From Oopsacas minuta (Eukaryota; Animalia; Porifera), in assembly GCA_024704765.1 (NCBI GenBank), contig JAKMXF010000022.1:124001-188000 (forward strand): 64,000 bases of DNA, read 5' to 3'. Positions 1 through 64,000 of this stretch are shown here, piece after piece. The position numbers and the translations under genes were made by a program. Position 1 is the first letter of the stretch. Each line of letters opens with the position of its first letter. Below the pieces are notes generated by a model. That model was not told the DNA's origin. It saw only the letters and a list, made by a program, of their open reading frames with translations, and made no database searches.

Positions 1-3000
1 AGACCGCCATTCAGCAGCTAGCATCTTAGTAAGCTGTGGTACTGTAAGGTTAGGGTTTTGTTGCTGTAGCTTGCTGCGGTTGAATGAGCAGAACATACCG
101 TATCCATGAGTAGGGAGGATTTTACGGACCGGAATGCTCTGTACATTAGAGGGGACAGGGGCGTGACAGAGAGGTGTGAATTTCCGCTTTCCACTGAGAA
201 AATCCTGGATATTTGGTGACAACCGTAACTCTGGTATTATATCAGATTCAAACTTATAGAACTCGTCTCTCGCTACTTCAGGAGCAAGTGGGAAGGATTT
301 GAAAGTTTTAATCTTCTTAAATTCCTTATCACCAGTTTCGTAGTAACGATATACACATACGAATACATTTTTCTCTAAATACTCGATGGGTCTAGAATCA
401 CAATAATCCTTCAGTGGCATGACGTAGCATTTCCCGATTATAGAACGCATTGGATTAGTGTCAATAGTTGTGCTCATTATTACTTCCTTTCTGTAGAACA
501 GTTGAGTAGGTGGATGCTGGGTCTGCTTGGGCTTGAGTATCCATGGTCCGGTGAAGAAAGGGTTATCACTCTTATCATGCCATATTTGATCTATACGCAC
601 AATACAAGTGCTACCGTCTTGTACTTTTACATAGACAAAATCTCCCAACTTGAACCTATAAAATTATCATTAGGTTAGTACACATTAAACGTATATATAC
701 CACTAGACTTGATACCTGACACCGTCTATGACACACTGATCGAAGTAAGAGAATCCTTTAGGAGCTCCTTGGGGTAAGTGTTGAGTTGAAATGTTTGTGT
801 ACTCTTCATCATCACTCTTGTCTCCCTGTCCCTGTCCCTCTGTCCCTCCCTCACTCAGACCAGAGTTGGTAGCACTGTTCACAAACACAGAGGGAATCCT
901 CTGCATTAATAAAGGTGTGTCTCTAAGTATAAAATCTGAATCTCTCTGTTCTCCTACTGGCCAAGTCTTAATCTTCTTTTCAGTTCGTGTCTTAACATTA
1001 TACTTAGACTGACATACATATACATCCTCCTCTGAGTACCCGTTAGGCATAAACTTGCTGAACGACTTAAGGTGCATGACGTAGCACTTAGCATTCACAC
1101 GAGAAGAGCGACACATGTGGAAGTCATCTGTCTTGAAAACTTCTTTTTCAAAGAACTTCTTTGTAGCCAGATGGAATGTCTCTTCAGGTCTGTAGAACCA
1201 AAGACCAAATAACCAACACTCTCCGGTTGGTGTCTGCCAGATGTTATCAATCTGTACAATGTGAGGCTGACTTGAAGTCTTTCTAGCAGCAATATACACG
1301 TAGTCTCCAGGCTTGTACTCTATTCCGTGACGTATGAAGGAGTATAGTACCCTTCTGGATTGTTCATCACACTCATCATGAGATTCATAGCCATCTGTCT
1401 GTCTTTGAATCCATGGTTCGTCTACTGTTACACTTGTAGTGATGTTATCTTCCTTTTTAACAGCTGGTTCAGGAATGTAGTCAGACTTTTGTGTGATAAT
1501 CCATCTATCGTAATAGCATTGATCAAAAATGACATATACGATAAATATATCAGAATATATGTATGCACTAGTACCTTTGTGTCTTGCTGGGACTAAAGGC
1601 ATTCATTTCAGCTTCAAATTCAGACATGGTAACCTTGAGACATGGACTTTTGAGTTGTAAGCAGAATTTGTCTCTCAATTCAAAATAGGCAGCTTGTAGT
1701 TTTAGCATAGCCTTGTACTCTGGGGACGAAGGAGAGAATGTACCTTGAACTCTTCTAAACACCAGCAGTAGCTCCTTTTGGAATAAATCATATCTTGAGT
1801 ATTCTCCTGATAATATAGACTCTTCTATAGAAGTCATGTCAATACTCTCAGTATCGTCGTGTCTAGACTGCCACTTGATTCTGTACAGCATTAGGCCAAC
1901 ATCTCTTCCTGCCTCGTCTCTGTACTCTTTTAGGTGAGTGAACACATCTGAGATTGTGTCCTGTAGCCACTTTTGGGGGTCTGGGTACATGTCCTTTCTG
2001 ACTGGTATCAGCTGATTGAGTTTTGTTGTTACAAACTGGATAAGAGATATAGCCAGTGTATGTATACGATTAGTATGAGGATAATATACAGTTGTGTTAT
2101 AACACATTAGCTGTATATCTGATAAGAACTCGTTATAGTGGTTATAATGAGAGGCCTGAATACGGTCTGATATTGTACTGAGGTCAATTGGTTTTTTTAT
2201 CCGAGAATGGTAGTCAGATTTAGAGCTCTTCAATGGGACATGTTTGAAATGTGATATGTACTCTGCTCCCTATTCGAAATGAACAAATCACATAAGTATA
2301 TATAAATATCTATCAGATGAATTCAAGTCTAACCTTTGTATCAGATCCTGCAATGATGAATTGATATAGCTGATTTATTATTGAGGAGTAATGAGCTTTC
2401 TGGGACTCACTCACCTCTTGGACCACTGGAGAGGGAGCATGTGTAGGGGGTAGGACACTAGTTGAGGTAGCTGTAGCTCCTTCATGAGTTATATTGGTGT
2501 GTAGTGAGGTTTGTAAGATCTGTATCAGAGAGTTTATGTGTTGACTGTTGACTGTATCATCCTGGAAATAACTAAACACACAAATATCAAACTACAAATG
2601 ATAATATTTACATAATCTTATACCTGAGAGTATCTTCCAGCAGGATAACAAGCTCCAGTAACATTACCCATGTTTCGCTGTACTCATCACCATTTATTCG
2701 CTCTCTCAGTACACTCAAACATAATCCAGGCCTCCTAGCCGTGACGTAGAAGTTCCCATGTTCTGTAGGACACAATGGTTCTAGTATTATCTCACAGTTG
2801 AGAGAATTGGTAGAATTTTCTCGAGCCTTAAGGAGAGGAGAGAGGATCTTGTTGAGGTCATTTGGATTTGGTTTTTGTTTCGCTGTGAATTGGAGTAGAC
2901 GATCAGAATAGTTTACCTGATGTTTACATGATTATTTTATGAATATTCTTATAAACGGCTAACTAACCATCGCTTTGAATCCAATATCTTGATCTGGTAC

Positions 3001-3339
3001 TTTATCCTTTAGTATTCGTCCGTAAGAAACGAGAGAATTTATAGTATTCGTGTCTATTGCATGTCTAACATCGGTAACCCATTCAAAGCTCTTTTCTGTG
3101 CTAGTAGAGGGCTGAGTTCTGTCAAAGGAGAGTATGACGTCAAGAATAAAGTAGAACAAGGTCTTAATGTCTTCCCGACTAACTGGTATGATTCCAATTG
3201 AATAAGTGTTATTTCCTGTGTCAGTTAGAGTACAATCAGAGTTGGGAGAGGGGGTGTTACTAGGAGATAGTTTAGACTGTTTGACAGGTTGTGTAGAAAG
3301 CGTAGATGGACGCTTGCGGTTCCTATTATTTCGATTCAT
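1..3339 (-). CDS. PBRM1: Polybromo-1 (BAF180) homologue, multi-exon, 3' end beyond the window start
   Basis: Bromodomains (KKPIDLSTISDRIQ..DIQLMCYN; IDMTSIEESILSGEY), BAH1 (YKPGDYVYI..FYRPEETFH..KEVFKTD, 703-1602), BAH2 read on the minus strand ~390-655 (FKLGDFVYV..RIDQIW..FYRKEV..IGKCYV), and an HMG box at 1-110 (GYGMFCSFNRSKLQQQNPNLTVPQLTKMLAAEW). Short GT-AG introns (e.g. 2917-2967, ~1504-1574) join the pieces in frame. Confidence 0.92.
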
Positions 3340-3865
3340 TTGCCTAATTAGTTACTATAGCACCGGTCAAAAGAATAATTTAAACAACTAATGCAATTAT
3401 ATTCAATATAGAATTCAATAAGATAATTATAAACCAATTCTAACTTTATCCGGGATGCCCTCTCCTCTCCCCTCCCCTCCATCAATTAATAAATTGTGGG
3501 CTTGAAGACTGCCGCGTATCAAAGCATACGATTACTTGTTCGTGTTATTCTGGGTTTTCTATTTCACGGATTCACAGATAAGATCACGCTAGTTTAACTA
3601 AATTAATTAATACTTCTGTTTTGGTACAAATTTTCCCTAGGCCTGTCCATAACTAATCATCATATATTTCTGTACACACTGGCTGAGATTAGCTATCTCG
3701 ATCTTCAGGACAACTGGGTCTGCTAAGGATCAATTTTAATATTTATTCGAATCTATTAATAGTCTGTACATATTTTTTGTTGATTAGGAAACCTTTAGAC
3801 ATGACCGTGACAAATCTATAAATGCAGAATTTCGGAAAGTTAATCATAATTACTTGTAATTGATA

Positions 3866-6800
3866 ATGTCTAATCAATTCAAACCAACACCTACCCCTTA
3901 CAGACATACCAGGTGTGGGTCCCTCCCTTCTCACCCCCCTGACTCAGACTTCAGCTCTATAGTAGAGCGTTACGCTACAGCAATTGCCTTAGACCCAAAT
4001 AACTACAATAATTATTGTAACAGATCCTCGGCACTCTTATCAGCTGGTAGGATTCAAGAGTCCATACAGGACGCAAAGAAAGCAATCTCTCTACAACCCG
4101 ATCACTCCCTACCTTATTACAGATTAGGGTTAGCTCACAAAACCAGGAATAATGAGATTGATGCTATCGTAGCTTTCTGTCAAGCTCTGTCTAGAGATGT
4201 CAATGATCAAAATTATATGCACGAGTTATGCGAACTTGTGCTGAGCGGTCACTTTGGGACGTTCACAGAGATGTTTCGTACACTACACTCTATGGGAATG
4301 GAGCAAGATAGCTTTATTCTTATCTCAAGTGTTGGTAATGAGTTTATTAATTTGAATGAGAATAAGAAGGCTGTTGTAGTATTGCAGTCAGCAAGACAAA
4401 TCACCACAGACAAAATGAAGGTTAAATCAACTCTCCTATTCTCACTAGCTGATTTGTATTGGAGTTTGAATGATATGAAAAACGCCATTAATGTACTGGA
4501 AGAGAATATTCAATTATGTGACCGTATGCAGGATAAGATATCTCTACTGCGATGTTGTACCAGTCTAGCTCAATGTTTTACAGCACTCAAACAATGGAAC
4601 AGAGCTATAGACACATACACGAGGCAAATAAATGTTGCTATTACCATCAGTGATTTCCGTACAGCTCTGTATGGATGCAGTAGCATCGGGGAGTGCTACA
4701 CTATCATGGGACAACATGTACTCGCTGTGCCCAGTCATAGACGAGCTATCCAGTTTGCACAGAGAATACAAGATAAATTAACTGAAGCTAAAGAGCACTG
4801 CTATGCTGGTTGTGCACTGATTTCAGCTGGCAGGCCTCAACAATCCCAGTACCATCTCCTAGAACATCTAGAACTAGCTAGAGAGCTGAGGGAGGTAGAT
4901 GAAGAGAAAAGAGCTCTCGCTAATCTCACCCAAAGCTATTTTATGATTGGAGAGTACGAAAATTCTTTGAGTTTTTCTAAGTCTCTCTACACTCTCTCAT
5001 CACAGAGTTCTGACCAGGCTATGGTAACACGAGCATATGCAGGGATGGGAAAAGCTCACCAAGCTATGGGCAATTTTGAACAAGCAATAGAATTGTTTAC
5101 AGAGCAACTCAAAGTTAGCAAAGAGTGCCCAGAACCTGTACCAAGGACGAAAGCTCTAGCTAACCTCGCTTTTGCTTACGAGGCTAGTGGTGATAACTCT
5201 ATGTCTCTTAAATACGGATATGATCTTTTGTCTATGAGTGAGAATTTTGGCCTCACTTCTCTACAAGCTAAAGCCTATGGAGTTCTCGGTAAGAATTACA
5301 GCACTCTAGGGAATTTCTCAGAAGCACTTAAGTACTATCAGCTACAGTTAGGGCTCAATTACACATCACACAATCCTAACATTCATCTCTCTACGCTCTG
5401 TGAACTAGCTTCTTGTTTCGCTGACTTGGGAGAGATCGAGCAAGCATCGGAGCACTTTACTAATGCACTCAGTTATGCTGAAAATGAAAAGAAATGTAGT
5501 AGAGAAATGGTTTGCTATGCGTTAGAGCATTATGGTCAGTTCCTATGTAAAAATGGTAATTTTAAACAAGCATTAGCTCAGTTGGAGAGGTGTCTGGAGA
5601 TGACAGCTGCCTCCAGTCAGTCTAGAATAGTTAGACGTCGAATATGTCGAGAGCTAGCTATCTGTTACGAAGAAATAGGTAATCTAGAACAAGCTATACA
5701 TTTTTACAAAGAGTTATTTAGACGCGGTAGAGAGGAGAAAGCTAAGAATCTTATGCTAGAGTCTCTAGAAAAATTACAGAGTATATACAAGCTGTTGGGA
5801 GATGAAGCACAGGTCGCAATCTATGAGAGTAAGAGACATATCCTTGAGATTGAATCTTTGAGCATGGCTTCCAGTTCTCCAACTCGTTCCGTGACTATTG
5901 CTGAGCTAGCGAGGAGAGGAAACGATTGGATTCAGAAAGGTTATTTAGAGGAGGCGGTCACCTGTTTCGAGGACCTTCTAGACAAAGCTCGTGTTGAGGA
6001 ACAACCTCTTCTAGAGGGTGTGGCTTATGTAGGACTAGCTAGGATATGTCAGAAGAAAGGAGAGTATCAAGAAGCGATATACCATCTCAAGAATGACGTG
6101 TTAATCAGACGGACACTACATGACCTAACCGGGGAGGTAGCTTCTCTGGAGCGCCTAGGAGATCTATGTTTTGAAGGAGAAATGTACGAAGAAGCTGTGA
6201 GCCATTTTGAGAACCAATTAGAAGTTGCTAGACAAGCTAAAACAGTTATGGGTGAGGTCAGTAGCCTAGGGAAACTAGGTAAAGTACTGGTTAAGCTAGA
6301 TAGACTAGAAGATGCGTTGAGTTATTACAGCGAACAGCTGACTATCTACACTAATAACGTAACCATAGGAGAGGTTAAGGATCAAGCTGAATGTTGTGCT
6401 GATATAGGAGACATACAATTACAGCTAAATAACCTCCCAGAAGCTCTATCGTGTCATACTCAGCACCTGGCTCTAGTACAACAAGTAGGACAGCCTCAAT
6501 TACAGATACGAGCATATGGTGCAATGGGAAAGGTCCATTTCTGTCTGGGACAGCATGACGATGCACTGATGTGCTATGATAAGAAGCAGAGACTGTGTAG
6601 AAAGATGGAGAGTCAATCAGGTGAAGTAGAAGTGTATGGAGAAATGGCAGTTGTGTATATATCTACGGGGTGTTGGGCTCAGGCTGTATCCTGCTACAGA
6701 CACCAGAGGGATCTGGCTAGACTCATGTTAGAGGCTGTTCCTACATGTGTGGAAGCTAAAAGATCTCTGTATATAGCTCTATCAGGACTAGCTAACGTAT

Positions 6801-9700
6801 ACTTCCAACAAGAAATATACAACAAGGCTTTGGAGAATGAGTACAAGGGGTTCGAAGTAGCTAATCAGCTGGGAGATGAAGAGTGGAAGATGCGGGCTAA
6901 CGGAAGCCTAGCTGACATCCACGAGAAGACTCATAACTTTCTGAAATCAATCGCCTACAGAGAAACACAGCTACAACTAGCTAGAAATATTAATAACTCT
7001 TCTAATATAGCTAATGGTCTGCTAGGATTAGGCAGATGTCAGTTCTATAGGAGTGAATTTCATCAGGCTGCTATCAGTCTCAGAGAGGCTCTGACAGAGA
7101 GCTGTAATCTCAACCAGCAGGGACTAGAAGGAAGGATACGGTATTACCTCGGACTGGTGTATCTTCATCTTGAGGAAATGGAGTCTGCAGAAACTACTCT
7201 CCAGACAGCCCATCCTCTCATTGATGGACTCGTTAATGACTCTCTACTCATCCCGGTACGACTAGTAGAACTTCTACATATGCAAGAGAACCTGTACTTA
7301 GGTCTAGAGCTATCTCTAGTCTCTTTAGATAGACATTTGGAAGCTTTAGTAGCAGCAGACTGTAAAAAGAACACACGGTTCCTTAAGTATATTATTTATC
7401 GATACAACACTAATCCTGAGGTATTGAAGAGTGCAGGGTTCTTCCAGCAACCACTGTTAACGTATGACATGACAAAACTCCTTAAACGGATACATCATAC
7501 AGTATTGGTATACTCTGTAGCTTATACGAAGCTCCATATATGGGTATTGAGAGGAGGACTGATACAATTTAAACAGATTAATTTAACAGAAATAACTCCT
7601 ACGCTAAGAAGATTGAATATCTCTTCACTTAACTCTCTATCAGGTGATTCCTTCCTATTCACAGATTTCCATCCAGGACTAGTTGAGCTTATTACTCAGA
7701 CCAGAGATTCCATTGGTATTTCTACCCTCTTCTGCTCGCGAAAAATTCCCCTATCCCCCGTCCTCCCCTTCACACCGCTTTCAGAGAATTCAGATTCAGA
7801 AACCAGTTCTGTTACTCGTAGCTCCATCAGCTCTGGATCCTCCAAGCGCTCCGCTACCAGTATAGACTACCAACCCTCAACAGAGGTTCTGTTACCCAGA
7901 CTATATCGCCTACTTATTGAGCCTATAGAGAGCAAACTCCCTTCCTCGCACACCCATGAATCAATAACCTTAATTCTAGACAGAGAGCTGCATCTTATTC
8001 CGTTTCCCCTGCTGTCTCCTCCTGACATAACGCTTCCTACATTTGCTCGTGCTTATAAACTTTCTTTTAGTCTCAGTTTACAAACTTTGTTACAACAATT
8101 ATCACTAATTCCTCATCTCAAAGAGAATCTGAAGCATACTCGATGGATTACGATGCACTCTTCTGGTGAGAGAAAGGATCCTCTTCAGTTTCTTCATATG
8201 CGAAATGTTACACGAGATCTGGACCTACCTGAGGATTACTCGGTAATGCTAGCTCAGACCCCTGCCCCTCCCCTAGTGGTAGCTAGTCCTCACTTCTTGA
8301 ATATTGACACCTCTACCAACAAACGGACATGGTGTATGAAGCCAGCAGCTGAGAAGGAGGCTAGACGTATAGGTAGTATTCTAAAGGTAAAACCAATAAT
8401 TAGAAATAAAGCTAGCAGAGATAAAATAATGGAAATACTACAGACTACTAACTGTGTGTATTTTTCTGGACAAGTGTCTTGGGATACTATGGAACTTATA
8501 TTAATCGCGAAACCTCACACCTCTAATTTGAAATCTGAGAATCAAGGAGGAGAGCAGCAGAAAGAGAGGGGTAGAGGAGATGGAGAATGCGAGAGAGAAA
8601 CAGGAAACGGAGAAGAATCACAACTTTTAGAGAATACAGAATATTCTACGATTAATTCTGAGGATCTTCTCATATCTAATTTTAACCAGATGAATCTATT
8701 TGTACTGTCAGGACATTGTCTGACTTCTGATTCAGAATTGGATATTAATGACGTCATTTCCTTAGCTCACATCCTGTTGTCAGCTGGTGTCAAGTGTGTG
8801 ATACTGCCTCTCTGGGCCAGTCCGGACAATTCTGCAAGAACTCTCCTAATGTCTCTGTTTAATGGTCTCACAGTGGGTGGGAAACTCGTTACAGTATTTC
8901 AGAGGGCAATGGAGGGAGTTCAGGGCTTTTCTAGCTTTTCACATCCACTCAACTGGGCTGGTTATATGGCACTGGGGAGTGACGTAACTCTACAGGAGTT
9001 TAACCCCGCACCTTATTTCCAGCAGTTAATTTCTAACCCTTTAGAAGATGTAAAGTATACAATGAACTTCTTGAAAGAGCTCTTGATAGAAGCAGAATCT
9101 CTTATAGTAGCTGGATGCTCTGTGCCTAATGTTATTCCACAGAAAGATGTAGAAGCTCAGATGGGAGCAAGCGAAGGTTGGAAGGAAATATTGCTTTGTG
9201 CAGGATTTCATTTTTCAAACGGTATTCCTCCTGATATCCCGAATAGTATCGTGTATCCTAGCAACGATGAAACTCACGGACTCCACACCTGTCTGTCATA
9301 TGTCACTAGCCTTATAGAGATGGATAAATATATGCTTTCTTATCTGCAAAACCTGAGAGATCGTGAAATACTAATTTATCCTTTGCTACGACTGTTGAAG
9401 CTAAGTATATTTCAACTTACAAGTTCTACCTGCGAATCTAAAGGTGATGCATCTGAGTTAGTTACCGTGGGAACAGAAATATACGTTTGGAATGTTCAAG
9501 ATTGTGAAGAAATACTGAAATATATTGGCTACAAACTCAAGTCAGTTTCATCAACAGACGTACAACTGCAAATCCCTAAACAACATCTAACCAAATCATA
9601 CTTGGAAGCTATAATATCCTGTCTACACGCTCTGTTTGGACCAGAAGCCCTCCTGCCTAGAATAGTGTTTGAAACTCAATCTACAGAAGAGACGTTATAG
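3866..9700 (+). CDS. TTC28: Tetratricopeptide repeat protein 28 (TPR array + CHAT-like domain + C-terminal domain), single exon; first ATG at 3866
   Basis: Uninterrupted ~1945-aa ORF with many TPRs (AYAGMGKAHQAMGNFEQA, AYGVLGKNYSTLGNFSEA), CHAT motifs (LYRLLIEPIE, LDRELHLIPFPLL, HPLNWAGYMALG) and a TTC28-like tail (GWKEILLCAGFHF). Confidence 0.9.
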   Translation: MSNQFKPTPTPYRHTRCGSLPSHPPDSDFSSIVERYATAIALDPNNYNNYCNRSSALLSAGRIQESIQDAKKAISLQPDHSLPYYRLGLAHKTRNNEIDAIVAFCQALSRDVNDQNYMHELCELVLSGHFGTFTEMFRTLHSMGMEQDSFILISSVGNEFINLNENKKAVVVLQSARQITTDKMKVKSTLLFSLADLYWSLNDMKNAINVLEENIQLCDRMQDKISLLRCCTSLAQCFTALKQWNRAIDTYTRQINVAITISDFRTALYGCSSIGECYTIMGQHVLAVPSHRRAIQFAQRIQDKLTEAKEHCYAGCALISAGRPQQSQYHLLEHLELARELREVDEEKRALANLTQSYFMIGEYENSLSFSKSLYTLSSQSSDQAMVTRAYAGMGKAHQAMGNFEQAIELFTEQLKVSKECPEPVPRTKALANLAFAYEASGDNSMSLKYGYDLLSMSENFGLTSLQAKAYGVLGKNYSTLGNFSEALKYYQLQLGLNYTSHNPNIHLSTLCELASCFADLGEIEQASEHFTNALSYAENEKKCSREMVCYALEHYGQFLCKNGNFKQALAQLERCLEMTAASSQSRIVRRRICRELAICYEEIGNLEQAIHFYKELFRRGREEKAKNLMLESLEKLQSIYKLLGDEAQVAIYESKRHILEIESLSMASSSPTRSVTIAELARRGNDWIQKGYLEEAVTCFEDLLDKARVEEQPLLEGVAYVGLARICQKKGEYQEAIYHLKNDVLIRRTLHDLTGEVASLERLGDLCFEGEMYEEAVSHFENQLEVARQAKTVMGEVSSLGKLGKVLVKLDRLEDALSYYSEQLTIYTNNVTIGEVKDQAECCADIGDIQLQLNNLPEALSCHTQHLALVQQVGQPQLQIRAYGAMGKVHFCLGQHDDALMCYDKKQRLCRKMESQSGEVEVYGEMAVVYISTGCWAQAVSCYRHQRDLARLMLEAVPTCVEAKRSLYIALSGLANVYFQQEIYNKALENEYKGFEVANQLGDEEWKMRANGSLADIHEKTHNFLKSIAYRETQLQLARNINNSSNIANGLLGLGRCQFYRSEFHQAAISLREALTESCNLNQQGLEGRIRYYLGLVYLHLEEMESAETTLQTAHPLIDGLVNDSLLIPVRLVELLHMQENLYLGLELSLVSLDRHLEALVAADCKKNTRFLKYIIYRYNTNPEVLKSAGFFQQPLLTYDMTKLLKRIHHTVLVYSVAYTKLHIWVLRGGLIQFKQINLTEITPTLRRLNISSLNSLSGDSFLFTDFHPGLVELITQTRDSIGISTLFCSRKIPLSPVLPFTPLSENSDSETSSVTRSSISSGSSKRSATSIDYQPSTEVLLPRLYRLLIEPIESKLPSSHTHESITLILDRELHLIPFPLLSPPDITLPTFARAYKLSFSLSLQTLLQQLSLIPHLKENLKHTRWITMHSSGERKDPLQFLHMRNVTRDLDLPEDYSVMLAQTPAPPLVVASPHFLNIDTSTNKRTWCMKPAAEKEARRIGSILKVKPIIRNKASRDKIMEILQTTNCVYFSGQVSWDTMELILIAKPHTSNLKSENQGGEQQKERGRGDGECERETGNGEESQLLENTEYSTINSEDLLISNFNQMNLFVLSGHCLTSDSELDINDVISLAHILLSAGVKCVILPLWASPDNSARTLLMSLFNGLTVGGKLVTVFQRAMEGVQGFSSFSHPLNWAGYMALGSDVTLQEFNPAPYFQQLISNPLEDVKYTMNFLKELLIEAESLIVAGCSVPNVIPQKDVEAQMGASEGWKEILLCAGFHFSNGIPPDIPNSIVYPSNDETHGLHTCLSYVTSLIEMDKYMLSYLQNLRDREILIYPLLRLLKLSIFQLTSSTCESKGDASELVTVGTEIYVWNVQDCEEILKYIGYKLKSVSSTDVQLQIPKQHLTKSYLEAIISCLHALFGPEALLPRIVFETQSTEETL

Positions 9701-9929
9701 CACCAAAGTTATTCATGTTTTCGCTAAGCATCAAGCAGTTGCCAGTCCTGTAGAGTGAGTTCAAGCACACACTTTCTGTTTTATCAATTTCTTCAACTAA
9801 TTTATTATTTTAGTATTGTTGTTTCTTTTCTAAATTAATATATTTCTCATTTCTCATTTCTGATATATTTTTCTATAAAATAGTGAAAGTATAATAAAAA
9901 TACTATTTCAAAGTTCTATTTTATCATAG

Positions 9930-12335
9930 ATGTCTGTTCATAATACATTCCCGAATGAAAGTGCAGCGCTTGATAACGTGTACAAGAAATGGGAATCTAG
10001 AGGATCTGGGCCAATCAACCGAAATACTAATAATTCATTTTTCAAATCTTCTTCTCTTTCAGGAGCTGCTGCTTCTAATGGATTACATCAGAAGATTCCT
10101 TGCATATCTATCCAAGATATTCCGATTAAGGTCCATCTTCCTGACCTAGTTTTTCAATCTAGTTTCCCTAAAAATTCACTCCCAATCGGTTACTCACACA
10201 TACAGCAGATAGCTTCGTGTCAAGCATGCACACCAAACAGTAAACATAATACCCCTTACGTCTACGAGATTGGAATAAGAGATATTTTCACAGGACCTTC
10301 TATTGCTAAATACAAGAGTTGGATGGCCTGGTTATTCCCAATCACTTACCACTGTCTTACAAAAGATTGTAATCATAATTATCCTTCTCTCAGGAAGGAG
10401 ATCTTGTCTTCTCGATCTCTTGAAGATGGAATTGAAAAAATTGTTGGAGAAGACGAGGGAAAAGAATTGAGAAGGGAACTCCTCAACAAAGAGGCCGGTC
10501 AACTCTTAAACAAGATTAGTGGTAAGATGTCCACCTGGTTGATCCGTTTCGTTGGTTGTGTTTTCCACATATGTATGCCATTTTTCATCAAGAATCTCTA
10601 CGTGAACAGAACCCAGATTAGCACTCTCAAAGAACTCTACAAACAACAGCCTACCACTTCTTTCCTCTACCTCCCCACGCATCAAAGTCATCTTGACTAC
10701 CTCCTGATTACATTAGTCCTGTTTGATGCTAATCTCCCTTCCCCTCTGATAGCCGCTGGTATGAATCTTTTTATTCCAGTGTTTAGATCTATTCTCCGCT
10801 CTCTTGGTGCATTTTATATCCACAGATCACATGCTGGCTCTAATAGTTCTATCTATCCCCTGATACTCAAAGAATACATAACTACAGCTCTACAGCATGG
10901 CTGTCATATAGAGTTCTACCCAGAAGGAACTCGATCTCGCTCTGGGAAAGTTAACCTCCCAAAGAATGGTCTTATGGCTTTCGTTCTCGGCTCTATATTG
11001 GACAGTGGAGTGCAAGATGTCTACATCATTCCTACCACCATCTCTTATGAGTGTATTTTTGAAGATGGAATCACTAGAGAACTAATGGGGAAGGAAAAAG
11101 TTCCTGAAAGTTTTATGCAAGTTATGAAGGGGTTGTTCAAAATATTTGCTCGCTTCATTGGAGTAGTAAGAATTGACTTTGGACAGCCATACTCATTACA
11201 AGAGTTCGCTAGGACAGGAGCAATGGTTGACGAAAACGGATTGAAAATTAGTCGATTCTGTCCTTATATTGAAGATGACAGATATAGAAAAGTAAAATGT
11301 TTGATGAGTCATGTCCAATACGACTGGACACGTATCCAACCTACTCCTGGCACTGGGATAATATCCTATCTCTTATTGAATGCGTATAGAGAAGGTACTA
11401 CACTCCCGTTAATTGAGAGAGCATATCTAGCTATCCAGCAAGAAGCTCTTCTACACGGTAAGATATTTCTTAGTCAAGAACCTGCGGCACAAGCTGTTGA
11501 ATCCTCCCTTGAGCTTATCTCTCATCTCCTCCTTAAATCAGCTGATCCTATCCCCCTATATAAACCTAATCTGTGTCTAGAACAGAGTTTGGAGCTATTC
11601 TACTTCAGCAATAAAGCTATTTACCTATTCATTAACGAAGCTATTGTTGCTTCTACTCTGGAATCACTTCAGGCTGATTTCACAGGTCCTATTGGTCTTG
11701 TTTCAAGACATCAGCTGCTCCAGAAGGCATGCACTTTGTGCCTTCACCTATCTAAGGAATTCATATTTGGTCCTCCTTGTCAGGAACTCAGCACTATGCT
11801 CCTAGATGTTATTGATAGAATGGTAACACAGGAATTATTTCAAGTAAAGGAAGCTAGTGTTCTCACTTCTCAAGAACGTGGTTTATTGCGATTAGTGAGC
11901 ACTACTATGATACAAAGTGATGAGGATTGGGAGCTAGAAGATGAAACTATGTTAGTTTTGAGTCAAATACCAGAGCACCGAAAATGGCTGAGTATGTTCA
12001 GCTCATCATTGTATCCATACATTCTCTCCTACTGTCTAAGTGTGGATGCATTGAAAAATCTAAGTGGAGATGAACAGTTGGATATATGGCCTATGAAGAA
12101 GAAAGATTTGGAGAAATATGTTCATGAAGCAGTCTGCAAAGGAGCTTTGAGTGAAGGTCGTCCAGAAGCATGTTCTATTGAGATTGTACGTAATTGGTTC
12201 CTTCAAATGGTTTGTGTTGGTATTTTAACAGGGGGTAATACAGAACAAGAGTATACACTGAGTTCCCTTGAAAAATTGGAGGAATGGAGAAATTCTATGG
12301 CAAGTTTCCGAGTTAGAAAAATCATTGAAGTATGA
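9930..12335 (+). CDS. GPAM: Glycerol-3-phosphate acyltransferase, mitochondrial GPAT1/GPAM type
   Basis: Acyltransferase motifs PTHQSHLD (HxxxxD), LGAFYIHR, EFYPEGTRSRSG and IIPTTISYE, followed by a long GPAT C-terminal region. Confidence 0.88.
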   Translation: MSVHNTFPNESAALDNVYKKWESRGSGPINRNTNNSFFKSSSLSGAAASNGLHQKIPCISIQDIPIKVHLPDLVFQSSFPKNSLPIGYSHIQQIASCQACTPNSKHNTPYVYEIGIRDIFTGPSIAKYKSWMAWLFPITYHCLTKDCNHNYPSLRKEILSSRSLEDGIEKIVGEDEGKELRRELLNKEAGQLLNKISGKMSTWLIRFVGCVFHICMPFFIKNLYVNRTQISTLKELYKQQPTTSFLYLPTHQSHLDYLLITLVLFDANLPSPLIAAGMNLFIPVFRSILRSLGAFYIHRSHAGSNSSIYPLILKEYITTALQHGCHIEFYPEGTRSRSGKVNLPKNGLMAFVLGSILDSGVQDVYIIPTTISYECIFEDGITRELMGKEKVPESFMQVMKGLFKIFARFIGVVRIDFGQPYSLQEFARTGAMVDENGLKISRFCPYIEDDRYRKVKCLMSHVQYDWTRIQPTPGTGIISYLLLNAYREGTTLPLIERAYLAIQQEALLHGKIFLSQEPAAQAVESSLELISHLLLKSADPIPLYKPNLCLEQSLELFYFSNKAIYLFINEAIVASTLESLQADFTGPIGLVSRHQLLQKACTLCLHLSKEFIFGPPCQELSTMLLDVIDRMVTQELFQVKEASVLTSQERGLLRLVSTTMIQSDEDWELEDETMLVLSQIPEHRKWLSMFSSSLYPYILSYCLSVDALKNLSGDEQLDIWPMKKKDLEKYVHEAVCKGALSEGRPEACSIEIVRNWFLQMVCVGILTGGNTEQEYTLSSLEKLEEWRNSMASFRVRKIIEV

Positions 12336-12837
12336 GAAGAGATACTCTAATATACATCTCCATACTAGGCTCATCTCTACTTAGAAAGCGTCCCCTATTG
12401 AGATGAACGAAGTTTAATTATTTCCAATACAATATAAGTTAATTCAAATGAGTATAAATTATTGCATTGATTTTGTTCATTAGAACTTACTAATACAATG
12501 TCTGAGTATACCTGAAATTCGATAATTGGTAGAATTACGTATATTAGTGGTATCCATTCATTAACTTGTGGCCAAGTGATATTATTTAACTAACTAATTA
12601 AAGTTCTTATGTAGTTAACACAACATAACTATACACTCTACCCGTTGCTAAGGTCTAATAATTTCTCATTTTATTAATTGATAGTTTATCTACAATTCTA
12701 GTTTAATTTAATAAATAAAATGTTGATACTAAAATAACTACTAATTGTTAGTTAATAAGAGAAGTGCTAAAATAATAAAATTCGAATTCGTAAATCTAAT
12801 GAGGACCATTGTATTTAGGACCCATCATTCCTGTTAA

Positions 12838-14253
12838 TTACAAGTGACGCAAGTTACCACAATTGTAATGGAAGACCTTGTTGATCAGCATAGGGGAGGT
12901 CTCAGACTTTGGGATAAGCGCTCTCTTCCCAAACTCATTGAGTCCAAAGTTTGAATTCTCAGATTCAATCAGTTCTCGCTTAATTTTGAATGCATCTTGT
13001 CCGATTTGCCCTAGAGTCCCAGTCGTAGGAGAAATCATTTGAATTTCTGAGGGGTCTTGTCTACTTTCAAGTTTCCTCTTGTTTGTGAACCAGGTGTAGA
13101 TTCGGGTCTCGTTTATTCGCTCCCACTCTCCATCTGGGATATTCCAAGGACGGTCCTCTGCAATTGCTTGCTCTGCTTCGTTGCAAATCCGTGCTAGTTC
13201 TAATCTTTGCTCGCGTGTTGGGAAGCGATTCTTCTTGTAAGCTTCAGTGAGGATTTGGATAGCAATGTTCGACCATTTCCATCTAGGTCTTCTTCGCTTC
13301 GCAGACTGGCTCGTACTCGGGGCAGACGGCTCTTGGCGATTCCTAATTTGATGTCTCTCAAACCAATTATACAGTTTGACTCGTTTGGATGTTTTCATTG
13401 GCGTACCTCGGTTGAAATGTTGTGAGAGATGACTTTGATTGAGATTTGTTGCTTCAACTAATTCTCTTTGCAATACATTATTCTGCGTCATGTAACTTTT
13501 GATAATTTTAGCTACAGTTAATGGTTCTTGTTTAAGAAGTTCATTAGCTAAGTCTCCAGGCAATTCGTCGTCCTCTTTTTGCAACTGTGAGTCGTTTCCA
13601 CCGTTTACATTATCCTCACACTCGAGTTGACACTGACCACTACTTGATATTATTTCTTGTTCCTGATTATCATTTTCATCAAGAATTCTCATCAAAATGT
13701 CTTTTGTAATTCCCTTTTCTTTTAGCAACGCTTTTACTGTTTCTCGTTGATCCCAATTAGGGTCATCCTCTCCAGGCTGTTCGGATACAAACACGTTTGG
13801 ATCTGTTACAATTGAGTTGCAAGGGACTGACACCTGTGCAGAGTTTGGGCTTGATGTTGTTACGATCGCTAGAGATGGACTCAACTGGTTCAAATCTACT
13901 TTTATTTCATGTAGAGGAGATTCCGGAAATGATTTACTTTGCAAATCAAAAGCACTCGCATCTCCATTACTGTAATTATTATCAACTGGCTGACTTACAT
14001 TCATTGTAGTGATGTCATTCCCAATCAGTGAAGTGATTTCTGCTGGAGACGTAGGGCTGAACAATTGATCTGAAGCTAGACTTGAGCTAAATATATTTGT
14101 ATTGCAGTCAATATTGAAGGTTATTGTTGTAGATGGATTGGAAGCAAAATCAATTTCATTTTTCTGATCTAAGATCTCCTCTCTATATGTAACCTCGGTA
14201 GTAAAGAAAGTTCCAGTTGGGTTTTCTCTTTCTACCCTATCCTGTATATCCAT
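12838..14253 (-). CDS. HNF1: HNF1-class homeobox transcription factor (POU-like domain + atypical extended homeodomain)
   Basis: VAKIIKSYMTQNNVLQRELVEATNLNQSHLSQHFNRGTPMK matches the HNF1 POU-like domain. The homeodomain RRRPRWKW..FPTREQRLELARICNEAE..[insert]..NETRIYTWFTNKRK has the HNF-type helix 2-3 insertion. The ATG directly follows a ctaac..AG acceptor, so an upstream exon is likely. Confidence 0.9.
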   Translation of the reverse strand: MDIQDRVERENPTGTFFTTEVTYREEILDQKNEIDFASNPSTTITFNIDCNTNIFSSSLASDQLFSPTSPAEITSLIGNDITTMNVSQPVDNNYSNGDASAFDLQSKSFPESPLHEIKVDLNQLSPSLAIVTTSSPNSAQVSVPCNSIVTDPNVFVSEQPGEDDPNWDQRETVKALLKEKGITKDILMRILDENDNQEQEIISSSGQCQLECEDNVNGGNDSQLQKEDDELPGDLANELLKQEPLTVAKIIKSYMTQNNVLQRELVEATNLNQSHLSQHFNRGTPMKTSKRVKLYNWFERHQIRNRQEPSAPSTSQSAKRRRPRWKWSNIAIQILTEAYKKNRFPTREQRLELARICNEAEQAIAEDRPWNIPDGEWERINETRIYTWFTNKRKLESRQDPSEIQMISPTTGTLGQIGQDAFKIKRELIESENSNFGLNEFGKRALIPKSETSPMLINKVFHYNCGNLRHL

Positions 14254-14701
14254 CTGTTTAGTTAGTTAATAAGAAAAGACAACGTCAGCACTACTAATAT
14301 TAAATTTAATATTAACTTTGAGTATTTATACTATGAATCGCTAACAGAGTCAATTGGTTGTAGAGTTAAACTTTAACTAAGTTACTAACCATTTAACTTA
14401 ACTCAAATTTAACCATCTTGTGGGTATCTATTTCAACTCTGTTCTTCAACTTAGATTTATCTGCAAATATGTCTATATTTCATTGGCTTTATTGCAATAT
14501 TATTTACTCGTCAATGATATTAATTTCATAAATGAGCCTGACTGCGATACTTCCACTAAAACTATTATTGAAATTCGAATAATCCACATATTATAAATAG
14601 AGCCAAAAATTCTCAAAAACTAAATTTACAATTGTTTCTAATAACAGATATCTACAAAATGGGTAACACAAACTCACCAGCAATGATGATAGTTTGAAAT
14701 A

Positions 14702-14866
14702 CAGCGGAGTCTCCCAATAATATTTGTGAGCCAGGTGTAGATTCGGCTTCTCAGAGATTGATTAAGTATTATTTACATGTATTATCAACTTATTTCGTTC
14801 CACGAGCTTGTCCGTTGTAGAGGTGTTGTCCGATTTTCGGAGTGTCTGTTTTGGGAGACTCCACTG
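14702..14866. mobile_element. 165-bp Tc1/pogo-type MITE flanked by TA
   Basis: Left end TA|CAGCGGAGTCTCCCAA and right end TTGGGAGACTCCACTG|TA form 16-bp TIRs with 1 mismatch. TA duplication at 14700-14701 and 14867-14868. Confidence 0.85.
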
Positions 14867-15305
14867 TACTGACGTTTAGCGATTTAATACGGAATTCCAG
14901 TTAGAATGCATACACTAAACTAATACTCATCTGTGAATGTTATTAATTAGTATGATCGCAAATAACGAGTTAATGGATCAATAAGAATACCTTTTATGGT
15001 AATGTTTTATTTATTATTATTATTATAATATTTTTCCCAGTTAGTTGAAACATGTTTCTCTCTACTGGCCCACATTAAATTTGGCAAACATGAAGCCACG
15101 AATATAGTCTTATATAATTCTCAGATGCCTTAATTTAATTCAGTTAGACATAACACTGTCCTTCCTCTAGTATGTTCTTCTTTCCATTTCCGTATTATAT
15201 TTTAACTTCATTAGCGCCCCCACGTGTTCATAAGGATGCCCTATGGAACTGATTATTGTCATTAATTAGTTATTTACTATTGTTTGTTTTCTGTTACATT
15301 CAGGT

Positions 15306-15902
15306 ATGGCATCAAAGTCAGCCTTGCGGGTAATGGTATTTCTGGGATCGGGAAGAGAAGGTCGAATGGGAGAGAGAGTATCAACCTTAATAAGGAAGAA
15401 ACTGGAGAGCAAAGAAGTAAATGTTTCTTTTATAGATCCTTTGACTTTGGGTGAACCAGTTGTAAAACAACCTATTCAATTTTTGAAAGATCCGTCTTTA
15501 GTAGCTGATAATTTGAAGAAATATAATGAGGAGATTATCAAATCTGACGCATACTTTCTCATTACAGCAGAATACAATGGATCTATTTGTCCTGGTCTTT
15601 CTAACTGTATTGACTATTTTCCTCCATCTTCATATGAACACAAACCTTTTGCAATATCAAGTTATTCAATGGGCCCATTCGGTGGTGTTATAGCAGGTAG
15701 TTCATTACGTCACGTCATTTCCGTTTTGGGAGGATTTCCTATTGCAGGTTCCCTTGTTATTCCTGAAGTGCATAAAGCTGTGAGTGAAGATGGAGTTGGA
15801 AATGAACGAGTAGAAAGGAACGCTGAAAAGATTGTGAACTCTTTATTGTGGTATACAGAAGCTATTAAGAAGCAAAAAGAAACGAAACCTCTTCCTAAAT
15901 AG
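15306..15902 (+). CDS. NADPH-dependent FMN reductase / quinone reductase (flavodoxin-like fold)
   Basis: FLGSGREGRMG phosphate-binding loop, TAEYNGSICPGLSNCID, KPFAISSYSMGPFGG. A probable 5'-UTR intron acceptor (ttacattcag) lies just before the ATG. Confidence 0.85.
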   Translation: MASKSALRVMVFLGSGREGRMGERVSTLIRKKLESKEVNVSFIDPLTLGEPVVKQPIQFLKDPSLVADNLKKYNEEIIKSDAYFLITAEYNGSICPGLSNCIDYFPPSSYEHKPFAISSYSMGPFGGVIAGSSLRHVISVLGGFPIAGSLVIPEVHKAVSEDGVGNERVERNAEKIVNSLLWYTEAIKKQKETKPLPK

Positions 15903-16826
15903 TTCATTCACTAGAATTCTAGATTCTAGGTCATCTCTGAAAAGGTTAACAACAGCCTTATAATTAAATTATAATATTTATAAAACAGTTCATTTTGTCG
16001 TATTAGAAACAGGAATATTCTCATTCATTCATATATTTATATTTATATTTACTAATATCTGGGAAAAATAGATTTACAGGGTTTCAATGTCCTGTGGTGT
16101 TCGTATTAGCGATTCGTCTAATAGCAAAATCCGCCTATTAGTAACTTTCCATGGACACAGAGTATAATAGCAATTCATGTACTAATTAGGAAAATTGATG
16201 CAAAATACTAATAGTTTAATTCCACAAAATATATCCAAATGAATATCTTGTTAATTAAAAGAATGATATATTAGCAATCGGACAATTTGCTCTAAGCATA
16301 GTCTACGGTTATAAGAAATCTCTTATCAGATCAGATATGTCTGATTCGAGCTTAACTCTTAATTAAACCTGTCTTTAGATGGCTTGGTACAATTCTCTTA
16401 AATTGGATCAGAATCTCACAGCTATAACTATATACGTACTGTAAGATTTCACATATTTTCACTAATATTAGGCCTTCATGTAGCTAAATTTCATCAAAAT
16501 ATTGGCATCATAAGTATACCCGTGTTCTAGTCAGGTGTGCTGCGGATGAGGGAGCTAAAAAAACAATATTCAGCTACAGAGACCTTATTAACCTCATTGA
16601 GTCATTTCTAATAGGATAAATAATCGTCTTAATTCCGAATAAAAGTATTAAATGATTATCGAATGACTTCAGCTGTTTGTATTGGGATTCTGAATATAAG
16701 TTCTCGTTATAAGCTCTCTATTATTAATTGAGCCCAATTTTAATTGTGGTTGGATAATATAATATTCCAACTGATTAATTAATTAATTAATATTCATTAT
16801 AAACGAATAATTAGTACATAATTTGA

Positions 16827-19219
16827 ATGGACCCTTCTCCAGAACAAGAGCCTCTTTCAAACCATTCTACAACCGAGAATTCTACTGTAGAGCTAAATTT
16901 AAACCACACGGACACACCTGAACAAAACTCTCGTACAAAATCACAAGTTGAATCAGATGATGATAAATACTGTTATTCTAACTCATCAGAGAATTCAGAT
17001 TCTCCTGCTCCAACCAGCAAACCTACTACTCCAGAACTATTACTGCCTTTAGAGCCTGAATTCTTTACTGAAACAGGTGAAAGTATTTCTGAAGTAAAGA
17101 GCTCTCATTTGTCTACTGACTCTCCTCAAGAAATAAATTTAGTAGATAAAGATAAAGAGGTTGATGTAGAATGGAATTCCAGTAAGAATTATGATCATCT
17201 AGTCCCCACTACTCCAGAACTCATAATCCCTTTAGAATCCCAGTTCTTTACTGAAGCAGTTGAAAGTATATCCGAATTAAAGAGTTCCCATCGTTCTAAT
17301 GACTCTCTCCCTCTAGAAGTAAGTTTAAGAGATAAAGATAAAGATATTGACATAGAATTGAAATTCAATAAGAATTCTGATCCTCTTCCAATTACCTCAG
17401 ATGATAATACAGAAATGGCAAGCAGTAAAGAAGTAGAAAAAATCCAGTCTCCGAGTGAAAACGTATTCTATTCAGAACTCAGGTCTCAGAAACCATGTTC
17501 TGCACCACATAGTCCTATATTTCCCTCAAAGAGAAAAATACATAGAAAATCATGCCAGGAACCTCCTTCCTTGCCAGAAATTTCTCCTGGTCGATCTTCA
17601 GTCTTCTACGCACCAATAGAACTAGAAGATAAGTTTGACATCATGAGCGGACCATCTATCCCATCTCAATCTATAAAGAGTCCCCCCTCCAAACGACACA
17701 CTAGTTCCCTCTCTTCCAAGCCCCAATACCCAACCTTATTTGAGCTTTCTTACAGTGATTCAGATTCTGTAAATCTTAGCATTGTAGACCGTATAGAGAG
17801 AGAATACAAAATTAAGGAAGGAACTATTAAACTCTTCAATGCAGCTAAGAATATCCAGCAATCCATGGAGGCAGCTAAATCATACTTCACATCAAATGCT
17901 AAGATAATAGCTCTCCTCCGTAAATTGCAATCTTCTAAGGTAGAAGAGCGTGAACAACAGGAGGACAAACCTGGCTCTCTATTGAGTGTTGATGTTACTC
18001 CTGAGCCTTCTAAAGCTACCATTTCAATCTCTCACATAAGAATTCCTCTGGAATGGAAAGAGTTCGACAATATAAAACACCCAATAGAAACGGGTTGGGT
18101 ATTCTGTCTATTCAAGCTAGAAGGAGAAGTAGCTGACACACAAACACTCATATCAGTTGATAGAAGTATTAATGATCTAACATTCCCTGACGTCATCATA
18201 TTCCCTGCTCCTGTCTCGCATGAATTCCGCTTAGAAATAGAAGTGTACTTCAGTCAGGGTCTATTCAGTGGGAAAGATATAGGAAGTTCTAAAGGTATCA
18301 GGAATAGATCAAAAACTAAGGTAAATTAATATATTAATTATAGAAAAGTTATATTATAAATTCATTCTATGTAGTGGTCCACTGACTCAATTTCTAGTCA
18401 AGCCAGCTCCTATGACAGTCCCAGCAACATGCCTCGCTACCATCTAGCCGGGTTCTCATCTCTGAAGCTAGCAGATCTATCTGAAGGTCTTTACACTTAC
18501 AAGCTAACAAAAGGAGCTGTCGGATCTAGTCCCTCTGCTTCTACTCACACCTTCAGTAATCAGCTCCTTCCTCTTTGGGGACAGATATGCAGTCAGATAT
18601 ATGTAGTACCAACAAGCGTTAAGGGAAATAAAATGGAAGGATTTGTTGATATTCGTTCGATGGTTAATGAGTCTCCTGTCTGGAAACATTACTGGTGTGT
18701 GTTGAAACAGACTACTCTATTCTTCTGGAATGCTCCTGAAGATGTTAGAAACTCTACACATATCTCTAATATACCGCTAACTACTATGATGGAAGTTAAG
18801 AGGCCACGTGCTGAAGATGGAACATTCCGGAAAAACAGTTTATTTATCTCAGAATGTGAAACTAAGCAGCACGCTATCTCCTTTGGCAACAAGGAAGAGA
18901 GAGACTCTTGGTGGAAAGAATTATCACGATCCATCAGTGACTTGCAAGTCTGGCGAAATTATGCTACAAAGGTAAGTTCATAAATATACTGTTTATATTT
19001 ACAAATAAATATTATTGTTAATTTCAGTGCCAAGTTGTACCTGATCTGCTAACCAGTAAGAAAAGCTTCAACAGCAGGACAAAGAGAGTAGCCAGCCCTA
19101 TCGAATCTATGAGACAATCTATTACTGCTCCTCCAGAGAGTCACACGAAGAGATTTATAAGTACTGGTAACACAGCTGTAGCTAAATCTGCTAGTAAATC
19201 TCATGTTCCACATGTTTAA
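16827..19219 (+). CDS. RTKN: Rhotekin/anillin-like Rho effector, 3 exons (~16827-18321, ~18375-18971, ~19028-19219)
   Basis: Rho-binding helix (IEREYKIKEGTIKLFNAA..SMEAAKSYFTSNAKI), anillin-homology domain (ATISISHIRIPLEWK), PH domain (WKHYWCVLK..LFFW..EERDSWWKEL). GT-AG introns restore the frame. Confidence 0.82.
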
Positions 19220-19973
19220 TCTTTATATCCTGTTTATTATATCTATTCTAGCTTAAATAATGAAGAATTTAATATTTTGTTGGTGGATTATTTGAGTAAT
19301 TTTTAATTTGTACAAATGTTTATTGCATAGTTTATTTGAGTAAAATTTGCATAATTTGAATTTATATTTTATAGAATCTTATTGGGATTATATCTTCCAG
19401 CCAGCAGCTGTGAATCATAGTTATACATATATAATTATTTCTAGAAATTCTTTATACTTGTTATAAAAGCCATTCACTGCAAAATTACAGCTCACTGCCT
19501 TATTCTAAGAAAATCATGTGATAAGATCTCCACCTACTATATAAAGCATGATTGTATTCAAATGATCCAAAAGATTAGGCATTACAAAAGAAATTCAATT
19601 TAATGTTCACATAAAACTGATAAAAGTAAAGTCAGACCTCTAACGACTTCGGGCAGGATAAATTAATTCTTGACCTTTATATATGGCAAACATACTGACT
19701 TTCAAATTCGTGGGATTTCTCAAGAATCTCGGGAATTTGAAAGTTTCCATATTGACAGCGGTAATTTGAATTTCCTAATTTCAAGCAATTCCTTCCTGGT
19801 ATGTCATAATCCTGACTACATACATGAATGAGGGGGGTGAGCTAATTAGCTAGAATACCTGTGTATCTTTGGACATGTAACTGTTGTATATTTATTAGAA
19901 ACTAAGTCAATTACTAAGGAAAAATAGTATTATTTTCATATACTTTTATTAGCAACTACTTCGTTCTATATCT

Positions 19974-20654
19974 ATGGCTACTAGTGAAATTAAAGGACCC
20001 CTAACTCTAGGCGCAGAGTTCCCTAATCTTGAAGTTGATACAAGTAAAGGGAAATTGAAATTACACGACTACTTTGGTGATAAATGGGGAATACTCTTCT
20101 CCCACCCAGCTGATTTCACCCCCGTGTGTACCACCGAACTATCTGAAGTAGTAAAATTGATTCCTGATTTTGAGAAGCTCAACGTTAAGGTGATCGCCCT
20201 TTCCTGTAACGACACAGATTCTCACAACGGATGGATCAAGGATATCCAAAATTATGGAAATTGCGCCGGAGAATTTCCGTACCCAATAATTGCTGATCCC
20301 AAAAGAGAACTAGCTGTTGGCTTGGGAATGCTGGATCCTGTAGAGAAGGATAAAACAGGACTCCCTCTCACTTGTAGAGCCGTGTTTATAATTGGGCCAG
20401 ACAAGAAGCTTAAGCTATCTCTTCTCTACCCAGCTACTACAGGCAGGAACTTCAACGAGATTATTCGTGTAATTGAATCTCTACAGCTGACGATGTACAA
20501 GAAAGTAGCTACTCCTGCTAACTGGACCTGTGGAGGTGAATGCATGGTGTTACCTACTGTATCCGCAGATGATGCTAAGACTCTCTTCCCTAAGCACAAG
20601 GTAGTAGAGCTCCCTTCTGGGAAACCCTACATGCGTTTCACCCCACAGCCATAG
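19974..20654 (+). CDS. PRDX6: 1-Cys peroxiredoxin 6
   Basis: FSHPADFTPVCTTEL, SLLYPATTGRNFNEIIRVIESLQL, C-terminal LPSGKPYMRFTPQP. Confidence 0.96.
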   Translation: MATSEIKGPLTLGAEFPNLEVDTSKGKLKLHDYFGDKWGILFSHPADFTPVCTTELSEVVKLIPDFEKLNVKVIALSCNDTDSHNGWIKDIQNYGNCAGEFPYPIIADPKRELAVGLGMLDPVEKDKTGLPLTCRAVFIIGPDKKLKLSLLYPATTGRNFNEIIRVIESLQLTMYKKVATPANWTCGGECMVLPTVSADDAKTLFPKHKVVELPSGKPYMRFTPQP

Positions 20655-20895
20655 CTTTAGGCTATAATACTAGATACGATAGATACCATAGATTACTAGT
20701 TTCTTTATCTATTATCAAGATTACTGATATTATTCGTTAGGCGTAATATTCTTTGTATGAGTATTGAATTTCGTTACTTTCATACTGTAGTGATAAAGAT
20801 ATGTATTTTAGATAAATCGTTACATTTGTGCAATAAGAATAGGACTAAAATTCCTATACCTCAATTAGCAAAGAAAATATACTAATACACGCCGT

Positions 20896-22365
20896 ATGGC
20901 GAAACGTCAGAGAACGGAGGCTAGAATAGAGACCCCGAATAACAAGAGAACTTGTGACAGTTCTAGTATGTTAACAACTATATATCTAGTTCGCCTATTT
21001 GCAAGTAGAATTTTGCATGAATTTCCTTTGCCATTACCGGGAACTTGCTAGTAGAGGAATATTGATAAAAGGCGGTGATAAGTCGAAAAGTTCCCAAATC
21101 TGTCAAGAAACCAATCTCTTGACAGATTTGACATTTACCAAATTTCAGAGATATCAATTAATATACTCTAATACGTTTACAAATTACTACAATACTTAAT
21201 GGATCCTTTTAGAGACAGTACCAAGACTAAAGTGTCCAAGTGGAGTTCAATATATTTTACAAGAAAAATTCAAGCGAGATGATCACCAAAGAACAATCCC
21301 ACAACCACCTAAAATTCTGTTCAGACGATTGTACTCCTTCTCCTCCAGTAGTGAGCCTACAATCATAAGCAGTCTGGCATTTAATTCTAGAGGATCAAAC
21401 TTCGCTGCTGGAGGAATCAACAAAAAAATAAAATTATATGATTGGGCATCTTGCTTAAAAGATCAACTTGCAAACCATGACATAGTTTCGAATGAAATTG
21501 AAAACTGTTCAAAAGTAATGTATTTGTAACAAATATAAGTATATGATGAATATTATATAATTTGATCTAGGTCTCTTGTCTATTATTCCGTCCCTCTACA
21601 GATGAACTACTGGTATCATCTTATGATGGTTGTATCAGGAGATTTGATTTGTCACATCCTCAATCCACAGGTGATCCGATATACTGGCATGAGAAGAGGG
21701 TATGGTCAATTGATATCCACCCAGATGGTCCAGATATCCTCGCTTCTGGGTCTGATGACTGCAAAGCTATTCTCACAGATATTCGCTACAGTCAAGGAAG
21801 GTAATGTCATTTTGGAATATTATATGTTAATGAAGAAGTTCAATATTTCTTGTTTAGGTGGCCATCCAGAGTTTTCAAAACAGAGAATAGTGTAAGTTGT
21901 GTTAAATTCCGCGGAACAAACCAAGTTTGTATTGGTTGTGCTGACCACTCTGTCCAACTATTTGATGTCAGAAGCCCTAAGTATGCGCTTATGTGTACAA
22001 ATGAGCATGAAAAGGCTGTGTCATATGTCGCGATTTCACTTGACCATATCGTGTCCGCATCTATTGACAGCACGCTACGCTGCTGGACTGAAGAAGGAAA
22101 ATGCATTAGAAGATACGCCGGGCATATCAATTGTAGAAATTTCACAGGTCTGTCCTGTACACAAGATATTATTGCTGTTGGTTCAGAAGATAATAAGGTG
22201 TATTTTTATGATAAATATCATAGCGAACCTTCCAGCTTTTTCCCTTTTGATACACGATCTGATCACAATACATTTACTGCCTCTCTCACTTTTCATAATG
22301 ATAATGAACACTTGTTAGCAGCTAACAGTATGGGGCGTATTGTAGTTTTAAAAATTGAAAGATAG
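20896..22365 (+). CDS. COP1-like WD40-repeat protein lacking RING and coiled coil; exons 20896-20965, 21213-21514, 21571-~21802, ~21858-22365
   Basis: Spliced translation gives IISSLAFNSRGSNFAAGG, HEKRVWSIDIHP..LASGSDD, VSCVKF..IGCADHSV, HEKAVSYV, YAGHINCRNFTGL and IAVGSEDN, the COP1/SPA WD40 signature. Intron phases are compatible. Confidence 0.8.
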
Positions 22366-22626
22366 CGAGTATTCTTCTGTCTGTACATTTTACACTAAGT
22401 TCTTATCTTGTTTGTAGATTTCATAGAAAACTGATTAAATTCATTCAACTCATAAATAGTAAATAAAATCGTACTAACCTACAGAGTGGCCTTCGTATTC
22501 ATCCTGCATCCCCTAGGCCAGAATACGATATTTTGGGTCCGAATATATTCATAACTTACTTGATAGGGCTGTTGTTCCTTAATGTATACTATATTGTATA
22601 GTTAGGTCGATTAGATCTCAGAAGCG

Positions 22627-24717
22627 ATGCAACAATCAATGGTAGGGTCTCTAAGAGGGACGATACAGAGTGTAAATCTAGTTTGGAGAAAAGAGAAAGC
22701 AACCCTAGAGAGGACTCTGCAGTACTTCGACGAATCTGGTGCAACCGTAGTGCTCGGGTGGAATTCTAAGAGAGCTTTGTACGAGGGAACAGCTGAGTTG
22801 TCTATAGGTAAATCTATATATTGTAGTCTATTTAGAATACATATATTTATATTTCACAACCTTACAAATAGGAAGACATAATGGATCTCTGTTCATATCC
22901 GATCAGGCAAACGTAGATACTACACGAACATTTGAAGTAGACAAACAGAATATTGGAGTTGTACAAGAGATATTACTTTTAATAGATTCTAATCCTGTAC
23001 CACGGGTTGCTCCTATTGATATTCCAACACCTGTACCTATTGATGCTTCTATGTCTCCAGTAGTAGATATAACTCCAGGATTAGTCGATGAAGTGCCAGC
23101 CCTGGGCCCGGGACCAAAAGGTAGTTAATTTGTACATTAAAAACTATTTATTCATTTGGTTATCGTCTAATAGAGAACCCGTTGCCGTTTCAAAGTGGAG
23201 TTGATTATCAAGCTGAATTAGCGATAGCACAAACATATCTCTTACGAGCCAAGCAAGAAAACATGCGTTTATTCAGTGAAAATAAAGATTTTAAAATTAC
23301 GTGTGATCGTATGAGAGATGAGAAACAGCTGATTAAAGATGAGAGCTATGAATTAGACGGGCATCTGATTACTGCATTAGAGAAACTATCTTATTATGAA
23401 CAACAACAAGGATTAATGGATGAGAGGTTTAAGTCATTGGCAAGAGAAACTCGTATCATGCAGGAAGACAACAAAGAAATGAAATTCAAGTTAAACACCA
23501 TGGATATACAGGCTGCGAGAGACCACGAGAATATTAAACAGATGGAGCTTGATTTAGGGCATAACAATGAGAATTTTCAAAAGATTTGTGAACAGAGAGA
23601 TACGCTAATGGCGAAATGTAGTGCATTAGAACAGAATCATAAATCTATTGAAAAGCAAGAATTATCCAAGATTCAGGAATTAGAACGATTGAAAGAGAAA
23701 GAAAGATTAGAAAAGGAAACAGACATTTTTCGAGAAGAGCGTGAGAAGCTACGAGACAAAGATATTCCTTCTCTATTACAAGACAATGCAGAACTTAAAC
23801 AAGAACTCGCTAACAGTAGGCAGCGTTTTCAGGAAGAGATCCAACTCACAAGACAAGAGAGAGATTCAGCCCAGAATGAGATTAGGAGGCTACAAGGCAA
23901 CCTTAATATTGAAGGTAAGAAACAGATTGATCAGATGGAAAATGAAGGAAGAGACACTATACTACAGATGGATCAGTTATCCATACATTTTGAAGAGTGT
24001 GGTCAAAATCTCAAAAAGTTAATCCAGCTCTTAGAAGCAAATATAGAGGCTAAAGAAAATCAACTGGATAGACGGTCTCAAGAGCTAAGAGATGCGAGAA
24101 AAAGAAATGATCATCTGGTTCAAGAGGTTGTTTCTCGTGGACATGAGATCTCTACCTTGACAACTACATTACAGAGCATTATGTCAAACAATAACCAAAT
24201 GACGTCACGAGAAAATATCGATGGTATAGAAAATATTGAACCACAAGCAGCTGCGGAATTCTTATCTCCGGAATTAGATACCATTCCCAAAGTGGATGAT
24301 GCAGTTCTTACTAAAAAAATGATTTTACCCTCTCCTGCTGACCTCATCAAATATCAACCAGGGATAAAAACAATGTATCAAGATCTAGAAAATGTTACTA
24401 ACAAAGTTATAGATTTCAGTGATAATCCTCTTCAGGTTTTGAAAATGAATTACTTAGAAGATCCAAAAACTCACATAGGAAATCAAGTTATTTGTATGTT
24501 ACATGGAGTTTATCTGATCGGGATCTTAAAAGTTGTCTTCCAATATCGTCCTTCGTTTAGTGGACTAGGTGCTCTATCTCCGATAAGTTATGCTGGTATT
24601 GATTTCAATCAGCCAGCTGGTCAGAGTAATGGTGCTTTTAAAGGCGTTAAGTATTTTAACACAAGTGATAAGTATGCGGAGTTTATTGATTTGGAGAATG
24701 TCTATATTCACGTGTAA
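22627..24717 (+). CDS. Uncharacterised coiled-coil protein with C-terminal CAP-Gly domain; exons 22627-22807, 22872-23120, 23174-24717
   Basis: Phase-compatible GT-AG introns, a long heptad-rich segment, and C-terminal YAGIDFNQPAGQSNGAFKGVKYF resembling the CAP-Gly consensus GVELDxPxGKNDGxxxGxRYF. Confidence 0.72.
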
Positions 24718-24917
24718 ATCTGTATGGTAGTTGTATCCCTGAATGGATTTTCCAGTTTTAACTTGGCTCTTTTATATGTTTCAGAGCATATTTCTTTATT
24801 GAAGCTCTAATGTTAATGTATGATTATATAAACTTTATTTGGATTTTGAGCTTTTTATTATTATTCGTAATTTGACATTTATAATATACGAACCTTTTAG
24901 CCGATCACACTACAAGT

Positions 24918-25943
24918 ATGTCACTACCTCGGGTAACCACTAAAGCGCCTCCTAACGTAGATCCAGTTAAGGCCTCGCCTGCTTACGGAATTTGTGCTCT
25001 ACCTAAGATTAATCGTGAAATAAACCATGAAGATTTACACACGCGACAAAAAGCGCTGAATCTGCTCTCAGACATGCTACACTCTCCCAATAATATAGTC
25101 GAGGCTATTAGAGTTGGAATTGTTAAGAGTTTGAAACTTGTGATAAAAGATACAGACGATCACGTCCGTGTAAAATCGACAGAAAACATGTCCATATTGT
25201 CAGGTCATGCTAAGGGTCGAGAAGCCTTACTAGCAATTAATGTAATAGAACCTCTATCCTCTCTATTTGAGGATAAAGTATATCAAGTACGATATTCAGT
25301 ACACAGTGTTCTGGAGACGCTCACATGCAGCGGAGAAGGCGCTATGTATGCAATAGACTGTGGGCTAATTCCTCGCTTCGTAGAACGATTAGAATTCGAG
25401 GAGAATTCAGTGAAGGAGCTTATCCTTGGTTCTCTTCATAACTGCATGACTAGAGATACAGTAGATGCACTAGGCTGCTCAGCAATGACTACATTAGTAA
25501 GTTTGTTGAAACACGAATCTCCTAAGATTCGTGGGAAAGCAGCTAGAGGCATAATGGCTCTTACTTTCCCTCTGAAGGGAAAGGAGTGTGCTGTTTCTGA
25601 GAATGCTATCCCAGATTTAGTGGAATTACTGGATGATTCAAGCCATGTTGTAAGAGCTAACGCTTGTGGAGCTCTTATGAGTATTACGATTACAACACAG
25701 GGTAAAAAGGAGACATTAAAATGGGGTGTAATACCTAAACTAGTCCCCTTAATCTGTGATCCTACCCCAGAGGTACAGCTTAATGCAATTAAAGCACTTA
25801 CCACTCTCTCTGAACATCCAAGTGGAAGAGAATCTCTCTCAGATACTGTAGATAAGCTGACTGACATATCAGCTAGGTCTAGTGACGAGTATATAAGGAG
25901 AGCAGCTGAAGTAGCTGTTAAGACTATTACATGGAAACCTTAA
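24918..25943 (+). CDS. RSPH14: Radial spoke head protein 14 homologue (armadillo repeats)
   Basis: ARM repeats, N-terminal KASPAYGICALPKINRE, C-terminal RRAAEVAVKTITWKP typical of RSPH14/RTDR1. Confidence 0.85.
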   Translation: MSLPRVTTKAPPNVDPVKASPAYGICALPKINREINHEDLHTRQKALNLLSDMLHSPNNIVEAIRVGIVKSLKLVIKDTDDHVRVKSTENMSILSGHAKGREALLAINVIEPLSSLFEDKVYQVRYSVHSVLETLTCSGEGAMYAIDCGLIPRFVERLEFEENSVKELILGSLHNCMTRDTVDALGCSAMTTLVSLLKHESPKIRGKAARGIMALTFPLKGKECAVSENAIPDLVELLDDSSHVVRANACGALMSITITTQGKKETLKWGVIPKLVPLICDPTPEVQLNAIKALTTLSEHPSGRESLSDTVDKLTDISARSSDEYIRRAAEVAVKTITWKP

Positions 25944-26098
25944 CAGACAACATTGTCACTTCCATATTATTGATATTTATGCACAATACATTCAACCTGC
26001 AATCCTAATCGAGTAACTAATCAATATTTGGGGAGTTTTGGAGTGACGTTATTTGGAAAACTATAATTCTAAGTTGATATTATAAGTCATGATAGAAT

Positions 26099-26848
26099 TT
26101 ATTTACCATAATTCTGTTTTGTCTTTGCAAAAGAAGTAAACACATCGAGTACAGATCTCCAGTGTATGTATCTGTGTGTTTGGAAATGATACATTTCTGT
26201 AAATTGTAAGTGCCAAGGTGGATAACCACATGCACTGAATGCTGGTCCGAAAATTATGGCTAATTCTGGAGGTTTGAATTCTGATTCTAAAAACACTTTT
26301 TTCTCGAACTCTTCAACACACAATTCTTGCTTGTGATTTGACAGATAATTTGTAGCTACTTTTGCTATTGCTGGTTTTCCATTCATTCTATCAATGAACA
26401 TAATTTCCAAATTTCTATTTTTCATATCAGAGGCACAAACATCCAGCTGCTGCATTATGGTCTTATTTCCATCTTGAGTAATCTGTCTACTAAACATTTT
26501 TCTTAGATCTCTCAGAATTTCATTTCTTATTTTCTCCTCTATTCCTTCTTCTGAATATAATGTGATAGTTTGAATCCTCAACATGTAGCACCAATTCAGT
26601 AATTCAGCAATAGATTTTGATCGGTAATAAGTTTCATTGAAAATCAACGCTAAATGAGTAGGAATCTTTTTCATTTCTTTTCTACTCCTTATTATTGTAT
26701 GAAGAGAAGGTGCTTGATAGGTAGTGTAAAATGAAAGAATATTTGACAATAACAATATGTATCTGTACAATTGGTACCACCAGCTAGGACGGTAAATAAT
26801 AGACAGGAATATTACTAACAACAACAATAATATCAACAGATTGCTCAT
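26099..26848 (-). CDS. NUS1: cis-prenyltransferase subunit NUS1/NgBR
   Basis: N-terminal TM helix, KKIPTHLALI, PPELAIIFGP..GYPPWHLQFTE, C-terminal QNYGK. Confidence 0.88.
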   Translation of the reverse strand: MSNLLILLLLLVIFLSIIYRPSWWYQLYRYILLLSNILSFYTTYQAPSLHTIIRSRKEMKKIPTHLALIFNETYYRSKSIAELLNWCYMLRIQTITLYSEEGIEEKIRNEILRDLRKMFSRQITQDGNKTIMQQLDVCASDMKNRNLEIMFIDRMNGKPAIAKVATNYLSNHKQELCVEEFEKKVFLESEFKPPELAIIFGPAFSACGYPPWHLQFTEMYHFQTHRYIHWRSVLDVFTSFAKTKQNYGK

Positions 26849-27085
26849 TATTTTCCATCAAATGTATCCTTGTAAATGTTTGAGTATTCATAGTTACAAT
26901 CAAACTAGTGTGTCTTTATTTGATTCGTCAGTTGAATTCATACACTTATACTAAAGAGCAGTGAGAGCTAGGTAACTCTTCTCATTGAAGAAACTTATTT
27001 ATTTCTAATAAATAAGCACAGTTCATAGATAAGTTATATTATTTCAATTTTGCCAGTGTGTGTGTTTAGATTATGATCTGATTAC

Positions 27086-28246
27086 ATGAATTCTAACGAG
27101 AATTTCGAAATGGTATCAAGATTAATTACGAATTTGGAAAAGAAACCTCTCTTAGAGGATAGCTTAGGACCTACCTGTGTTGTCCTGACTAAGAAATCTT
27201 CTAAAGAGGAAGTAGCCCTGTGGTTACAGGAAGAAGGGTTCTTATTAGCCAGGGATAAGCTGAAGGGCATAACAGGCAAAGAACTCTACTCCACTTCTAA
27301 AGAAGAATTCAAGAGGATATTAGGTTTCGCGGAATCTGCTAGACTATTTTCACGCCTCCTAAAGGAGAAGGAGTTCCTCCCAGAACAAGAGAAAACTATA
27401 AAAGAGTCAGATTTTCAGAGATTTATGCGTATCCGTCGTGAAGACGTGGACAGCCGCAACCCTACCACTTCATTAGATGTCCCCTCAGTTCCGCCTAAAC
27501 CTACCCGGCCTATGATCCGTGAAGTGTTCTTCGAACCTGAAGAACCTGTTAGGTATGTTGAGAAAGTTAAGAAACCCAAAGAGAAGCCTTGTGACACTTC
27601 TGCTAGCAAGAAGACTCATTCTAAACACAAGGAAGATGCAACTAAGAAAGAGAGGAGGGTTAGAGAGAGTCCTGATACCTGTGAGAGTGATTCTGGAGAT
27701 GAGAAGAGGAGGCAGAGACGACACAAACTCTCCAAAGATAGGAAGGTTAGAGATAAAGAGGAGGGGAAAGTGAAGAAGGATAAACACAAGAAATCTCACA
27801 AATCCAAACTGGAGAAATATTCTGATTCAGAAACAAATACCTCTTCTGAGATAGAATCTCCCAGAACTCCTCCTAGACGTTCTAAACACAAGAACAGAAG
27901 GAAAGATAAAGATAAAGGGAAGACTCAAGCTAAAGAGAAGACAAAAGAAGAACCAGAACCTACTTCTCCCACTCCTCCTCAGCAGCAGTTTCAGAACTCT
28001 CTCCGCCCCCAGATGTCACCCTATGGACCTATCTCCCCGATGTTACCCCCTCATCTCCCCCCACAATACCCGCCCACATTTCCAGACCCCTACACTAACC
28101 AGCTTATGCTACAACAGGCACAGATAGCACGAGCTGAGCAGGACCGTTTTGCAGCAGAAATGCGCCTAAGACAACTAAAGTCTGGATTTGCTGCTCCTGG
28201 AGCTATGCCCTTTCCTCCACCCATGCAACACTTCTCTAATTTTTAA
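27086..28246 (+). CDS. Uncharacterised protein: EPS8-type SAM domain + K/R/E-rich region + Pro-rich tail
   Basis: SSKEEVALWLQEEGF..LKGITGKELYSTSKEEFKR..ESARLFSRL resembles the EPS8 C-terminal SAM domain. The 386-aa ORF has coding-like composition. Confidence 0.65.
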   Translation: MNSNENFEMVSRLITNLEKKPLLEDSLGPTCVVLTKKSSKEEVALWLQEEGFLLARDKLKGITGKELYSTSKEEFKRILGFAESARLFSRLLKEKEFLPEQEKTIKESDFQRFMRIRREDVDSRNPTTSLDVPSVPPKPTRPMIREVFFEPEEPVRYVEKVKKPKEKPCDTSASKKTHSKHKEDATKKERRVRESPDTCESDSGDEKRRQRRHKLSKDRKVRDKEEGKVKKDKHKKSHKSKLEKYSDSETNTSSEIESPRTPPRRSKHKNRRKDKDKGKTQAKEKTKEEPEPTSPTPPQQQFQNSLRPQMSPYGPISPMLPPHLPPQYPPTFPDPYTNQLMLQQAQIARAEQDRFAAEMRLRQLKSGFAAPGAMPFPPPMQHFSNF

Positions 28247-28408
28247 CTTAGTTTATTCTTTACATACAATATTACGACCTGTATATTCTCATAAAATTGG
28301 GTCAGATTCTCATTTAGTTTACTTCTGTTTTGTAATTTGTAATAATTTATATTTGTTTATTATGAACTAAATTTATAAAATTATTTCTAATTATTTTACA
28401 TTTGAGTT

Positions 28409-31400
28409 ATGAGTCAGAATCTGAATAAACTCAAGAACATCTCTCCAGAACTCTCTCCAGACGAGTTGGTGAACAGACTGCAGTCTCTGGAGCTCATGTT
28501 AGGCAAGATAGATCAACAGGAAGGAGAAATTCCTTCCAGTATAACTAGTCTCTCCTCTCAACTTATTGATGAAGATATCCTCAATCATAAAGATAGACAA
28601 GTACGGTTTTCAACAGCAATTTGCTTAGGCGAACTCTTCCGTATATGTTGTCCACAACCTCCCTTCTCTCTTGAGGCTCTCAAGAGTGTGTTTCACCTGC
28701 TCCTAATTCAGCTGAGAGGGCTATCTAATCCTAAGAGTTCTCAGTACGAAAAACTTTGTTATTTAGTGGAAACTATTGCTGAGGTTAAATGCTGTCTCTT
28801 ATGTTTGGATGTGGAAGGAGGTAATGAGATAGTGCTAGAAATATTCCAGACAGTATTCATGTGTCTACATCAAGATCAGGGCAAGAGGGTGAGTAGATGT
28901 TGGATATACAGTTAACTCTCGTTATATCGAACTTCAAGGGACCGGCGATAATTACTTCGAATATAATCGATGAAGTTTATGTTACTTTGACTCTTTGGTC
29001 ATAATTGTACAATTTCAGATTTATGCGGGAATTTCAATTTATTCGTGTTCGATATGATGGGTATCAATGTTTTCGTATATTACTATATTTATATCAATGT
29101 ATTGAAACAGATACAAGGATTCCTACTTGAGATCCTACACTGTCTGCTTCAAGAGAGTGAGAATCTTCCAGATGGAGTCTTAGAAACAATGCTACAATAT
29201 CTAGTAGAACCTCTCTCCAAGGAGAGACCTGTAGCTAACAAAATGATAGGTAAACTACTGGATAAATCCTTCAATCAGCTGGAGCAATACATTCGTATCT
29301 TCTTCAACAATTGGCTGGTGACAGGTACGAATGAGAGCGGAGAGTTGTCAGCTCAGATGTACGAGCTGCTCTACCAATTACACCTAGTTCAACCCCAGCT
29401 CGTAACTAACGTATTGCCTCAGCTAGAAGTCAAAGTCAAGGGTTCAGAGGTCAAAGATAGGTTAGATGGAGTTCAAGTCTTAACTAAACTCCTGTCTGCA
29501 AGGGACTACCTGCTAGCTAGAAGCAATAAATCGTTATGGCAGATGTTTCTCAGTGAGTACAGCTATTCTATGTATATAGTTACTATCTAATATAAATATG
29601 TTTGTAGGTAGATTCAGAGATATTGATCCTAAAGTACGCTTGTTATGCCTTCAGAGTTGTAAGCAGTTTTACAAGGAATCTGAATTGCTGCCTGATTTAA
29701 TTGAGCAATGGAATGAAAGACATTGTGATAGTGAAGAAGCTATACGTAGAGAAGTTATAAAGCTCGTATCCATGGTTCTAGAGACTCCTGATAGATATAC
29801 ACTTCTCTCTCAGGAGGGTCTTACACGACTTTGTGATATTCTGAGAGAGAGAATGCTTGACAAGAAATGGCAAGTGAGAAAAACTGCGATGACATCAGCA
29901 GCTGTTATCCATCTCAAGATATGGTCAAGTGGTGAAACCCTCGAAAAGATAAGGATCTCTGCTACCTGTGTAGAATGGGTCCTAGAGAAGTTATTACATC
30001 AATACTATCAGCCATTCAATCAAGACAAGTGTTACGTCACTAACCTAATAATAAAGCACCTCTTCCCTGTGATACACCCCCCTACTCGCTATCTCGCTCT
30101 TGTGACTGCTTTCAGAGCTTGTAATGAGAATGCAGTACTTGCTTTGACTGAGATTCTACGCAAGAGAATGGATACAGATGTGTGCTTTAGGAATGTAGTA
30201 GATCCAAAGACACCAGAAGCTGAGAAGATTCACTCAATTGATATTCTGAGTAGATATGTCCCAGAGAGTGAACATCTAAAAACATTTTTAGATATGATAG
30301 AAAATGATAGAAAGCTAGCGAAAAATATTCGCGAATTGCTAAAGCAGAATTTGAGTGTTGAGGCGAGTTTAAAGGTACGTGACCAGATCTTATCTCAAAT
30401 AGGAACAGAACACAAATGCTATATAGTCGCTAGATCAGTCATGGATATATCTGTATCTCCTGTTATAGACAAAGAGGGTATAACTTTATTACTGAATTAT
30501 GTATGGGATGATTTGACTGAGGATAATACAGATGGAGCAGAGAGCACATTGAAGCTAATAAAACTATTTCTACAGAACAATCCAACTCTGTTACCTTCTC
30601 AGGAGTCTTTAAATAAACTTCTACAGCTATGTAGAACAGATGAACATACCGTATCACTAGCAGCTGTAGAATTACTTGCGATTAATGCCGGTTCACTCAA
30701 GAACTCTTCTCTCCCAGTCCTTTCACAGATACAATCTGCAATGATAAGCTTTGCTACTCAATCTGTTCCTTGTTTCGCTAAACACGCTGTTAAATACCTC
30801 AGTATAGCCTGTAAAGATTCACACTCAATCCTACACAAAGTCCTCATGAGACTGCGAGAACACCATATGGACTTTGAAGATGACAAGGTTGAAACAGCTA
30901 TCACTAGTTTTGGATGTATCGCTTTATTTGAACCACAAATATACACGAATAAACTGGCTAAAGAGATATTTAACAAATTTATGATAAAGGAAATTATATC
31001 CAAAGATAGAGAGTCTCCAGTTAAAGGGAGAAGGGGGAGAAATTGGGAGGTAGAGAGCAAGCTGTCTAGAGAGGTACAGATTAAGTTGTGTGCACTTAAA
31101 GCTGTGATGAGATGGATGTTGGGCTGTGAGGACAGAGAAGATAGTAAGATGCTCCCCTGTCTCAAATTGTTCTGTGATATAATTGAGAATGAAGGAGATC
31201 TCATGAACCAGGGATGTTTGCTTTCTGCAGAGAAAGCTTATATGCGACTCAAAGCATCTACTTGTCTCCTCAAATTAGGTGAGTTTATAATTACGTTACT
31301 TCTAATTTAGTCATTAATTATCGAATTATTCCAGGCACAGACAAAGAATGTAACAAAGCTCTAACCTATGATCAGTGGTATAAGTTATCTACTATTATCA

Positions 31401-32329
31401 CAGATCCTTGTCAGAAAGTGAGAGAGATATTTATTAGGAAACTGACAAAAGACGCGAGGTCCTTACATCTACCTCCTCAATACACTAGTTTGTTTTGTCT
31501 CTCAGCACTAGACATCAATATAGAGGTGTATAAATTCGCGAAACAACAATTTCAGAGATGCATTACCTTCCGAAAGCAATTGGTTGACCGTATCGGAGAG
31601 ATGAAAGTAGAACCAGCTCTGATTCTCCCGGAATATATTCTGCCTTACGTCATTCATCTCCTCGCTTATGATGAAGAGTTGTCAGGCCCTAGTCCAGATG
31701 CTATAAAGAAAGCTGAGAAATGCTTGTGGTTCACTTTAGAGCCAATTGTACAGAAAACAAACCGTTATCCTTTCTTCATGAAGCTCCTCAATACGATAAA
31801 ATCTACTAATGAGGCTGTTCTAGATACTCCAGAGAGTACTGAGAGATTGCACTCTATGTGTGACCTTGTGGGTAAGATACTAGCTACTAAAGTACATCAG
31901 ATATCTACAGAGCAATATAGAGACCCTATTCTATTGCCTAAACATCTTTATAAACAGAGTATAATACCACCTGAAGGGTTTATGGAAGAACCTGAGATTA
32001 TTTCTCCCATTGTTAACCACTCTGTGATGAATACAGAAGATGATGAAAGATCTGTTAATGGAACTACAATACAAACTACTCAACAGGAGGATATTATATC
32101 ACACACACCGATTGAAGAACCCACGAGTGCACAGGATATTACTGTAGATACAGATATAACTGATAGCATCCAGGAACCAGATATTTCTGATTTTAATAGC
32201 TCTCTTCAGATTGTGTCTGGTAGGAAGCGAAGGAGAACTCCAAGTGATGCTTTAACAGAGAGCTTCTCTTCAAGTTCCAATTCAGACAAATCCACAGGAG
32301 TACGGAAGAGTCAGCGAAAGCGTATGTAA
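28409..32329 (+). CDS. PDS5: Sister chromatid cohesion protein PDS5; exons ~28409-28888, 29111-~29552, ~29610-31278, ~31335-32329
   Basis: ILNHKDRQVRFSTAICLGELFRI, YLVETIAEVK, LYQLHLVQPQLVTNVLPQLEVK, RFRDIDPKVR, ILRERMLDKKWQVRK, AYMRLKASTCLLKL, ILPEYILPYVIHLLAYD. Confidence 0.93.
28909..29070. mobile_element. Degenerate pogo/Tigger-type MITE in PDS5 intron 1
   Basis: TA|CAGTTAACTCTCGTTATATCGAACTTCAAGGGACCGG is a typical pogo-MITE terminus. A degenerate inverted end (gttcgatatgatgggtatcaatgt) lies at ~29047-29070. Confidence 0.55.
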
Positions 32330-32698
32330 CTACCTACAATATGATATCTAATATTATCTTTTTGATTCAGTGCTCTTATATTGCGTCACCAGTCACTCTA
32401 CAATGAATAGAAAATCAAGTGATACTCATTATTGTGTTATGTATTAGAATTACTATTCTCTCCTCTCAGACAAATGTTTTTAGAAATTGTGTAATTTTAG
32501 TTAATAATTCATGATTGAGAAGTCATTTACAAATTACAATGGGAAAATAGGTCGATTTGCATATTGTATACTCTTTCTGGTTTGTGACATCCTTTGCCCC
32601 CTAAGTTCTATAGATTTTGTAATTTCCTTGCGATAATTATTTAAGATTTTAATAGTTCAGAGAAGTGAATTTTAGAAAATATTTGCCAAAATTATTGA

Positions 32699-33883
32699 AT
32701 GGCATCAAACAATCTCGAAGAATTGGATTTAATTCTCAAGAAATTCAAAGAGCTTCATGCTTCCCTCCAACAAGCTGAAGAACAAGTTCTACGAACTTTT
32801 ACAGATATTTCTGCTGAGAATGAACGTTTGGTATTCAAAACTATAACTAGCATCAAGGAATTGGAAAATACAAAAACTTATGCTGAGAACAATATTGGGG
32901 ACAACGAATTAAAAAGTGGTATCCTACGAGATTGTGATAAGAAATTAACAAAACTGAACAAGGAAATATCAGAAATCGCCTCGTCACATTCAAGTGTAGT
33001 TTGGTCAGAGCTAGGCTATGAAAGATTGCAATATCAACTGGAGTCTATTAGGGCAATTTGTAATTCTAATATGAAACTCCCAGAAATAACTAACCCCTCG
33101 TATTCAGGGGGTATACCGGGAACTCATTTGGTATGGCCGAACCACATTGCTATTGAGGAACAAACTGGTAATATATACGTGTGTGATATTCAATATTGCA
33201 AGATTCAAATTTTTGATAAAAAGGCCAAATATTTGAGACATTTTGAACATATTTTTCATAAACCTCGTGCTATTCTGATAAAAAATTCTAAACTATATGT
33301 AATTGAGAATCTTTCAAACCATATTAAATTCCTTGTGTTTAGTATTGAGAACGATCAAGAATTGTTTGTTTCTAAAGGAGTTCCTGGAGTTAATAAGGGA
33401 GAGTTTGGCATTACGTCCTCATTCGACATTGATTCTAATGACAGGTGGTATATAACTGAATCAGATCATTGTCGTATTCAAATATTGAATCCTAATTTTG
33501 AACATTACAGGTTTTTTTCTGCTTCAACTACATTTTCTAATCCAATCCAGATACGTATTAGAGACAATAATGTATATGTATTAGATGTTCCTAAGGCAGA
33601 GATTGATCCTCATTATGTCAAAGTTTGTATACTTAAGATAGATGGGACTTACCTCAAAACTGTTGTATTATCGGGTGTGTATTTTTCCATGTATTTTTCC
33701 ATCACGGACTCTAATTACTATATTGTTAGCGATATCAGGGATGAATGTCTGAAAATTTTTGACTTTGAAGGTAACTTGTTGCGTATTGGTATGAAGCTAA
33801 CTCGGCCGAAAGGAATTCAGGTACTCAAAGATGGAACCGTCGTTTCTGTATCTTTATCAACTCCTTGTATCAATATTTTTTGA
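32699..33883 (+). CDS. Coiled-coil + NHL-repeat beta-propeller protein (TRIM-NHL-like, no RING or B-box)
   Basis: N-terminal coiled coil, then NHL repeats (WPNHIAIEEQTGNIYVCDIQYCKIQIFD; SSFDIDSNDRWYITESDHCRIQILN; LTRPKGIQV). Confidence 0.8.
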   Translation: MASNNLEELDLILKKFKELHASLQQAEEQVLRTFTDISAENERLVFKTITSIKELENTKTYAENNIGDNELKSGILRDCDKKLTKLNKEISEIASSHSSVVWSELGYERLQYQLESIRAICNSNMKLPEITNPSYSGGIPGTHLVWPNHIAIEEQTGNIYVCDIQYCKIQIFDKKAKYLRHFEHIFHKPRAILIKNSKLYVIENLSNHIKFLVFSIENDQELFVSKGVPGVNKGEFGITSSFDIDSNDRWYITESDHCRIQILNPNFEHYRFFSASTTFSNPIQIRIRDNNVYVLDVPKAEIDPHYVKVCILKIDGTYLKTVVLSGVYFSMYFSITDSNYYIVSDIRDECLKIFDFEGNLLRIGMKLTRPKGIQVLKDGTVVSVSLSTPCINIF

Positions 33884-34222
33884 TGATATTTATTTAACGC
33901 TTTTACGAGTTATAAACTTTCTAAAATATAAAATGACGTATTTATATAAAAATTGTTTATTTGTTATTCATAAATATATTACATATTACATATTTCATAT
34001 TTCATTTTAGTAATATCATCCAAATATCTTACCATAAGAATACATTAGTAGATAATGATAATGATTACATTGGTAATCACTACCTTTCTAAACTGTTTTT
34101 CCACTGAATCATTGAAATCATTTTCAAGATATTTCAAATGGTATATATATATCAATTATAATTAGGGAATATCTTAATTAGGTAAATTATTCAAATAAGA
34201 TAACTAAACAATTTGTTGTGGA

Positions 34223-36562
34223 ATGTTTGGGTTGTTGTATCAAAGTCTGGAGAGGATGCTGATCCGTAGATTCGGACAAGAAACATGGGAAGAGATAAAA
34301 GAAATGATAAATTTGAACGAAAAAGACATAACAACAGAATACACATTTGGAATTCACACAATGTATGATGATAAGTACGCGTTGGATCTGGTAAATGCTG
34401 CTAGTGAAGTATTGGGTATAAAGAAAGATGTCATCCTAGAATTGTTTGGTGAACAGTTCATTCAGTTCTGTCATGAAGCAGGTTACGGAAAGATTCTTAC
34501 ATGTCTCGCCCCCAATCTCAAAGATTTCCTCGCTACTCTAGATACCCTACACGAGCATCTTACAGATACCTACCCTGGTATGAAACCTCCTAGCTTTACC
34601 TGCTCTGAGAACGAATCTGGTCTAATCGTGACGTATGATTCAGCTAGAATGGGACTAGAGAGTGTTGTTGTTGGGATTATAAAGTCTATAGCACGCGGCA
34701 TATTCCAGCAAGAAGTTGTTTTAGAGGTTCATCAAAAACTAAAACCTAATGATCCCGCACGTTTCATTGTTAAAGAAGTTTCGAGAAAACCAGTACCGAA
34801 GCAAAAAACCATATTATATCCTCCTATGCTCATTGATCGTACAGAAAATCTCGTACCTCCGTCAATATTCGCGGCTATCTTCCCTTTTCATTTCGTATTC
34901 ACATCCGATTTGTCAATCAAACAAACTGGACAGGCATTAACTCGTATATTCAGCCAGGTACTGCAGCAAGATATCTCTGATTATAAAGCTAACCAACTGT
35001 TCTCCATTATAAAGCCTAATGTGGCATTTAGTTTCCAGGAGATTTGTCTCCATACGCACACTGTATTCGTACTAGAAGTACAGACAGCAATCAAGATGCG
35101 TGACTTCCATCATACCAGCAACAAATTCTCGTTCCGTCTCAAAGGTCAGATGATTGTACTACCCAAAACCATGAGTCTTCTATTCCTTGGATCTCCTCGT
35201 GTAACCTCTCTTGAGGAGATACAAGCTAGAGGTCTATATCTGTCAGACTTCCCGATACATGATGCAACACGAGACCTGCTCATGATGATGGAGTGCTGTA
35301 GAGCTGAAATGGCCATGGCTATTAAGATGGAGCTGCTAACAGAGAACTTGAAAGAAACAAAGAAGAAACTGGAAGAGGAGAAAATGCGCTCAGAAAGTCT
35401 GCTTAACCAAATGTTACCCATACAAGTAGCTAATCAGCTGAAAGAAGGAAAGTCCGTAACAGCTGAGAGGTTTGCTAAAGTCACAATTCTATTCTCTGAC
35501 ATAAAAAACTTCGTTAAAATGGTTGGTAACGCTGAACCTATGCAAGTTGTAAAAATGTTGAATGAACTTTATGTTAAGTTCGATCAAGCCAGTGCTTGCC
35601 ACAAAGTATATAAAGTTGAAACTATTGGCGATGCTTATATGGTGGTAGGAGGTCTACCTAAACCTATAAAGAATCACGCTGAAGAGGTTGCTAAGTTAGC
35701 AATAGACATGATGCGATCATCTGATACAGTCAAAGCCATCATGTCAGAATCTGAAGTTAAAGATAAGATGGACAAGGCAGTTGAAATTAGGATAGGTATG
35801 CATACTGGTCCTGTTGTAGCTGGTGTAGTTGGAAAGAAGATGCCTAGATATTGTCTATTCGGCCAAACAGTAAATATTGCAAGTCGTTGTGAGAGCAATG
35901 GGCTGGCAACACGAATTCATATTACAGAAGAAGTATACAACGAACTAGAATCAAACAGTTTATTTGTTATGGAGAAGAGAGGACCTGTAGAGTTCAAAGG
36001 TCTTGATTACAATAAAACTTGTTACTGGTTAGAGCAAGGTACTTATCAACCATTTGTATACGAAACTTCTGCAACCACTACTATTGATATGAAAGATGAT
36101 GACAATCCTTTCCCCAAAAGTTCTATCGACAATTCTTTTATTTCACTTGAGCCTCCACTTCCCAAACCTGGGCCTAACTTAACTATTCCATCTCTTGTGT
36201 TAGATAATCTATCTATCCCTTTGAGTCCTTCTTCACAGAGCAACACACAATCTTACAGAAGTAAAGAATCGGGAGATTCTTCCATCATCCCACCATTCTC
36301 GCCTGTCCACTCATCAAACTCTCTTCTAGACCTATCTGACAACCGTTCAAATTCTCCTCTCTACCCCCCCAATCATAGGCGTAGAAATACAGTAGTATAC
36401 AGTAGGTCTACTTCAGATCTTCGGAGAGTTAATGCCCAAATGTCAATGTATGAACCCAAGAGGAGCTATCGTCCTGTACACGTAGAAAACGGTTACATTA
36501 ATCGCGGGTCAGGAATATTTCAACCTATATTAATACGTGATTCTCACGCATCGCAACTCTAA
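34223..36562 (+). CDS. Soluble guanylate cyclase, beta-type (H-NOX, PAS/HNOBA, coiled coil, cyclase), single exon
   Basis: MFGLLYQSL start, LDTLHEHL (haem His), YDSAR (YxSxR), FPFHFVF, DFPIHDATRD, TILFSDI, YKVETIGDAYM, MPRYCLFGQTVNIASRCES. Confidence 0.93.
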   Translation: MFGLLYQSLERMLIRRFGQETWEEIKEMINLNEKDITTEYTFGIHTMYDDKYALDLVNAASEVLGIKKDVILELFGEQFIQFCHEAGYGKILTCLAPNLKDFLATLDTLHEHLTDTYPGMKPPSFTCSENESGLIVTYDSARMGLESVVVGIIKSIARGIFQQEVVLEVHQKLKPNDPARFIVKEVSRKPVPKQKTILYPPMLIDRTENLVPPSIFAAIFPFHFVFTSDLSIKQTGQALTRIFSQVLQQDISDYKANQLFSIIKPNVAFSFQEICLHTHTVFVLEVQTAIKMRDFHHTSNKFSFRLKGQMIVLPKTMSLLFLGSPRVTSLEEIQARGLYLSDFPIHDATRDLLMMMECCRAEMAMAIKMELLTENLKETKKKLEEEKMRSESLLNQMLPIQVANQLKEGKSVTAERFAKVTILFSDIKNFVKMVGNAEPMQVVKMLNELYVKFDQASACHKVYKVETIGDAYMVVGGLPKPIKNHAEEVAKLAIDMMRSSDTVKAIMSESEVKDKMDKAVEIRIGMHTGPVVAGVVGKKMPRYCLFGQTVNIASRCESNGLATRIHITEEVYNELESNSLFVMEKRGPVEFKGLDYNKTCYWLEQGTYQPFVYETSATTTIDMKDDDNPFPKSSIDNSFISLEPPLPKPGPNLTIPSLVLDNLSIPLSPSSQSNTQSYRSKESGDSSIIPPFSPVHSSNSLLDLSDNRSNSPLYPPNHRRRNTVVYSRSTSDLRRVNAQMSMYEPKRSYRPVHVENGYINRGSGIFQPILIRDSHASQL

Positions 36563-36758
36563 GAAATGTAAATTTTATTTCGTGAATAGATATTATTGTT
36601 AATTTATGTATAAATTATTGCTTGCTTTTACTGTAAATTTTCTTTTGACATTTAAATTGCAAATATTGTTAGATTCTTTCTTAGAATTGATTGCATGCAT
36701 TTAATTCGTCAAAAAATGCACTTTTGTGAAGATAATTAGTTATAAATATAGATTCAGG

Positions 36759-37913
36759 ATGGAAGAAGATGAGGTTTGTTATAATTCTGCAGTAACTTCA
36801 GAACCTAAAGATTCAAATTCTAATCCATCAAACTCAGAAGATAAAGAGACAGATATTATTTTAGATGAACCTTCAAAATCACATGCACTTGAAATTGAGC
36901 TCTCCTCCCTATCAGAATCAGCTGTTGTTGAAAAGATTGTAATTGGCATGACTCCTGACAAAGATCATGCAAGAGTGTCGTCAGGAGATGACGAGTTTAT
37001 TTCTATTTTAGATTCAGAATCGAATTCAGATTCAAATTTGAATGAGATAGAACTTGAACAACAACTTGAGCAAGCAAGCAACCCACAAGAAGAAGTAATA
37101 AACTTAAATTACCGATTAGATTCTCCAATTCCTAAACCAGATATCTCCCTTGAAGATTCTAACTCTAATTATTCTCCACCCATGGCCTCCTCCTCTTCAT
37201 CTTCAAACGATGCATTATACCCCATAGCAACACCTCCTCTCGCCAGGTCTAGCAGAAATACTTATGTAGATTCGACAGATTTGTCACGCGGACAACTCGT
37301 GTGGGCTAAAGTTAGCGGATTTAGATTCTGGCCTGGACTCTTGGTAGATGTTAGCTCTGCCACGAATTTGCCTTCAAAGCTTAGGACTCCATATCGGGAG
37401 GGTTGGCTCTTGGTCCATTTCTTTGGGACATATGACTATGCTTGGGTTCCTCCTAAGTCTTGCATTGTAAGTTGGTATCTGGGAAATAAAAAGGGATACA
37501 TGAGTAAATGTAGAAGTAAATTCTTTCAGTTAGGTCTGAGCGAAGCTAAGCGTTACGAAAATGAGGGAACTACACCAGCAGGATTCTCTGTTGTTCCACA
37601 AGTATTAGAATCTGGTTCTGATACAGATTCCATTATTTCTGTTGGAAGTTCTGAAGACAAGCCGAAAACCGGTAAACGGAAATATAGTAGCAAAGACATA
37701 GCAGTAGTTAGCATTAAGAAAATGAAACTATCAGATTACCAAATGTCCAGCTCTTCTCAGGGGAGCACCTCGACTGAGATTAACAAATTAAAAATGGAGA
37801 GAAAGAAACGATGTGAACTTGTCATGAAGAGATTGGGACTAGCTCCTCCAGACAAGTATCTTGGCAGAAAATTACCCGAAAAGATTAATACAGAAATTGA
37901 TTACGAGCAGTAA
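36759..37913 (+). CDS. Stand-alone PWWP-domain protein
   Basis: GQLVWAKVSGFRFWPGLL..LVHFFGTYDYAWV. Acidic/Ser-rich N-terminus and basic NLS-like C-terminus. ATG at 36759. Confidence 0.8.
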   Translation: MEEDEVCYNSAVTSEPKDSNSNPSNSEDKETDIILDEPSKSHALEIELSSLSESAVVEKIVIGMTPDKDHARVSSGDDEFISILDSESNSDSNLNEIELEQQLEQASNPQEEVINLNYRLDSPIPKPDISLEDSNSNYSPPMASSSSSSNDALYPIATPPLARSSRNTYVDSTDLSRGQLVWAKVSGFRFWPGLLVDVSSATNLPSKLRTPYREGWLLVHFFGTYDYAWVPPKSCIVSWYLGNKKGYMSKCRSKFFQLGLSEAKRYENEGTTPAGFSVVPQVLESGSDTDSIISVGSSEDKPKTGKRKYSSKDIAVVSIKKMKLSDYQMSSSSQGSTSTEINKLKMERKKRCELVMKRLGLAPPDKYLGRKLPEKINTEIDYEQ

Positions 37914-38059
37914 CATATCCAATCTGAGCTAATAATACATAATTACTATAAGTACTTGCGTAATTCCCCGTACAGGTTTTGAGTATAATGATATTCTTTT
38001 GATTTGGGATACTAAGGGATTGGTATATCAATTGTAATGAATTCTCAGTATCTCTCTAG

Positions 38060-38695
38060 ATGGCTAACGAGTCACCAAAGTCTACAAAGTTGAAAGGAAT
38101 ATTCCAAGAAACTGAGATTCTCATGTCAGCTGTTTCTACCTTCAACAAGGTAGATCCTAGCAAGTTCCCTCTCCTATTGTCTCGTGTTCTACAGAGGTAT
38201 CACGTTGATGAATACAAAAATATATTCAGCACGGAAGAAATGGTGAAGCTAGAAGCATCACTGAGTCTGGAAAAGATGGAGTTAGAGCTCCTACTAGATG
38301 GGATTAAGTTTGTAGTTGATAAAGCAGCTTATTTCGTGTTAAAACCAGCTTCATTGTCTAAAGAGTTAATGGATATAGGATTAGAGGAGGAGAGAGCTAC
38401 TGCATTCTCTCAGGGATGGGGAAACCTCGGGAAGGCTCTAATTGAACGACTCAAAAAGAGAGCATTTTTTCCAATTCAGTTAGAAGATATCAACTGGCGC
38501 TTAAACTTACAATTAGGACAATCATTCCAATCCAGACAGAAGATCCCTAAAGCTATATTCCAGCTGGAATTATCAGATGAGTCTAAGCCTGTAGAAGAGA
38601 GAGAGCAAGTTACTGTTGAGTTCAGTCGTGAAGAGCTTTATAGACTTTATGATGAGCTGGAGAAGATACAAGACCAGTTAGATTCTCTCACTTAA
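38060..38695 (+). CDS. COMMD10: COMM domain-containing protein 10
   Basis: KFPLLLSRVLQ..EEMVKLEASLSL, COMM domain LEDINWRLNLQL..VEFSREELYRLYDELEKIQDQLDSLT. Confidence 0.9.
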   Translation: MANESPKSTKLKGIFQETEILMSAVSTFNKVDPSKFPLLLSRVLQRYHVDEYKNIFSTEEMVKLEASLSLEKMELELLLDGIKFVVDKAAYFVLKPASLSKELMDIGLEEERATAFSQGWGNLGKALIERLKKRAFFPIQLEDINWRLNLQLGQSFQSRQKIPKAIFQLELSDESKPVEEREQVTVEFSREELYRLYDELEKIQDQLDSLT

Positions 38696-39723
38696 GCTGT
38701 GTTATGCTAAATATATTTATAGTATAATTATTTGTGAATATATTTGTATTGTGATTGATATGTCTATGTAGATTAAAGAAGTCTATCGTGATTTACTCAA
38801 GTTTAGGAGGGAATACAAATGGTGAGCAGGTTGTAAACAAGAACACTTTATATCATATCTTCAAATATACATAATATGCTCAAGGAGACGATGATTATAT
38901 TATTAGATAAAATAACACCGAATAGTCAGTATCTCCATAAAAGTAATTATTGCTACCTTGTTGCATTGTAATATAGTTGATAGTTGTAATATAGGTATCC
39001 ACAACAACATCTGTAACACCCTTGTAGGCGTGAAACAGGTTATTCTATTTTACGATTTACGATTGACCGATGTTCCCAGTTGAGGCATTTGCTGATACAC
39101 ATACAATTAAATTACTTATTCAAAAGGAAAGTCTGGCTAATGACCTTACAAAGAACCATAGGAAATGAACGAACTAAGACATATGACGAGCGGAATCCCA
39201 TGATGAATACCCTATTATACAACAATGTTTGAATCTTTTTACACATCTGTTATGATATTGATCCTAGTTGAACCTAATCAGAGGACCTTAATAGGAGTTA
39301 TAATGAAGCTAGTTCGGGATAATTCTAGAAACCCTATCTCCTCTAATTAAGTAAGAAGACAATACATAAATACAATTATTTGTAAATCCTTTGTTCCGAA
39401 ATTTAACACGAAGCATCCAGCAATTCGGTACTTGAGTCCTCAGGTAATCTCCAATAAATATATATGTATATACACTTGTTAAGATTCTGTAGCATTCAGA
39501 CACGTCTTTCTATCTTTTCAGATCTTATGTGGTAAGTTTCAAATAGATTAAAACTCAAATCTGCAACTGTATAGTTGCAAGGCTTTAGTGCACATACATT
39601 GTCCAGTACCTGTTTGCTGTTAGTAGCAATAATTATATAATCATCTCATATTTCATTATGCCAATATAATTATCCTTTGAGAATATCTTATATAATTGCT
39701 TTGAGATACAATCTGTGTCTTAA

Positions 39724-42700
39724 ATGGCTGAGATTGATTTTATAAATGAGGTCTATGAAGATTTGCCTCCTCCAGATGCACAATATCTTTCTGTTGCTCC
39801 CACTTACCAGCAAGATGGGCTCACAAATGGTATTCAGTATCCATCACTAACAAGCACTTCATCTTCTTTCGACTCTCCCACGCTTCCTAAAGATGATAAA
39901 CAAACCAAACTAGTTAATAATAATAATAATAGCTCTAGCTTCACTTCTTACCAGCAAGAACAGAAACAGGTTTGAAACTATTAGTTTACGGAATTAATCG
40001 ATATGTTATATGATAATATAATCCTGACAGATTGATTCTACTGATGATGATAATGTATCACAGGAAATAGACTCAGACTTGTGTATCTCGTCTGGAGACC
40101 ATTCATATATGAAGGTTAATGATGTTGTTGAGAATGAAATCTCTGATTTGCTCGGTTCCCTCAAACTCAGAGATAAAAGTGGATCTTCCGGTGGAGGAAA
40201 GAGAGATTTACATCTCAGACACTCATTCCATGCCCCACCCACTCACAATGAAATCAGGGAACAAGCAATGGTAAGTTTATAAATTGATATTAGAAGAACA
40301 CACTATTCTATGAACTCTATTCGAATACTCAAACTAATCTTTCAGTTGTCTCTATAAACTATTCTCATAGCATTTGTATTGAATTAAGTTCGCCTAATCT
40401 CGTAGTCTCTTCACTATGAAGAAGATTTTCGGTTAACTATAAGCGACCCTCTCTGTATCTTAAAATGGTTTACATATATCTAATTGCAGTTACACATACA
40501 GTTTGCTGATATTTTGCTTTGTATAGCCTGTAAACACAATCTGGTATTGCGTAAACGTATTAGATCAACCTGCAGTTCTCTTTAATAATACTGCATTCAT
40601 CCTGTTGTATATTACTGTACACGGCAAAAGTAAGTAGTATTCTGTAAATCAATTAATATTATGTATTATCCATTCTTATTCACATTTTAATGAGACATAA
40701 ATAAAATTCATATAACACATATGATATATTCTCGCAAAATTGCAGAATATCAACATTTATGATATTACTTAGCTTTAGTAATATTCAGATATCATACAAC
40801 TTGCATAATAGTTACCTTTAAGAATTAGCTGTCCTTCATCGATTACTAAATTTTATTAAAATACTTTTGAAGTGTGTGAGGTCTTAGCTCATTCGCACAA
40901 TCAGCATTTGATCTATGTTTGCCAGTATAATAGAATAATCCTATTTTAACCTTTCTACAAGATCACATGTGTCCTCATTGTGCGTTATGTCACTGTAGAC
41001 TCTATGTCATGCGTATACCACCATTCCATGCTTATTCAAAATATGTACACGTTATGGTGCATAGTGCATTCAATTGAAAAGAAATATTATGGGAGGAAAG
41101 CTTTCAAATTCAATTCGTAGCTTCTTCGAGCAAATTATCTGATTTCTTCCGAAGCTTTTAATTCTTAGTTATTAGAATAGAAAATTATAGATATTCACCA
41201 ACAGCAAAAAGCATAGAATCTCAAATATTTAGGCAAGGATTGAATTAACGTCGTGTAGCTAATCACAAGCCAAATTTGCTATATATTGTTACTACAAAGA
41301 TTATGAAATCTTATGAATAACGTATACAGCTATAACAGCTGCGATTGATAAGCTTAAAAATTAATTAAAGAAGCAATAATTTAGTTGAAAATACTGTCAT
41401 TAGCTAAAATCAAATTTAATCACTGTTGAATGGATAATTTATTGAATTGTTAGAATTCTAAATTATATTCGTTCAAAAATGGCCTTCGGGATTAGATTCA
41501 GACTTTAAGTACAATTGGACGTTTACAATGCGAGTATTGAAGTAGTTGAATGGAGAGATAGTATAATAATCTTTGGTTTATTAAACAACGCAGACAAATA
41601 ATCTGTATAATAGTTAGAGATGATTATAAATGATAATTGCAGTTTCTAATGATGTACTGAATAAACTCAAATCAAATTATGCGAATAGCTTTACTAATCC
41701 ATAATTTATCGCTCCATCCTAGAATTTCCTCTTTGATTAGTAATGTTTCCCTACTTATCTATACATAGCATTGATCCATAGTTTAAGATTTCTCATTGTT
41801 TAAAAAATTGATCTATTTGTGGGGGAATGTTGTGAACCTAGAGAATAGAGAACCATCGGTTATACAATGAATCGCTTCAATTCATGCGTAGATTTACCTT
41901 TTTTTGGGTATACCTACATTTGGATGGGTCTGAGGTAATCAATACGATGCTCTCATAATTTTAGGAGTGAGATGAACATAACGAAGGATTGATTGATATA
42001 TTTGCTGAATTTATGATCTGCACCCCACATAATGGCCATCACCCTAGTTTAAAAGGATCTATGATCCTTTGATAAATCAAATGTTTTGAGAATAATTAAT
42101 TTTGTTGCAAATCAATATATAATTATATCCTCATTAGCCTTGCCTTTGTTCATGATTTACCCGCTACATTTTGAATTCTCACTCCTAAGCTTTAGCTAAC
42201 GAGCTTACCTTATAGAATTTAATCTATAATTCAACTATTCCCTAAGGGATAAATACAAATGAGTATACGGACAAGACAAATGGCTAAATATATAATATTT
42301 ATATTTAGCACGAACATAAGGTGGAACATTTGTGCTTGATGTCACAAATTTGTTTTACTATCATATCTCTACGAATAAAACCTTATTATAGCTCTGTATG
42401 AATCTTATATATTCGTTATTTGGCTTATTGTTTAGTTGATTCAATCTAGTATAAATCACTGTTTAGGATGTATAGACTTACAATGTAATTATTCTTATTA
42501 TTATTCCTTGTTTATTGCAATTATTTTTATCTCAGTCACGTCGCCGTACAGTCTCCACTTCAACCGCCTCTGATACCGGTAACCCATTCCTTCTAAGCAG
42601 CTCTCTGACCTCTTCAGCCAGACCGAGTAATAGCCTAGACTCTTCCCTTCTCATTGGTTCTACTAACCAACTATTCAAAGGACTGGCTGTCTCTCCAATT

Positions 42701-45700
42701 CGTGAAGTGAGGATATATTTTATTCATTTCACTTATCTGATATATTTAAATTTATACAAAAAAGTTACAAGCTTTTAATGGCACTATTTTCTGCAGAAAT
42801 GTGATATTTCTCGGAATGAAGTATTATATTTCTTAACATTCATCAATTATTCTGATTAGGTAGCTTGATTAGTATTGTACATACCACAATTACTCCATTT
42901 CAAATATTGTTAGGCAGTCTTCAACCATCTCACACTACAAATATAATCGATGTTCGGAGAAAATTTCACAATCACTTGCCAGCTACAATAAATTGAAACA
43001 CTGTGTACCGACCTTTAGTTTTCATCCAGTTTAAGATTCTGTTCATCCTAAAATTAGTTCAAGGATTTATCTACAACTTTTCTATTTTATTAGAAGCTTT
43101 TGGAAACAATAATTTACACAAAAATTTATATATAACAATTACTAAGTTCATCTGACCAATCACATTGCTCTGACTCCACGGGATAATCATCCTTACTTCA
43201 TTCTTAAACAGAATAGTTGAATACAAATGTAATTACTACAGTAAAATGCAATTTTACCAGTTCTAATTATTGAATTTAATTCCTCATTTAGTTACGTATT
43301 TTTGTATTACCGCCCACAATATAGTTGATAAAAGTGCTTATACATTACAACCATGTCTAGCACGTTGCGATAACTCCCAATAAAGACGTACTGGTCATCT
43401 AGTGGGCTTAGAATTAACCTTGAAACGGCAGATGCTGATGTATCCAATAGACATAGTCTGAACACTTTCGGGAGTATTCTACTCCATTCATCAATTGATA
43501 CTTGATACCTCGCCTCCCCAATAATGCACTAATTACATTAATGTCATATCCTCCTACTTATACTATACGTATATAAATGTAATATACATTCTCTAATTAT
43601 TTATTATTTAATTCACTCAGAATTATAGAATGAGTTCACCTTTGCATCGAACACACTCTGCCCTCCCTTCTGTAACCCCTCCCAAAGCTACAGTAGCTAA
43701 AACTCCTAAATATACAGCTGGGAGCGCGAATAGGACGACAACCTCAACAACTCCTAAGGCTACAGTAGTTAGAACAAGTCCTAGGGCGACTGGGAGTGCT
43801 ACTAAAACTAATCCTCAGAGTCGGAACACTCCCATTACCCCCAAATCAACCAGCTCAGCGGCTGTTAGAAGTAATAAATTGCTACTGAACTATACTATTA
43901 GTTTGATTGACTTATTTACTGACTATTCTCTGCAGGAACTCCTCAATTGAATTCTAGTGCAGGACCTAAAATAGGAGCAGTAGCCAGCATGAAAGGTCCC
44001 GCTTTCTCAAAGTCTAGATCAGCTACAGGTTCCCGTGTTGTTTCTTCAAACAGAACAGGTTTAGGAGAGAGGTTAGTCGTATACAATATGCGCATGCTTC
44101 TATCAATTAGAAATGTAGTTAGCAACCATAATAGTCTCACAAAACGAATCCATGAGGCTTGCAATCCCAGAAATAAAAGATATAATTTGAAATATTTGAG
44201 AAAAAAATGCACTAAAATTAAAGAGTATCAAACACGGAAACTGGTAATGTTAATTTTTGTAGAAATCCCCTAATCAGTCAGTAGTCAGCCAATTATATTA
44301 TTGCAGATATTTTCAGAGTATATTGGTGAAATTCTTCGGGTACTTTTCTTTGAGGTCAAGGGGGGTAACCAGTTTCAAGTTCAGGGGGATGAAGTGGGCA
44401 GGAACATTTTTTTTGTTATCTCAACCTGAATACGCCCCTGTTGAGAAAATCAAATTTTGTCTTTGTAGTAATGGTCATGTCTAGCCTATTAAATTAATGA
44501 AATCATAAATTCTTAGATTGCAATTTAGAGATTTTTATTTAGAATAAGAAACAATCCTCAAGGTCGCCCCAAAACTCCAACTCTTGCTCCAGGGTTTCAA
44601 AACTTATCCGTGAGAAAAACATCTAACCCTGTCATCAGCCAATCTACAAGAAGCAGACCAACTAGTCAGGGGGTAGGTTCTGCCTCTTCCAACTCTTCTC
44701 TAAATAGCAGTCTGAAAGGATCAATTAAACCCATAACAAGATATAATACATATGGTTCTACCGAGAGCTTACAAACTCCTGGCACTAAGACAGGGAGTGC
44801 TAACAAAAATCAAAATTCTACTTCTCCCAAAATACAAGGTATGTATTTACAGATTCTCCTTGTTTGAAATAAAAGTGAATAAGTATGTATTTTTTTGATT
44901 TATTAACTCAAATATCATTATAACTCAAATAATTTTGCTGGTCACTACTACGTACATAATTGAGCATTGTAAGTTAGTTTAATGAGTTCAATTCTTGATT
45001 CTATTGATCTGTAGGCTATTACTTGTGAATTTTTAATGTAGCAGTTATTTTAGCTAGGTCTAAGGCTAGCGAATCTCTCTCACATCTAACTTTTATTATC
45101 CGCTTGCGTATACAGTCGATCTCTTTCTCCAAATTGTTTATTCTGCAAGAAGTCAGTTTGTTTTCAATTTTTATGTTTGACCTTGAGCGCCTATCATTGA
45201 TTGGACGTTTCTTCTTTTGGATTTTGTGTATCCTCTTTGAGTGAGATGATACACCGACCCGAGTAGAATTCTGTCGAATATAGAGCAGCAATTTCTTATA
45301 ACTCTTACTGCCAACCCACTGCGGATTTGCATCAGCCTAGATATATTATCAAATGTAATACCACCCCGCATACGTAATATATTATTCTTTAGCATGATTT
45401 ATCGCACAAAGTATCTACCATCGTTTTTTTATGCGACAGCCATCTTACCACATAATACTATCCCTAATGTGGTAAGGCATTCTTGAAAATTAGAACACGC
45501 TGAACGAAAAGAATAAAATATACAATTTCTATTAATAATTACTGCACTGACTACGAATCGGAGCTAAAATGAAAACATACAATTTATTTAATTACTTAAA
45601 ATTAAAATTCTACTTACATAGCGTTTGATCATAAGAGCTGTAATCCAAAGCATATTATCTCAAGTTTAAAAGTCGAAATTTCAAAAATAATAAACTAAGT

Positions 45701-48700
45701 AATGTATGTATTTCTCAAAACAAGGTATTTATATACTATGGTGGGTGATGGGAGATGATCTACGTTCTCACATTGATGATACAGTAAATTGAATTCTTTA
45801 ATCTTTCTATAACGTTTTCTATAGAAAGCCAGAAAAAAGTGCTATCTCGCCCTTTGTTTTGTTTCAATCAAATAGTAGTGCAACCAATATGATTTCATAA
45901 TGAAGATAGCACAGAGCTGCTTATCATGTTTATAGATATCTTTGTCACATCATCGCTACTGAAGAGCTCAGTTCTCATATGATTACTATAGCTTATTTAT
46001 TTGCTTGTTACAAGCTTCTTGCTCTTGTTCTGCCAATTCGGATTAATTAATTCACCAAATCATTATTACCTCGTTGACATGTTCAACTCGAATGAACTAT
46101 GAATGATACAATTATAGCACCCAGTTGGGAAATTGATAGAATCCCTCTTAGTACTTTTGTAACGTGAATGTGTTTCTAATTGCAATTTGTATCCTCTTTA
46201 GGAAGTTCAGGTATATCATCTCCTGGAAAAACTACACCAAAACATACTCCAACAAGTAAGTGTATAGCTACTTAGTGTGAACTTTAGACTTATTTATTGT
46301 GACATCTATTTAGGTAATTATAGCCCCGATAAACAGAGAACTGGAGTGGCAAACAAACAAACTGCTTCAACCTTATCACGCCAAATAAATAGTCCGGTTA
46401 GGACACAATCTCCGCAAACAAGTAACCCGATTCGTACTACTACATCTAATGCCAGTGTTGCATCTCGGAATAGGTCCCAAACAGCTGTAACGCCTGTCAA
46501 CACTAGGGAAGTAGGGAAGAATACAACTCCTTCTAAAACTCCCAGTACTGCAACAACACGAAATCCAAACCAGTACAATCCAATAACAAGATCTAAATCC
46601 GTGAATGCTACCATTCCTCCAACCAGACTTGCAACGAAAGTTCAAAGTGCAACATTTCTTCCCCCTGCTCAAAAGAAGGCATCTGCAGGTGCTGCACCTT
46701 TCAAAAGAACTCCAATAATTACAGCTAACCCAGCCAATTCTCCTCATAACAAATCAGCTCAGATTAAATCCACTCAGACCAATTCTCCTCAGACCAAATC
46801 AACTCATGCCAATTCTCCTCAGACCAAATCAACTCAGGCCAATTCTCCTCAGACCAAATCAACTCAGGCCAATTCTCCTCAGACCAAATCAACTCAGGCC
46901 AATTCTCCTCAGATCAAATCAACTCAGGCTAATTCACCCCAGATCAAATCAACTCAGGCTAATTCACCCCAGATCAAATCAACTCAGGCTAATTCACCCC
47001 AGATCAAATCAACTCAAGCTATTCCATCTCTCCACACAGACAAGTCTATACTTCCTCCTAATACTGTTACCTCTCACGACAATGACCCTTTTGGAATTCC
47101 TCTAATCGCACCCACTAGGTAGAGAAACATTATGTTATTAATTATACTCATCGATTGTCTGTTTGATTATTATTGGTATATATAGGCCGAAAGAATACGA
47201 CCACAGACTGCAAGTAAGAAATAAATTACCTGCCAGGCCAACCAGAGGTTTAATTCAACAAAACGCCACTGAAAATCACTTGAATACTATAAAGAGGGTT
47301 AGATTAACTTTTAATACTATTCTTTATCAATTACGTATATATACTGATTACCTTATTCTTAGAAAGTATCAGTATCTTGTCCCAATTCCCCACGAGCTAC
47401 TCCAGATCTTTATTCAGGTAAAATACTGAATTAATTAATGTACATGAAATACAGTTAGCCATACTTATGCATTGTGTTTCATTCTTCTACTTTCTGCCGG
47501 ACTTATTCTATTCAGTAATTACATTGTTTGCACACATTCCATTCAAGTTAGCCCACAAAACACAAAAAGCCATTATTTTAATCTAATTCAAGCTAACAGT
47601 AAGCACCATCAGCGTATAACAAAATAAATGCAATTATATTTGGCATAATCTTTTGATGGTTCATTATTTCATTTCTATAACTATCCTATCTTAAATATTT
47701 GGATACTGTAATGTTAGATATTTGATATACTTAATACTGGTCATCCTAGACACAGCATGAATTTTACAACTTAGTGAAAATGTCTACATTATCTTAATTA
47801 AGATTCTCATTAGATGTACTCCTACGTAATTAATATGCAAGACTTAGGACCTACTTGAAAAAGGACTCTTTCACTAATTTATAGAATAAATTATTCATTT
47901 TTCTGAGAATTAAATGTCTCTATAACATAGCGAATAATTTAATTCATTAATATAAGTCTATCTTAGCTGGAGAAAACCCGATTCAGACAAAACTGGATGT
48001 GAAGACATTCAAATTTCTCCTGAAACCTCGAGATAAAGAATCTCTGCTGATGGGCGCTGCAGAACGTTCTCCAATATACACTTCACACGAACACGTACTA
48101 ATTAAAGTCAAAGGTAATATGCTTTGTTAAATTTGTTTTTGTATTGAAAGTAATACTGCGTAATACTTCCTCACTTTTTATAGGGAAAAGACAAGTTCAT
48201 GCTCGTATTACAGAACCTAAAGTCACCTCGATGAACAAAGGAAACGCATACATTTTCATTTCCCTGACAGAACTTTGGCTCTGGGTTGGCCCAGATGCAA
48301 ATCCGGCAGAAGTTTCAAAGGTAGAAGTGTGTTTCATATTAGTTTCAATATTTCCTCTACTTTTGATTAATTATAATTTGGTGAAACTTTAGGCCAGAAG
48401 TTTAGCAAATCGAATCTTCAAACAGAAGGAGTTAGGTTGTAAAGCTATTTTCTTGTCTGAAATAGATTTCCGAGAACAGAATACAAACACGACTCGGACA
48501 TACGCTCTCTTTAATGCATTGGAGGGAACAGAAAAAGAAATTAGAGGTATTACAGTAGTATACTATACGTATTAGTGAATTATTGTTATTTCAAGCCATC
48601 AACTCCACTGAATTAATTGGGACATATTGCAGTTGTTGCAATTCAATGGCGGATTATTGGTATTTAGTGATTCTGTATTTGTAGCAAGTACAAGTGAAGA

Positions 48701-51700
48701 TTCTGATGAAATATATGAAAAGGGAATGGCATTAGTAACTAAAGTATACGAAGTAGTGAGCTTACCTGATGGCAACTTCATCGCAACTATAATTCATGAA
48801 GACAAGTATATTAGCGTCAAAACAAACATGCTAAAAACAGAGAAGGTAAACACTAATTAAGCATCAATGCGTCATAAGTAGATTGACCTGCATTATACAT
48901 CAGTTATACACTTATTGTATTATTTTGTCTACGTATGATTATTGTCATAATGTATCCACAAGCTAACCACAAGAGTACCTCCTCTCACATTGCACGTTCG
49001 AAATATTTATATGTCACACAAATACATACGTCAATAAACAATAATCAGTTCTATTTTTGAAGGTCACACGCACTCACTGCAATGCGAATGATTCCGAATT
49101 AATAAATTTAACAGTAATATTGTTGAAATAGAATGGGGAGGTGATTTACTACATTTTCTTGAATTAAGGTTTTGATCTTCGATTTCGGCACAGAAGTATA
49201 TCTGTGGGTTGGAAAACAATCAGCTGCGAATCCTCAATTGAGGAAGCAAGGAGAGAAGATGGCTAAAGAAATATTTGACAACTGTTACGCAGCTCCTTCA
49301 TTCGATCCTAATCATATATTAACAAAAACAAACAGTCCTAATAAAAACACTAACTCTTTATCTCTCATGACAAACAGAGCTACTGGACAGATAGAGAAGA
49401 ATCTAGAAGGAAAAGCGATTGGTGTCTCTTCTCCTGATCACGCACAAAAAGTTGTACAACAATCTCCTCAACGTAATCCGGCAGTTAAACAGACCAATCC
49501 ACAATCAAGACTGGTAAGAATTAAATATTTGAATTTCCCTAATTTACAAGATCAACTTATTTCTAATTTATAAAGAACTCAGCTAACAAATCAAAAACAG
49601 TATCACCTCTTAAAACCAATACCAATACAACAACCAAACGAATACCGAGCACAGTAACTAGAGATAGAGTGATGAATGTGAACACACACCTCACAGCTAG
49701 TACTCCTTCTACTGGGAGAGCACAAGCTTCCCGTGCCTCTAGCACTCCTCCTAAGAAAACATTGGAAAGAAAAACAGCAGCTACTCCACAACCTCCAGGC
49801 CTAGGTAGAGCTATGTCTACTGCTCGAGGTACCATATTATCTGAAAATACTAGTCACCTACACAACAGGTATATTTACTATACATTATCTTATACACACA
49901 TATAATTATTTCTTTGTATAGACCTCGTTCACAAGAGGGGAACAGAGAGGATATGCTAGCACCTGAACACAAGACCCCTGTATACACTAATCAGGTTAGA
50001 CCTGCTTACAGTGTGCTGGCTAGAATGAATGAGGGAGCTGAGACTGTTTTATTCGGAGACAAGTTTTCTGATTGGAAAGGAGCTCTTGGAATTATTAGCA
50101 CTAAACCAGCAGAGTTAGGCAAGAAAAACCTAATTGTAAGATTCCTGAATATTCGTCCCCTAAGAATTCTTAATAATTATTTTATACTACTCTAGGCTGC
50201 TCATATTGAACTAACACCATGCGACACTAAGCTAATGCTACAAGAACGGAAGGTTCCGTCTTCTATAGTAGATCGTAAGTGCTTTGTATTTTTCGAAATT
50301 GAAATAGATATTTATACACAATACATTATTTAGCTGTTGTAAACAGACTGAAAGCTGACAATGTAAAAACAGTAAGTCTGAAGAAATGGCTAGTGAAGGA
50401 ATACAACAACGAATTCAAACATTTTGAACTGAACCATGATGAGTTTCCCCTGTTCTATTCAAATGAATGCTACGTGTACAAATGGATATACGAGCATACT
50501 TTATTCCCGATTCGGAAAAACAGTATGTTATTTAACTAAACATTACGTAATAATAATTACAGTAAAGGGATTGAATAATATATAATAGACCTGAAGACGA
50601 CAAGTGCAACAAAGGAGAGAGGAATGATTTTCTTCTGGCAAGGTGACGAATGTTCTATCAATGCGAAAGGTGCTGTAGCTGCCATTAGCATTGAAATTGA
50701 TGAAGATGGAAATTTACACAAAGTAAGTCTGACTTATAATATTTACATAATCTCAACTAAAAGGATTTGAAATCAATCTCTTAATAGGAACGACTGCCCC
50801 AGGGTAAAGAAGATGCCCTATTCTTGCAATTATTTAATGGAAAAATGACTGTATATCTTGGAAAGTAAGTTCTAACATAAATTCCAATTTATTATAATAA
50901 CTAATTGAACACTTTTCTCCTTAGGTCAGACGATAATCATAATTATGGTATGTAACTTGAGTTCTCATGTATCAGAATAATTCACACATGCCTGAATTTA
51001 TAGATACATTAATAGATAAATTCTTCTTCGTGAGAGGGAGCACTCCTTCAGAAACCTGCCTTATAGAAATACCTCCTGAAAATCTATGTCTAAATTCACT
51101 GGGATGTTACGTATACACTTGTGAAGCAGATCAGACCGTGTATGCATGGAGAGGAGCCAACTCTTCTCCTGCTCAGAATGCTTGTCTTGAAACAGTAGTC
51201 GAGAAGATAACTATCAGGTATTCAATCGAACGACGAATAATCACCATCTTCGCATTCATTTGAATACCCGTATATTTTAGGAAGAACTTTACTATCGTGC
51301 TAATCAATGAAGGTGAAAGTTCTAACATATTCGATAAGTTTACTGTAGACTCATCGTCTATAGTTTCTGCAACAGGTTGGCTTACTGATACCTTATTACA
51401 AATTGACATTATTAATGCTAGCTGAACATATATTAATTACAGGTGCTGAAGTTGTCATAAATACCCCCCATCTGTTCGAGCTATGCGGAGCTTCTGGACA
51501 ATTCACATTCAATCAATATATCCCACAGATCTATACGAATGAGCAAAACCCGTTAATATTCTTACAACTTGATCTCTATTCAGCACAACAACCAAGTAAA
51601 TACTATTATTATACACACATGCAATAGCTTATATTATTTACTTTAAAATTTGTGTATAGCCATATTTATGCTGGATGTCTATTATGAGGTTTACATATGG

Positions 51701-52400
51701 TTTGGTTGGTGGCCTAACAAGACACATAACTCTAGAAACCATGTCACATCTGAGTCTCTAACTAATACAGGTGTATCTGATACGAGATGGCAGGGTGATA
51801 AGAAGTTGGCTATACAGACTGCACTCAATTATGTCAAAGGTAAGACAGATGACAGATATGTTATATGTATCTTATAAAGCTTATATATTCGTCTGTAGAT
51901 GCAGGTAGGATGAATTGTCCAGTGTATGTAACATTCGCTGGTTCAGAGCCAGAATCTTTCAAACATTTATTTCCCTTTTGGATCATGAAGAAGGATCTAA
52001 ATGGGGTTTCTAGGAACGACAATCCATTCCACCCTCGGGGAAAAGTTCTAGCAGAGGATCTCCTAGCAACTTATACTCGGTAAGTATAAGTATATAGAAT
52101 ACAGATACAAACTAAAGCTATACTTAAGTAATTAACTAGTAATTATTAATTAGAACTCGCTACACTTATGAAGAGTTGACCAGAAGACCTCTACCAGAGG
52201 GTGTGGACCCTGGCAAGCTAGAGATGTACCTGTCTGAACAAGAATTCGAGGTAGAAACTAATTTGAATAATTTATCTGATAAATTCATAATTTTACTATT
52301 CCAATGTGTATAGAGTATATTCAACATGAAAAAGATTGAATTCGGAAAGATGCAATCTTGGAAACAGAAACTCTTAAGAGAACAATACAAGCTTTATTGA
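39724..52400 (+). CDS. SVIL: Supervillin-like protein, ~28 exons: long low-complexity N-terminus, gelsolin repeats, villin headpiece
   Basis: Gelsolin-type exons IKVKGKRQVHAR..KELGCK, VLIFDFGTEVYLWVGK, ETVLFGDKFSDW, FFWQG, VYVTFAGSEPESFKHLFPFW; headpiece RPLPEGVDPGKLEMYLSEQEFE..WKQKLLREQYKLY* (stop at 52400). The upstream exons I checked (39724, 40031, 42536, ~43623, 43936, ~44543) splice with compatible phases. Confidence 0.85.
46754..47020 (+). repeat. Coding minisatellite: 8 full 30-bp units plus a partial unit, encoding NSPQ(T/I)KSTQA
   Basis: Units aattctcctcagaccaaatcaactcaggcc run from 46781 to 47020, with ordered variants along the array. Confidence 0.97.
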
Positions 52401-52705
52401 GTTATTAGGGAACTGACCAGAACCTTTCAGTTGTTGAGAAGAAGCAAAATGCCAATTCCAGCACTTTTATAATCCCGTATTATTTTCTTTTTACAGTAAT
52501 TTTTGTAAAAAAGGACTCTGAAAGAGAGAAAGAGAGTCAAGAAAGTAGGTCTTATTATTGTATATATGTAAGTTTGTTATTATGTGATTCACAATCTTTC
52601 AATTGATTTTATTTATTTCCAACACAACACATCGCAATATTTATTGCTCTTTGTTTCATTAAATTTAATTGTATTACTCAATATTAGGAAAATTTACTTA
52701 GAAAG

Positions 52706-52768
52706 AAAACTCTCGTTATAACAAGGGCTCGTGACCCCGGCTCACTTCGTTATAACTTGATTTTACTG
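52706..52768. mobile_element. Short pogo-type MITE relic
   Basis: Right end GTTATAACTTGATTTTACTG|TA and left end AAAACTCTCGTTATAAC are imperfect inverted repeats. It shares AACTCTCGTTATA with the 28909 element. Confidence 0.5.
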
Positions 52769-53064
52769 TACCCTTTTTGCATCTACAAATATACCTCAAG
52801 TAACAACAAGGTTACTGCTCCCTTTATATATCGAATGCCCCCTCGGATAGTTTATCACCAATTTTCGTACGCTAAGAGTTGATTCTGCCCTTTCCATACA
52901 AAATAATATCAATTCGAATAATAATTAATTTAGGGAAAATAGAATGATGAATATCGAAAATAGGCACAAAACCAGTAAACATTAAGAAAACTAATTCGAG
53001 TCTCTCTAAAGTAAAAACTAACTATTAGCTAAAGTAAAAGTTTAGCAGGGGGAAAGGAAAATAA

Positions 53065-54558
53065 TTAGGAATTCTTTTGTGGGACCTTGATTGTCACTGT
53101 CTTGACCTCCGAGTACTGCTGGACACCGTATTCGCCCAGTTCACGTCCACTCCCAGACATCTTGTAGCCTCCGAAGGGAGCTTGTGGCTCCAGTACATCA
53201 TAACAGTTGACCCATACAGTTCCAGCACGAAGTGAGTGAGCTATTTTTAGTGCTGACTCAATATTAGTAGTGAATACTGAAGCTGCTAGCCCGTACATAG
53301 TGGCGTTTCCTCGCTCAATCACTTCATCGATAGTTTTAAATTTCATGATCTGCATCACTGGTCCGAAGATCTCCTCTTTAGCAATTTTCATATTGTCGGT
53401 GACGTTAGAGAAGATTGTCGGTTCGATGAAGTACCCCTTGTCTCCCCATCTCTTGCCACCACACTCCAATTTGGCTCCTTCTTTCTTCCCACTCTCGACT
53501 AGTCCCAGGATCTTCTCGAACTGAATCTGGTCCACTTGTGGCCCCTGTCCAATCCCAGCGCAAAAAGGATCGCCTATTTTGGTGGTCATAGCTTTCTCAA
53601 TTGTCTTCTTGAGGAATTCATCATAAATATCTTCTTGTACGTAACAACGGGATCCAGCACAACAACATTGTCCCTGGTTGAAGAAGAGTGCGAAATGGCT
53701 CATTTTTACTGCGTAGTCGATGTCTGCATCTTTGAGAATAATGTTAGGACTCTTGCCTCCCAATTCTAAGGTTACATTCTTCAAGTTGGTTCTACCAGCT
53801 GCCTGCATGATCAAGTGTCCCACCTCAGTAGATCCTGTGAATGCTACCTTGTCGATTTCCATATGCTCTGAAATGGCAGCTCCAGCTGTCGGACCGTATC
53901 CTGGAATTACATTAACCACGCCTGGAGGGAATCCCGCCTCTTTGATGAGGGAGGCTAGATAGAGTCCTGTGAGAGGAGTTTGTTCAGCTAATTTCAGAAT
54001 GACTACATTACCAGTAGTCAATGCGGGAGCCAGTTTCCATGCAGCCATTAGAAGCGGGAAGTTCCATGGGATTATCTGACCTACTATACCAATTGGTTCG
54101 TGACGAGTGTAAGTAAAGAAGTTACCGTCAATTGGGATTGTCTTTCCCTGAATCTTGTCAGCCCAGCCAGCATAATATTTGAATACTTTTATCACCAAGG
54201 GCAAGTCAACATCCAGAGCATCCTTATATGGCTTTCCGTTATCCAGAGTCTCTAGCTTTGCGATGTGCTCCCTGTCCCTTTCAATCAGCTGAGCCAGCTT
54301 GTAGAGAAGCATTCCTCGGGCTGAGGAGTCTGTAAGCCGCCATACACTTCCTAGTTCAAACGCCTTCTTGGCTGCTTCGACTGCCTTATCTACATCAGCT
54401 TTATCTCCTTCTTCAATGTCGCAGAGCTTCTCTCCAGTAGATGGATTGATAACAGGGAACTTCTTACCGCTTACAGACGGTATGAATTCATTGTTGATGA
54501 ATATTTGAGTGTGAGTAAGCTTCAGCTTCTCTCCCGTACCTGGAATTACTACCTCCAT
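53065..54558 (-). CDS. Aldehyde dehydrogenase, ALDH1/2 family
   Basis: [63 protein letters not shown]. Confidence 0.96.
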
Positions 54559-54805
54559 CAGATGGCGAATACAAATTAGATAACTAGTTGAGTTGAATTG
54601 AATAGTAAAATGATTGTCTAGTTAGGTACCCGAGGTATTTATACAGATTATGGGTTGGGTTCTAAAGTAATTCAATCATGATGTAACAGTATGTCATCTA
54701 CAAATCTTGACTATATGGTTTCGAAACTGACAGTAAATTTTATCAATTTAGTTATCCAAATTGATTAGGACAAAATACCATCTATGATTTCTGAGGAACA
54801 AACTC

Positions 54806-54969
54806 CACTAGGTAATGATGTTTAGGGAAACATCATTCCATAGGAAACTCTGTTTCTCCGAGTGTTTCCCCTTGCGCACTTAGCAACACGTACGCGGGTC
54901 AAGGAAACGGGAAAAAGTATTCCGTGTTTCCCTAAACATCATTCACTAGGAATAATGTTTGGGGAAACA
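54806..54969. repeat. Palindromic/foldback element built from TGTTT-RGGG-AAACA hairpin units
   Basis: Perfect 19-bp inverted repeat 54814-54832 / 54925-54943, a 10-bp stem hairpin 54814-54837, and a degenerate direct copy 54944-54969. Confidence 0.75.
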
Positions 54970-55053
54970 GGATTCCCTATTACACCTGGTTTTAGTAACA
55001 ACCAATTATAATACGTATTTGCTCTTCACACAGAGACACTTATGAATTAGATA

Positions 55054-57123
55054 ATGCTATCGCATCACTCAACACATCCCCTCTCGTTAAATATCAGTTT
55101 ATCTGAAATAAGAGTACGCAACGAATATTCGCTTATCAGTTGTGTTATATTCGTCAAACATTCCACAACACACGAATTCAATTTCCTCTCAGCAACTGAC
55201 TTCGTAGAGAACCCAGGGATTGGTGGATTTGTAACTTTCCATCAAGACATTCGTGTTGAGTGGCTAATTGACTGGGATCAACAAATAAGAATAGAACTCC
55301 GTACACTTGAATTAACTAACGAGTATGTAACGACTGAGACACAAGAACCATTGCTAGTTGCATGTGCAGAGTTCCCATTAACTTGTACGCTGGTGGCTGG
55401 AAAAGAGTTCTGTATCCCTCTAGAAGGGGCAGATGGTATTCAGTGTAGTGTCCTACATATGAATACAAGAGACCTGGAGGAGAATAAGCTCACTCTAATA
55501 TTCAAATGCTCCACAGAAGTATCTATTGAGAATAAGTCTAAGAGAGATTTGTTCTCGAAGCTTCTCCGCAAAGAAGAATTTAGAGATAATAAGCACACAA
55601 ACAAATTGCATTTAGACCTTGCTACCAAGTATCGGACTGGAGTAATGCAACCGTTCTTATCAAGCGAATTGAGAGATTTTTCTGAGGTAATTGAATGGGA
55701 TAAAATGTATGTGTCTGTTTCGAGTATAAAAGAATTCAATCTTGATAATAAGGTCTGGATACGATTATGGCAACGAGATGAACAGGAATATTCACATAAA
55801 ATATTTCAAACCTGTGAAACTCTCAGAGCAATACTCACTTGTGAACATGAGACTAATGGTAGACGAATAGAACTCAAATCTATACAAACAGAGAAAGGAC
55901 ATCAATATATAAATTCTAGCTCCATCGATATACATGAGTGCAGGATTGTGAAGTTCCCAACAGCAGTAGACTATTTGTTGGGGGGACATGAGATTAGTTT
56001 GACACTAGCAATCGATTTCACAGTTTCCAACGGAAACTATACCCTCTCTTCTTCATACCACCATCTCACACCTAGCGACGATAACTTATACGTGGAATGT
56101 ATCAAATCGGTAATTAATTTCACTCAGAAATTCTCTAATAATTCGCATTCAAATTTGCCAATAATTGCTTATGGTTTCGGAGCAGCGCCTGTGCACTTAG
56201 GCCAGATATCACAATGTTTTGCTCTGAACCAAGAGGAGCGAAACCCCACAATACTCAGTTCAGATAAACTATGGTATCACTACACTAATATAGTTAAGAA
56301 CACAGAGCCAGCTCGCCTCGCCTCTCTACGTCATGTTATTCACAAATGTCTGCATGACGTCATGGCTCAAGAGAGGTATATTCAATACCGAGTATGTTAT
56401 GTCCTAACAACTGGTAATATCTGTGATATGTTAGAAGTGAAAGAATTGTTAGTGGAGTCTGCGAAATACCCTCTCTCTATTGTATTTATAGGTGTAGGAG
56501 ATCAGAAAGGATCCGAGAAATTAGAAGAATTAACTAATACAGATAAACTTATCAGTTCTAATGGCAGTAAGACTGTAAGATCTAATATTCTATACCGAAA
56601 TTGGAAATCACTCAAATTTGAAACACTAAACAAAGGTCAGAATATATTATCTGCTATATCCCTCAATCTAACTTCAATTCTCCTAGAACAATTTAGAGAT
56701 TATTACAGGCTAATGAATTTAGAACCTCCAAGACCAATAGACACACGAAGCTCTCCAGGAGCTCCTTACCGTTCTCTGACGAAGCAGACTTCTCTATACG
56801 GTCATTATGTATCAGCAAATGTCAGTGATATAAAAGTGTTCCAAGAAGCACAACTACAACAACCTCCTAATATATCACTCAAGAATGAATGTTCAATAGG
56901 ACATGTAGCTACACCTGAGAGTATTTCTCTTATCAAACCGATCATTTTAGGCTCAGAACTTACCTCAACCCCTCTTAGTCCGCAGCAGACTACTCTGCTA
57001 GAATACAGCTCGTATCTCACTCCATTAACTGATGAGGATAACGATCTATCTCATTCATCAATTACACCATTATTAGCACACGAAGATTCTCTTAAAATAC
57101 ATAATTTGAATATTGATGATTAG
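55054..57123 (+). CDS. Divergent copine-like protein (C2-like region + vWA domain)
   Basis: PTAVDYLLGGHEISLTLAIDFTVSNG, IAYGFGA, CFALN, ESAKYPLSIVFIGVG are copine vWA motifs. Confidence 0.82.
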   Translation: MLSHHSTHPLSLNISLSEIRVRNEYSLISCVIFVKHSTTHEFNFLSATDFVENPGIGGFVTFHQDIRVEWLIDWDQQIRIELRTLELTNEYVTTETQEPLLVACAEFPLTCTLVAGKEFCIPLEGADGIQCSVLHMNTRDLEENKLTLIFKCSTEVSIENKSKRDLFSKLLRKEEFRDNKHTNKLHLDLATKYRTGVMQPFLSSELRDFSEVIEWDKMYVSVSSIKEFNLDNKVWIRLWQRDEQEYSHKIFQTCETLRAILTCEHETNGRRIELKSIQTEKGHQYINSSSIDIHECRIVKFPTAVDYLLGGHEISLTLAIDFTVSNGNYTLSSSYHHLTPSDDNLYVECIKSVINFTQKFSNNSHSNLPIIAYGFGAAPVHLGQISQCFALNQEERNPTILSSDKLWYHYTNIVKNTEPARLASLRHVIHKCLHDVMAQERYIQYRVCYVLTTGNICDMLEVKELLVESAKYPLSIVFIGVGDQKGSEKLEELTNTDKLISSNGSKTVRSNILYRNWKSLKFETLNKGQNILSAISLNLTSILLEQFRDYYRLMNLEPPRPIDTRSSPGAPYRSLTKQTSLYGHYVSANVSDIKVFQEAQLQQPPNISLKNECSIGHVATPESISLIKPIILGSELTSTPLSPQQTTLLEYSSYLTPLTDEDNDLSHSSITPLLAHEDSLKIHNLNIDD

Positions 57124-57236
57124 AATATTTATCTTATCTGTAATATATCTATGTTATTCTTAATTTTTGTATTTTTTCTCGATTTTATTACTATCGAATT
57201 ACATAGTTACTCGTATTACGTAAAAGTATAAATATA

Positions 57237-58144
57237 TTATTCGAAAATTAAGTATTTTTTGATGAACTCTTCAGAAAAATTCTCTTTCACCATTTTGTCT
57301 AATTTGTGAGATTGTTCAGCAGATAACTCATCCTTCCAGCCCCCAACTATTCCCTTCCTCAAAAAATTAGCCCCTCACGCATCATAGAGGATCTGTTGGT
57401 CAATTCGTTGGTCCGCATTGCTTCAAAATCAGTTTCTTTTACTATTGTGTCGTATATCTCTTCATTAAATGGTAATCCGAGGAAATGAGATAATTCTTCT
57501 ACTCTCTGTTTAAACTCAGCCTTCAATTCTTCATATGAAATAATCAGCAAGTTAGATTCTTCTTTGTGTTGAATGTATCCTTTTATATGTTTGAAATATC
57601 CTATGCCATCAGTATCCACAAACAGGTTGAAAAACTGTTCAAAAGTCCCTTCATAATTTAACATATTCATTCTTGTAAAATGATGGTATGCAGATACTAG
57701 AATATCTTTAGGGTTCCTGTATACATATAAGTACTTTGCTGATGGATTTATCGGCAGATACTCATGAGGCCTGTGAGTGGAGAAAAGTCTTGGAGAAGGG
57801 AGAGATTCTACTTCGGATATTATGGGTAGTCTCTTGGAGTATTCACCAAATTTGGTAACAACATCCTCTGTTAACTCTTCTAATTGAGGAATATCAAGAT
57901 CAGTATTTTGTTTTTCTAGAGGACCGTCTAATGGCTTGCCTGTTTTCAATATAGCAATAATATGACATAGCCAATTAGTACCACTCTTTGGGAAAGAACA
58001 CACAAATATATCAGTGTCACGAGGTTTGAAATTTGCTATTACGTCATCAATCCATTCCTTCGTTGTTAGAGCTGGAAACAGATAACCACCATGAAATCCG
58101 AATTTTATTTTCCCATAGCGAGCTGTATCTTCAGATGATGCCAT
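57237..58144 (-). CDS. Cytosolic sulfotransferase (SULT1-like) with a -1 frameshift near 57361-57374 (sequencing error, pseudogene or recoding)
   Basis: 5'-PSB motif CSFPKSGTNW and 3'-PB motif YRNPKDILVS lie in the main ORF, which stops at 57359. The RKGIVGGWK motif and a natural C-terminus continue in the -1 frame to TAA at 57237. Confidence 0.85.
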
Positions 58145-58326
58145 TATTCTAAAGTGTATACACGTACATGCAATTATATAATAAAATGGTGGAATACATT
58201 TCTTTAACATGAACAGAATATTTCTACTTTAAGATTTGATAAATAAATAATATCTGAACAATAAATAATCCTGTTTCTACTATTTCTGTTTCATCACGAC
58301 TACTAATGTCTTGTATAGCACGAAAG

Positions 58327-59346
58327 CTAAATAGGTTGAGCTGGTAGATTGTCTCTTCCGTGTGGAGAGTCCCAGTCCAATTCCGGTCCCATCGTTACAA
58401 TAGAGTATGTATTGAGTTTATTGTGACTCTTCATGTAATGATGCTTGATATGCTTCAAATTAATAGTCTCCTTTACCTCTGGTATACTGTATACTTCTCT
58501 TAGGAAACCAGATAAGTTTGGGTAGTCCTGTATCCTCTTTATGTTACACTTGAAATGCTGTACATAGACCGGATCGAACCTAATGAGAGTAACAAATAGA
58601 CGTATGTCTGCCTCTGTGAATTTATCTCCACATAGATATCTCTGTTTAGAAAGAATATCTTCTAACTTATCCAGAGTACTGAACAACTCAATTACAGCTT
58701 TATCGTATGCTTGTTGAGTAGTAGCAAACCCACACTTATACACACCGTTATTTACACCATTGTAAATTATATCGTTAATTTCATCAATCTTACCTCTGAG
58801 TGGTTCTGGATAGAAATCACGATCTGGATGTTTTGCTAGATTATTGAATCCTGAGTTTAATATACGGATTATCTCAGAGCTCTCATTGTTGACAATAGTT
58901 TTCTGCTTTTTGTCGTAGAGTATAGGTACACTATGTCTCCCAGTGTACTTCTCATTTGTATGTAGATATATTTGCTTGATGAAGCTGAAACCATGGACGG
59001 ACTCCTCGGTAGAGCCATCTTCCACCGGAGTGAATGACCAACCTCCCTCACCTAGTAGCCAATGTACTACATTAACAGTAATTACGTCATCAAGACCCTT
59101 TAACATCCGCATAATAAGCGTCCTATGTGCCCAGGGACAAGCATAAGAAACATACAAATGGTAACGTTTGTCTTCAGCTGGGAAACTTTTTGAAGGCACC
59201 ATCTCTCTGAACTCGGACGGAGGACGAATGAATTCGCCTTTCTCGATAATAGTATTGCTTAACGTTGCCATCTTACATTTGTGACTAGTAAAATTTGATA
59301 AGTTTAAATTTCCAATTACTTTAAATAGTAATCTAGTTACTCTCAT
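58327..59346 (-). CDS. Glutathionyl-hydroquinone reductase (Xi-class / omega-like GST, YqjG/ECM4 family)
   Basis: RYHLYVSYACPWAHRTLI, SVPILYDKK..IVNNESSEIIR, NNGVYKCGFATTQQAY, ADIRLFVTLIRFDPVYVQHFKCN, HIKHHYMKSH. The ATG is at 59346 or 59271. Confidence 0.93.
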   Translation of the reverse strand: MRVTRLLFKVIGNLNLSNFTSHKCKMATLSNTIIEKGEFIRPPSEFREMVPSKSFPAEDKRYHLYVSYACPWAHRTLIMRMLKGLDDVITVNVVHWLLGEGGWSFTPVEDGSTEESVHGFSFIKQIYLHTNEKYTGRHSVPILYDKKQKTIVNNESSEIIRILNSGFNNLAKHPDRDFYPEPLRGKIDEINDIIYNGVNNGVYKCGFATTQQAYDKAVIELFSTLDKLEDILSKQRYLCGDKFTEADIRLFVTLIRFDPVYVQHFKCNIKRIQDYPNLSGFLREVYSIPEVKETINLKHIKHHYMKSHNKLNTYSIVTMGPELDWDSPHGRDNLPAQPI

Positions 59347-59801
59347 TCTAAGATACTACAAGATATTCGATATGATGCTAAAATTAATTATAAATTAATC
59401 ATTTTATAAACCAATGAAGATAGGAATTTGAAAATCTAAAATAAAAATATACTTGCGCGAATACCTCTGACTAACTGTTGAAACGAAAATACTATCACAT
59501 TTCATATTGCAAAAGGTGTGAAAATATGATTAATCATATAAAAAATCTGTAAATTTGTAATTACTTAATAGAAAGATATCTAGTTACTACTGTATGATGT
59601 TAAATTTAATATTAATTAATTAAAGAAATCATCTTAGAGAAATAATTATTCCACAAAAATTATTAATATATACTTTTCTGTTTCGTTCATTAAATTATTG
59701 TCTCATATAAAATTGGGAAGGTAATAGCCTGATAAATTGCTATAAGATTTGCAGACAAAATTTTGAATAAATCATTGTGATTGTTAATAATATCTAAGTA
59801 G

Positions 59802-62294
59802 TCATGTGAGTATATGTTTCTTTTCTTCAAGATATACCTTAGTAAGACCACAGGGTAGAAAAAGCTTCTCCTGAATAAAACAAGATTCCATTTCTATCTC
59901 ATTACCTTTCAACTCTATCTTGTCATACTGCTTTCCTTCTCCTACCTTTGGTAATATCTTCTTTATTGTATCATCATGCAAATGGACAATGAGTTCAGTC
60001 TTCTCCATATTGTTACATTTTATTATCAAATCAAGATTGAACTTATCAATCGGGTTTGTTACAAATGCTTGACATTCATCACAATAGAACTCATTTCCCT
60101 GTGAGTACTCCTCTACTCCCTCACCACACCCCCCACACACCTGCCACACATAAGCACATTCCTCTACCACACCTTCAATGCTTCCTCTAACGTATACCAT
60201 GCTATTTACCTTATAATATTCACCAAATAGTGGATAGGAGGTAGGAGTTACGAAACTGAATTTATTTATAACTTTGTCTACCATTTCTGAGCCAAGCATT
60301 AATCCTGCATTTATTATTTCTATCAAATTACAGTATTTATCAGCAAGGAGAGGAGTAGGTCGCTCAGTTATTCTGCTTACAAAGATTGAACCCAGATAGA
60401 ATATTCTGCCACAAGATTCTTGTAAAGTATGTAATAACGACCTAGTTAACACTGGTTCTACGTACACCTGGAATAACTGGCAATTATCCCCCAGTAGGAA
60501 TAAAAAGCAACCAGACAATGGCCTACTGTGTTCTTCAATATCTCCATCCTGTATGGAGATAGGAACCTCTAACTGTGTGTGTTGTAACCTCCCTACTAAT
60601 GATGTTCTATATCTCTGCTCAGCTGTTGAATATTCTGATAATTCTGTAAGAGGATTAATTGCTGTAGAGTCAGAAAAATCTTTCAAAATATCGATTTGAG
60701 AGTTTAAGCTACCTGCTAGAATGTAGCAGTACCTCTGACTACCTGATAATGTCTGTATGATGGACATCAGGTGTAGTGATGTGTGTTTATTGACACGTGA
60801 TAGTACTTTGACACATTTCAATAACACAATGCTATTTAACAGCTGATACGGTTTAATAATTGTGTCATGCTTATCCAATATTGGAATGGGGAGTGATACC
60901 ACGAAACATTCGTCATTAGAGTCTCTTATAAATATTTGGAAATGTTGATCTAAGTTCATCTCTGTAACTTGAGTATCTGACAACTGTCTGGGATTAACAG
61001 CATGTGTAACATGCATTACAGTACCAGTTAATGTTATATCTTCCCATCTCTGTGATGCTAGTGCAGTTCTAAGAGGGTATTGGAATAGTTGTAATTGTAG
61101 TCCTGTATCTGTACATACAGTTGTAACAACTCTGTTATGTTTATGTATATCTTGTAAGTGTGATGAACGCCAAATATTAAATGTATTACAAGCGGGAGGA
61201 GTAGGTAGCTTGAGGTTCGTATTTGTCTCTGAAGAATCGCCGATAAATGAGAAATACGTGCAGAGAATAACAGGTGATTTCAGATGTCCTACGAGTAAGA
61301 ATGTCCATGGCGGACATATATTTACACAAGAGTTAGCTCTAATTCTTAGCATTTCTACAGTTTGATGAGTGAATAATATTGTAATTTTATTGCAGGTTCG
61401 AAATTTTTCATTTTCAGCTATTTTATCGGGAACTGGTTCATTGATAGCACAGATTGTGTTATATAGAGAGCCTTGTAAATGTATTGATTCTATACAAGCT
61501 GTAATAATCTCATTTCGGTCAATGCCATTAAGATGTGTATCTTGCTTCATATTATGATACCACATGTGTACGTCACTAGCTAGTCTTGGCGATAGTATCG
61601 TTATGTACTCAGCAAATCCTTCACTTATCAATTTCTTCTTTCGTTTGCGTGTTGGAGGTTCACTCTCGGTTAACTCATTAGAATTAGAGGGTGATAAAGT
61701 TTCTACCGTAGTCTTAATCCAATCTCCTATTGAATCTCTCCCAGTTTGTAAAGAAATATTGGAACAATTATTTACTCTGTCAATATACTCACTAAACGAT
61801 GTATTTGTAATTTCACATTTTACAGGAGTATCAGATGAAGTATTCAATGAGAAGAGTTCTTTAGAAGTTCTATTGAGTAGATTTGAATGATTCTCTATTC
61901 TACAAATATCTAATTTTGGTGTTTTGTTTGGAATTGTGAAGTTATCCGATTCTTGTTTAATTTCAAACTTTGAATTTGATTGAGGTGAAACTTTATCAAA
62001 AAAGTTCTTGTTACTATTGGTTGTCAATAAATCGTTTCCAAACCTTTGTAGAAAATTAGAAAGTTTCTTTCCAGAGACAATTTTATCTTTTGTCCTTTCT
62101 ATATCGACTCTTTTACCCAGAGGTAATTGTTCAGTTGCTCTAGTCCTTTTATGAGAAGAGATTTCTGTACCTTTTTTTGGTGTTGTTGTTACTTGCGCCA
62201 GAAAATCTGACAAATTTCTTGTATTAGAAATCGGATTATGAACACTATTCTTCTTCATCACCAATCTTCCATTATTTGTTCGAATTACCCACAA
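59802..62294 (-). CDS. SPIDR: Scaffold protein involved in DNA repair (SPIDR)-like, single exon
   Basis: EGFAEYITIL..DVHMWYH and ILFTHQTV..VNICPPW..PVILCTYF (DUF4502-like), followed by C-terminal OB-fold/Zn motifs CGGCG..CDEC (DUF4503-like). Confidence 0.7.
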   Translation of the reverse strand: MWVIRTNNGRLVMKKNSVHNPISNTRNLSDFLAQVTTTPKKGTEISSHKRTRATEQLPLGKRVDIERTKDKIVSGKKLSNFLQRFGNDLLTTNSNKNFFDKVSPQSNSKFEIKQESDNFTIPNKTPKLDICRIENHSNLLNRTSKELFSLNTSSDTPVKCEITNTSFSEYIDRVNNCSNISLQTGRDSIGDWIKTTVETLSPSNSNELTESEPPTRKRKKKLISEGFAEYITILSPRLASDVHMWYHNMKQDTHLNGIDRNEIITACIESIHLQGSLYNTICAINEPVPDKIAENEKFRTCNKITILFTHQTVEMLRIRANSCVNICPPWTFLLVGHLKSPVILCTYFSFIGDSSETNTNLKLPTPPACNTFNIWRSSHLQDIHKHNRVVTTVCTDTGLQLQLFQYPLRTALASQRWEDITLTGTVMHVTHAVNPRQLSDTQVTEMNLDQHFQIFIRDSNDECFVVSLPIPILDKHDTIIKPYQLLNSIVLLKCVKVLSRVNKHTSLHLMSIIQTLSGSQRYCYILAGSLNSQIDILKDFSDSTAINPLTELSEYSTAEQRYRTSLVGRLQHTQLEVPISIQDGDIEEHSRPLSGCFLFLLGDNCQLFQVYVEPVLTRSLLHTLQESCGRIFYLGSIFVSRITERPTPLLADKYCNLIEIINAGLMLGSEMVDKVINKFSFVTPTSYPLFGEYYKVNSMVYVRGSIEGVVEECAYVWQVCGGCGEGVEEYSQGNEFYCDECQAFVTNPIDKFNLDLIIKCNNMEKTELIVHLHDDTIKKILPKVGEGKQYDKIELKGNEIEMESCFIQEKLFLPCGLTKVYLEEKKHILT

Positions 62295-62336
62295 CTATGC
62301 ATTTAAATGTTTACATCATTAAATAATTAATAACTA

Positions 62337-62362
62337 CAGTCAAACTTGTCTATAACGGCCAC
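62337..62362 (+). mobile_element. Solo pogo-type MITE terminus upstream of SPIDR
   Basis: TA|CAGTCAAACTTGTCTATAACGGCCAC resembles a pogo-MITE end. No partner end was found. Confidence 0.35.
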
Positions 62363-62533
62363 TCATGTGCCGTGCAAAACGAGCGATTTTAAGTTAACAC
62401 AATAAGTATTAAAATATTAATCCAGCGATAACCAATTTACAATACAAATACATACATGCTAGTATACATGTAGTAATACTCTACCAATTATACAGTTTTG
62501 ATTCAAATTAAAATAACATTATACTGCTCGCAA

Positions 62534-64000
62534 TTAATTGAGCAAGTCGTCATCAGATTCAGTGGGTCCCTCGCTATCACTACTGGAAGTCCTAAGCAGC
62601 ATGCTCTCTAGATCACGTGCATTAGTAGAAGATACTATTGAAGGAGTAAAGAAATATTTTTTGATAAGACATCCACTACCAATAGTAATCAATACTAGCA
62701 TGGCTATAAGCACAATAACAACCATTATACATATCAGTATTTGAAAGAAACCGAAGCTATCCGTGGTGTACTGGCAGTTATCTGTTTGAGTGCGAGGAAT
62801 TATCGCGATTTTTAACACTTCGCTTGGGTTTTCTAATCCATTTATATCACATGCTGAGGGTGCGAATCCTACCCTACCCCTTCCCCTGTCAAACTCTACG
62901 GTGTAACCTTTGAACAGCATCATCCCTAGTACAGCACCGCTAACACTCTCTATTGGGTTCTGTTTTATGCCTAATTTGTACCAGGAGCAGTTGGTAGTTG
63001 CACAATAGTCTCCTTTCTCGATGTTGATACTTTTACTGCTTACTTTCTTCAAATATAATTGAGGAGGAATTACAATACTCAGTTCTACTTCTTGGCTGTC
63101 TGGTACCTGCAGAGCAATTTCTAAATTATTGAATGACGTAAACTCTTCAACTGATCCTCTCTTCCAACCCAGGGCTGACTCACCACTCCAAAAGCTATCA
63201 GGAATATCCAGCTTACTGCTTCTGTTAGATTTCTTCAGTTTAGCTATTATAGCAGAGAAAGTACCTTTATTGAATGACAGCTCTGTAGTTCCACTGTCTA
63301 TAATGCTAAATTTATCGTTGAAAACTGAACAGGGAAGATCGAGAGCTTCTGAGCCAACTTTAATGTTTGTTAGAATTATTTTGTAGAAAGATTTCTCTGT
63401 TATAGCTGCATAAATGAACGTGTCACTGTTGCTAGGTAAAAGTGGTGTGCCTGACCCTAGAGACATTCTCCCACCCTTGTCCAACAGGGTTCCATCTGGC
63501 CTTGTCTCAGGTCCACAAAGCTGTAGACCGAACTTATCATCTGTCACTCCATTCGCAACCAGGCTGTCCATGACAGGAAGTACACTAGAATCTGGCTTTG
63601 CTAGCTTAGCATATCCCATTCCTAATATCCCTACCCACCCATTACTTGTCTTAAAAAATCCATCAGAAATAACTTCCATTAAGGATATGTATACAGTAGT
63701 GCTATGTGTGTCTCCAATGGAAAAGGAAAAGTTGTCTTTCCCTACTCTACCTGACCACTCCCCCTCTACATATCTCACACCTACATCAATGTCGATATCT
63801 CTAAATGATTCAGAGAGATCTGAGTTAAAATAAGGGTAGTTGTTAATTGAAGAAAAGTTCACAGCTGCCACAGCAAAGTTGCTAGATCCAGAATCTAGTA
63901 GTACTCTGAACTCCTGAGGGGGCGTACCCAAACTAACAGATAGTGAATAGCCTGTTTCTGGTTCTCCTTCAAGTGGGTACACCTGACAGCAAGCTACGGG
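62534..64000 (-). CDS. BACE: Beta-secretase (BACE)-like membrane aspartic protease, 5'-partial
   Basis: VLLDSGSSNFAVAA, YVEGEWSG, WVGILGMGYAKLAKPD, SIIDSGTT, GYTVEFDRGRGRVGFAPSAC, and a C-terminal TM helix. The frame stays open to position 64000. Confidence 0.9.
   Translation of the reverse strand, partial: PVACCQVYPLEGEPETGYSLSVSLGTPPQEFRVLLDSGSSNFAVAAVNFSSINNYPYFNSDLSESFRDIDIDVGVRYVEGEWSGRVGKDNFSFSIGDTHSTTVYISLMEVISDGFFKTSNGWVGILGMGYAKLAKPDSSVLPVMDSLVANGVTDDKFGLQLCGPETRPDGTLLDKGGRMSLGSGTPLLPSNSDTFIYAAITEKSFYKIILTNIKVGSEALDLPCSVFNDKFSIIDSGTTELSFNKGTFSAIIAKLKKSNRSSKLDIPDSFWSGESALGWKRGSVEEFTSFNNLEIALQVPDSQEVELSIVIPPQLYLKKVSSKSINIEKGDYCATTNCSWYKLGIKQNPIESVSGAVLGMMLFKGYTVEFDRGRGRVGFAPSACDINGLENPSEVLKIAIIPRTQTDNCQYTTDSFGFFQILICIMVVIVLIAMLVLITIGSGCLIKKYFFTPSIVSSTNARDLESMLLRTSSSDSEGPTESDDDLLN

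Follow-up and report, generated by a model that had tools for sequence, protein, structure and literature searches.

A 24-nucleotide copy of an HNF1-class homeobox sequence within a MITE of the glass sponge Oopsacas minuta: a probable scar of templated repair

In the maize Ac/Ds elements and the P elements of Drosophila, abortive gap repair leaves filler DNA at the junctions of internal deletions, and this process is thought to generate deletion derivatives and MITEs. Insertions at double-strand breaks that were templated by RNA or by distant sites have been described in other animals. In C. elegans, templated inserts accompany 24% of the deletions at Tc1/mariner breaks; their formation depends on POLQ (polymerase theta), and the template of such Pol-theta-type inserts is usually located in close proximity to the break (PMC4490562).

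The locus discussed here, from the glass sponge Oopsacas minuta, resembles the C. elegans case (PMC4490562) in that the affected element is a TA-target DNA transposon, that a deletion is combined with an insert identical to a sequence in cis and, possibly, minimal homology at the junctions, and that POLQ is present in the sponge genome. However, the sponge break would have occurred within the element instead of at a site of excision, and the template is 1.64 kb off, whereas the worm templates are close to the break. Dependence on POLQ was established for the worm; in the sponge we know the POLQ gene alone. With abortive gap repair of Ac/Ds and P elements the locus shares an internal deletion beside an intact terminal inverted repeat (TIR) and foreign filler at the junction, but the sponge element was already a MITE and the filler would stem from a neighboring host gene, not from the element itself. 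Pack-MITEs and Pack-TIR elements likewise carry host gene sequence between transposon TIRs. Their fragments comprise hundreds to thousands of nucleotides (exon-scale), in contrast to 24 nt in the sponge, where the chimera has neither transposed nor been amplified. A short patch from a nearby template, microhomology and an apparent cluster of mutations are also features of FoSTeS/MMBIR and of short template-switch mutations; the sponge copy differs from these by its direct orientation and by the distance of 1.64 kb, and nothing observed ties it to replication. A scar of error-prone, templated break repair is a known kind of event, of which the sponge locus is most likely a single well-resolved example.

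The window, i.e. the whole stretch of 64,000 nucleotides that was analyzed (contig JAKMXF010000022.1, positions 124,001 to 188,000), has a G+C content of 36.8%. The published assembly of Oopsacas minuta consists of 365 scaffolds with a total of about 61 Mb and 36% G+C, and contains one HNF-class homeobox gene (PMC10280926). The relevant features are listed below by their positions in the window.

12838–14253, minus strand: HNF1-class homeobox gene, the putative donor; single-exon, uninterrupted open reading frame of 471 aa with the Pfam domains HNF-1_N and Homeodomain
13082–13105, minus strand: putative donor 24-mer, coding for R-I-Y-T-W-F-T-N of homeodomain helix 3
14700–14701, no strand: left TA target-site duplication, seen in the sequence and in the alignment of copies
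14702–14717, plus strand: left TIR, one mismatch to the family TIR
14718–14720, plus strand: TAA, last canonical left-arm bases before the presumed break point, from the 30-copy alignment and the exact-anchored arms
14721–14722, plus strand: orphan TA at the left junction, absent from the MITE consensus and from the gene site, with no assignable origin
14723–14746, plus strand: putatively gene-derived patch, 23/24 identical to 13082–13105
14747–14850, plus strand: body of the MITE plus its right subterminal arm, both canonical; together with the right TIR, 3/120 positions off the consensus
14851–14866, minus strand: right TIR, identical to the family TIR
14867–14868, no strand: right TA target-site duplication, seen in the sequence
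15306–15902, plus strand: NADPH-dependent FMN reductase, the divergent neighbor; 198 aa, Pfam FMN_red 1.2e-21

The reading frame of the homeobox gene matches the POU-like domain HNF-1_N with an E-value of 5.2e-25 and the Homeodomain with 6.8e-06. Its homeodomain is atypical and contains the long insertion between helices 2 and 3 that is typical of HNF1. Compared with the structure of the human HNF1A DNA-binding domain (1IC8), the protein yields an E-value of 3.8e-33. In this alignment R-I-Y-T-W-F-T-N is located opposite R-V-Y-N-W-F-A-N of HNF1A, with W-F-x-N matched, which bears out the assignment of the 24-mer to helix 3 in an earlier note on this DNA. The gene is present as a single copy, and neither a haplotig nor a paralogue of the locus was found in the assembly. 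The MITE is located upstream of the FMN reductase gene, about 440 bp from its ATG. A pyrimidine-rich tract ending in CAG (15275–15305) directly precedes this ATG and resembles a splice acceptor. If it is one, the FMN reductase gene would possess an intron in its 5'-UTR, and transcription would start farther upstream and hence nearer to the MITE.

Positions 14723–14746 and 13082–13105 are identical at 23 of 24 nt and have the same orientation at a distance of 1.64 kb, exactly as originally described. The sole mismatch is an A at 13089 versus a G at 14730 (plus strand), and the longest exact stretch common to both sites comprises 16 nt. Throughout the 61.5-Mb genome (365 contigs, 61.46 Mb), searched on both strands with up to three mismatches, the 24-mer occurs at these two sites only, while the reversed pattern used as a control yielded 0 matches. 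A scan of metagenome contigs for the 24-mer also gave 0 matches. Within the 64-kb window the pair is the top dispersed, non-tandem match; the runners-up are three AT-rich matches of 20–23 nt with 1–2 mismatches, whose partners are tens of kb apart. When the window was shuffled 100 times with its dinucleotide composition preserved, two matches to the 24-mer were never obtained. Together with the lack of a third genomic site at up to three mismatches, this supports the earlier claim that the match is very improbable by chance. A 14-mer shared with window position 25083 was discarded as a chance match in coding DNA; there is no MITE at that position.

The element at 14702–14866 is indeed a TA-flanked MITE of 165 bp, as had been proposed, with TIRs of 16–18 nt (14702–14717 and 14851–14866). 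With up to one mismatch allowed, the family TIR was found at 209 sites in the genome, compared with 6 for a control. A DNA search with the MITE yielded 85 matches out of 151 candidates, and the size of the family is about 100 copies or more. The fetched loci include 22 complete copies, which span 157–186 bp and of which 14 are flanked by TA on both sides. The majority consensus of the family has a length of 186 bp and contains five subterminal GTCCG/CGGAC motifs. A non-autonomous relative of 805 bp possesses the same TIR and GTCCG subterminal motifs (L047:301-1107; G000:C7:24601-25405); a transposase reading frame was not found in it. From the TA target and the CAGT ends, the assignment of the MITE to the Tc1/mariner superfamily is clear. 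The genome contains at least 151 matches to DDE_1 (pogo-type) transposases, many of them with intact frames of 350–660 aa. The MITE TIR was absent within about 1.5 kb of the best 12 of these at least 151 loci, and the pogo label for the MITE family is unproven.

For a comparison of the arms, 30 MITE copies were aligned, and left arms were additionally caught between exact anchors. Normal copies share an identical left arm of 50 nt, and this canonical arm was found in at least 40 other copies. Ten left arms were obtained with exact anchors: eight are canonical with 50 nt, one carries an 18-nt deletion and one belongs to the window copy. In the latter, the foreign segment is confined to 14721–14746 (26 nt, consisting of TA and the 24-mer), which replaces 47 canonical left-arm nucleotides. 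Departures from the consensus amount to 37 of 50 positions in the left arm of the window copy, but to only 1 of 16 in its left TIR and 3 of 120 in 14747–14866. Hence, we see a local rather than a gradual change. The canonical right part comprises 120 bp (14747–14866) instead of the roughly 75 bp assumed before, and what had been taken for AT-rich filler in the left arm is ordinary canonical MITE sequence. Both GTCCG/CGGAC motifs of the left arm and one on the right are lost, leaving two of five.

The 24-mer is absent from the MITE consensus and restricted to the window copy; its presence in the consensus had been named in the earlier note as a refuting result. Genome-wide searches with junction-specific patterns at up to three mismatches revealed neither the patch nor either of its junctions in other MITE copies. 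The idea that the 24-mer belongs to the family sequence was consequently rejected, since no other copy has the patch and at least 40 carry the canonical arm. No larger duplicated piece of the gene was found in the intergenic region, and neither this region nor the MITE shows any other similarity to the gene. The 18-nt deletion mentioned above, in a copy on contig C111 (L002; G000:C111:1901900-1901952), is bounded by two TGTCC direct repeats and is a microhomology-type deletion footprint.

In our best reading, the patch probably dates from the repair of a single break or gap in this MITE copy, in which the gene 1.64 kb away served as the template for copying primed by microhomology. We regard it as a local templated filler because an otherwise young and consensus-like copy combines a deletion with an insertion, because the insertion has a unique match at 1.64 kb and because no other copy shares it. 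Of the two origins considered in the earlier note, a templated filler from transposon repair fits the evidence; a Pack-MITE-like capture does not, given a fragment of 24 nt in an element that was never amplified. The gene codes for the invariant W-F-x-N core, and the one differing base would, in the MITE copy, replace the invariant Phe codon TTC by CTC. From this we infer that the gene presumably represents the original state and that the MITE copy is derived and was later mutated, or was miscopied; copying would thus have proceeded from the gene to the MITE.

According to this repair reading, a MITE copy would first have landed in the DNA that separates the HNF1-class gene from the FMN reductase gene. 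A DNA break or a repair gap would then have arisen in the left subterminal arm of this copy, resulting either from abortive gap repair after an attempted excision or from a spontaneous or replication-associated break, and about 47 nt of the arm would have been lost. A free 3' end may have primed on the HNF1 gene, 1.64 kb off, aided by no more than a few bases of microhomology. Presumably, about 19–24 nt were copied before the strand dissociated and was rejoined to the MITE. The outcome would be a deletion with a templated insertion scar, as expected from polymerase-theta end joining or from synthesis-dependent template switching.

Several observations bear on the details of such an event. At the left junction TTTGT, which is present in the MITE consensus and in the gene, is a possible microhomology, with the orphan TA intervening; at the right junction a single G may have served. 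The microhomologies at both junctions are short and ambiguous. The gene for polymerase theta is full-length in the sponge genome, with one frame of 1863 aa that contains the domains DEAD/Helicase_C, POLQ_helical and DNA_pol_A (L048:1649-7240; G000:C297:108148-113739). The distance of 1.64 kb between template and patch is not close proximity and is longer than usual for Pol theta. Synthesis-dependent template switching, abortive gap repair and a replication-based switch are equally possible alternatives to this enzyme. A hairpin of the canonical left arm as the cause of breakage found no support, since the DNA fold is no better than that of shuffles (z = −0.76). The repair reading is based on a single instance: a search of 29 other MITE copies revealed no locally templated patch within 1.5 kb (0/29).

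An artefact of assembly or polishing by SPAdes, pilon or GapFiller, with the patch being absent in the animal, is unlikely. The assembly was produced from hybrid data with SPAdes (k 21–99), followed by scaffolding and by polishing with pilon and GapFiller (PMC10280926). Such a procedure leaves room for errors, MITEs are repeats and therefore prone to local ones, and there is no haplotig or second copy of the locus in the assembly. However, the exact stretch of 16 nt shared by both sites is shorter than the smallest k (21) and also shorter than the 30-nt overlap of GapFiller. Moreover, reads from the gene would bring gene flanks with them, but the patch is flanked by MITE sequence on both sides, and its one mismatch speaks against mechanical copying. 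This case against an artefact is drawn from the assembly methods and the sequence.

An RNA-templated or distant-template insertion is quite unlikely as well. Here the HNF1 transcript, or an antisense RNA, would have been reverse-transcribed at the break. The distance of 1.64 kb, which is long for direct copying by Pol theta, speaks in favor of such a route. Since the donor reading frame has no intron, templates of DNA and RNA are indistinguishable at this locus. Nothing requires RNA, however, and with donor and acceptor so near to each other, copying from DNA in cis is the best explanation.

We consider it very unlikely that the patch arose by a Pack-MITE-like capture or that it serves as a regulatory module under selection, providing antisense small RNAs against the HNF1 mRNA. 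The geometry would suit both, for the fragment is located between TIRs, and both 24-mers are on the plus strand with the gene on the minus strand; consequently, as stated in the earlier note, the patch would be antisense to the HNF1 mRNA in any plus-strand transcript. A module would further be consistent with the position of the MITE in a divergent promoter region, with at least five intact Argonaute/Piwi genes in the genome and with an RNA of the MITE that is predicted to fold better than shuffles (z = −3.4). This fold is chiefly due to the TIRs, however, and the centroid structure places the patch in one short local hairpin only. The MITE copy, moreover, carries a mismatch to the gene. The fragment is no longer than 24 nt, and the chimera is unique in the genome and was never amplified; it is therefore not a Pack-MITE.

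Chance, i.e. a diverged MITE copy that happens to resemble the gene, is exceedingly improbable. The window does contain three other dispersed matches of 20–23 nt with 1–2 mismatches, and the MITE consensus has the short words TTTGT, AGGTG and AGAT in common with the gene site. Those matches, however, are weaker, rich in AT and widely separated, and the MITE copy is only 2.5% diverged outside its left arm. Converting the consensus into the gene 24-mer would require about eight specific changes within 27 nt, some of them indels, and the one near-copy in 61.5 Mb is just 1.64 kb off. Chance and gradual divergence were rejected on these grounds. The likeness of the consensus to the gene site is at chance level, as 12% of random 48-nt windows of this sequence align to the consensus segment equally well, and therefore the match cannot be attributed to slow drift. 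Family members with states intermediate between consensus and patch were not found. Ordinary gene conversion driven by homeology between consensus and gene was discarded for the same chance-level similarity.

As a repair scar, the patch is most likely neutral. The window copy is probably immobile, judging from the loss of GTCCG/CGGAC motifs and on the assumption that these repeats bind the transposase. Nothing shows that the scar regulates anything. It is highly improbable that the patch is not neutral and that MITE transcripts toward the FMN reductase gene, or hairpins, yield candidate small RNAs against the helix-3 codons. If this were true, a developmental transcription factor, namely the sole HNF-class gene of a glass sponge, would be subject to feedback that is encoded in cis and arose from a repair scar.

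As a natural footprint of templated break repair, the locus is clean and datable, and it comes from a hexactinellid sponge. In this lineage the outcomes of DNA repair have, to our knowledge, not been studied. Since donor and acceptor are unique, the ancestral state is given by the consensus and the POLQ gene is full-length, the event can be reconstructed base by base. A genome-wide census of patches in MITEs could measure the reach of templates in an early-branching animal. The window copy also illustrates that transposon copies can shed subterminal motifs and come to be fixed in a promoter region.

Apart from the MITE, repeats of other kinds were observed in the window. A direct repeat of 41 nt with 5 mismatches is located at 17061–17101 and 17244–17284, with its units 183 nt apart. 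From 46758 to 47016, a 30-nt unit is repeated in tandem in 8.6 copies with 95% matches. Elsewhere in the genome there are about 35 matches to Piwi domains, including a cluster of broken copies on contigs C97, C31, C41 and C113.
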